A stretch of 31,022 nt of DNA from Promethearchaeati archaeon (GTDB taxonomy: Archaea; Asgardarchaeota; Heimdallarchaeia; JABLTI01): assembly GCA_013166835.1 (NCBI GenBank), contig JABLTI010000022.1, positions 1 through 31,022 on the forward strand, read 5' to 3'. A program made the translations under genes and the position numbers. Positions 1-31,022 of the stretch are shown here, one piece after another. Within the stretch, counting starts at the first letter, position 1. Every line of letters begins with the position of its first letter. The notes beneath the pieces were generated by a model that saw nothing but the letters and a program-made list of their open reading frames with translations, searched no databases and was not told the origin of the DNA.

Positions 1-52
1 CTTTTTGATACTTTCTCAAGAAATCTTTATCATAATTTACCAATTTTATCAA
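1..52 (-). CDS. Probable 5' end of a gene running off the window (MIKLVNYDKDFLRKYQK...)
   Basis: Minus-strand TTG at 52-50 preceded by AAAGGAG; frame open to the window edge; divergent from the MoaD gene. Too short to identify. Confidence 0.35.
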   Translation of the reverse strand, partial: MIKLVNYDKDFLRKYQK

Positions 53-235
53 AGACTCCTTTGTCTAGAGTTTTCAACAGAGTATGTTGTTAATATGCTT
101 TTCGTGTATGAATTCAACACAAAAAAACAGAAATTGCTTTAGTTCACTTTCTAAAATGAAGACTTTTGTTTCTATTTACTTCATAAATAGCAATGCTTAA
201 TTTACACCTTGCTGAAACGTATATTGTGAACAAAG

Positions 236-454
236 ATGAAAATCAGGATAATTGGTTTCGTAAAAAAATACTTTGGATTTGAAGAAAAAGAAGTAAATTT
301 CGAAGGAAAAAAACGCTTAGATGAAATTCTTGATTTCACGGATGTTCCTGTAAATCTTATGGCTGTTATTATTAATGAAAAAGCAGCTAAAATTAGTCAA
401 GAAGTTGAGAATACTGATAAAGTAATTATTACTCAAATTGTTGCTGGTGGCTAA
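236..454 (+). CDS. MoaD/ThiS-family ubiquitin-like sulfur carrier (SAMP-like)
   Basis: 72 aa with beta-grasp pattern (MKIRI..., AVIINE, DKVII) and C-terminal VAGG diglycine. Confidence 0.85.
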   Translation: MKIRIIGFVKKYFGFEEKEVNFEGKKRLDEILDFTDVPVNLMAVIINEKAAKISQEVENTDKVIITQIVAGG

Positions 455-545
455 TTACTCACTCTTCTTTTCAATTTGCATCCTTTTTCTATTGGAAAAC
501 CTAGTTTCCTCTGCATTTGTAAAAATAAAAAGGAAAGAATTAGAT

Positions 546-1010
546 TTACTTCACGTGTTTAGCTACTTCTTCATCAATCCATGTTTTTAGATCAGCTTCA
601 CCGAAAATAAAATCTTCTTTCAAATCTGCATCTAGATCCTTAGGTTCAATAATTGCTATCCAACCTTTTGCATAGGGATCATTATTTAGTAGTGATGCAT
701 CTTTCTTTAGCTCCTCATTAACCTCTATTATTGTACCATTAATTGGACATTTTAGACTACCAACATACTTCCCGCTTTCTATTGTTCCCATGCTTTTCCC
801 TTTAGGTCGTTCTTTGCCGGGTGGTATTAGTCTCACGAAAAGTATTTTTCCTGCGAGTTTTTGTCCAAAATCGTCAAATCCAACTTTGACTTTTCCATCA
901 TCAAGTTTTTTTAACCAGATATGTCCATCTCCACCAGTATAGTAGTATAAAGTTTCATCAAACTCGTATTCACCAATTGTAATCAAAGGATTTTCCTCCT
1001 TAATAATCAA
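546..1010 (-). CDS. gcvH: Glycine cleavage system H-like lipoyl carrier protein
   Basis: HIW, VKVGFDDFGQKLAG, lipoyl-lysine motif GTIESGKYVG, PINGTIIEVNEEL, LNNDPYAKGWI. Confidence 0.88.
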   Translation of the reverse strand: MIIKEENPLITIGEYEFDETLYYYTGGDGHIWLKKLDDGKVKVGFDDFGQKLAGKILFVRLIPPGKERPKGKSMGTIESGKYVGSLKCPINGTIIEVNEELKKDASLLNNDPYAKGWIAIIEPKDLDADLKEDFIFGEADLKTWIDEEVAKHVK

Positions 1011-1118
1011 ATAACTGAAATTGATTTCTTTTAGTATTTATTAAAATCTTATGCTATATATAAGAAAAATCTCTCTTTAAATAATATTTCTCAACAAGAA
1101 ACCACATTATTTCATGGA

Positions 1119-2468
1119 TTATTTTCTGAAATTAACTAACATTCTCATAATTTTGGTTATATCTGATTTTCGAAATCGCTTATTTTTGTTGTCTCGATTC
1201 ATTCTTTCTAATGGTTTTGTTAAATGTCGATGAGCAATTATAGGTGGTAAATACTCTTTTAGAGAAATCTTTCTAGGCAATTCTTTTTCTAATTGCTTCT
1301 TCTCTCGGTAAACAGCTGAACATTTTTGACACTTAAATCCTTTATTTTTCCCTGCAGATTTTAAACGAGCGCCACATTTATCACAGAAGGGATTTTCATA
1401 AATGAACTGTTTAACTAAAGAGTTAACTCTCAAACGCTCGATATTAATAGTCATTGGATGTTTTTCTCCAGTAGGTCGAACTCCGCCAAAGACTGTAACA
1501 TTATCACCAATCGCTAAATTACTTAATTCTCCTCTAAAACTCTTAGTAGGTTCATAAGCTGCACAATCGATTTCATCTGTATCGTCTCGAATTGAAAAAA
1601 TTAGGTGACTACCTTCAATATAATATGGTTTTTTGTTTATTGTTCCATGTACTATTACTGATAGGTGTGGTTTCAATTGATTAATTGGAAACTCCTTGAC
1701 GAAGTGTTGATTTGTATGTTGATTCGTTCTATAAACCATGAGCATAGAAATTTCTTCTAGTGGTTTCACTAAACTCCAAGCTTTCATTACTTCATCAATT
1801 GTTTCCCCCCTAATCCCTGAAAAAACTGGGTCAGCTCCTCGAGGTGTAATCATAATTGAATTGTATTTATAATCTACATTACTAAATGTAAGAGGTGTTG
1901 CTTTATCTGCTGTAAGAATGCTTTCGCGATCAATCATTCTTTTTGTACCAAAATTTTTTGGCATTCGATATGCAAGATGTTCATATGTGAAGTCATTCTC
2001 CAAAGGATTACCAATAGCTCCAAGTGCACCAATAATTCCTCTACCATTGCCCAATTTAATCAATTCAACATTCGCAAGTGAGTTAAATTCCTCTGCTTCT
2101 GGAATCGAGATGACAGCCCACATTGCTCTCTTAGATAAATGCTTTACTTCCTTAGGAATGGTATTGGATACAAAAGCAATGCCTGGATTTGTGTTTTCAT
2201 CTTCTAACCGAGCCATTTTCTTAACTGTTTTAATAACGACTTCTCGAACAACCTCGAGATCAGAATTATCTCCCTCTATTCTAAAAGCAACAGCTCCATT
2301 ACCTCTGGTTTTATGAGGAATGTTGGGATTCAATCTGATGAGATTAGGAAAATCAATAAAATCGACTTGATCAAAAATTTCGTGAACAATAAGTGTAGCT
2401 AAATGAGTAGTACAAGAACCTTTGAGTGAATCAGTATCATCAAAAGCAATATGGAGCTCTTTTTTCAT
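1119..2468 (-). CDS. tiaS: tRNA(Ile2) 2-agmatinylcytidine synthetase
   Basis: DDTDS..G.CTT, LIRLNPNIPHKTRGNGA, GRGIIGA, AYEPTK, C-terminal Zn ribbon (CDKCG...CQKC) and HLTKP. Confidence 0.95.
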   Translation of the reverse strand: MKKELHIAFDDTDSLKGSCTTHLATLIVHEIFDQVDFIDFPNLIRLNPNIPHKTRGNGAVAFRIEGDNSDLEVVREVVIKTVKKMARLEDENTNPGIAFVSNTIPKEVKHLSKRAMWAVISIPEAEEFNSLANVELIKLGNGRGIIGALGAIGNPLENDFTYEHLAYRMPKNFGTKRMIDRESILTADKATPLTFSNVDYKYNSIMITPRGADPVFSGIRGETIDEVMKAWSLVKPLEEISMLMVYRTNQHTNQHFVKEFPINQLKPHLSVIVHGTINKKPYYIEGSHLIFSIRDDTDEIDCAAYEPTKSFRGELSNLAIGDNVTVFGGVRPTGEKHPMTINIERLRVNSLVKQFIYENPFCDKCGARLKSAGKNKGFKCQKCSAVYREKKQLEKELPRKISLKEYLPPIIAHRHLTKPLERMNRDNKNKRFRKSDITKIMRMLVNFRK

Positions 2469-2521
2469 TTTAGCGAATCCTCAATAAGCTCCAAAAGTCT
2501 AATTGACTATTTAAGTTTGTT

Positions 2522-2821
2522 TTACTTTGAATCCTTTTCATCTTTATCTAGAGATTGTGATTCTTTACTAACAGCAAGATGTTGATGATAACGAGCAGCT
2601 GGTGAACTAATAACTCTCCCTTTCTCTCTGAATTGTTCTGCTTTGGTTGCTTCAATTGCCGCAAGTAAAACTTCCTTGACTTTATCTAGTGTCTTCGCAC
2701 CAATAATTCGATTTGCTCCTACGTCGAAATGCTTCATAAGAATCTTCTTGTCGAGTTCTGGTGGGATGAAATCTTCACCAAACATAATATTGAGATCATG
2801 CAAAGTTATTTTTCCAGCCAA
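2522..2821 (-). CDS. Hypothetical protein
   Basis: 99-aa ORF, TTG start preceded by AGGTGA RBS, co-oriented between histone and tiaS; no family recognised. Confidence 0.7.
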   Translation of the reverse strand: MAGKITLHDLNIMFGEDFIPPELDKKILMKHFDVGANRIIGAKTLDKVKEVLLAAIEATKAEQFREKGRVISSPAARYHQHLAVSKESQSLDKDEKDSK

Positions 2822-2921
2822 CGAGAATCACCTATAAGCGATTTGATAAGGAATTCTAATGCGACATTTGATTTTAAAAGAATTAGTATTACCGCATTAA
2901 AATGAGTAGAAACGAAAAATG

Positions 2922-3155
2922 CTATCTACTTTTTCTCATATTTTTATAGGCGAGAGCTATATCCCGATCCTTTATGGTTTTTCTATTAGCAAATTTTGCA
3001 AGATCTGCAGCATCTAGTGCGAGCTCTTCAGCCATTTCAGTGAGAACATCTCGAAGTTCTTTAGCAGCACTTTCACTAACTAGTAAATTGGTAGTTTCTT
3101 TGATAACACGCTCAATAGGAGCTAATGGGAATTCAGTTTTGCTTCGTCTAGACAT
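2922..3155 (-). CDS. Archaeal histone (HMf-like variant)
   Basis: PLAPIERVIK...VSESA...LA..ANRKTIKDRDIALA aligns with the HMfA/B histone fold (RKT.K..DI motif). Confidence 0.93.
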   Translation of the reverse strand: MSRRSKTEFPLAPIERVIKETTNLLVSESAAKELRDVLTEMAEELALDAADLAKFANRKTIKDRDIALAYKNMRKSR

Positions 3156-3409
3156 TTCGATTCAACTCAAGAAGTTATGAATTAAAAGCTACTTCTCCGG
3201 TTAAAACCATAAATAGAAAATTACTATATAAGGATTCTCTCGAAAAGGTGAATTTTGTCGGAATGATTTCCAAAATGCTCAAAGGAAAAAGAGTTTAAGC
3301 AAAAAAGAAACAAGAAGAAGGGAGAATCCTTCTCGGTAAAAATTAGAAAATAAAAATTTCCACTTTGATAAACGGAGGTATTTTTCTAGGGAAATTTTCC
3401 GTATAATTT

Positions 3410-4096
3410 ATGTTGAATAAGAATTTCCTTCGTATTACTGGAGTTGCAAATATAGCATCTGCTGTATTATTGTTATTATTTTGGTTTTTATAAGCAATTC
3501 TTTTGCCTTTAAACGAAGTTCCCACAAATTATCATTTATTGATTCTTGATCCAAATTGGCTTCTCGTAAACATTCTAGGGGTTTTTGGATTTGTTTTAGC
3601 TTTAGTTGGTATTTTAGGACTATTCTTCAATCAATATAATGATCTAACATGGTATGGAGTAGTAGGTTTCTTGATAACTTTTGTAGGACAAGTATTCTAC
3701 AATGCTGGTATATATTATGAAACCTTTATTTGGCCAATTCTTGCAGCAAGTGATCCTACTCTAGTTGAATTAACTAATGGACCTATTTATTCTAATCCAG
3801 CCTTTTTTGCAATGCAAATGGTTGCAGGAACTATGTATGCTGTAGGTTTTCTTATTTTTGCAATCTCAGTTTTTAAGAGTAAGGCATTTTCTACTAGACA
3901 TACTTCTAAATGGGCTATTCTTCCTCTAGTACTTGGAGTGATTATGTTTATTCCGGGCTTTTTCCCTTACGTAGTACGAACTATAGGAATTGTTGTGTAT
4001 GCGATAGGAATAGTTTGGGTGGGAGTTATCTTAATTAGAAAAGAACCTGCTAAAATTGAAGAAAAAGAAATAGAAGAGAAAGAAGGAGAGGGGTAA
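3410..4096 (+). pseudogene. Multi-pass membrane protein interrupted by an in-frame TAA (or sequencing error)
   Basis: ATG at 3410 gives MLNKNFLRITGVANIASAVLLLLFWFL, then TAA at 3491-3493, then AILLPLNE... continuing in frame into the 3503..4096 ORF with about 5 further hydrophobic helices. Confidence 0.7.
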
Positions 4097-4338
4097 TCCC
4101 TCTAAAGATAAAGAATCAAGTTAAATAATTTCAATATATTTGAATTATCATTAAAAGATTCACACTAGGAATATTGACATTTTTTATTTCAACAACAGAG
4201 CTGCGAACAAGTAATGTTGGTGGTTCAGTAAATGTTTTTCTGAGTGGTTAAATAACACTCTGCTATGGTGATCCATTTCGTAGCCTTCTTTGCTGTCTTT
4301 ACAAATACCTAATTACAATTACACAAGTTCTACTCTCA

Positions 4339-4358
4339 CCTAAATCAATACATTTAGG
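4339..4358 (-). terminator. Hairpin just downstream of the 4367..4846 gene
   Basis: CCTAAAT-caatac-ATTTAGG inverted repeat 8 nt after the stop codon. Confidence 0.35.
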
Positions 4359-4366
4359 ATCTGTGG

Positions 4367-4846
4367 CTACTTTTGAGCTTTGATTTCATTGTATAGGTAT
4401 TCGAGAAGATCAGCAGATTCCTGTCGTATTAGAATACCAAAGATCTTTTCTTGTATTGAACGGGTTTTTTCATAAAACATAACAATGCTTATCGCTACCG
4501 CTTCTGGGATTAAGTCATAGTCTATAAGTCTTTTTTTCAGCATACGAGCTAATCCCTCAAAAAATCCAGTAACAGATATGAACTTCGCATAGGCTTCTGG
4601 ATTGGTTTGAGGTCCATACTTTTGCCAGAAATCATCATAATCTTTCCAAGACCACTTATTATAAATCTCCATCTGATCCAACATTAACTGTTTGTCATAA
4701 GCCTTAGTTTGGTAACTAATAAAAAGTGATGCTTTACGAGAGGTTGTAAAATTCCGAATGGAACGAATCCCCACTATGAAGGCAACAACAATACTGCCTA
4801 CAGCAACAATGATTGAGATGATTTGGAACACTTGGTCAACTTGCAT
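4367..4846 (-). CDS. N-terminally membrane-anchored DUF4760-like protein
   Basis: N-terminal TM helix followed by W.DYDDFWQKYGP..NPE...FFEGLA.MLKK.LID, a pattern I recall from DUF4760-type proteins of Bathyarchaeia and Asgard archaea. Confidence 0.65.
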   Translation of the reverse strand: MQVDQVFQIISIIVAVGSIVVAFIVGIRSIRNFTTSRKASLFISYQTKAYDKQLMLDQMEIYNKWSWKDYDDFWQKYGPQTNPEAYAKFISVTGFFEGLARMLKKRLIDYDLIPEAVAISIVMFYEKTRSIQEKIFGILIRQESADLLEYLYNEIKAQK

Positions 4847-5165
4847 ATTATATCACCAATTTATAACTTCTTTAAATAAATTAAATTTTAAAGAATTTTT
4901 ATTATCAAGCTATAGTAATTAAACTATTTTAAAAGGTATGTAGGTAATTTTATTGACTTTTCATAAATGTGCATTTTTCACTAATTATTTGAACTATTAA
5001 TTTTGTATTGTAATGATTAAATAAAATCATAATAAATTTTGATATTACAAAAGTAAAAGTTGTATAAGAAATAAAAATATCGGAAATTAATAGAAAAGAA
5101 TTGATGCTCTTTTCAGAACATTAATTCTTTTACTTCTTTTAGCTCGAACAAAGAACATATTATTG

Positions 5166-6506
5166 TTATTTAACAATCTCAATGTATTTGTAGGCATCCT
5201 CGTTAGAGCTAAAACAATAGTGGAGCTTTTGGTAGTCTTTTCTGAACGCATTAACATCTTTCACGACTTTCTTAATATCTTCGCGATCAATGACAACACG
5301 ACGAATAAGATTAGCAATTTCTTTCATTTCGCCTTCCTTCATACCAAGACGAGTGACTTCAGAAACACCCATACGAATGCCACCAGGATTAAGATAATTC
5401 CTGCCCTCGAACATATCCCATGGCAACAGATTTCTGTTTAGGATTATGTCTGCTTTTTCTAAGTCTTCTTCAATATCTTTTCCTAATCCTGCTTTTTCTT
5501 GTAGTGGACTGATATCTACTAGCAGTGTATGTGATTTTGTGTAACCATTTTCTTTTCCGCATACAGTGAATCCTTCTTCTTCCAATGCTTTTGCTAACGC
5601 ATATGAATTCTTGATTATTTGTCCTCCATAATCCTTTCCGAATTCCTTTATTTCTGCTAGTGCAATAGCAAGTGCTGCTACGTTGTGTAAGTGATGATTA
5701 CTTGTCATTCCTGGAAATGTTGCTCGTTTTATTTTATCGTAAAACTCTTCTTTATCTGAGGTTGCAACTACACAGCCATGTTGTGGTCCAAACATTGTTT
5801 TGTGTGTTGAGAATGCCATTGCCTCTGCTCCTTCATTGAGTGGATCTTGGAAGTACCCACATGCTATTAATCCTGAGACATGTGCTGCATCATAGGTTAC
5901 TGTTGCTCCTAGATCCTTAGCTACTGGTGCCAATTCCTTTACTGGGTGTGGGAACAAGAAAACAGACGCTCCAAAGTGCAATAACTTTGGTTTTAATTCT
6001 TTAATCGCTTCTTCAGCTTTTTCTACATCGATCATTATTTTTCTTCTGTCAGATGGAATATATTTGACATTTAGTCCTCTTACAGCACCTGCGGTTCCTC
6101 CCATAAATGCTCCTTTCGAAGTCATTAGTGGTCCTGTTGAGATATGCCCACCATTGGGTATGCTAATGGACATACTAACGTCTCCAGGTTTAGAGAATGC
6201 TGAATAGAGCACTAGATTTGCTACTACTCCTGAGATTGGTCTGACATCTGCGAAATCTGCTTTAAAGACTTCTTTTGCTAAGTCCATACAGATAAATTCC
6301 ACATCATCGATGTATTGACACCCGGCATATACTCTTTCACCGGGCCAACCTTCTGCGTATCGATGTGAAAAATCACACAAAGTTGCTTCTCGCACTTCTT
6401 TACTAGTGATATTCTCAGATGCTATTAAGGGAATAGCTCTCTCAAACAGTTCATGATGATCTTTCATTTTTTGACGAATTTTCTGGACAATTTCTTTGCC
6501 ATTCAA
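5166..6506 (-). CDS. glyA: Serine hydroxymethyltransferase (archaeal type)
   Basis: LIASEN, YAEGWPGERVYAG, GGHIS, YDAAH, PLP-lysine motif STHKT, SNHHLH, LNRNLLPWD, GIRMG. Confidence 0.97.
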   Translation of the reverse strand: MNGKEIVQKIRQKMKDHHELFERAIPLIASENITSKEVREATLCDFSHRYAEGWPGERVYAGCQYIDDVEFICMDLAKEVFKADFADVRPISGVVANLVLYSAFSKPGDVSMSISIPNGGHISTGPLMTSKGAFMGGTAGAVRGLNVKYIPSDRRKIMIDVEKAEEAIKELKPKLLHFGASVFLFPHPVKELAPVAKDLGATVTYDAAHVSGLIACGYFQDPLNEGAEAMAFSTHKTMFGPQHGCVVATSDKEEFYDKIKRATFPGMTSNHHLHNVAALAIALAEIKEFGKDYGGQIIKNSYALAKALEEEGFTVCGKENGYTKSHTLLVDISPLQEKAGLGKDIEEDLEKADIILNRNLLPWDMFEGRNYLNPGGIRMGVSEVTRLGMKEGEMKEIANLIRRVVIDREDIKKVVKDVNAFRKDYQKLHYCFSSNEDAYKYIEIVK

Positions 6507-6695
6507 GTAAATTACCCTCGTAACAATTATCTTGTTTTTATTGAGTGTGACAAATCTATTACCTTCACTTAAAAAAAGTTATCTCCAAAATTCAAATTAC
6601 TGCTCATTAGTTTACACTTGCAATTCTTTTTATATCACATTTGATTTATCGATTAGTATAGAACCAATTGGTCCTAATATGATTGAAATCCTGTT

Positions 6696-8585
6696 GTGAG
6701 CTCTATGACTGAAGATAAAGATGAATCTCTCGATTGTCAGATTGTTTTTGAGGTTTCAAATGAAATTGCGAACAAAATTGGTGGGATTTATACTGTCATA
6801 GCATCGAAAGCTCCTGAAATGCAACGATTAATGGGTCCTGGCAATTACTTAACTATTGGGTTATACAATGCCTTCAAAGCACGAAACGATTTTGAGGAAT
6901 TGGATACTCCAAAAGATTTCGTAGATGTTTTTAATGCAGTACGAGCTGAAGGCATTGATGTGAAATATGGTCGATGGATTGGTGGGGGAGCAGTTGAAAC
7001 AATCCTTGTTGATCCTTCTTTCCTATTAGATGTCCCTTTAGTTACCGGGAAATCTGATCGAAAAATAGACCAAATCAAAGGAGTTCTTTGGAACTGGTTT
7101 GATATTGATTCTTTATGGATGCCTGAGGTTTTTGATCCTATGGTGGCTTTTGGTTGGGCTGCTGGTGTTTTAGTTTCCAAGTTAATTGAGTCCCCTCGAT
7201 TCAAAAACAAACGAATTGTCACACATTTTCATGAATGGATTTCCGGTCCGGGTTTACTTTATCTCAAACGTAACAATATTGATGTCGCTACAGTTTTTAT
7301 GACTCATGCCACTCAACTTGGTAGAAATATTGCCATGGGTGAAGAGGACATCAACCTAGTTCTTGATGACCTTTTAGCGAAAGGCGAGATCATTCCTCCG
7401 CAGAAAGCCTATCAATACCATGTCGAGGGAACACACCAAATTGAAGTTATCTGTGCGAAGGAAGCTGATGTTTTAATTACTGTCTCAGAAGCTGTTGCTC
7501 GAGAAACTGAAGGAATCCTAGGACATAGAGCTGATTTTATCATTCCAAACGGGATTAATCTTGAAGGCTTATCAAAGAAAGATGATTTAATTGTAAAACA
7601 TAAAGAAGCTCGAGTGAAACTTGCGCAATTTACTGAAGCGTACTTTAAACCTTATTATACAGTTAGTATAGAAAATACGTTAGTAATCCACATTTCTGGT
7701 AGGTATGAATTTCATAACAAAGGAATAGATGTTTTTCTTAACGCATTAAAACTTGTAAATGAAGAATTAAAAACAAGTAAAAAACAAAAAGAAATTCTCG
7801 CATTTATTTGGGTTCCGGCTCCAGTATCTGGAATTAAAACTGATGTTTTGAATGCTTTTGAACACGCTCGAGAGTTAAGAGAGATTTTACAGACTCCCAT
7901 GAAAAAAATGGAAGAGTGGTTAATACAGATTCAACCAAAATATGAAGACCATTTGAAATCGCGTACTTTGCATGATTTCTTCTCTAAGAGTGAAGTGAAA
8001 AAAATCGCAGAACTTGTTAAGAAAACCAAGGAAAGCAAAAATGATAGTAATTATCCCCCAGTTTGTCCTTTCAATTTATATGAGAGAGATACCATTTTTC
8101 AGACATTGAAGGAACTAGATTTGATGAATAAGCCCAACGATTTAGTCAGAGTTATCTTTTATCCCGTTTATCTCTCAAAAAATGATCAATTATTAGCATT
8201 GGATTACTATGATGCAGTTGCGGGTTGTGATATGGGAATTTATCCATCAACCTATGAACCCTATGGTTTGACTCCATTAGAAGCTCTTGCTCTTGGCGTG
8301 CCAGCTGTAACAACTGATTTGTCTGGTTTTGGGTTGCTAGTTAATGAGCAACTTAGCGAAGAGAACAATGGGATTTTTGTTCTAAATAGAAAAGGGCGTA
8401 CAAATGAAGATGCAGCTATAGATTTAGCAAAGATAATTGTAAAACATTCGCAGCTTTCAAATGAAGAAGTAACAAATGCTAGAATCACTGCTCGAGAAAT
8501 CTCAGAATTATATAGTTGGCAAAATATAATCAAACAATACAGCACATCTTATGATGAAGCTGTTAAAAGAATACACAAAAATTAA
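6696..8585 (+). CDS. Glycogen synthase, GT3 family
   Basis: FEVSNEIANKIGGIYTVI (KxGG), HFHEW, THATQLGR, SGRYEFHNKG.D, catalytic E-x7-E motif YEPYGLTPLE, TTDLSGFG. Confidence 0.92.
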   Translation: MSSMTEDKDESLDCQIVFEVSNEIANKIGGIYTVIASKAPEMQRLMGPGNYLTIGLYNAFKARNDFEELDTPKDFVDVFNAVRAEGIDVKYGRWIGGGAVETILVDPSFLLDVPLVTGKSDRKIDQIKGVLWNWFDIDSLWMPEVFDPMVAFGWAAGVLVSKLIESPRFKNKRIVTHFHEWISGPGLLYLKRNNIDVATVFMTHATQLGRNIAMGEEDINLVLDDLLAKGEIIPPQKAYQYHVEGTHQIEVICAKEADVLITVSEAVARETEGILGHRADFIIPNGINLEGLSKKDDLIVKHKEARVKLAQFTEAYFKPYYTVSIENTLVIHISGRYEFHNKGIDVFLNALKLVNEELKTSKKQKEILAFIWVPAPVSGIKTDVLNAFEHARELREILQTPMKKMEEWLIQIQPKYEDHLKSRTLHDFFSKSEVKKIAELVKKTKESKNDSNYPPVCPFNLYERDTIFQTLKELDLMNKPNDLVRVIFYPVYLSKNDQLLALDYYDAVAGCDMGIYPSTYEPYGLTPLEALALGVPAVTTDLSGFGLLVNEQLSEENNGIFVLNRKGRTNEDAAIDLAKIIVKHSQLSNEEVTNARITAREISELYSWQNIIKQYSTSYDEAVKRIHKN

Positions 8586-8604
8586 TTTTACATCAGAAAT
8601 GATC

Positions 8605-9615
8605 TCAGCATTTACTAAGATCAGTAGGTCTTCTAGTCTCAACAACTTTAATGTTCTCAATTTCATCCATGCTGAGTTCCATACCTGCTTTTATTTTTCG
8701 CTTTATAGCAGAGAATAAAATCTTGTAAAGACATTCAGAACACATTTTTCCACCAGTTAAATGCATCATATTGTATGAGTCAATATATTCATCTCTACTA
8801 GCAGTAACTTTTTCTACTTCAACAACAGTAGCATCAGTAGCACAATGAATGTTAATATCTTCCTCAGAAACAAAAATACTGTTGAAACAAACCATTCTAC
8901 CTACGTTTTCAAATTCCTCTATGGTTTCTTTTATCACTTGTTCAGGATCACTCATATCTTTAGTAAACATGCTTAACAGCGGAACAACTTTTATCGGAGT
9001 AAAATTGTCATGATTAATACAATAATCTCCATCTGAAAGATTCAAGAGTAATGGGCATGGAGTGTAGTACCTCTTATCAGCAATTTGAGTATAATCAACT
9101 TCTAGAACGAGAATATTATTAGTAATCTTAGAATAAGTCCATTTAAACATCTCAATTATACCTTTAGTAGTAACCGCACTTGTTTCAATAATGTTCCAAT
9201 CACGATCATTTAGCTCAGGAATCTTGGAAAACTTCTGTCCTATTTCTAAAGCGCTAAGAGTATTAGGTAAATCAATTTTATTAATCAATACCAGAATAGG
9301 GATATCATTCGCTTCAGTCAAAATAAGCATATTTTGAAATTCTTTGAGAGATTCATCTAATCGTTCATGATCACTCGCATCAATAACGTATAAAACAATG
9401 TCAACAGTGTTAAGATAATCAACCCATAATAATCTGAAGCTTTTTTGACCACCCATGTCCAAAATATTGAGATGAAAATCTATCTCCGAAAAAGTTACTT
9501 GTTCTAAATTTATACCTACAGTTGGAATCGTTTTTGTCATTTTATGCTTTGTAAAGATATCAATAATGGTTGTTTTTCCAGCATTATCTATCCCTACGAA
9601 TCCTATTGTTGGCAC
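8605..9615 (-). CDS. Arf-family small GTPase with Cys-rich C-terminal extension
   Basis: G1 GIDNAGKT, G2 PTVG, G3 DMGGQ, G4 NKID, G5 SA; Arf-type R.LW..Y and YVIDASD.ER; about 170 extra C-terminal residues. Confidence 0.9.
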   Translation of the reverse strand: MPTIGFVGIDNAGKTTIIDIFTKHKMTKTIPTVGINLEQVTFSEIDFHLNILDMGGQKSFRLLWVDYLNTVDIVLYVIDASDHERLDESLKEFQNMLILTEANDIPILVLINKIDLPNTLSALEIGQKFSKIPELNDRDWNIIETSAVTTKGIIEMFKWTYSKITNNILVLEVDYTQIADKRYYTPCPLLLNLSDGDYCINHDNFTPIKVVPLLSMFTKDMSDPEQVIKETIEEFENVGRMVCFNSIFVSEEDINIHCATDATVVEVEKVTASRDEYIDSYNMMHLTGGKMCSECLYKILFSAIKRKIKAGMELSMDEIENIKVVETRRPTDLSKC

Positions 9616-9806
9616 GAAACTCTACTCCTTTAAAATATCTTATAACTATAAGTGTAGAACAAGGTATTGATTATTTTGTTTTAGTTGATAAAGATTATTT
9701 TATCACCATATTTGAGCACGCTTCAAATGGTCCTTGTATTAGCAAATATTTGATAACGCTTTTAGATAAAATCCCCTTTATTTCTTTAGTATTTACGGTG
9801 ATTTCA

Positions 9807-10439
9807 TTGAATGCCCAGGAAAACGAAGAAATACCTGATGTTACTCTAGAAGAAGAAACTGATGAGGAAGAGGATAAAAAGCGAAAATTCGACCCCCTTG
9901 TTCGTATGCCCAAATGGTTACGAATTATTCTCATGTTCCTTCCTGCTTTTATTTACACTGCTATTATACTCTTGGTTGATCATTATGTAGGATTTCCTAA
10001 TACAATCAACCCTATGGCTTTAATCGCTATTCCTGGTATTGCATTGTTTTTCTTGTTAGTTGTAGGTGATATGGTTTATCGAAATTTTTTCATGTACAAA
10101 ATGTTGCGTGGCGAAACTCGAAAAACTCGCGTTTATAGACAAATCATCAAAGAGAGAAAAGAAGAACAAAGTGCAAAAGATCGCTACGAGTATGAAGAGG
10201 AAGAAGATGAGTATGATTATGATGAAGCCGAAGACGAGGATTTCGAGGAAGAAGAAGAAAAAGAAGAATATGTTTATGCTGCAGAGGATGAACTCACTGA
10301 AGATGAATACTATCGTATGAAATCCTACTTATTAAGAGGTGGAATAATGACCATCCTTCTAGTTAATGCAATCGTCTTACTTGGTTTAGCAGCACTCTTT
10401 CAATTGATATTAGGAGAAGGATTCATAGTAACTTCCTGA
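9807..10439 (+). CDS. Hypothetical membrane protein (3 TM) with long acidic tracts
   Basis: Part of ORF 9570..10439; likely start TTG at 9807 after GGTGA (9797-9801). Three hydrophobic segments and E/D/Y-rich loops. Confidence 0.7.
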   Translation: MNAQENEEIPDVTLEEETDEEEDKKRKFDPLVRMPKWLRIILMFLPAFIYTAIILLVDHYVGFPNTINPMALIAIPGIALFFLLVVGDMVYRNFFMYKMLRGETRKTRVYRQIIKERKEEQSAKDRYEYEEEEDEYDYDEAEDEDFEEEEEKEEYVYAAEDELTEDEYYRMKSYLLRGGIMTILLVNAIVLLGLAALFQLILGEGFIVTS

Positions 10440-10607
10440 TAATACAAGTATCTTCCACCTTTCAAATTCATTGTTTTTTTCGATTTCCAGCTAGCTTTAC
10501 CCCTTCATAGAAGACAAATCAAGAGGAAGAAATATATTTAGCTATCTTTTTTGCAATATAGAATTTGAAAAAGTTCAGATACAAGATTCAAATTGGTGCA
10601 TTTCACT

Positions 10608-12434
10608 ATGTGTGGTATCTTTGGTATTGTCGCAAAAGAAGGGAATATTGCTCAAAAATTACTGATTATTGCTAGAAGATTGCAATATCGTGGTTACGAT
10701 TCATTAGGTTTAGCTACTTATCTTAATGGAAAAATCGATTTAAGAAAAGACATGGGAACAGTGGAAAGCGTTGTTGAATCTCTTAAATTGGATAAGATGA
10801 AAGGAAATATTGGTATTGGTCAACTTCGTTGGTCCACATTTGGTCGTCCAAGTACATTAAATGCCCAACCTCACTTTGATTGTGACAAAGATATGGTCGG
10901 TGCGCATAATGGCAATATTGTAAGTTTTTATCAAAGTAAAGAAAATCTCGAAAAATATGGTCATACAATTATTAGTCAGAATGATGGCGAAATCTGTGTT
11001 CATGCAGTCGAAGAACACTATGACACAGAAAAAGATATGGTGAAAGGAATTATCGGTGGAATTAAGGAGATGGAGGGATCGTTTGCGTTTGTCTGTTTTC
11101 ATAAGGATACTCCAGAGAAAATTTATGCTGTTAAAATGGGGTCCTCTTTAGTTGTTGGTATAGGTGAAGATGAACACTATGTTGCTTCTGATTTACCATC
11201 AATTCTCCCCTTAACAAACAAATATGTTCCACTAAATGATGGTGAAATAATTGAACTAACTGCTGATTCATACCGAATCTTCAGTGCAAAAGATGGGAAA
11301 GAAATAGTACGGGAACCTCGAGTAACTGACCTATCTGCTGAAGATGCTGTAAAAGGGGAATATGATTACTTCCTAACTAAGGAAATTCATGAACAAGTTG
11401 AAGCAACTGAACAACTTGCCTTTGGTTTAGAAAGTGATATCTTAGATGATCTCGTTGATAAATTAGCTGAAGCAGAAATGGCTTTTCTTGTAGGATGTGG
11501 GTCAAGTCTTAATGCGTGCAACGTTGGATCATATTACTTGAATAATTTAGCAGGTGTAATGTCCATTCCAGTAATTGGCGGACGATTCTTTGAGGAATTT
11601 AAAAATTATAAACCTTCAAAAAATACAGTTATTCTTTGTGTTTCACAAAGCGGAGAGACAAAGGATATTATTAATACTATTAATTTTGCGAAACCAGAAG
11701 GCTATCATATTCTAGGAATGATAAATGTACCGGGTTCAACAGTTGAAAGAATGTCTGAGGCTTATGCATACATTGGAGCTGGAATTGAACGCAGTGTTCC
11801 TGCAACAAAAACCTATACAAATCAAGTAGTCTTATTCTTAATTTTAGCAGCTCGAATTGGGTATAAAAAAGGGATTATCTCTGATAAAGAATTCGTATCT
11901 TTGAAAGAAGAGATTCACAATCTCCCAAAATTAGTAGAAAAAACGATCAAAGATTGTAATCAAAAAGCGAAGCAATTGGCAATGGAACTGTCTGAAATAG
12001 ATGCTATGTCTTTACTTGGGTATGGTGTAACTCATGGTGTTGCTCTTGAGGGTGCCCTCAAGATAAGGGAAATTAATTATATCTCTGCTGAAGCAATGTA
12101 TTCTTCGGAATTCAAGCATGGACCATTAAGTATTGTAGAAGATGGTTATCCAGTAATCTACGTTGTTGCTCCAAAAGACAAGTATTATGTGACTTCACAT
12201 TTATCAGAGGTTGAGTGCAGAGATGGACGACCAATAGTAATTGGTGAACACATAAAGGGTCTAGACAAACATGTCAAACCAGGAGATTACTTCGAAATTC
12301 CAAAATCCTCCCAATTAATTTCTCCAATTTTAGCAGTAATTCCCTTACAATTACTTGCATTATACATGTCTATTGAAAGAGGAATTGATCCAGATTACCC
12401 AAGAAATCTTTCAAAAACCTTAACAGTGGATTAG
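10608..12434 (+). CDS. glmS: Glutamine--fructose-6-phosphate transaminase (isomerizing)
   Basis: True start MCGIFG (Ntn Cys1) at ATG 10608; YRGYDS, HNGNI, SQSGET.D, ATKTY, EGALK, EFKHGP, PRNLSK.LTV. Confidence 0.96.
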   Translation: MCGIFGIVAKEGNIAQKLLIIARRLQYRGYDSLGLATYLNGKIDLRKDMGTVESVVESLKLDKMKGNIGIGQLRWSTFGRPSTLNAQPHFDCDKDMVGAHNGNIVSFYQSKENLEKYGHTIISQNDGEICVHAVEEHYDTEKDMVKGIIGGIKEMEGSFAFVCFHKDTPEKIYAVKMGSSLVVGIGEDEHYVASDLPSILPLTNKYVPLNDGEIIELTADSYRIFSAKDGKEIVREPRVTDLSAEDAVKGEYDYFLTKEIHEQVEATEQLAFGLESDILDDLVDKLAEAEMAFLVGCGSSLNACNVGSYYLNNLAGVMSIPVIGGRFFEEFKNYKPSKNTVILCVSQSGETKDIINTINFAKPEGYHILGMINVPGSTVERMSEAYAYIGAGIERSVPATKTYTNQVVLFLILAARIGYKKGIISDKEFVSLKEEIHNLPKLVEKTIKDCNQKAKQLAMELSEIDAMSLLGYGVTHGVALEGALKIREINYISAEAMYSSEFKHGPLSIVEDGYPVIYVVAPKDKYYVTSHLSEVECRDGRPIVIGEHIKGLDKHVKPGDYFEIPKSSQLISPILAVIPLQLLALYMSIERGIDPDYPRNLSKTLTVD

Positions 12435-12457
12435 TAATACTACATCTGGGGCAGAAA

Positions 12458-13033
12458 TTGGCAAAAAGAATACTGGTAATATTGGGACATCCGGATAAGG
12501 GTAGCTTTTGTGGTGCACTTGCAAGTGCATACATTAAAGGTGCAGAGGAATCTGGTGCAGAAGTAAAGAGAATAAATATTGGCGATTTGACCTTTGATCC
12601 TAATCTTCGGAAAGGTTATAAGATAGATCAGAAACTGGAATTAGATTTGATTAAAGCACAAGGACACATCAAATGGGCAGATCATATAGTATGGATTTTT
12701 CCTGTCTGGTGGAATCTATATCCTGCAATAATGAAGGGATTTATTGATAGAATTTTCATCCCAGGTTTTGCTTACAAATTCAAAAAAGGTAAAGTACTGT
12801 GGGATCGTTTTCTTACAGGGAAAAGTTACAGGTTAATTTTCACAATGGACAATACTATTCTATTATACTTCTTATTAATGTCACCAGGATCAAAATCACT
12901 TTGGGCATTAGCGAAGATATCTGGAATACGTCCAGTTAGAAGAACACGTTTCGGTAGAATAAGAAGGAAACCAAAGAAAAAGTTAGAGCAATATCTTAAT
13001 AGAGTAAAGAAGTTAGGAATAAAACAGAAATAA
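12458..13033 (+). CDS. NAD(P)H-dependent oxidoreductase, flavodoxin-2 family
   Basis: ILVILGHP...SF, WADHIVWIFPVWW, PAIMKGFIDRIF.PGFAY. Confidence 0.88.
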   Translation: MAKRILVILGHPDKGSFCGALASAYIKGAEESGAEVKRINIGDLTFDPNLRKGYKIDQKLELDLIKAQGHIKWADHIVWIFPVWWNLYPAIMKGFIDRIFIPGFAYKFKKGKVLWDRFLTGKSYRLIFTMDNTILLYFLLMSPGSKSLWALAKISGIRPVRRTRFGRIRRKPKKKLEQYLNRVKKLGIKQK

Positions 13034-13051
13034 AAGGTGAAGTTGTTGAAA

Positions 13052-14017
13052 ATGGTTCATTATAAAGAAATTGGATTTGTGAATACAAAAGAAATGTTCA
13101 AGCATGCAATGGATAATGGCTATGCCGTTCCAGCTTACAATTTTAATAATATGGAACAGATACAAGCCATAGTTCTAGCTTGTGTGGAATCACGTTCTCC
13201 TGTTATACTCCAAGTTTCAAAGGGTGCTAGGAAATATGCCAATCAAACTCTTCTAAGGTATATGGCTGAAGGAGCAGTTGAATATATGAAAGAACTTGGT
13301 GGGAATATCCCAATGGCATTGCATTTGGACCATGGAGATTCATTTGAGTTATGCAAATCGTGTGTTGATATGGGTTTCTCATCTGTAATGTATGATGGGA
13401 GTCATCATTCCTATGAAGAAAACATCAAAATTACAAAAGAAGTAGTTGAATATGCTCACAAATTTGACGCTTCTGTTGAAGCAGAATTGGGTGTACTTGC
13501 TGGAATTGAAGAGCATGTTTCCTCAGAAAAATCACATTATACTAAACCAGATGAAGTTAAAGATTTTGTTAATAGAACTGGTTGTGATAGTTTAGCAATC
13601 TCAATAGGTACCTCTCATGGCGCTTTCAAATTTAAACCTGGAAAACCAATACCACCGCTTCGTTTTGATATTCTAGAAGAAATTCAGAAGAAACTTCCAG
13701 GATATCCTATAGTTTTACATGGAAGTTCATCTGTTCCACAAGAATATGTTGAAATGGTTAACCAATATGGTGGTGATCTTGCAGGAGCTCTCGGAGTGCC
13801 TGAAGACCAGTTAAGAAAAGCTGCTTCAATGAATGTTTGCAAAATCAATATAGATTCAGATGGACGACTTGTTGTAACAGCTGTTATAAGAAAAGTCTTA
13901 GCTGAACAGAAAGGTGTTTTCGATCCTCGAAAATATCTTGGTCCCGCTCGAGACGAACTAAAGGAATTACTGATTCACAAAAATAAAAATGTATTAGGAT
14001 CAGCTAATAGGTTTTAA
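13052..14017 (+). CDS. fba: Class II fructose-1,6-bisphosphate aldolase (bacterial type)
   Basis: YAVPAYNFNN, LHLDHG, SSVMYDGS, VEAELG, SIGTSHGAFK, VLHGSS, KINIDSD, FDPRKYL; ATG at 13052 after GGTGA. Confidence 0.95.
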   Translation: MVHYKEIGFVNTKEMFKHAMDNGYAVPAYNFNNMEQIQAIVLACVESRSPVILQVSKGARKYANQTLLRYMAEGAVEYMKELGGNIPMALHLDHGDSFELCKSCVDMGFSSVMYDGSHHSYEENIKITKEVVEYAHKFDASVEAELGVLAGIEEHVSSEKSHYTKPDEVKDFVNRTGCDSLAISIGTSHGAFKFKPGKPIPPLRFDILEEIQKKLPGYPIVLHGSSSVPQEYVEMVNQYGGDLAGALGVPEDQLRKAASMNVCKINIDSDGRLVVTAVIRKVLAEQKGVFDPRKYLGPARDELKELLIHKNKNVLGSANRF

Positions 14018-14020
14018 GAG

Positions 14021-14045
14021 AATGAGCATAATAATGCTCATTTTT
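14021..14045 (+). terminator. Hairpin plus T-tract between convergent fba and glutaredoxin-like genes
   Basis: AATGAGCAT-aata-ATGCTCATT followed by Ts, immediately after the fba stop. Confidence 0.6.
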
Positions 14046-14049
14046 CATT

Positions 14050-14295
14050 TTACAATTTATCAAGAGCTGCTTTATATTCCTCTTCCTTTATCCAACCTCC
14101 TAACATCACATCACCAATTATGAGTGTTGGAATTGTTTTTATCTTAAATTTCTTTACTTCTTTAAATTGAGTTACGATATTATATCGCGAAATTTTAATT
14201 TCAGGATGAGTTTTTTCTAGTTCTTTTAACCAACGTTTAATTCTCACGCATTTTGGACATATCGGTGCAAGAATGAAGATTATTTCCTTTGACAT
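14050..14295 (-). CDS. Thioredoxin/glutaredoxin-like protein
   Basis: 81 aa, CPKC active site and cis-Pro motif TIPTLII. Confidence 0.85.
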   Translation of the reverse strand: MSKEIIFILAPICPKCVRIKRWLKELEKTHPEIKISRYNIVTQFKEVKKFKIKTIPTLIIGDVMLGGWIKEEEYKAALDKL

Positions 14296-14504
14296 TTTAA
14301 GTAACCTTTTTGATTTGAAGCAAAATGGATGAAAATAGTAAATAAAGCTAGCTACTTAGTTGCTTAGTTTGTTTCCTTTAAAAAATGAGATTATATTTCA
14401 TTTTCTATATTAAATGTCAATCATACAAATTAAGAGGATAAACCTATATTGGAGTTTCAGAATCATTTCTTAGGTTTTTAGTAAGTATTAGAAGGAATGA
14501 TTCT

Positions 14505-16217
14505 TTGAAAGTAGAAGAATTTGACGCTTTAATTGTGGGTGGTGGATTAAGTGGTTTGAGAGTTGCTATTGAATTAGTTGATACTATGAATGTAGCAATT
14601 ATTAGCAAAGTGTATCCGTTAAGATCTCACTCTGGAGCAGCTCAAGGTGGTATTAATGCTGCATTAGGCAATACCGAAGCTGGAAAAAATGATTCTCCAA
14701 AAACTCATGCTTATGATACTGTATATGGTTCAGATTATTTGGCTGATCAAGATGCAGTAATGGTTCTCGCTAAGGAAGCTCCTAAAATTGTAATTGAGCT
14801 TGAAAGCATGGGTGCACCATTCTCGCGGCTTGACTCCGGTTTGATAGCTCAGAGGCCTTTTGGTGGTGCTGGTTTTCCTCGGACATGTTATGCAGGAGAT
14901 AGAACTGGTCATGCATTACTCCATACAGTTTATGAGCAATGCATTCGGAAAGGAGTAAAATTTTTCGATGAATTTTTCCTTGTGGATTTAATAAAAGTGG
15001 GAAATTGCATTGCTGGATTAGTAGCTTTAGATATTGCTTCTGGTGAATTAGTAGTTTTTAGATCAGAATCTGTTGTTCTCGCAACAGGTGGTTTTGGAAG
15101 AATTTACAAGCGATCGACTAATGCTATAATTAACACTGGTGATGGTTTGGGGGCAGCTTTTCGAGCTGGAGTACCGATGCAAGACTGTGAATTTGTCCAG
15201 TTTCATCCTACAACACTTTTTGGAACAAATATACTTATCACAGAGGGTGCGAGAGGAGAAGGAGGATATCTTTTTAACAAAAATAAAGAACGCTTCATGA
15301 ATAAAGTTGCTCCAAAAGCTATGGAATTAGCACCTCGAGATATTGTTGCAAGAGCTATTGACACTGAGATTTTAGAAGGTAGGGGATTTGATGATAGCTA
15401 TGTGCATTTAGATCTTACTCATTTAGGTAAAGAAAAAATAATGGAAAGACTTCCTGGTATTCGAGATATATCCATGTATTTTGCTGGAGTTGATCCCATT
15501 GAGAAACCAATTCCAGTACAACCTGGTCAGCATTATTCCATGGGTGGAATTGCTTCAAAATATAAAGGAGATTTTGGCGAAACACCTTTAGATGGGCTTT
15601 ATTCAATAGGTGAAACATCTTGCATTTCTGTTCACGGTGCAAATAGGTTGGGTGGTAATTCTCTTTTAGAAACAATCGTCTTTGGACGCTATGTTGGTAA
15701 AGCAATTTTCAAGAAAGAAAGCCGCAGAAAACTAAAATCTTTTGAAATAAAGAATGCAGAAGAAGCTGCATTAAAAGCAATTGAAAAAACTTTCACTTCA
15801 TGGAACAAAAATAAGGGTAAAAAACCAGCAGATATCAGAATGGCAATGAAAACCACAATGGATAAAAACGTAGGTGTTTTTCGTGAAGAAGCTAGACTAC
15901 ACCAAACCACAATCGATTTACAAAATGTGCAAAAAGATTTCAAATCGATGCACATAGAAACAGATGATAGGAAATTCAACTTTGGTTTTGTTAGAGCATT
16001 AGAATTGAGAAATATGGTGGATATTGCAGAAGTTACAGCTTTTGCAGCACTGTGGCGAAAGGAAAGCAGAGGAGCTCATTTTAGAACTGATTATCCTACC
16101 AGGAATGACAAAGAATTCCAGGTTCATTCACTTGTAACTAAGAAAAATGGTGAGCTGATAATGGAAACGAAACCAGTTACGTTAGGTATTTTTGAAGTGA
16201 AGGAGCGTGCATATTAA
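14505..16217 (+). CDS. sdhA: Succinate dehydrogenase/fumarate reductase flavoprotein subunit
   Basis: GGGLSG, covalent-FAD motif RSHSGAAQGG, QFHPT, TEGARGEGG, ELAPRD, HYSMGG, HGANRLGGNSL, ESRGAHFR.D. Confidence 0.96.
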   Translation: MKVEEFDALIVGGGLSGLRVAIELVDTMNVAIISKVYPLRSHSGAAQGGINAALGNTEAGKNDSPKTHAYDTVYGSDYLADQDAVMVLAKEAPKIVIELESMGAPFSRLDSGLIAQRPFGGAGFPRTCYAGDRTGHALLHTVYEQCIRKGVKFFDEFFLVDLIKVGNCIAGLVALDIASGELVVFRSESVVLATGGFGRIYKRSTNAIINTGDGLGAAFRAGVPMQDCEFVQFHPTTLFGTNILITEGARGEGGYLFNKNKERFMNKVAPKAMELAPRDIVARAIDTEILEGRGFDDSYVHLDLTHLGKEKIMERLPGIRDISMYFAGVDPIEKPIPVQPGQHYSMGGIASKYKGDFGETPLDGLYSIGETSCISVHGANRLGGNSLLETIVFGRYVGKAIFKKESRRKLKSFEIKNAEEAALKAIEKTFTSWNKNKGKKPADIRMAMKTTMDKNVGVFREEARLHQTTIDLQNVQKDFKSMHIETDDRKFNFGFVRALELRNMVDIAEVTAFAALWRKESRGAHFRTDYPTRNDKEFQVHSLVTKKNGELIMETKPVTLGIFEVKERAY

Positions 16218-16979
16218 ATGACTAAGAAAGAAAAAATATTTGTTATCTACAGACAAAAAACTAGAGGTTCAAAACCAAAATATGAACGTTACAAAGTACC
16301 ACTTACACCAGGTATGACTGTCTTAGAAGCTCTTTTCTTTATCCAAGATCATTACGATCATAGCTTAGCTTTTAGATATACTTGTCGTGGTGCTATATGT
16401 GGTTCTTGTGGTATGACAATAAACAAATTTCCCCAATTAGCGTGTAAAACACAAGTAGAACCTGGTGAAATAAAAAAACACCCGAGAATACAAGATTTAG
16501 TTTTTGGGGATATTAATAACTGGGATCAAGAAAATGAAATACTAATCGAACCGTTACCAAATATGGCAATAATAAAGGATCTTGTCGTAGATATGGAACC
16601 ATTTTGGGAATACTATAGAGAAGTAAAACCATTTTTTGATCGTGAGATTAATGATATCGCTCCAGAATCAAAACAAACACCAGAAAATGCAAAGAGAATA
16701 GAACAACTAATTTATTGTATTCTTTGTGGTATCTGTTGGACCTGTCCAGTCTCAGGTAAAAGAAAAGATTACTTAGGACCTTCAGCACTAGCAAAAGCTT
16801 TCCGATTTATTGATGATACAAGAGTGACAGAAAAACAAAGAAATGTGATTTATAAAAAAGCTATGCAAGAGAGAGGAGTGCCTGCATGTGAAAAAATATT
16901 CGCATGTAATGCAGTTTGTCCAAAAGGAGTTATGCCGGGAACAGCTATAGATAAAATAAGAAAACTTGAGAAGAAGTGA
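16218..16979 (+). CDS. sdhB: Succinate dehydrogenase/fumarate reductase iron-sulfur subunit
   Basis: CRGAICGSC...LAC [2Fe-2S], IEPL...IKDLVVD, CILCGICWTCP, CEKIFACNAVCPKG; starts immediately after the sdhA stop. Confidence 0.94.
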   Translation: MTKKEKIFVIYRQKTRGSKPKYERYKVPLTPGMTVLEALFFIQDHYDHSLAFRYTCRGAICGSCGMTINKFPQLACKTQVEPGEIKKHPRIQDLVFGDINNWDQENEILIEPLPNMAIIKDLVVDMEPFWEYYREVKPFFDREINDIAPESKQTPENAKRIEQLIYCILCGICWTCPVSGKRKDYLGPSALAKAFRFIDDTRVTEKQRNVIYKKAMQERGVPACEKIFACNAVCPKGVMPGTAIDKIRKLEKK

Positions 16980-16980
16980 T

Positions 16981-18372
16981 ATGTCGAAAAAAATGAGATT
17001 AGAAAAGGATCTTTTGGGTGAATTAGAAGTTCCAGAGGATGTATATTGGGGTATCAATACACAAAGAACTTTGAGTTATTTCAACATCAGTCAACGAAAA
17101 TTTCCAAAAGTATTTCTCTATGCATTAGCACTAGTGAAAAGAGCATGCTTAAGTGCTAATCAAAAGTCTGGAATTATAGATGCTAAAATAGCTAAGGCAA
17201 TGTATCAAGCGATCGATGAAATGCTAAATGAAGGAAAATTCTTTGATCAATTTCCAATTGATGTATTTCAAACGGGTTCTGGCACTCAAATTAATATGAA
17301 TATGAATGAAGTATTAGCCAACAGAGCTAACGAAATTCTAGGTCAACCTAAAGGAACAAAAAATCCTGTACATCCTAATGATCACGTTAATAGAAGTCAA
17401 TCTAGCAATGACGTGATTCCTACAGCAATGCACCTCGCTTCCGTCAATTTAATTCAAAAAAATTTGTTACCAGCACTGGAATTTCTTGAGAAGAATTTGG
17501 AACAAAAAATAAAAGAATTCAAGGGGATCATAAAAGTTGGTCGAACTCATTTACAAGACGCTGTTCCTATACCTCTTTCAACTGAATTTTCTGTCTATCT
17601 CGAGCAAATCCGCACAACAAAGAAAAGACTAATGGCAGTTCTAGATGAGCTCTATTATCTACCTATTGGCGGAACCGCTCTAGGAACAGGATTAAATACA
17701 CCTAAGAATTTTGATCAACTTGCTGTAGATGCTTTATCACAATTGATTGGTTACAAATACAAAAGTAATCCTGTCAAAGCTGAAGGAATATCCTCTCACA
17801 ATACCATTGTACATGTAAGTAGTGTACTAAGACTCCTTGCTCTCTCTGTCATGAAAATGGCAAATGATATACGTTGGATGGGAAGTGGTCCAAGAGCAGG
17901 TTTGGGTGAGCTGCATATACCAGAGAATGAACCTGGTTCTTCAATTATGCCTGGAAAAATCAATCCAACACAATCTGAAGCATTAATACAAGTTTGTTTA
18001 CAAGTAATTGGAAATGATACTGCAATATCTTACGCGGAAAGCACTAGTAGTTTATTAGATCTTAATGTAGCAAAACCAATAATGATTGTTAATTTACTAG
18101 AGTCAATTTCAATACTATCAACAGGTATAGAGTCTTTTGTTCGATTTTGCTTGAAAGATTTAAGTGCAAACATAGACAATATCAATGAAGCTCTAAGTAA
18201 ATCATTAATGATCATTACTAGATTAACTCCAATAATTGGTTATGAAAAAGCTGGTGAAATCGCTAAGAAAGCCCATGAAACTGGTAAAACAATCAAAGAA
18301 ATAATTCAAGAAATGGATTTGAATATTGAAGAAGATCTTGATGAATTACTAGATCCGAGAAAAATGGTGTGA
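16981..18372 (+). CDS. fumC: Class II fumarate hydratase
   Basis: FQTGSGTQ.NMN.NEV, HPNDHVN.SQSSND, GRTHLQDA, signature GSSIMPGKINP; ATG at 16981 just after the sdhB stop. Confidence 0.95.
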   Translation: MSKKMRLEKDLLGELEVPEDVYWGINTQRTLSYFNISQRKFPKVFLYALALVKRACLSANQKSGIIDAKIAKAMYQAIDEMLNEGKFFDQFPIDVFQTGSGTQINMNMNEVLANRANEILGQPKGTKNPVHPNDHVNRSQSSNDVIPTAMHLASVNLIQKNLLPALEFLEKNLEQKIKEFKGIIKVGRTHLQDAVPIPLSTEFSVYLEQIRTTKKRLMAVLDELYYLPIGGTALGTGLNTPKNFDQLAVDALSQLIGYKYKSNPVKAEGISSHNTIVHVSSVLRLLALSVMKMANDIRWMGSGPRAGLGELHIPENEPGSSIMPGKINPTQSEALIQVCLQVIGNDTAISYAESTSSLLDLNVAKPIMIVNLLESISILSTGIESFVRFCLKDLSANIDNINEALSKSLMIITRLTPIIGYEKAGEIAKKAHETGKTIKEIIQEMDLNIEEDLDELLDPRKMV

Positions 18373-18392
18373 ATCCAGAAAGGTGTTGCTCA

Positions 18393-19442
18393 TTGGATCC
18401 AATAACCCATATTTTAATAGCATACAGTCTTGTTGCCTGGATCCATAAATTTAGAAAAATTCCTTATAAAATACTTGTACCTTATCTTATTGGTTCTGTA
18501 ATTCCTGACCTGGATGTAATCTTTAATTTTCTAGTATATTTTGCTCCGAAAGCATACTGGTTAGAGCATAGAGGAATGTCTCATAGTTTCATTGGAGTTA
18601 TCCCATATGTTTTTCTAGTTGCTGCTATAATGAATATTCCAAAACTAAAAAACAAAATTTGGAAAAATGAACAATATCACGAGCTAAACTTCTTGTCTTG
18701 GATAGGTCTTCTCTCACTCTATTTAGGAACACTAACGCATTTGCTTGCGGATTTCTTTGTTCCAACAGGTGAAATGATTTTATTTCCATTTTCCTTCGAG
18801 TGGTATGGTTTGAAGATTCTATCAACAAACAATATCCATTCAATTGCTGCACTAATAGCTGCTCTCTCCATTATTCCTCTGAATTGGAATAAACGTAGAA
18901 GAAATACTGCTTTATTGTTCTTCATTGTAACATTTTCCTTTTATTCATCCGCTAGAATTGCTGTAAATATTCGAGCAAATAATACCTTTAAGGAAAAATA
19001 TGGTGAGGGATTTTCTTCAAGTAATGAATTAGTCTTTACTTACAATATTAATTACAAAGTTTTGGATTCAACAAACCCAAACAATAGAACATACATAATT
19101 GCAATTATTGATGGTATGGATCAAAGCTTCATACATGAAGAAATTATACCTGAAGTTAGAATAAATGGAAATGCCTCTCAAGTTATTGAAGGTTTAATAC
19201 TCGTTAATTTGACGAAAGAGAACAATCATTATTATCGCCTTTGGCAAAAAAATCGGATTGTTTGTGTAGAAGCAGAAAAAGATTCTGCAACAAGTTGGTT
19301 AATTCGCTGGTTTGCTCCTATTAGAGAAGCAGAGAAACATATGAAAATTGGTAATTTTGAATTTCGAAGTTCAACAGAAGTAATATTTCATATACGAGAT
19401 AATGGTTTAATTACAAAAATAGTTAGACCAATTTCTGTTTAG
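18393..19442 (+). CDS. Membrane-bound metal-dependent hydrolase (YdjM-like)
   Basis: DPITH, PDLD, HRGMSHS, HLLAD motifs with TM helices; likely TTG start at 18393 after AAGGTG. Confidence 0.85.
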   Translation: MDPITHILIAYSLVAWIHKFRKIPYKILVPYLIGSVIPDLDVIFNFLVYFAPKAYWLEHRGMSHSFIGVIPYVFLVAAIMNIPKLKNKIWKNEQYHELNFLSWIGLLSLYLGTLTHLLADFFVPTGEMILFPFSFEWYGLKILSTNNIHSIAALIAALSIIPLNWNKRRRNTALLFFIVTFSFYSSARIAVNIRANNTFKEKYGEGFSSSNELVFTYNINYKVLDSTNPNNRTYIIAIIDGMDQSFIHEEIIPEVRINGNASQVIEGLILVNLTKENNHYYRLWQKNRIVCVEAEKDSATSWLIRWFAPIREAEKHMKIGNFEFRSSTEVIFHIRDNGLITKIVRPISV

Positions 19443-19454
19443 AAAGACACTTTT

Positions 19455-19811
19455 CTAATTCATTGAGCTTTCTATTGTTTTGTTGATTATATCCTTTGTT
19501 AATTTTAATTGTATTCCGTTTTCTACAACTTTCTCTAATGTCTGACTGGAGAAAAGTATCTCTATAGGCTCAGTGAGAGCATTAAAGATGGCAGGATCCA
19601 ATTCAACAACTATTTGAAATAAATCCTCTCTGATATCACAAATTTTACTAGTATCATCCTTATCGCTATCAGATTGATCTATTATTTTTGTGATTTTTCC
19701 AATTTCTAAATTATCTCCAGAAACTGCTTTTTTTCCAATCATCTCAGAGATTGTAAATACATTTTCGTCACAAGCCAATGACAATACATCCTTTACATAT
19801 TTGTCTAGCAA
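19455..19811 (-). CDS. PRC-barrel-like protein
   Basis: ISEMIGKKAVSGDNLEIGKITKII resembles the PRC-barrel N-terminal consensus; start uncertain. Confidence 0.55.
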   Translation of the reverse strand: MLDKYVKDVLSLACDENVFTISEMIGKKAVSGDNLEIGKITKIIDQSDSDKDDTSKICDIREDLFQIVVELDPAIFNALTEPIEILFSSQTLEKVVENGIQLKLTKDIINKTIESSMN

Positions 19812-19937
19812 AACTGATAGTATTTAATAGTAAATAAATGATTTGAAGTATTCATCATAGTAATATCTTTGAATTTTCAATACATCATTAAATTTTATTA
19901 TTAAGAAATATATCGTAATATTGTAAGGTAGATTGTA

Positions 19938-20459
19938 TTGAGCAATGATAAGGAAAAGGAATTTAGAAATTTAGAACACATCTTTTATGTTCTTGAAGAA
20001 CGTACAATCTGGTATAAAAAACGACAACTTGAAACTAAAAGGGCAATGAAATCCATCCATCGATTAGATATATTACCAGATCCTTCTAAAACTCAAACTA
20101 TGCTTGAAGCCGAAATTAGTTATATAATCAATAACGCTGGGTTAGAAGCTCTGAAAATCATAATTGAACAATTTACTGTTTTGGATGCAAACAATTGGAA
20201 AGAACGATTAAGAAAGGAATTCATTATACTATTACAAGATAAATGTATTTTTTTTGAAAAAAAGCAACTTTCACAAAAACAATTCTCCACTCTTTTTGAA
20301 GTTGTTTTCAGTTTAGATGAAAATTGTCAAAGAAAGGAAATTGCTAATTTTATTCGTGAAAATGCTGAAGAATTAGTCACTCAAGTGTTCAAAAACATTG
20401 TAATCTTAGATGATGTTTATGCTCAGAAAGTAATTAAGGATTTGATTAATCACCTATAA
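19938..20459 (+). CDS. Hypothetical helical protein
   Basis: 173-aa ORF with AAGGT upstream of TTG; no motif recognised. Confidence 0.65.
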   Translation: MSNDKEKEFRNLEHIFYVLEERTIWYKKRQLETKRAMKSIHRLDILPDPSKTQTMLEAEISYIINNAGLEALKIIIEQFTVLDANNWKERLRKEFIILLQDKCIFFEKKQLSQKQFSTLFEVVFSLDENCQRKEIANFIRENAEELVTQVFKNIVILDDVYAQKVIKDLINHL

Positions 20460-20527
20460 AATAAAAATTAATTGAAAATTCTAAAATATTACTGTAGTAG
20501 ATTCTATGATTACTATATAGCAAATAA

Positions 20528-21625
20528 CTAAACTGTAAGATGTTTCTCTATTATTTCCCATATCCCATAATGATCCAGAGTGATTCTTACTAAGCTCAGA
20601 ATTCCTAGAACGATTGTTCCACATCCTACTAAAACCTTGAGCCATTTACTATCAATTTTTTTAACAATTAATGCCCCTAAGGGAGCACCTAAGGTTTTTC
20701 CAATTATTAAATATGGTGCTAATTCAAAAAAATCCCAAGATATTGATTCTCCCGTGCTCCTATTTACGAAAAGGTGTGTGATGATAAAAGCTAGAACTCC
20801 TACAAAACTCACAGCTGTTTTGGAGAAAATTGAGGAAGCTAATGCTCTTTTCCCTTCTCTTCCAGTTAACATTTGTCCTGCAACTGTAACGGGCCTATAT
20901 CCACCACCAGACAAACCTTTATTGAATCCAGATATAGCTCCAAGTGCGATAATACGCTTCATTGAGAATTTTATTTTATTATTTCTTAAAGCTAGAGTAA
21001 GAACCCCCATACTGAAAACCATGATACCAATGTATATTTTCACACCTAAATTAAAGTAAATATTTTCAACATAAACAACACTGATTATTACCGCAACAAT
21101 TGATGTTAGAATCCCTACTCCAGCTAAAACTAATATGATTTTTGAATCTGTAGTTAAATTCCTAATTTTTTCTACAAAAGAACCATTTTTTAACTTAACT
21201 TCCTTGATTTCATCAAATTCTCTAATTTCTATTTCATTATCATCTTCTATAATAAACTCTTCCTCTATGTCTTCTTCTGATTCAGATTCATCTGGTTTTG
21301 AATCACTGGAAGCTTTCACAATTTCACCATTTGGTAAAGAATAAGCTTTTGACTTCCTGCGTCGTCTTCTTCTCCTAAAGACACGTTTTTGTCCCAATCT
21401 AACATTTTTGAGAAGAGCGTGAAAAATCATAGCAACAATTCCAGCAATCAATTCAGCTGTAAGAATCGAAGGAACAATAGTATACACTGTAAATCCAATT
21501 ATTAGCAAAATTGGTGTAAAAGTTGTACCAAATCCAATGCCAAAAGAAGCATCCATTAGTTCAATGAGAAAAGCAAGTACTATAATAACTATCAAAGTTG
21601 GAGTAAAAATAGTTAGGATGTTCAT
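20528..21625 (-). CDS. TSUP (TauE/SafE) family transporter with a charged insertion
   Basis: DASFGIGFGTTFTPIL, GAISGFNKGLSGGGY.P, GAPLGA...K; multiple TM helices. Confidence 0.85.
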   Translation of the reverse strand: MNILTIFTPTLIVIIVLAFLIELMDASFGIGFGTTFTPILLIIGFTVYTIVPSILTAELIAGIVAMIFHALLKNVRLGQKRVFRRRRRRRKSKAYSLPNGEIVKASSDSKPDESESEEDIEEEFIIEDDNEIEIREFDEIKEVKLKNGSFVEKIRNLTTDSKIILVLAGVGILTSIVAVIISVVYVENIYFNLGVKIYIGIMVFSMGVLTLALRNNKIKFSMKRIIALGAISGFNKGLSGGGYRPVTVAGQMLTGREGKRALASSIFSKTAVSFVGVLAFIITHLFVNRSTGESISWDFFELAPYLIIGKTLGAPLGALIVKKIDSKWLKVLVGCGTIVLGILSLVRITLDHYGIWEIIEKHLTV

Positions 21626-21721
21626 GCAAATCTATCCTAGAAGTCAAGATATTTTCAAAATGAATCAAATTTAAACTTACCCTTACTACGTGTTAATTAA
21701 ATAATAAAGTCCGTATTTTCT

Positions 21722-22006
21722 CTAATCTTTATATAAGCGTATTAAAGCTCGAGTTTCTCTTACTTCTTGCTCGAAATCATCCTTTTCCAAATCAAATAAC
21801 GCATAAGTTACTTCAGCTTTCAATAATTTTTCAGCATCAACAAGTATCACAACATCTTTTCGAAAAATGTTATGCACAAGAATTAGTATTTTCTCTTTCC
21901 AAATCTTTGTCTTTTGATCCTGTATTTTTTCTATCTTGATAATTTTACCAAGCCTCTTACTGCTTTTATCTGCAGCTATTTTTCCAACTAACTCCTGGAG
22001 GTTCAT
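21722..22006 (-). CDS. PRC-barrel-like small protein
   Basis: LQELVGKIAADKSSKRLGKIIKIE matches a PRC-barrel start. Confidence 0.55.
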   Translation of the reverse strand: MNLQELVGKIAADKSSKRLGKIIKIEKIQDQKTKIWKEKILILVHNIFRKDVVILVDAEKLLKAEVTYALFDLEKDDFEQEVRETRALIRLYKD

Positions 22007-22011
22007 AATAT

Positions 22012-22770
22012 CTAATCCTTAAGTTTAATCACTGACTGTCTTTTTTCTAATTCTATGTTAATCCTATTTTTAAATTGTAACGTTAGTTTTTCATTTTTTA
22101 TTGTCGGTTTAACAGTATAAACAAGCATTTCTACACCATTAGCAACAGCTTCTCTAAATTGGAAGCTGAATTCTGGGTCAGTTTCTTTATTTGGTGAAAA
22201 AATTATTGGATCATCTCTCATACAAACAAATAAAGCAATCGCTCTACTACCTTTTGACTTAATATCGATTAATTCACGAAGATGTCGAGCTCCTCTTTTA
22301 GTGGGAGCATCAGGAAAAAGAGCTTTTTTTCCTTTAACCAAGGTTACACCTTTTACTTCTACAAAGCATGTTTCTTTGTCATTAGACAACAAGAAATCTA
22401 AACGACTGCTTCCATATTTTACTTCTGCTTTTATATTATTGTAATTCGAGATTTCATTTATCCATTTATTAGTGATTGCTTGTTTTACCACTTGATTAGG
22501 TAAGCTTGAGTTTATAGTAATAATCCGGTTTTCGTGTTTTACAGCAAGAATATCCCAGTTTGTTTTTCTATCTTTACGTCTTAATGGTTCTCTAATAATC
22601 AATCTAGCTTTCGGCAACAATAATTCCTTCATTCGACCTGGATCATGCAAAAAAGCTTTTTCTGTTTTATTGGATCCTTCGAGTTTAAGATTCACCAAAA
22701 AACGATTAGGTCGATCAATAAAAGTAGCATATCTTATGTTTCCCTCAACAACTACTTCTCTTTCATGCAT
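22012..22770 (-). CDS. sfsA: DNA/RNA nuclease SfsA
   Basis: RPNRF, HDPGRMKEL, EVKYGSSRLDFLL, FVEVKGVTL, FPDAPTKRGARHLREL. Confidence 0.95.
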   Translation of the reverse strand: MHEREVVVEGNIRYATFIDRPNRFLVNLKLEGSNKTEKAFLHDPGRMKELLLPKARLIIREPLRRKDRKTNWDILAVKHENRIITINSSLPNQVVKQAITNKWINEISNYNNIKAEVKYGSSRLDFLLSNDKETCFVEVKGVTLVKGKKALFPDAPTKRGARHLRELIDIKSKGSRAIALFVCMRDDPIIFSPNKETDPEFSFQFREAVANGVEMLVYTVKPTIKNEKLTLQFKNRINIELEKRQSVIKLKD

Positions 22771-22913
22771 ATGTGTGATAGACCATTTACTTGTATATAT
22801 TTTTTATTAATTTTTTCGTACAATTATTTGTATTCTGTTTTTTTTCATTAAAAAATTGAGTATAGGGAGAATTCTTTTTAAACTGTGAATTTGAACAAAT
22901 TTGAGTGATATAG

Positions 22914-24134
22914 ATGGCATTCTTCGAAAAATATAAAGAGCGGACAGAGACCGAGTTACTTGTAGAAGTACGAATGGCAAAAGAACTTGGTATTTATCCA
23001 TATTTCAAAGAGTTGAATAGCGAACAAGGGCCCATTGTAGCCATGAATGGTAGAGAAGTTATTATGCTTGGTTCCAATAACTATCTCGGTTTTACTACAG
23101 ATAAGCGAATTAAGAACGCTGCGAAAAAAGCAATAGATGAATTTGGTGTTGGTTCCACCGGATCAAGATTGCTAAATGGTACAATGGAATTACACGTAGA
23201 ATTAGAAGAACGTTTAGCAAATTTCTTTGGAACGGAAGAAGCTGTTATTTTTTCAACTGGTATGCAAGCAAATCTTGGGGCATTATCATGTTTTTTAGGA
23301 AAAGATGACTGGGTTATATCTGATGAACAAAATCACGCTTCAATTATAGATGGTATAAGACTTGGTGGATTACCATCTAAACACAAGAAAATCTACAAAC
23401 ACAATGATATGGCTGACCTTGAAAGATGCTTAAAGGAGATACCTGAAGGCGAACATGCACTAATCGTTACTGATGGTGTGTTTTCTATGCATGGAGACAT
23501 TGCACATGTAGATGTCATCACAGAATTATCTGAAAAATATGGTGCCGGTGTATATGTAGATGATGCTCATGCAGTTGGTGTTTTGGGTCCAAATGGTAGA
23601 GGTACCGCTCATCACTTTGGCGTCGAAAAGAAAGTAGACATCATAATGGGTACTTTTTCTAAGAGCTTTGCATCTATTGGTGGATATGTTGCTGGTTCAT
23701 CGTCAATTTGCCAATGGATTAAACATCGTGCAAGATCCTTAATATTCAGTGCTAGTGCTCCCCCAGCTTCTGTTGCTTCAGTTATTGCTATTTTAGACAT
23801 CATAGAAAAGGATGATTCCATCCGACAGAAACTTTGGGCAAATACGAAAAGATTACGAGATGGCTATTTAGCTGCTGGATTTGATATCGGCAAATCAGAA
23901 ACACCAATTATACCAATAATTGTTGGAGCAGATATGCCTACATTTTATCTCTTCAAGAATCTCTTTGAAGAAACACCAAGAAGTGTTTATACAAATCCCG
24001 TCCGTGCTCCTGCGGTTCCTGATGGAGGTCAATTACTTCGTACATCTTGCCAAGCATCCTTTGATTTTGACACACTAGATGAAGCTGTTGAGATAATCAC
24101 GAAACATGGAAAAGCACTTGAAATCATAAAATAA
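22914..24134 (+). CDS. Alpha-oxoamine synthase (PLP-dependent), most like bacterial serine palmitoyltransferase
   Basis: GIYPYF, GSNNYLG, GSRLLNGT, FSTGMQANLG, NHASIIDG, DGVFSM.GD, DDAH, PLP-lysine motif GTFSKS, IFSAS. Confidence 0.8.
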   Translation: MAFFEKYKERTETELLVEVRMAKELGIYPYFKELNSEQGPIVAMNGREVIMLGSNNYLGFTTDKRIKNAAKKAIDEFGVGSTGSRLLNGTMELHVELEERLANFFGTEEAVIFSTGMQANLGALSCFLGKDDWVISDEQNHASIIDGIRLGGLPSKHKKIYKHNDMADLERCLKEIPEGEHALIVTDGVFSMHGDIAHVDVITELSEKYGAGVYVDDAHAVGVLGPNGRGTAHHFGVEKKVDIIMGTFSKSFASIGGYVAGSSSICQWIKHRARSLIFSASAPPASVASVIAILDIIEKDDSIRQKLWANTKRLRDGYLAAGFDIGKSETPIIPIIVGADMPTFYLFKNLFEETPRSVYTNPVRAPAVPDGGQLLRTSCQASFDFDTLDEAVEIITKHGKALEIIK

Positions 24135-24140
24135 TTGAGA

Positions 24141-24190
24141 TGATTAAACAAGATTGTTTGAATCTGTTTAATCACTATCCTCTTTTTTCT
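24141..24190 (+). terminator. Long hairpin plus pyrimidine tract after the AOS gene
   Basis: TGATTAAACA(A)GATT-gtttg-AATCTGTTTAATCA (24141-24174) followed by TCCTCTTTTTTCT. Confidence 0.6.
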
Positions 24191-24268
24191 CAAAAATCTA
24201 TTTATAGTTTAATTCTGTTGTAGTATTGTTTTAGGAGTCAATTCCTCTCCTGGGTTTGGTGGTTTTTC

Positions 24269-25744
24269 ATGAAGGATACAACCTCTTCAGATGATCTGCA
24301 TGAGGGAGCTAAAGAATCAAGAATTATTGAATTAGCAAGAGTGGGCGAAGCACAAACAACTGAAAAAAAGAACATTCTTTATTGGGCCTTCTATGATGCA
24401 GCGGATACTGTTTTTGCTATGGCCATAATATCAATAACCCTTTTTCAATGGGGCGAATTGATGGGTCTACGAGCAGGCTTTACTTTTGCAAGATCTCACT
24501 TGTTAGTTAGTACTTTTCTGATGATTTCTAATGTTCTCGTAGCAATATTAATGCCCATTCTTGGAGCTCATTCTGATTTAGTCGGAAAAAGAAAACCTTT
24601 AGTAATAATCTTGGGGGTCATTACTATTGCATTTATTCCTCTTATAGCACTCACTATGAAGTTTCTATTGGGTCTCTTAATTTTTCTCATTACGAATGTT
24701 GTCTATCAAGCAGCAAATCTGTATTACGAATCTATGCTTCCCTACATTTGTGATACGAACTCTCGAGCTAAAGTTTCTGCGTTTGGTGTGGCTTTTGGTT
24801 ATGTAGGTACTATTTTTGCTATTTTACTTTATTTCTTATTACCTCGAGGATTTGGCGATGCGACATTAGTTGATGATGTAATTGGTGGTAGTGTTGCACC
24901 ACAAGACATTCAATTAAATTGGGTATACTGGATGTTCATTTTTGCATCCGTTTTCTATCTACTTCTGTTTATACCATTTTTCTTTGTGAAAGAAAATAAA
25001 AGTGAAATAAAAATTACCGAATCCTTTGGTAGAAGAACTAGGAGCACTTTTATTCAACTAGGTCGAACTTTCAAAGAGATTTTCAAAGAAAACAAAGGAA
25101 TGCTGCTATTTCTTGTAGGGTGGTTGTTAATTAACGATGCTGTAGGCACGTGTATTGCTATACTTGTTGATTATTTGCGGGAAGGTTTGGGTCTTGATCC
25201 GACAATTGCGGGTGCCATTTTATTTGGTGGTATTTTGGTTGGTGTTGCGTTCCTCTATATTATGGGTCCAGTAATTGATAGAAGGGGGCCTAAATTTGGA
25301 GTAATTATAACAGCAATTGCTTGGACTATTGGTATTATCCTAACCGTTCTTTCAGGAGTAACTTACAAGACAGTTGTAATTGGAAACCTAACCTATGTAT
25401 ACAAGTTGCGATTTTTAGCATATATTGCTGCAGCAATTTTATCTTTTGGAATGGGTTCAGTTTTTGTTGTAGGTCGACAATTTATACTTGAATTATGTCC
25501 ACCAGAGAAAATTGGGCAATATATGGGCTTTAAAAAGATTTCAGGAAAAGTTAGTGCAGCAATAGGTCCTCTAATTTTCTCAGGAGTTCTCGCTTTAGTC
25601 TATCCTTATGGAAAAACGCTTGCATACCAAATAGCAATTCTCTCTTTACTGGTATTCTTCTTAATTGGTTTTGTTGTTATATTATTCATAAAAAATAATC
25701 ATGCAAAATATCTCAAAGGAGAAAGATTTCCATATAAAGAATGA
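24269..25744 (+). CDS. MFS transporter, UMF1/Atg22-like
   Basis: WAFYDAA, PILGAHSD..GKRK, YESMLP, VSAFG.AFGYVG, GK.SAAIGP; about 12 TM helices. Confidence 0.88.
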   Translation: MKDTTSSDDLHEGAKESRIIELARVGEAQTTEKKNILYWAFYDAADTVFAMAIISITLFQWGELMGLRAGFTFARSHLLVSTFLMISNVLVAILMPILGAHSDLVGKRKPLVIILGVITIAFIPLIALTMKFLLGLLIFLITNVVYQAANLYYESMLPYICDTNSRAKVSAFGVAFGYVGTIFAILLYFLLPRGFGDATLVDDVIGGSVAPQDIQLNWVYWMFIFASVFYLLLFIPFFFVKENKSEIKITESFGRRTRSTFIQLGRTFKEIFKENKGMLLFLVGWLLINDAVGTCIAILVDYLREGLGLDPTIAGAILFGGILVGVAFLYIMGPVIDRRGPKFGVIITAIAWTIGIILTVLSGVTYKTVVIGNLTYVYKLRFLAYIAAAILSFGMGSVFVVGRQFILELCPPEKIGQYMGFKKISGKVSAAIGPLIFSGVLALVYPYGKTLAYQIAILSLLVFFLIGFVVILFIKNNHAKYLKGERFPYKE

Positions 25745-25746
25745 AA

Positions 25747-25767
25747 ATGGCGTGGTTCTCACGCCAT
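25747..25767. terminator. GC-rich hairpin between convergent MFS and pdxT genes
   Basis: ATGGCGTG-gttct-CACGCCAT, a perfect 8-bp stem in a 30-bp intergenic gap. Confidence 0.6.
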
Positions 25768-25774
25768 GGATAAA

Positions 25775-26407
25775 TTAACTCAAGATGAGATTTAAGAAAT
25801 ACTCGTGGAATCGCATGTCATCAGTTAGTTCTGGATGAAATGTAGCTGCTAATAATTTTCCTTGCTTTGCAGCAAATATTTCTTCGGAATTTCTTGCTAA
25901 TATTTCCACATTTTTTCCAACTGAGGTAATTACTGGTGCACGAATAAATACTCCTGTAAATGGTTGTTTTCCAATTCCTTCAATGGTAATAGGTAATTCA
26001 AAGGAATCTTGTTGTCTTCCATATTTATTTCGTATAACATCAATGTCCATTAACTCGAGTAAAACTTGTGAAAAATCTTTCACAACATGATCTTTTGAGG
26101 TTTTGGAAAGCATTATCGTTCCAGCACAAGTCCCAAGGATTGCCATGCCATTCTTCACTTTCTCTCTGATTGTGTCTATTAGTTTGTTATCAAATCGCAT
26201 TTCAGAGACAAGTCGACTCATAACGGTACTTTCACCACCAGGAATTATCAAACCATCTAATTGTTCTATCTGTTCTGGTTTTCTTACTAGAATTGTTTTT
26301 GATTTGATTCCTTTCTTTACTAAAACCTCATTCATCATATTAATGTGTTCGAGAACGTCTCCTTGAACTGCAAGAACACCGATTTGAACTTCTTTCTTCT
26401 TTGACAT
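25775..26407 (-). CDS. pdxT: PLP synthase glutaminase subunit
   Basis: GVLAVQGD..EH, PGGEST, GTCAG, RN.YGRQ.DSFE, FIRAP, FHPELT; start overlaps the pdxS stop. Confidence 0.97.
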   Translation of the reverse strand: MSKKKEVQIGVLAVQGDVLEHINMMNEVLVKKGIKSKTILVRKPEQIEQLDGLIIPGGESTVMSRLVSEMRFDNKLIDTIREKVKNGMAILGTCAGTIMLSKTSKDHVVKDFSQVLLELMDIDVIRNKYGRQQDSFELPITIEGIGKQPFTGVFIRAPVITSVGKNVEILARNSEEIFAAKQGKLLAATFHPELTDDMRFHEYFLNLILS

Positions 26408-27381
26408 TATAGATCAGCTCCTCTATCTTGCATTCTTAGTTTCATCTCAGAACCAGTTAGTCCCATCATAGCTTTTTCTTCACTAACCATTTCTTGTGCT
26501 TCAAAAACTACATCTGGACTATCCCAATAAGAAGTAGCTAAGACAACTGCAGAAGCTCTGTTAAGCGGGTCTTCACTTTTGAAGATGCCTGACCCAACAA
26601 AAATTCCATCAGCACCAAGTAGCATCATTTGTGCTGCATCTGCGGGAGTAGTTATTCCACCAGCTGCGAAATTTACAACTGGTAAACGACCGATTTTCGC
26701 TGTTTCCAAAACAGTATCAAATGAACAGGTCATTTTTCGAGCTTTAAACATTAATTGTTGATAATCTTTGACTTCGTATAAACGTTTGATTTCATTGATT
26801 TCGTTAGTTACAAGTCTGATATGATGAACTGCTTCAGCAACATTACCGGTTCCCGGTTCTCCTTTTGTTCGTATCATGGCTGCACCTTCGTCAATTCGAC
26901 GTAATGCACTACCAAGGTCTAAAGCTCCACAAACAAATGGTGCAACAAAGTCCCATTTCCAAATGTGCCTAAATTCATCAGCTGGTGTTAGAACCTCTGA
27001 TTCATCAATGCAATCAGCCCCTGTTTCTTGAAGTACTTTTGCTTCATAGGTGTGCCCAAGTCGACACTTGGCCATAACAGGAATGGTAATTGCATCGAGA
27101 ATATCCATAATAATCGGTATAGACGCTGGACGCGCAACACCACCAGCTCTTCTTACATCTATGGGTAACTTGTCAAGGACCATTACTGCAACTGCTCCAG
27201 CATCTTCTGCAATGTGAGCTTGCTCAACAGAAGTAACGTCCATAATGACACCACCCTTCGTCATTCTAGCGAATCCTCTTTTAACACGATTCGTGCCACG
27301 AACTACATCTTCTTCATATGCTGTTCGATGAGGTATTTCACCTTTCTTCATGTAGGATCTTTCAGAGAATAGATTCTTCAT
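26407..27381 (-). CDS. pdxS: PLP synthase lyase subunit
   Basis: [58 protein letters not shown]; GAGGAG RBS upstream. Confidence 0.97.
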
Positions 27382-27402
27382 TTAGGAAAATCTCCTCGAT
27401 AC

Positions 27403-27424
27403 TATACAAGTTATAACTTGTATA
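27403..27424. promoter_or_regulatory. Perfect 22-bp palindrome, candidate operator
   Basis: TATACAAGTTATAACTTGTATA is its own reverse complement; lies 22-43 nt upstream of the pdxS start. Confidence 0.75.
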
Positions 27425-27443
27425 TTAAAGTTGAAACATTAAC

Positions 27444-27451
27444 TTTATAAA
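27444..27451. promoter_or_regulatory. Candidate TATA box (TTTATAAA), possibly bidirectional
   Basis: Matches the archaeal TTTAWAWA consensus and is self-complementary; on the minus strand it would put the pdxS start site near 27420, inside the palindrome. Confidence 0.45.
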
Positions 27452-27513
27452 CTTTATTCGAAATATTGAATATTAGATATCTAACGATTGAAGTTGCCAA
27501 AGGGAATGATGAA

Positions 27514-28959
27514 GTGACAGAAAAGATTGTTTGTAAAAACTGTCAAGCAGAATTAAATCCATTACAACGTTCTCATACATGTCCCCAGTGCAGTGCAACT
27601 CTAGTTGAATATAATTTTGATTCAACAGAAACGGGTCTAGTAGTTAAAAATACCGAAAAAGGAATTTGGCGTTATCGTTCTTTTCTACCTCATTTCGAAA
27701 AAATAATTTCTCTTGGAGAGGGACAAACACCTTTACGCAAAGCTTTGCACTTATTCCAAGACAAAGTTAATTTGTTTTTGAAAATCGAAGGCTCAAATCC
27801 TACAGGTTCATATTTAGATCGAATTTCCCCTTTAATGGTATCTGATGCCATGAATAGAAATATGCAGTCTTTGGTTTGTGCTTCAGATGGAAATCTTGGG
27901 GCTTCCTTAAGTGCTTATTGCGCAGCAGCTCAAATCAAATGCTTCTGTGTTGCACCTAAGAGTACTTCCCCAGAGAAACGAACTCAAATGCTAGCTTATG
28001 GTGCAGAGGTTATTGATTATGGTGAAACTATTGATGACAGTCTTGATCTTGCTGTTAAAATGATTGAAAAAGGACGTTATCAAGCGACTCCTGAATTTAA
28101 TATTCTGACAATAGAAGGAGCAAAAACTGTTTCACTAGAAATTGTTGAACAACAAAACACATTTGGATCTATACAAGAACTCGAATATATTATAGTCCCA
28201 ATGGGAAGTGGTGGCTTGCTTTATTCTATTTGGAAGGGATTAAAACAAGCAAAAGAATTCAAACTAATACCATCAGATGTCAAATTTCCCAAAATAATTG
28301 GTGTGCAAGTTGAAGGGTATGATTCCATAACAAAATCCTTTGACGACGGAAATTCAATTCAGGAGATAACAAAGAAAAATATTAGCAAAAACAAATTAGC
28401 AGATGCTATAATGGTAAGAAACCCAATCTTCGGTGAAAAAGCAGTTCAAAGTATCAAAGAAAGTAATGGGATAGCAATTTCTGTTTCTGAAAAAGAAATC
28501 ATTGCTGCAAGCAAATTATTAGGGAAAAAGGAAGGAATATTTGCAGAATTAAGTAGTGCCACAGTAATTGCTGCAGTGGATAATTTACTGAAAGAGAAAA
28601 TACTACCGCAAAATGCTACTATGTTAGCGATTATAACTGCGAGCGGAATGAAGACTTCACGTGCATTTCAAAAAAGCACCTCTCAAGATAAAAAAGTGGA
28701 ATCACTTAGAAGTATGGGAACTAAAATAGAGATTCTAAAAACAATCAATTCCAAGGATAGCAATTTCGGATATGGAATTTGGAAATCTCTGGGGCAAATG
28801 ATTTCTTTACAAGCAGTCTATCAACACCTAAAGGAACTACAAATAAGAGAGCTTATAGTTGAAGTTGAAACAAATGATCGTCAAAAAAGATATTCAGTTA
28901 CAACGAAAGGTAAACAATTAATTAAGAAAATGAACGAGTTGGAAGAATTACTTTCATAA
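27514..28959 (+). CDS. Zn-ribbon + threonine-synthase-like domain (no PLP lysine) + C-terminal winged-HTH; putative regulator
   Basis: CKNC...CPQC, GIWRY, SLGEGQTPL, NPTGSYLDR, ASDGN, EGAKT, VPMGSGG, EGIFAELSSA; C-terminal TKIEILK...GYGIWK...QAVYQHLKELQ..ELI...KRYSVTTKGK. Likely GTG start at 27514 (ORF opens at 27466). Confidence 0.88.
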   Translation: MTEKIVCKNCQAELNPLQRSHTCPQCSATLVEYNFDSTETGLVVKNTEKGIWRYRSFLPHFEKIISLGEGQTPLRKALHLFQDKVNLFLKIEGSNPTGSYLDRISPLMVSDAMNRNMQSLVCASDGNLGASLSAYCAAAQIKCFCVAPKSTSPEKRTQMLAYGAEVIDYGETIDDSLDLAVKMIEKGRYQATPEFNILTIEGAKTVSLEIVEQQNTFGSIQELEYIIVPMGSGGLLYSIWKGLKQAKEFKLIPSDVKFPKIIGVQVEGYDSITKSFDDGNSIQEITKKNISKNKLADAIMVRNPIFGEKAVQSIKESNGIAISVSEKEIIAASKLLGKKEGIFAELSSATVIAAVDNLLKEKILPQNATMLAIITASGMKTSRAFQKSTSQDKKVESLRSMGTKIEILKTINSKDSNFGYGIWKSLGQMISLQAVYQHLKELQIRELIVEVETNDRQKRYSVTTKGKQLIKKMNELEELLS

Positions 28960-29035
28960 TATTGCTTCTTTGATTCACAATGTAACTAATTTCTTAGGAA
29001 TTGTTGAAGATTTCTATAATAAATGGTGATTTCAA

Positions 29036-29485
29036 TCAGAAATAATCTCTCATTACTTCTTGTACCCACTCGGGAGTCTGTGCATCTTCTCTCATATCAA
29101 AATCTGGAAAATAAGGTTTAATATCTAAAATGGGGGTTTCATTGATAGCATCTAGACCTTTTACTGTTAGAATATTTTCTTTTACACTAACTATTTGGAC
29201 AGCAGTGATGCCAATTGGATTAGGACGATGGCGAGCTCGTTGAGCAAAAATTCCAATCTTTGGAAGTTCTTCTCGTTCTTGTGGGTGTCGTACGAGATGT
29301 CTTTCTTCGATATAAGATGCTTTGTGCATGTAAAAAACAATTATTGCATGAGTAAATTCTTCAAGTCCAATAAGTCCTTTAGCATATTCCTCATTGACAA
29401 ATATTTCAGAAATTTCTTCTCCCCATTCATAATTGTGAGGAGAAAGAACTTCATTTCTTACAAAACCAATTGGCTTAATATTCAT
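29036..29485 (-). CDS. trmO: tRNA m6t6A37 methyltransferase TrmO/TsaA family
   Basis: IKPIGFV, GLEEFTH, GIFAQRARHRPNPIG, GLDAINETPILDIKPY. Confidence 0.9.
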   Translation of the reverse strand: MNIKPIGFVRNEVLSPHNYEWGEEISEIFVNEEYAKGLIGLEEFTHAIIVFYMHKASYIEERHLVRHPQEREELPKIGIFAQRARHRPNPIGITAVQIVSVKENILTVKGLDAINETPILDIKPYFPDFDMREDAQTPEWVQEVMRDYF

Positions 29486-29519
29486 AAATGGACCTCCAGA
29501 AAAACAAAGTAAGACTATT

Positions 29520-29978
29520 TTAGAATTCTATTTTAGCTCCACCAGCTTCTAGGTGTTGCTTATCGTGTTGCCATAAATCGAGTATTCGATCTGTTCGATA
29601 AAATGATTTTTCATCTTCTACAGTTTCTGGGAGTTTTATTAGTTCTTCAAATATGCTTAATACTTTATATCTTGTTTCTTTGAATTTTTCTTTAGCTTCC
29701 TTGAATGAAACATCTTTCATCTTATCAAGTACATAATCATTCCACTCTGAATATTCCATTTCCATACTTTGAAATTCAAATTTGCATTGATCAAGTGAAT
29801 CCTTCATTTTGAATTGACATATTTTCACAAACTCATCATCCCAAGACCAAAGATGAAGAAGTAAATCTCTTGTTTTCCAACCATTTGGAAGAGTGAAAGA
29901 TTCATCTAAAGCTAAAATGAATTCAGTGGTTTTCTTCATGTTTTTAATTTTCTTTTCTAAAGAAATTTTTTCATTCAT
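29520..29978 (-). CDS. DinB-superfamily four-helix bundle protein (ClbS/DfsB-like)
   Basis: GWKTRDLLLHLWSWD and C-terminal HDKQH (H-x3-H), consistent with the DinB three-histidine site. Confidence 0.7.
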   Translation of the reverse strand: MNEKISLEKKIKNMKKTTEFILALDESFTLPNGWKTRDLLLHLWSWDDEFVKICQFKMKDSLDQCKFEFQSMEMEYSEWNDYVLDKMKDVSFKEAKEKFKETRYKVLSIFEELIKLPETVEDEKSFYRTDRILDLWQHDKQHLEAGGAKIEF

Positions 29979-30090
29979 AATACATCACAACTAATTATTA
30001 CAAATCTTTATCAAATGAAGGTTTTCATCAATAGGAATTTTTAATTAAAGAGAGAATATACTTCTTCGTCAAGAAAAGGACTTGGACTCA

Positions 30091-30798
30091 ATGAGTGAAA
30101 AAGAAATAAAGAAAAGAGTTTCTGAATATATTAAAAGACTGAAATCTGATAATCTCGAGGAAAAACGAGAAGCAGCCTGGGAGCTTCAAAATCTAGAAAT
30201 GAAAGCTAAAGATGCAATCCCAACACTTGTTGAAGCAATTAAGGATGAAGACTGGGCAGTAAGATCTATGTCAGTTTTAGCTCTTGGAAAATTAAAATAT
30301 GACAAAGTAAATTCTGATTTAATTCATATACTCTTAAATGATGAAAGTGAGGAAGTTCGATCTTCAGCTGTAGAAGCATTAGTACGAATTAGACTCAGTA
30401 ATATTAATTCTCTTTTAGTCCAAGCAATAAAGGATAAACATAAATTAGTGCGTGAGCAAGTTGTTTGGGGTTTAGGAGTAATCGGTGAAGAAGCTAAAGA
30501 AGCAATTCCAGAAATTATTGAATTACTCAAAATGCCAGATGAAGGATTAATACACTCTATTGCTGCTTGGGCTTTAGTAGAACTAGGTGCAAGCGAAGCA
30601 ATAGAACCACTTACAGAAACTATGCTCATGACGGAATCTGATTTAATTCGTTTCAGATTAGCTTTGTCGCTTGCTTACCTTGAAGAAAGTGAGGGTGAAG
30701 GCTTAAAGGAACTTCGTAAAATGAAGGATCATGGGAGATTATCTCCTCTTGAGGAATCGCAATTCGAAGATTTTCTATCATTTAGGTGCTATAAGTAA
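30091..30798 (+). CDS. HEAT (PBS-lyase-like) repeat protein
   Basis: Repeats of AIPTLVEAIKDEDWAVRS..VLALG, DESEEVRSSAVEAL, DKHKLVREQVVWGLG; ATG at 30091. Confidence 0.88.
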   Translation: MSEKEIKKRVSEYIKRLKSDNLEEKREAAWELQNLEMKAKDAIPTLVEAIKDEDWAVRSMSVLALGKLKYDKVNSDLIHILLNDESEEVRSSAVEALVRIRLSNINSLLVQAIKDKHKLVREQVVWGLGVIGEEAKEAIPEIIELLKMPDEGLIHSIAAWALVELGASEAIEPLTETMLMTESDLIRFRLALSLAYLEESEGEGLKELRKMKDHGRLSPLEESQFEDFLSFRCYK

Positions 30799-30800
30799 AT

Positions 30801-30825
30801 AAAAAAAAGAGAGGATACTTTCCTC
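30801..30825 (-). terminator. Hairpin plus T-tract downstream of ppdK
   Basis: GAGGA-tactt-TCCTC (30811-30825) next to an A8 run that reads as T8 on the minus strand. Confidence 0.5.
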
Positions 30826-30850
30826 CTTAAGGAAGAAAGTGATTCTATTA

Positions 30851-31021
30851 TTATTTTCTTGGTCCATTATTGATAACTGCATGAGCAGCAGCTAAACGAG
30901 CAACGGGAACACGGAGAGGAGAACAACTAACATAGTCCAAACCAATGCGATAACAGAAATCAATGGATTTTGGATCGCCGCCTTGTTCACCGCAAATACC
31001 AATTTCAATGGCTGGATTACC
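30851..31021 (-). CDS. ppdK: Pyruvate, phosphate dikinase, C-terminal fragment (not in the ORF track)
   Basis: My translation is [56 protein letters not shown], matching the PPDK C-terminus GICGE.GGDP...YVSCSP.RVP.ARLAAA. Confidence 0.92.
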
Positions 31022-31022
31022 A

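Follow-up and report, generated by a model that had tools for sequence, protein, structure and literature searches.

A serine palmitoyltransferase-like protein of Heimdallarchaeia and its predicted role in long-chain-base synthesis

Archaea are regarded as lacking sphingolipids, a view on which an archaeal serine palmitoyltransferase (SPT) would bear if its function is correctly predicted. The question is raised by a locus in a genome of Heimdallarchaeia that is 85% complete, where a reading of the DNA alone had proposed an SPT-like enzyme. The window, i.e., the whole stretch of DNA that was analyzed, is 31,022 nt long, and the protein in question is referred to as P0001. A targeted survey of the Black Sea detected no archaeal genome that carries an Spt-like gene (Ding et al. 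2024, PMC11334938). We found no description of an archaeal SPT or of a type I FAS from Heimdallarchaeia in the open literature, on which the supplements of that survey may bear, and the open papers on archaeal oxoamine synthases were Black Sea lipid studies only. The shift from isoprenoid-ether to fatty-acyl membranes in the archaeal ancestor of eukaryotes is treated as an enigma in a 2026 paper (PMC12872458), which gives an overall Asgard signal of sphingolipid metabolism and leaves SPT unnamed in its main text and in three of its supplements. Sediment sphingolipids have been assigned to bacteria alone in the part of another study available (PMC12619533), a reading that would change if the present prediction is true.

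The gene is intact, a single open frame from ATG to TAA encoding 406 amino acids (Table 1), and all five motifs quoted by the sequence-only reading are found in it: GIYPYF (residues 26–31), GSRLLNGT (83–90), FSTGMQANLG (113–122), IMGTFSKS (244–251, with the PLP lysine K250) and RSLIFSAS (274–281). At the gate position of these enzymes SPT and AONS have Ser, Kbl has Val and ALAS has Thr, according to the accessible parts of PMC11906848 and PMC10196870. The combination of GTFSKS and a Ser gate that marks the Spt-like clade is present in P0001, but it is not exclusive, both being found in Bacillus BioF as well. GSRL and TFSKS occur in Bacillus-type BioF too, so the motifs are not diagnostic by themselves, in line with the earlier caution that they cannot fix the specificity of an alpha-oxoamine synthase (AOS).

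Table 1. Features of the P0001 locus, in positions of the window.
Feature	Position	Strand	Remark
sfsA nuclease-like gene, divergent neighbor	22012..22770	-	functionally unrelated; served as synteny marker
143-base AT-rich intergenic stretch, common to the P0001 gene and divergent sfsA	22771..22913	.	probable promoter region
PLP-dependent alpha-oxoamine synthase P0001	22914..24134	+	archaeal SPT-like clade; predicted long-chain-base synthase
GSRLLNGT loop, residues 83–90	23160..23183	+	Ser84 is the amino-acid gate residue (alignment columns)
His141, PLP-stacking and substrate-carboxylate histidine	23334..23336	+	His138 in Sphingobacterium SPT
GTFSKS PLP-binding motif, catalytic Lys250	23649..23666	+	Lys244 in Sphingobacterium SPT
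MFS / Atg22-like transporter	24269..25744	+	134 bases downstream; pathway link putative
pdxT and pdxS (PLP synthase), convergent	25775..27381	-	adjacency within family only

Membership in the AOS family is clear. P0001 matches the Pfam family Aminotran_1_2 far beyond chance (E 1.6e-58), and by alignment its catalytic set is complete (H141, D216, A218, H219, T247, K250, R376), giving the His, Asp-x-Ala-His, Thr-x-x-Lys and Arg of a fold-type I PLP enzyme. The fold search agrees: the best match of the structural model (pLDDT 96.7) is Sphingobacterium SPT, with TM 0.94, rmsd 1.3 Å and 46% identity. The same protein is the best PDB sequence match (388 bits; E 4.6e-115 for 3A2B), followed at lower scores by Thermus AOS (300 bits), E. 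coli Kbl (267), cysteate acyltransferase (218) and E. coli BioF (183), while the match to eukaryotic SPT reaches 186 bits at about 36% identity. Specifically, P0001 keeps the residues of the PLP/serine site of the Sphingobacterium enzyme (Y28, Y30, F31, N55, G83, S84, H141, S191, D216, H219, T247, S249, K250, F278 and A280). It differs from that enzyme at five positions close to the substrate or acyl site, namely N56 and the residues T82, L86, M117 and I277 that stand in place of its Ala79, Phe83, Phe114 and Met271. P0001 is probably a soluble PLP enzyme, and a homodimer by its likeness to solved SPTs. The best of 20 matching NCBIfam families is SerpalmtaseCFB (NF047600), where P0001 scores 484.4 bits, below the cut-off of 640 (the Sphingobacterium control reaches 723.5), and no curated NCBIfam cut-off is reached by P0001. 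An ALAS (HemA) assignment is disfavored both by the score, 261 bits against a cut-off of 339, and by Ser84 in place of Thr.

The gene belongs to its host. As had been supposed, the host is an Asgard archaeon: Ca. Heimdallarchaeota is the label of the nearest named loci (86–96% identity), and there is an Arf GTPase gene on the contig. An assembly or binning artifact, contamination and recent transfer are ruled out by the GC3 of the gene (0.24, against 0.21–0.24 in five neighbors), by orthologues in 11 of the 11 other genomes of the family, and by public sequencing runs. A 2,254-base contig from a public run, possibly from the source sample, holds sfsA and nearly the whole gene on one piece, and a run from another study covers most of the gene with few differences. 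An RNA library yielded one 151-base piece identical to the gene (the run shares 0.09 of words), too little to argue for transcription.

There is no local operon in the window: the neighbors are the divergent sfsA, the transporter, pdxT and pdxS, with no bio or tdh gene adjacent, as the first reading had stated, and their adjacency is kept within the family only, where the transporter adjoins the gene in several genomes. The products of pdxT and pdxS make the PLP cofactor, yet their proximity to the P0001 gene may be incidental. The intergenic position is taken in family relatives by a divergent GNAT gene in five cases and by a KdsR-like reductase gene in one. A sigma-70 promoter scan of the stretch was uninformative, with 5 sites against 6.0 expected for a promoter type that is wrong for archaea.

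Phylogenetically, the archaeal copies form one supported clade (97/94), common to Heimdallarchaeia, some Lokiarchaeia and some Thermoplasmata. The clade joins the bacterial SPT clade in three trees, as its sister and not inside it, and the joint branch has support of 82/86 in the best model and an SH-aLRT of 99 under LG+G4. Because the clade is sister to the SPTs on a joint branch of only 82/86, its function is not bracketed by characterized enzymes. The earlier reading of an SPT-like protein, as opposed to a Kbl or a BioF, could have failed here, by a grouping with either; AU tests reject P0001 with Kbl (p=0.0009) and with BioF (p=0.030). An apparent AOS fusion at one locus (L331) proved to be an artifact of an N gap.

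The trees also speak to where the clade came from. It is quite likely, in our estimate, that a single ancient transfer from bacteria gave rise to the archaeal clade, which would then be unrelated to eukaryotic SPT. In the best trees the clade is a neighbor of bacterial SPT, and the LCB2-like domains fall elsewhere and are sister to it in no tree; the eukaryotic references are fused proteins that we take, from a motif, to be LCB2-LCB1-like. The spread is patchy as well, with 43 carriers among 400 Asgard genomes, none among the 22 genomes of family f3 of the same class and 2 among 135 in family f20. Copies from Thermoplasmata and f20 fall within the Heimdallarchaeia copies, an arrangement that implies transfer among archaea. 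On the other side, the copies are a single clade that is nested in no sampled bacterial phylum, and the grouping of archaea with LCB2, though absent from the best tree, is not rejected (AU p=0.116); the eukaryotic branches are long and the reference set is small, with no characterized CFAT and no ALAS in it. The sequence-only reading had expected a bearing on where eukaryotic sphingolipids came from; for eukaryotic SPT a direct bearing is not supported. A eukaryotic origin is unsupported, and a descent of LCB1/LCB2 from this lineage is improbable.

The genes found next to P0001 relatives provide a pointer to function that is independent of the trees. In the Thermoplasmata carriers an acyl-CoA ligase gene lies directly upstream in 16 of 16 cases and a KdsR-like reductase gene downstream in 15 of 16. 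The best family for the ligase is long-chain-fatty-acid-CoA ligase (FadD type), and for three of the reductases the best NCBIfam family is the 3-ketodihydrosphingosine reductase KdsR (334, 304 and 331 bits). The KdsR cut-off of 400 (NF049977) is above all archaeal scores (159–334), and none of 400 Asgard genomes exceeds it. In Asgard loci the linkage is sparser: the reductase gene adjoins 8 of 46 (in three families) and the ligase gene 2 of them, compared with 0 of 17 paralogue loci. Neither partner lies within 1.5 kb in 36 of the 46, and the gene has no partner beside it in this window. The host does carry both partners elsewhere in its genome, a ligase of 46–49% identity (C146) and a reductase 65% identical to a relative's adjacent copy (C102); the latter is an unlinked protein of 337 aa with an insertion, for which KdsR (186 bits) is the second family after PRK06179. 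A census at E≤1e-48 found the KdsR family in 42 of 400 Asgard genomes and in part of the carriers (16 of 31 in family f2, 0 of 12 in f1), but at most six candidates per genome were scored and the inserted form of f1 escaped detection; the census is therefore no evidence of absence.

Of the pathway genes that the sequence-only reading had proposed to seek in the genome, the ligase and the reductase are thus present, and a ceramide synthase was not found. A 106-sequence profile and tblastn gave no bCerS match in the host genome (85% complete), and a search for the TLC type gave none either, its control being silent too. One Thermoplasmata carrier (G401) has a full-length bCerS-like gene (310 bits); genome G010 has a diverged copy, and genomes G016, G134 and G137 have none. 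The divergent GNAT, which adjoins 5 of 46 Asgard loci and is a weak lead, was rejected as a ceramide synthase: it is a generic protein of 206–215 aa whose best NCBIfam family is PaiA, at 70 bits, and the host genome lacks an orthologue.

From the protein and from this context in relatives, we consider it likely that P0001 starts a long-chain, sphingoid-type base. The long acyl thioester would come from the FadD-type ligase, in the form of acyl-CoA, or from a type I synthase; the genome encodes both. A small amino acid, most likely L-serine, would be held as the PLP aldimine at Lys250 and His141 and condensed with the acyl chain under loss of CO2 to give a 3-keto base. The KdsR-like short-chain reductase would then turn the ketone into a sphinganine-type amino alcohol. 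The presence of this reductase beside the archaeal gene implies that reduction follows straight after condensation, the order of steps in eukaryotes and Bacteroides, and not that of bCerS followed by CerR. Candidates for N-acylation and head-group addition are more speculative and include the GNAT, hexapeptide acyltransferase, PlsY-like and sulfotransferase proteins. Taken with the ligase and reductase linkage in relatives, the gene suggests that some archaea make sphingolipid-like lipids. A point against this prediction is that an SPT look-alike from Nostoc did not yield the product (PMC8895605), although that protein grouped with BioF.

The strongest alternative, which we regard as unlikely, is that the same chemistry serves another product, with alanine, glycine or another small amino acid joined to a short, medium, branched or isoprenoid acyl-CoA. 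The result would be a non-membrane amino-ketone or amino-alcohol that acts as a signal or is a secondary metabolite, and it might carry sulfate or acetyl groups. Such a product would be compatible with a clade lying outside the characterized SPTs, with the altered pocket residues, with the sulfotransferase and hexapeptide acyltransferase genes within the Thermoplasmata cluster and with the lack of any N-acyltransferase match in the 85% complete host genome, and AOS enzymes are described as promiscuous in the available part of PMC11906848. Against it speak a linked ligase of the long-chain FadD type, a KdsR-like reductase and a score of only 189 bits for the CqsA-type family. P0001 also keeps three hydrophobic residues of the Sphingobacterium enzyme, Tyr25, Tyr27 (which lines the acyl site) and Phe28.

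The named members of the family are less probable than this alternative. That P0001 is a BioF (8-amino-7-oxononanoate synthase) making a biotin precursor is very improbable. Its relatives are auto-annotated as such, Bacillus BioF is 43% identical, and the genome encodes BirA and a biotin carboxylase set that would use the cofactor. However, besides the rejected grouping, the score against TIGR00858 is 367 bits with a cut-off of 426, and no bio gene was recognized beside the gene among the archaeal loci examined. As for the rest of the pathway, bioB and, over the cut-off, bioD were found in none of five genomes each, with positive controls; bioB, bioD, bioW and bioY were not found in the host genome (85% complete); and a bioA query gave only 28% matches. 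Still less probable is a cysteate fatty acyltransferase (CFAT) making a sulfonolipid (capnine) base, for which the shared fold family and the sulfur-activation genes sat and cysC elsewhere in the genome could be cited. The CFAT residues Gly81-Ala82 and Lys280 (available part of PMC13692747) face, by our reading of the numbering, Gly-Ser and Ala in P0001. CFAT structures also score just 218 and 208 bits where SPT scores 388. A Kbl (glycine C-acetyltransferase) of threonine catabolism is scarcely credible despite 38–44% identity to E. coli and Bacillus Kbl, given the tree test, Ser84 instead of Val, the missing adjacent tdh and a separate Kbl-type paralogue with Val at the gate that lies, in the host's family, near a putative SDR-type threonine dehydrogenase. 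In the host genome a Kbl-type paralogue (C205) and a putative SDR-type threonine dehydrogenase (C88) account for threonine breakdown; a Zn-dependent tdh had no match over the cut-off in five genomes.

The sequence-only reading found the enzyme unexpected in an isoprenoid-ether-lipid organism, a premise that the genome does not support. No GGGP synthase was found in the host (85% complete) or in 11 relatives, and the host has ten PlsY-family matches and a type I fatty-acid/polyketide synthase without a release domain. The latter is Pfa-like, with two NMO-type domains, KS, AT, a second KS-like domain, two ACP, KR, DH and PPTase. The host may therefore not be a plain isoprenoid-ether organism. 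Across Asgard genomes, GGGP synthase is found in 5 of 43 carriers of the gene versus 280 of 357 non-carriers. An obligate partnership of the gene with the megasynthase fails: the synthase is present in 30 of 43 Asgard carriers and in none of 118 Thermoplasmata genomes searched, and 36 of 66 synthase genomes lack a P0001-type gene. Fisher tests on such counts were set aside because related genomes are not independent. It is possible, though on balance doubtful, that members of this family of Heimdallarchaeia use fatty-acyl chains of their own making for part of the membrane, with a chain from the Pfa-like synthase passing through P0001 and the KdsR-like reductase to a sphingoid base, PlsY-like proteins making acyl-glycerol lipids in cells for which no canonical GGGP synthase is found, and the SPT lineage being old in Asgard archaea.

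If this reading is true, archaea with sphingolipid-type, eukaryote-like membrane lipids would be among the closest relatives of eukaryotes. The finding offers a definite enzyme, probably soluble, together with a partner reductase and an operon of three genes, and, being concentrated where GGGP synthase was not found, the gene marks the lineages with the least understood membrane chemistry. The Lokiarchaeia carriers include Ca. Harpocratesius repetitus and two Promethearchaeum sp. genomes, which opens enrichment cultures to a search for sphingoid bases.

Compared with known systems, P0001 is closest to the SPT of Sphingobacterium multivorum (3A2B, 8GUH), which has the same size; no membrane anchor is evident in P0001, which has two small insertions and belongs to a separate archaeal clade. 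The archaeal relatives are flanked by FadD and KdsR-like genes, whereas the neighbors of Sphingobacterium SPT are bCerS and CerR. The nearest bacterial relatives have a bCerS-like gene nearby in 23 of 80 loci and a CerR-like gene in 27 of 80, labels inferred from that linkage. The ceramide pathway of Caulobacter and Sphingomonas (Spt, bCerS, CerR) would share its first step with P0001; CerR is periplasmic in Caulobacter, as stated in the available part of bioRxiv 10.1101/2023.11.08.566215, and no ACP gene lies beside the archaeal copies examined. In Pseudomonas, SgaAB combines an iterative type I PKS with an AOS that has SPT activity and makes sphinganines (accessible part of PMC12134224). This is a precedent for a megasynthase-fed AOS, and the present host has both gene types, but they are unlinked and the synthase is Pfa-like. 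In the Bacteroides route, the 3-ketosphinganine reductase is reportedly BT_0972, and the reductase adjacent to the archaeal gene has KdsR as its best or second-best family. Eukaryotic SPT (LCB1/LCB2) belongs to the same family and shares GTF(S/T)KS, but it is a membrane-bound heteromer, whereas P0001 is a single and probably soluble chain.

The gene is a single unbroken frame of 406 aa that contains all five motifs quoted by the sequence-only reading; its product is an alpha-oxoamine synthase (AOS) that matches Pfam Aminotran_1_2 (E 1.6e-58) and has the catalytic set H141, D216, H219, T247, K250 and R376. In the window it is flanked by sfsA, the gene of an MFS transporter, pdxT and pdxS and, as that reading had said, no bio or tdh gene is among the neighbours. 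The host genome measures 3.56 Mb (completeness 85%, contamination 6.8%), and the window is its contig C6. The GC3 of the gene equals that of its neighbours, an orthologue is present in 11/11 other genomes of the host's family (f1), and it is covered by contigs from public runs, of which one links it to sfsA. The closest named loci, 86-96% identical, are Ca. Heimdallarchaeota; another, at 72%, is labelled Bathyarchaeia. The gene is native to the Asgard lineage of the host.

The strongest independent evidence for an SPT-like function is the gene context in relatives. In one Thermoplasmata order, where 16 of 118 genomes are carriers, the genes run ligase, AOS, reductase, with the ligase immediately upstream in all 16 and the reductase immediately downstream in 15; the sixteenth locus is interrupted by an N gap. 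Hexapeptide acyltransferase-like genes lie within 1.5 kb past this trio at 10/16 loci, and a divergent sulfotransferase at four of the six longer ones. Because these carriers are kin, they represent one lineage's operon and not 16 independent events. The top family of the operon ligase is long-chain-fatty-acid-CoA ligase, and the reductase matches 3-ketodihydrosphingosine reductase KdsR best among more than 200 families (334 bits against a cut-off of 400). At 46 Asgard loci (42 genomes, excluding one with the gene split across two contigs) a KdsR-like reductase is found within 1.5 kb eight times, in f1, f2 and f4, and a ligase twice; neither lies that close to a paralogue AOS gene (0/17 loci).

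Partner genes of the kind the sequence-only reading had pointed to were sought in the host genome: ligase and reductase are present, and bCerS was not found in this 85% complete assembly. The ligase (C146) is 46-49% identical to the operon ligases, their profile matching just two host proteins, and the reductase (C102) is 65% identical to the one adjoining the SPT-like gene in locus L090. All three host sulfotransferases, two of them clustered with sat and cysC, resemble the one adjoining the Thermoplasmata operon, which suggests that a lipid or metabolite is sulfated with PAPS as donor.

In the reading that we think likely, a ligase or megasynthase would supply a long-chain acyl thioester, the enzyme would condense it with a small amino acid, probably serine, to give a 3-keto base and CO2, and the KdsR-like reductase would convert this base to a sphinganine-type amino alcohol. 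The catalytic residues, fold, tree position, linkage in relatives and partner genes of the host are what the analysis shows, and for a megasynthase feeding an AOS there is a precedent, Pseudomonas SgaAB (PMC12134224). The alternative that survives best, though we rate it unlikely, is that another amino acid or acyl chain is used and the product is not in the membrane. A Nostoc SPT look-alike had no activity, which urges caution with any SPT-like reading, though that protein grouped with BioF (PMC8895605).

The preferred SPT-like reading also draws on protein comparisons. The top PDB match of 55 is Sphingobacterium multivorum SPT (388 bits), followed by lower scores for Thermus AOS (300), E. 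coli Kbl (267), Sphingomonas SPT (248-259), cysteate acyltransferase (218), human SPT2 (186) and E. coli BioF (183), and a fold search with the AlphaFold model (pLDDT 96.7) again puts the Sphingobacterium enzyme on top (TM 0.94, rmsd 1.3 Å). The PLP and serine-site residues and the Tyr-x-Tyr-Phe patch named in PMC10196870 are conserved, with departures at T82, L86, M117, I277 and N56. Ser84 occupies the amino-acid gate, a position where SPT and AONS also have Ser, whereas Kbl has Val and ALAS has Thr (PMC11906848).

Three trees were computed: FastTree (313 rows), LG+G4 (90 rows) and LG+C20 with bootstraps (62 of those 90 rows, 28 removed). The SPT references score above the cut-offs of their own NCBIfam families (Sphingobacterium 723, Sphingomonas 833, Roseomonas 624); the others are Kbl and BioF of E. 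coli, Bacillales Kbl and BioF from tdh or bio operons, and, for the eukaryote type, unnamed fused proteins that we take from a motif to be LCB2-LCB1-like, the trees having neither ALAS nor characterised CFAT. A single archaeal clade (support 0.995, 93, 97/94, respectively) unites Heimdallarchaeia f1, f2 and f4, Asgard f19 and f20, Thermoplasmata, a Thorarchaeota-labelled protein and unnamed proteins, with the bacterial SPT clade as its sister (joint support 0.925, 99, 82/86). The clade appears to behave as an SPT relative, one that characterised SPTs do not bracket.

A BioF identity is very improbable. Bacillus-type BioF also has GSRL and TFSKS, so that motifs alone do not fix the specificity, just as the sequence-only reading had cautioned; the AU test rejects archaea with Bacillales BioF (p=0.030), and bioB, bioD, bioW and bioY were not found in the host genome (85% complete). 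Cysteate acyltransferase, among the lower PDB scores, is slightly less credible still. Least credible is Kbl: its union with the archaea is rejected (p=0.0009), and the host has a second, Kbl-type AOS (C205, truncated at the contig end) which, with a putative SDR-type threonine dehydrogenase (C88), provides for threonine breakdown.

The gene occurs in 43 of 400 Asgard genomes (E<=1e-100): f1 12/12, f2 16/31, f4 3/12, f19 10/14 and f20 2/135, but 0/22 in f3, of the same class as f1. We suspect, as an assumption, that f3 is Hodarchaeales; if so, the gene is missing from the proposed sister group of eukaryotes. Named f19-type carriers are Ca. Harpocratesius repetitus and two Promethearchaeum sp. 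genomes. Four Asgard genomes each have two diverged copies (L296/L297, L301/L302, L303/L304, L312/L313), which may serve separate substrates or form a heterodimer.

An ACP-domain search of the host led to a 3,599-aa type I synthase with NMO-type, KS, AT, second KS-like, two ACP, KR, DH and PPTase domains and no thioesterase match across 3,515 residues scanned; carboxyltransferase, biotin carboxylase, carrier and BirA genes adjoin it. The synthase is found in 66/400 Asgard genomes (30/43 carriers; nearly all Heimdallarchaeia but f3), and a Heimdallarchaeota PKS close to PUFA synthases is described in PMC7472256. Matches to the PlsY family (PF02660), already known from Asgard archaea (PMC6431249), number ten in the host (C28, C59, C74, two on C80, C106, C130, C184, C203, C258), six in G010 (Heimdallarchaeia) and three in archaeal genome G016, of which one lies just two genes away from the megasynthase. 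The host encodes a CarS; all of the five genomes tested have CarS.

Coordinates of the gene and of other features read in the analysis
Feature	Location	Remarks
SPT-like gene	window 22914-24134 (+)
Arf-family small GTPase	window 8605-9615 (-)	Cys-rich C-terminal extension of ~170 aa, no Pfam match
Glycosyltransferase, 629 aa	window 6696-8585 (+)	NCBIfam match confined to C-terminal part; presumably GT3-type glycogen synthase, by look
Pfa-like type I fatty-acid/polyketide synthase	G000 (host):C123:23453-39624 (L388, L389)	C-terminal PPTase
Megasynthase in two frames, 1,506 + 2,653 aa	G016:C1:480000-499999 (L390)	following hydrolase-plus-carrier pair doubled, beside CRISPR-associated genes; either assembly feature or recent rearrangement
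sat, cysC, two sulfotransferases, clustered	G000:C2:4335-8553 (L410)
Third sulfotransferase	G000:C201:6840-7871
Stand-alone ACP, FkbH-like protein, AcpS-type PPTase, consecutive	G000:C260:2820-5390 (L396)
bCerS homologue	L417:6195-7364 (G401, Thermoplasmata)	full length, 310 bits; near UbiA-like and sulfotransferase genes
Diverged bCerS homologue	L418:6392-7426 (G010)	113 bits

GGGP synthase (PF01884) is present in 285/400 Asgard genomes, 5/43 carriers versus 280/357 non-carriers. It was not found in f1 (0/12), f3 (0/22) and f4 (0/12), nor, among the 400, in f5, f6, f16 and f25; f2 has it in 1/31, and f19 in 3/14 versus 123/135 for f20. The pairing of the SPT-like gene with a missing GGGP synthase thus recurs in two lineages, Heimdallarchaeia and f19 versus f20, but f3 runs counter to it, being without GGGP synthase, megasynthase and SPT-like gene alike. 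A missing gene is no proof of missing ether lipids, because MK-D1 is without it and isoprenoid ether lipids were nonetheless present in its co-culture (PMC7015854).

With these data an SPT-like function stands more firmly than the sequence alone allowed, but the proposed link to eukaryotic SPT is unsupported: nothing in the trees shows such a tie, and the AU test of archaea with LCB2 gives p=0.116, no rejection. A third AOS paralogue in f2 (L076, L079, L080, L397-L401), with a GVRLLT loop, TLSKA and neighbours that are not lipid genes, clusters in the best tree with a PKS-associated AOS and the LCB2-like domains (support 99/91), a placement that long branches make unsure. If an Asgard relative of LCB2 is looked for, this paralogue may be a better choice than the SPT-like gene.

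The literature searched, which did not cover Stankeviciute et al. 2022 or the supplements of Ding et al., yielded no description of an archaeal SPT; for Black Sea genomes, Ding et al. 2024 (PMC11334938) report no archaeal Spt-like gene. An Asgard signal for sphingolipid metabolism overall is reported with SPT unnamed (PMC12872458), and bioRxiv 10.64898/2026.05.08.723234 names GBA2, SGPL1 and SGPP1.

Compared with one another, the archaeal systems may differ in acyl supply: the Thermoplasmata operon holds a ligase, and the type I synthase that most Asgard carriers have is found in 0/118 Thermoplasmata genomes. Judged from its sequence, the protein would work like the homodimeric bacterial SPT, yet in the family search it reached no NCBIfam cut-off, the best family being the Bacteroidota SPT equivalog (484 bits, cut-off 640). 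Bacterial relatives often have a bCerS/CerR context: of the 80 top-ranking loci in an alignment search, most of them from bacteria, at least 23 have a bCerS-like and at least 27 a CerR-like gene nearby, both undercounts with labels derived from linkage to Sphingobacterium SPT. The archaeal gene is without this context and outside the curated family, and for these two reasons we regard it as an archaeal variant of its own.

Follow-up and report, generated by a model that had tools for sequence, protein, structure and literature searches.

The window, a 31,022-nucleotide stretch of an archaeal genome, carries the two genes of PLP synthase, pdxS and pdxT, head to head with a gene that joins a threonine synthase (ThrC)-like domain to a winged helix-turn-helix (wHTH) and that we refer to as the regulator gene. 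The features of the locus are as follows.

25775 to 26407, minus strand: pdxT, glutaminase subunit of PLP synthase (TIGR03800 5.8e-65, 218.7 bits against a cut-off of 105.55; PF01174 6.7e-56)
26407 to 27381, minus strand: pdxS, lyase subunit of PLP synthase and predicted target of the regulator (NF003215 6.9e-129, 429.5 bits against a cut-off of 395; PF01680 1.5e-91)
27382 to 27513, no strand: divergent intergenic control region, 132 bp between pdxS-pdxT and the regulator gene
27403 to 27424, no strand: predicted operator O1, a perfect 22-nt palindrome, TATACAAGTT-AT-AACTTGTATA, from an inverted-repeat search
27427 to 27440, no strand: second, candidate operator O2, AAAGTTGAAACATT, which repeats the core imperfectly at a centre-to-centre distance of 20 bp from O1, picked by eye
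27444 to 27451, no strand: candidate palindromic TATA box, TTTATAAA, picked by eye and partly conserved (T64, T67, A69)
27514 to 28959, plus strand: putative regulator gene (Zn ribbon, Lys-less ThrC-like PLP-fold domain, PadR-like wHTH), 481 aa from GTG
27532 to 27591, plus strand: Cys4 zinc ribbon, C7, C10, C23 and C26 of the 481-aa form (23, 26, 39 and 42 in the 497-aa numbering)
27706 to 28638, plus strand: fold-type II PLP-dependent-enzyme domain (PALP, PF00291), candidate ligand sensor and dimerisation module
27814 to 27816, plus strand: TTA, Leu in place of the Schiff-base lysine
27880 to 27894, plus strand: ASDGN loop (ASTGN in ThrC), its Thr position being N or D in 24/24 fusions compared
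28195 to 28215, plus strand: glycine-rich loop VPMGSGG, opposite the cofactor-phosphate loop in the alignment with ThrC
28699 to 28956, plus strand: PadR-like wHTH, the last ~86 aa of the regulator

The reading frame of the regulator gene is open back to a TTG at 27466 (27466 to 28959, plus strand, which gives the 497-aa numbering). Because homologs are 477-493 aa long and have a GTG or ATG at the same place in related loci, the GTG at 27514 is, on this comparison, the conserved start. The four ribbon cysteines are present in 115/121 aligned homologs, with gaps in the remaining six, and are also invariant in nine Lys-bearing archaeal ThrC, which indicates that the ribbon was inherited from the ThrC subfamily and is nothing special to the fusion. 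The central domain matches PF00291 at 2.6e-69 and 234.2 bits against a Pfam cut-off of 35, which places it in the PALP superfamily. An AF2 model of the whole protein reached a pLDDT of 86.3, and its top Foldseek match was the threonine synthase 6cgq (E 1.3e-26, TMt 0.84), with ThrC structures overall at 1e-26 to 1e-23. Homodimer prediction gave a score of 0.76, as against 0.00 for the best control, with the interface at residues 67-163 and 333-389, within the PALP domain. These runs had at least 70% contact agreement and a partner pLDDT of at least 85; PLP was included in the job but is excluded from the score, and in calibration the mark was reached by 20/30 solved homodimers and 1/23 single chains. 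As ThrC dimers have already been solved, the signal may reflect mere likeness to ThrC.

The assignment of the C-terminal domain draws on the family as well as on the single protein, whose own scores fall under the Pfam gathering cut-offs for PadR (PF03551, 19.1-22.7 bits against 27) and HTH_45 (23.2-24.0 bits against 25.5). PF03551 matches 24/25 aligned C-terminal domains at E <= 0.01 (best 1.3e-12), and a profile of the wHTH run against PDB sequences matched PadR-family regulators (best E 5.8e-7). The AF2 model of this domain (pLDDT 91.5) has the layout alpha1-alpha2-alpha3-beta-beta-alpha4, with Foldseek matches to RosR and PadR-like regulators at TMq 0.7-0.83, and the recognition-helix motif AVYQHL shows no variation across the fusion family.

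The bases at 27796-27822, aat cct aca ggt tca tat tta gat cga, encode NPTGSYLDR, and HMMER alignments to the solved threonine synthases 6cgq, 2zsj and 1uim set the Leu opposite the Lys of NPTGSFKDR. In the same alignments, PMGSGG lies opposite the glycine loop PVGNAGN. An earlier note, made from the letters alone, had read this lysine loss, the change of ASTGN to ASDGN, the kept phosphate loop VPMGSGG, an N-terminal Cys4 ribbon and a C-terminal PadR/ArsR-like wHTH of about 80 aa; the bases and alignments confirm the first three, the four cysteines were located, and the wHTH proved to be PadR-like by profile, family matches, AF2 and Foldseek. The note's proposal to look for lysine loss across fusions gave a clear result: among 121 sequences (the query and 120 homologs), the column holds R in 76, L in 35, K in three, F in two, M and Q in one each and a gap in three, so that the lysine is replaced in 115, kept in three and in a gap in three. 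The other residues in this column mean that the Leu in the window is no sequencing accident, and lysine loss in the family is, to judge from the alignment, selected for.

The pocket around the lost lysine has been altered selectively. Of 64 columns invariant in the nine Lys-bearing archaeal ThrC, 35 are retained by 90% or more of the 24 fusions compared. The losses are exactly three, namely the Lys, the Gly that follows it by three positions and an Arg that corresponds to Arg160 of T. thermophilus ThrC by our count on the HMMER alignment. All nine canonical ThrC have this Arg, whereas 24/24 fusions have T, V, S or A instead. In T. thermophilus ThrC, we take Arg160, together with Thr85, to bind the substrate phosphate. 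Other pocket positions carry new conserved residues, N or D for the Thr of ASTGN and S for an H. G247 and G249 of the glycine loop are present in 121/121 sequences, and the S-x-G-N Asn and the T/S-x-G-x-K end motif are retained in the regulator. One of the fold matches, PDB entry 1d6s, is a K41A fold-type II enzyme (OASS) with PLP bound as an external aldimine, which suggests that a pocket without the lysine can still hold the cofactor.

We rejected the identification of the protein as a threonine synthase, as it misses both curated cut-offs (TIGR00260 thrC, 147.7 bits against 167.1; NF004170, also PRK05638, 352.4 bits against 421), has no Schiff-base lysine and has other residues at the equivalents of Arg160 and Thr85. 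A broader proposal, that it is still an enzyme of the ThrC family which works through another residue or catalyses another reaction, with a structural or moonlighting wHTH, could appeal to its full-length similarity to the "threonine synthase" model NF004170 (352 bits), to the Odin and Baldr relatives that, at 457 bits, exceed the cut-off of that model and to the three fusions that keep the lysine. The match to NF004170 covers profile positions 2-441 of 442, however, and since the profile spans the wHTH, the model appears to describe the fusion family itself. The Schiff-base lysine is essential in fold-type II enzymes, and R, L, F, M or Q at its position are unlike a substitute catalytic residue. 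A separate, Lys-bearing ThrC with NPTGSFKARG is encoded in the same genome, the window protein lies under both ThrC cut-offs, and the wHTH recognition helix and matching palindromes are conserved. We consider continued catalysis highly improbable. In a FastTree phylogeny, whose alignment included the wHTH columns, the fusions group apart from canonical ThrC and appear to be a clade of their own.

The intergenic region between pdxS and the regulator gene carries what is, in an alignment of eight related loci, a sharp phylogenetic footprint at the predicted operator: 31/36 invariant columns fall within 27401-27439, and the flanks diverge. The O1 palindrome is invariant in 8/8 loci (the window and seven related ones) and unique in the 3.56-Mb genome, where the next-best site has four mismatches. 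By itself, the 10-base operator core shows no enrichment in the window (three matches against 1.35 expected). Invariant columns also run through O2 (A47, G49-T51, A54, C56-T58). The candidate TATA box picked by eye at TTTATAAA could serve both divergent promoters. RNA-library contigs touch pdxT and pdxS only, and they may be DNA or derive from relatives.

ThrC-wHTH fusions were found in 62/301 sampled Asgard genomes, and we confirmed 275 relatives in genome contigs, in line with the earlier note's mention of similar fusions in other archaea. The head-to-head arrangement with pdxS-pdxT that the note described, 132 bp apart here, recurs in 7/7 related loci, and linkage and a shared operator therefore hold in 8/8 loci of the window's clade. 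Beyond this one genus-level clade, to which the divergent arrangement is confined, linkage to pdxST occurs in only 2/73 other loci; what adjoins the fusion instead, in 62/70 other loci with downstream sequence, is a gene for a PF07155 ECF S-component. The B6 importers PdxU and PdxU2/HmpT belong to PF07155, according to PMC9997740. Upstream of the PF07155 gene, other Asgard lineages and Bathyarchaeia carry related palindromes that share the core AGTT-N2-AACT. HmpT was reportedly first predicted to import a thiamine precursor.

Outside the Heimdall clade, exact YAAGTNNNNACTTR sites lie directly upstream of the PF07155 gene in five Asgard loci, with one stray match, and tandem sites like O1/O2 are seen in other Asgard loci too, by eye upstream of the PF07155 gene in 11/12. 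The Bathyarchaeia palindrome, TAGTATAGTT-NN-AACTATACTA, has an exact match in 38/73 loci, and in 33 of these 38 it is located no more than about 60 bp past the fusion gene. In two Bathyarchaeia loci (L040 and L073), it stands directly upstream of pdxS, and pdxST occupies the slot of the transporter. The conserved palindromes co-vary with the regulator clades. An AIR-synthase-like gene is conserved in the transporter operons (47/70 loci), and PdxS was not found in three genomes with a transporter-linked fusion, namely G001, G005 (98% complete) and G151 (100% complete). The evidence thus goes beyond what the earlier note expected, as most relatives adjoin an importer-family gene behind a related palindrome.

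These neighbourhoods also bear on the proposal that the protein regulates threonine or homoserine metabolism, sensing O-phosphohomoserine or threonine, and that pdxST and the transporter are incidental or secondary neighbours. Threonine synthase is the closest relative of the domain, and a canonical thrC (TIGR00260, 359 bits) stands divergently beside the fusion in about 7/73 Bathyarchaeia loci. Such adjacency can be a relic of duplication, however, and ThrC is itself a PLP enzyme; PMC5320631 reports enzymes of this class among the members of bacterial MocR regulons. There are no recurrent thr, hom or asd genes beside the fusions, and the conserved operators front pdxS or the PF07155 gene rather than thrC. 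The pocket also speaks against this ligand: the ThrC-invariant Arg is lost, the Thr of ASTGN is Asp or Asn in all 24 fusions, and an acidic residue at the substrate-phosphate position would be expected to disfavour a phosphate ester. We regard a threonine regulator as very unlikely.

We believe, with a probability of roughly 0.72, that the protein is a one-component transcription regulator dedicated to vitamin B6 supply, descended from a threonine synthase of archaea through loss of catalysis and acquisition of a PadR-like wHTH. Comparative genomics strongly supports this interpretation at the level of sequence, and the earlier note's proposal that a Lys-less fold-type II wHTH fusion controls PLP synthesis in Archaea gains the same support, with all of its computable predictions coming out favourably. 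The Lys-less domain would dimerise as ThrC does and set two wHTH domains on the 22-bp palindrome (10-nt arms, a 2-nt centre and the core AGTT-N2-AACT), the operator pair O1/O2 separating the candidate TATA box from the start of pdxS. With plentiful B6, the ligand-bound dimer would most likely repress pdxST and probably its own gene too, and with scarce B6 it would leave the DNA. The most probable ligand is PLP, either in a non-covalent complex or joined to a free amino acid as an aldimine. What points to a phosphorylated vitamer is that the phosphate loop and the O3'-contacting Asn are kept while the lysine and the ThrC-invariant Arg are gone. Both PLP as the ligand and repression as the sign of regulation are inferences of our own.

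It is also conceivable, if unlikely, that the protein regulates B6 genes by sensing a ligand other than PLP (an unphosphorylated vitamer, a PLP-amino-acid adduct that reports amino-acid status, or the pathway precursors ribose 5-phosphate or glyceraldehyde 3-phosphate), or that it is an activator in its apo form like bacterial PdxR. The pocket is remodelled rather than just disabled, with N or D for Thr, Ser for His and, among the new conserved residues, Arg at the Lys position in most Bathyarchaeia, and by the title of 1d6s OASS K41A holds PLP only as an amino-acid aldimine, which would suit an adduct. The kept glycine-rich phosphate loop, S-x-G-N Asn and T/S-x-G-x-K end motif favour a phosphorylated pyridine. 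As for activation, an operator that stands between a TATA box and a start codon is the usual geometry of archaeal repressors, and the predicted operators have this placement relative to the candidate TATA box and their target genes. PdxR is described as an activator of pdxST in titles among the references.

Several known systems are close to the fusion. Like PdxR, a MocR-subfamily GntR regulator of bacteria, the regulator is a one-component protein with a PLP-enzyme-like domain joined to a winged helix. In PdxR, a GntR wHTH at the N-terminus is combined with an aminotransferase-like domain of fold type I, whereas in the regulator the wHTH is PadR-like and C-terminal and the ThrC-like domain is of fold type II. 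MocR proteins are known to keep their PLP lysine, unlike the regulator. In Pfam searches, neither GntR nor Aminotran_1_2 was matched, only PALP and the C-terminal PadR/HTH_45-like domain, and on this architecture we rejected membership in PdxR/MocR; the two are analogous, not homologous. PMC5320631 reports MocR regulators as absent from Archaea and bacterial PdxR regulons as containing pdxST, pdxK and the importer pdxU. PdxR is often divergent from pdxST, and the palindrome-linked genes of the fusion family, pdxST and/or a pdxU-type importer behind a conserved operator, match this reported content.

The archaeal Zn-ribbon threonine synthases (NF006050/PRK08197-like; NF004170/PRK05638) share the fold, the Cys4 ribbon, 35/64 invariant columns and a dimer interface predicted in the same domain, but the regulator differs from them in the missing Schiff-base Lys and Arg, the replaced Thr of ASTGN and the extra ~86-aa wHTH. 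Its C-terminal domain is of the PadR-family or RosR type by sequence profile and fold; classical PadR proteins are about 100-180 aa long and dimerise by their own C-terminal helices, while here the wHTH is appended to a 390-aa enzyme-like module for dimerisation and sensing. Archaea have vitamin regulators built from enzyme domains, ThiR (a ThiN-like domain with an HTH, for thiamine) and RbkR (riboflavin kinase with a wHTH), in which the domain of an enzyme of biosynthesis or salvage is likewise reused as a vitamin sensor that controls synthesis and transporter genes, though the vitamin, the sensor fold and the DNA-binding family all differ from those of the regulator. In the literature searched, we found no B6 counterpart of these two, no description of such an archaeal B6 regulator or of archaeal control of B6 synthesis and uptake, and, in agreement with the earlier note, no characterised function for the fusion.

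We tentatively raise the possibility, which we hold to be less probable than a role at this locus, that the fusion family is a general B6 regulator of Asgard archaea and Bathyarchaeia, an independently arisen fold-type II counterpart of PdxR. If so, the PF07155 S-components of archaea would import B6, the AIR-synthase-like gene would encode a B6 salvage enzyme, possibly an "alternative B6 kinase", and the variants with Arg or Leu in place of the Lys would detect free PLP without capturing it covalently. Such annotation by association would address the B6 importers of archaea and possibly an enzyme of B6 salvage, both gaps according to the recent survey PMC9997740, which describes an alternative B6 kinase as still to be found. 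It would also predict which Asgard and Bathyarchaeia lineages require external B6, a point relevant to cultivation. Two unrelated PLP-enzyme folds would each have been recruited as sensor of one cofactor, a case of convergent evolution, and the locus offers a concrete, directly testable candidate with a defined predicted operator, regulon and pseudoenzyme sensor.

The analysis also corrects a recurrent annotation, "threonine synthase", applied to many members of the fusion family. The earlier note had expected pipelines to mislabel the protein as thrC, and this is true of the Bathyarchaeia and JGI copies, which NCBI labels "threonine synthase", but not of the Heimdall copies, which are labelled "pyridoxal-phosphate dependent enzyme".

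The locus examined here comprises three genes:

25775-26407, minus strand: pdxT (TIGR03800, 218.7 bits; cut-off, 105.55)
26407-27381, minus strand: pdxS (NF003215, 429.5 bits; cut-off, 395)
27514 (GTG)-28959, plus strand: the fusion gene, divergent from pdxS and encoding 481 aa, its frame open from a TTG at 27466

This confirms the head-to-head placement described in the earlier note, with pdxS and pdxT on the minus strand and the fusion ORF on the plus strand. The GTG at 27514 is a conserved start, as close homologs are 477-493 aa long and related loci have GTG or ATG at the identical place. The product has three parts, namely a Cys4 ribbon, a PLP-fold (PALP) domain (PF00291, 2.6e-69) and a C-terminal domain of ~86 aa, and the full-length model (pLDDT 86.3) has a ThrC fold and a winged helix (wHTH), between which residues 388-400 form a linker of low confidence. 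The N-terminal Cys4 Zn ribbon on which the earlier note had remarked is present, but it is shared by all the Lys-bearing archaeal ThrC compared and is, judging from these alignments, inherited rather than a novelty of the fusion. The proposed PadR-like wHTH at the C-terminus is borne out by profile matches at the family level and by fold matches. By itself the window protein scores just below both Pfam cut-offs (HTH_45, 23.2 vs 25.5; PadR, 19.1 vs 27), and its C-terminal 87 aa as a lone query had no meaningful match among PDB sequences. PF03551 is matched at E <= 0.01 by 24 of 25 aligned C-terminal domains (best 1.3e-12), and a profile of these domains matched solved PadR-family regulators among PDB sequences, from E 5.8e-7. 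The AF2 model of the domain (pLDDT 91.5) has the order alpha-alpha-alpha-beta-beta-alpha, and Foldseek matched it to RosR, PadR-like and MarR-type regulators (TMq 0.7-0.83), several of them solved with DNA; the recognition-helix motif A-x-Y-Q-H-L is invariant. Together, profiles and models give solid support for a predicted DNA-binding winged helix, and the PadR-like assignment is firm at the family level.

Positions 27796-27822 indeed translate as NPTGSYLDR, with the TTA (Leu) codon at 27814-27816, and HMMER alignments to solved threonine synthases agree with the other claims made for the active site: the Leu stands opposite the Schiff-base Lys (Lys61 of T. thermophilus ThrC by our own count on the printed alignment), ASDGN opposite ASTGN, and the PMGSGG loop opposite PVGNAGN. 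Gathering ThrC-wHTH fusions across archaea yielded 275 confirmed relatives. The lysine is lost across the fusions, as had been suspected: in the set formed by the query and the 120 homologs that match it best, where every complete sequence has the wHTH, the column holds R 76 times, L 35, K three, F two, and M and Q once each, with three gaps. We compared the pockets of 24 fusions with those of nine Lys-bearing archaeal ThrC from the same kinds of genome. There are 64 columns invariant in the nine enzymes, of which 35 are retained in at least 90% of the fusions, and exactly three are lost, namely the Lys, the Gly three residues after it, and one Arg. By our own count on the HMMER alignment, the latter is Arg160 of T. 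thermophilus ThrC, which we take to bind the substrate phosphate. None of the 24 fusions has the Thr of ASTGN, its place being taken by Asp or Asn, and new conserved residues occupy several further pocket positions. The fusions retain the glycine-rich loop for the cofactor phosphate, as well as the S-x-G-N Asn. Because the residues that recognise O-phosphohomoserine are gone and those that hold the cofactor are kept, the fusion pocket looks remodelled for binding rather than decayed, and on these alignments the fusions are a pseudoenzyme family and no broken gene. The fold-search matches included 1d6s, an O-acetylserine sulfhydrylase mutant (K41A) whose PLP is bound as an external aldimine, and this suggests by analogy that PLP can still be held by a Lys-less fold-type II pocket. 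The varied residues at the Lys position argue against the fusion still being an active enzyme, as does a separate Lys-bearing ThrC in the window genome (NPTGSFKARG, contig C172), and we consider this very improbable. The fusion belongs to the fold-type II superfamily, but it fails as a ThrC on score, lysine and Arg.

The fusion was found in 62 of 301 genomes in a scan of the Asgard phylum, in which copies of > 60% identity are confined to the window's own genus (8 of 10 genomes besides the genome G000). With a Bathyarchaeia fusion as the query, 171 of 301 genomes Thermoproteota-wide matched at E <= 1e-70, a number unusable as a family count because fusions are mixed with canonical ThrC, many matching residues 1-370 only. 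A FastTree topology of 38 sequences, built without support values from rows of our choosing and with the wHTH columns included, sets the fusions apart from canonical ThrC and divides them into two subclades, a Bathyarchaeia-type (mostly R) and an Asgard L-type. Three metagenome fusions (P0113, P0115 and P0117) keep the lysine, as NPTNSFKDR or NPTSSFKDR, and are nested inside the Arg-bearing Bathyarchaeia-type clade; their K could have been regained or could be ancestral, and these proteins may bind PLP covalently, as MocR does. Two typical Bathyarchaeia-type loci (L062 and L073) occur in MAGs titled Desulfaltia and Limnocylindrales, which are bacteria, and these are probably mis-binned contigs.

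For locus comparisons we used the best 80 of the 275 relatives, comprising 7 loci of the window's clade and 73 others. The linkage to pdxST that the earlier note had proposed holds within the clade, where divergent pdxS-pdxT is present in all seven loci (61-93% identity; pdxS-fusion gaps of 134-182 bp), but only two of the other 73 loci have pdxST beside the fusion. The same seven genomes and the window were found again in the Asgard phylum scan. An operator also appears to be shared among the orthologs of this clade: when the eight intergenic regions were aligned, 31 of the 36 invariant columns fell in 27401-27439, and the flanks diverge. The following elements were predicted in this region:

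27403-27424: O1, a perfect 22-nt palindrome, TATACAAGTT-AT-AACTTGTATA
27427-27440: O2, an imperfect second site 20 bp centre-to-centre from O1 and inside the footprint
27444-27451: TTTATAAA, a palindromic candidate TATA box for both genes, read by eye

With TTTATAAA as the TATA box, the operators would lie between it and the pdxS start, just upstream of the regulator's TATA/BRE, in what we infer to be a shared-TATA promoter layout. No other place in the 3.56-Mb assembly matches O1 well, the nearest candidate having 4 mismatches. A search of the window's own genome (84.75% complete) for the 22-mer with <= 6 mismatches found no close second site, a scan for the tandem pattern gave 4 matches vs 24 in a reversed control, and no additional regulon members were seen there. 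The 10-base core CAAGTNNNNACTTG by itself has 3 matches in the window vs 1.35 expected, which is not significant (19 of 100 shuffles reach 3). An exact core copy inside pdxS, CAAGTCGACACTTG at 27057-27070, is common only to the 93%-identical relative L013 and is probably due to chance. Rfam detected no riboswitch, its lone match being a sub-threshold snoRNA within pdxS. Stretches of pdxT and pdxS are represented, at 90-99% likeness, in contigs of the RNA libraries X19 and X20; these contigs may derive from DNA or from relatives and are silent on strand and transcription starts, and that they leave the regulator uncovered carries no meaning.

Outside this clade, the usual neighbour of the fusion is an ECF S-component gene (PF07155), which is present in 61 of the 70 loci whose downstream sequence is 900 bp or longer, among the best 80 of 275 relatives (62 after a Pfam check of L023), and mostly follows the fusion directly in the same orientation. 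The PF07155 match reaches 3.8e-32 in Bathyarchaeia and 96-132 bits in Asgard loci. According to PMC9997740, no prokaryotic B6 importers have been characterised apart from PdxU and PdxU2/HmpT (both COG4720, PF07155) and P5PA. The exact sequence YAAGTNNNNACTTR is present in 23 of 130 loci, mostly at the Heimdall intergenic sites and their duplicates, plus the intragenic site of the window and its closest relative. All seven sites in five other Asgard loci (L120, L123, L125, L129 and L130) are directly upstream of the PF07155 gene, and there is one stray match, in L056. Read by eye, tandem [C/T]AAGT-N4-ACTT[G/A] pairs lie between a TTTATAT-like box and the transporter start codon in 11 of 12 Asgard loci, L116 being the lone exception. 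The gap between fusion and transporter in Bathyarchaeia contains a distinct yet related palindrome, TAGTATAGTT-NN-AACTATACTA. Its exact form ATAGTTNNAACTA was found in 38 of the 73 loci outside the clade (best 80 of 275 relatives), usually as the sole site in 10-15 kb, and in 33 loci it is at most ~60 bp past the fusion gene. Common to both palindrome types are 10-nt arms, a 2-nt centre and the core AGTT-N2-AACT. Upstream of Bathyarchaeia fusion genes there was no enrichment of Heimdall-type cores (CAAG-N6-CTTG and variants); in these loci the predicted operator is downstream, before the ECF S-component gene, and its arms differ. In the window's own genome, one exact match to the Bathyarchaeia palindrome (L007) was inside a coding frame and was treated as chance.

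The fusion is followed by pdxS, pdxT and an AIR-synthase-like gene in L040 and L073, where sister loci have an ECF S-component gene and an AIR-synthase-like gene after it, and in both L040 and L073 the Bathyarchaeia palindrome is directly upstream of pdxS; importer and synthesis genes thus appear interchangeable behind the same operator. We did not find PdxS in three genomes with the importer-linked form (G001, G005, which is 98% complete, and G151, which is 100% complete), and two others (G010 and G002) have PdxS elsewhere in the genome. The window's own genome has pdxST, and at 84.75% completeness it had no matches to PF07155 or the PF08543 kinase. Across these loci we observed in silico that clades of the putative regulator co-vary with palindromes before B6 synthesis or B6-importer-family genes, and this wider predicted regulon is the strongest evidence that the fusion regulates B6 supply, a reading to which, as a whole, we assign a probability of about 0.72.

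The PALP domain would serve as the dimerisation module of such a regulator, and the palindrome would be read by the two wHTH domains of the dimer. The homodimer prediction gave a median ipSAE of 0.76 over three runs vs 0.00 for the best control, a pass that may mirror likeness only, because ThrC dimers are solved; the runs had at least 70% contact agreement and a partner pLDDT of at least 85, and in the calibration, 20 of the 30 solved homodimers reached the mark, as did 1 of the 23 single chains. The Lys-less pocket would take up a B6 vitamer, most probably PLP, which would strengthen operator binding, so that pdxST or the importer would be repressed when B6 is sufficient. PLP as the ligand is only moderately likely, and we would say the same of repression as the regulatory sign; a regulator of B6 genes that has another ligand or the opposite sign is an unlikely alternative. 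Far less likely is a regulator of the threonine pathway, a reading consistent with the ThrC ancestry of the sensor domain and with a genuine thrC (TIGR00260, 359 bits, NPTGSFKDR) that is divergent beside the fusion in ~7 Bathyarchaeia loci among the best 80 of 275 relatives (L079:115-1425, minus strand, and likewise L063, L076, L083, L086 and L092). However, the lost residues are those we take to be the ThrC substrate binders, and the predicted operators front pdxS or the importer, not thrC. This adjoining thrC may have remained from the duplication that founded the regulator, or it may be an extra regulon member.

ThiR and RbkR are archaeal precedents for vitamin regulators derived from enzymes. 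The fusion would be a ligand-sensing, enzyme-derived one-component regulator, a known type, with a sensor fold that is not known from other regulators of this type. Searches of the main texts of open-access papers and of bioRxiv turned up no description of a regulator built as ThrC-wHTH or of any B6 regulator in archaea, so an earlier mention elsewhere is possible, and a survey of archaeal protein fusions mentions cysH-thrC as the sole ThrC fusion. According to PMC5320631, the bacterial PdxR regulon includes pdxST, pdxK and pdxU, PdxR is often divergent from its targets, and MocR regulators are not present in Archaea. The likeness to PdxR is a functional parallel in predicted target genes and divergent placement, but the fusion fails both defining domains of PdxR/MocR.

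The expectation that annotation pipelines would call the fusion thrC was correct for the Bathyarchaeia and JGI copies, labelled "threonine synthase", but not for the Heimdall copies, labelled "pyridoxal-phosphate dependent enzyme". The family NF004170 ("threonine synthase") aligns along the entire fusion, wHTH included, and its cut-off is passed by Odin and Baldr relatives; it seems to describe the fusion family and to have spread the enzyme name. A Sulfolobales origin of NF004170 found no support, its cut-off being reached in none of 14 control genomes, Sulfolobus acidocaldarius included.

The AIR-synthase-related gene (for example L084:6882-7895, plus strand, ~337 aa, PF00586 and PF02769) is conserved in 47 of 70 non-Heimdall loci among the best 80 of 275 relatives, and follows pdxST in L040 and L073. 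Its best NCBIfam matches are HypE (123.9 bits) and ThiL (91.8 bits), both far under their cut-offs, and a true ThiL above cut-off is located elsewhere in all five genomes checked. The protein is a candidate for an ATP-dependent enzyme linked to B6; PMC9997740 notes that alternative B6 kinases are still to be discovered. One uncultured archaeon contig has, adjoining the fusion, a fragment of an AAA+/RFC-like ATPase with intein splicing and LAGLIDADG domains (L021:2992-4374, plus strand).

Downstream of the fusion in the window, the genes from 29036 to 30798 had no apparent link to the B6 locus:

29036-29485, minus strand: TrmO-like tRNA methyltransferase N-terminal domain (PF01980, 1.3e-31)
29520-29978, minus strand: small protein with a weak DUF1706 match
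30082-30798, plus strand: 238-aa ORF, repeat-rich by eye

On the other side, an MFS/ATG22-like transporter gene (24269-25744, plus strand; PF07690 and PF11700) is convergent with pdxT, and no operator was seen before it; five of the seven related loci of Heimdall type have a homolog (cluster 22) in the equivalent place. Beyond it, 22914-24134 (plus strand) encodes a BioF/Kbl-family PLP-dependent acyltransferase whose best NCBIfam match, at 484 bits against a cut-off of 640, is NF047600 (serine palmitoyltransferase), making it a candidate sphingolipid-type enzyme in a Heimdall-group archaeon, near a B6 locus.
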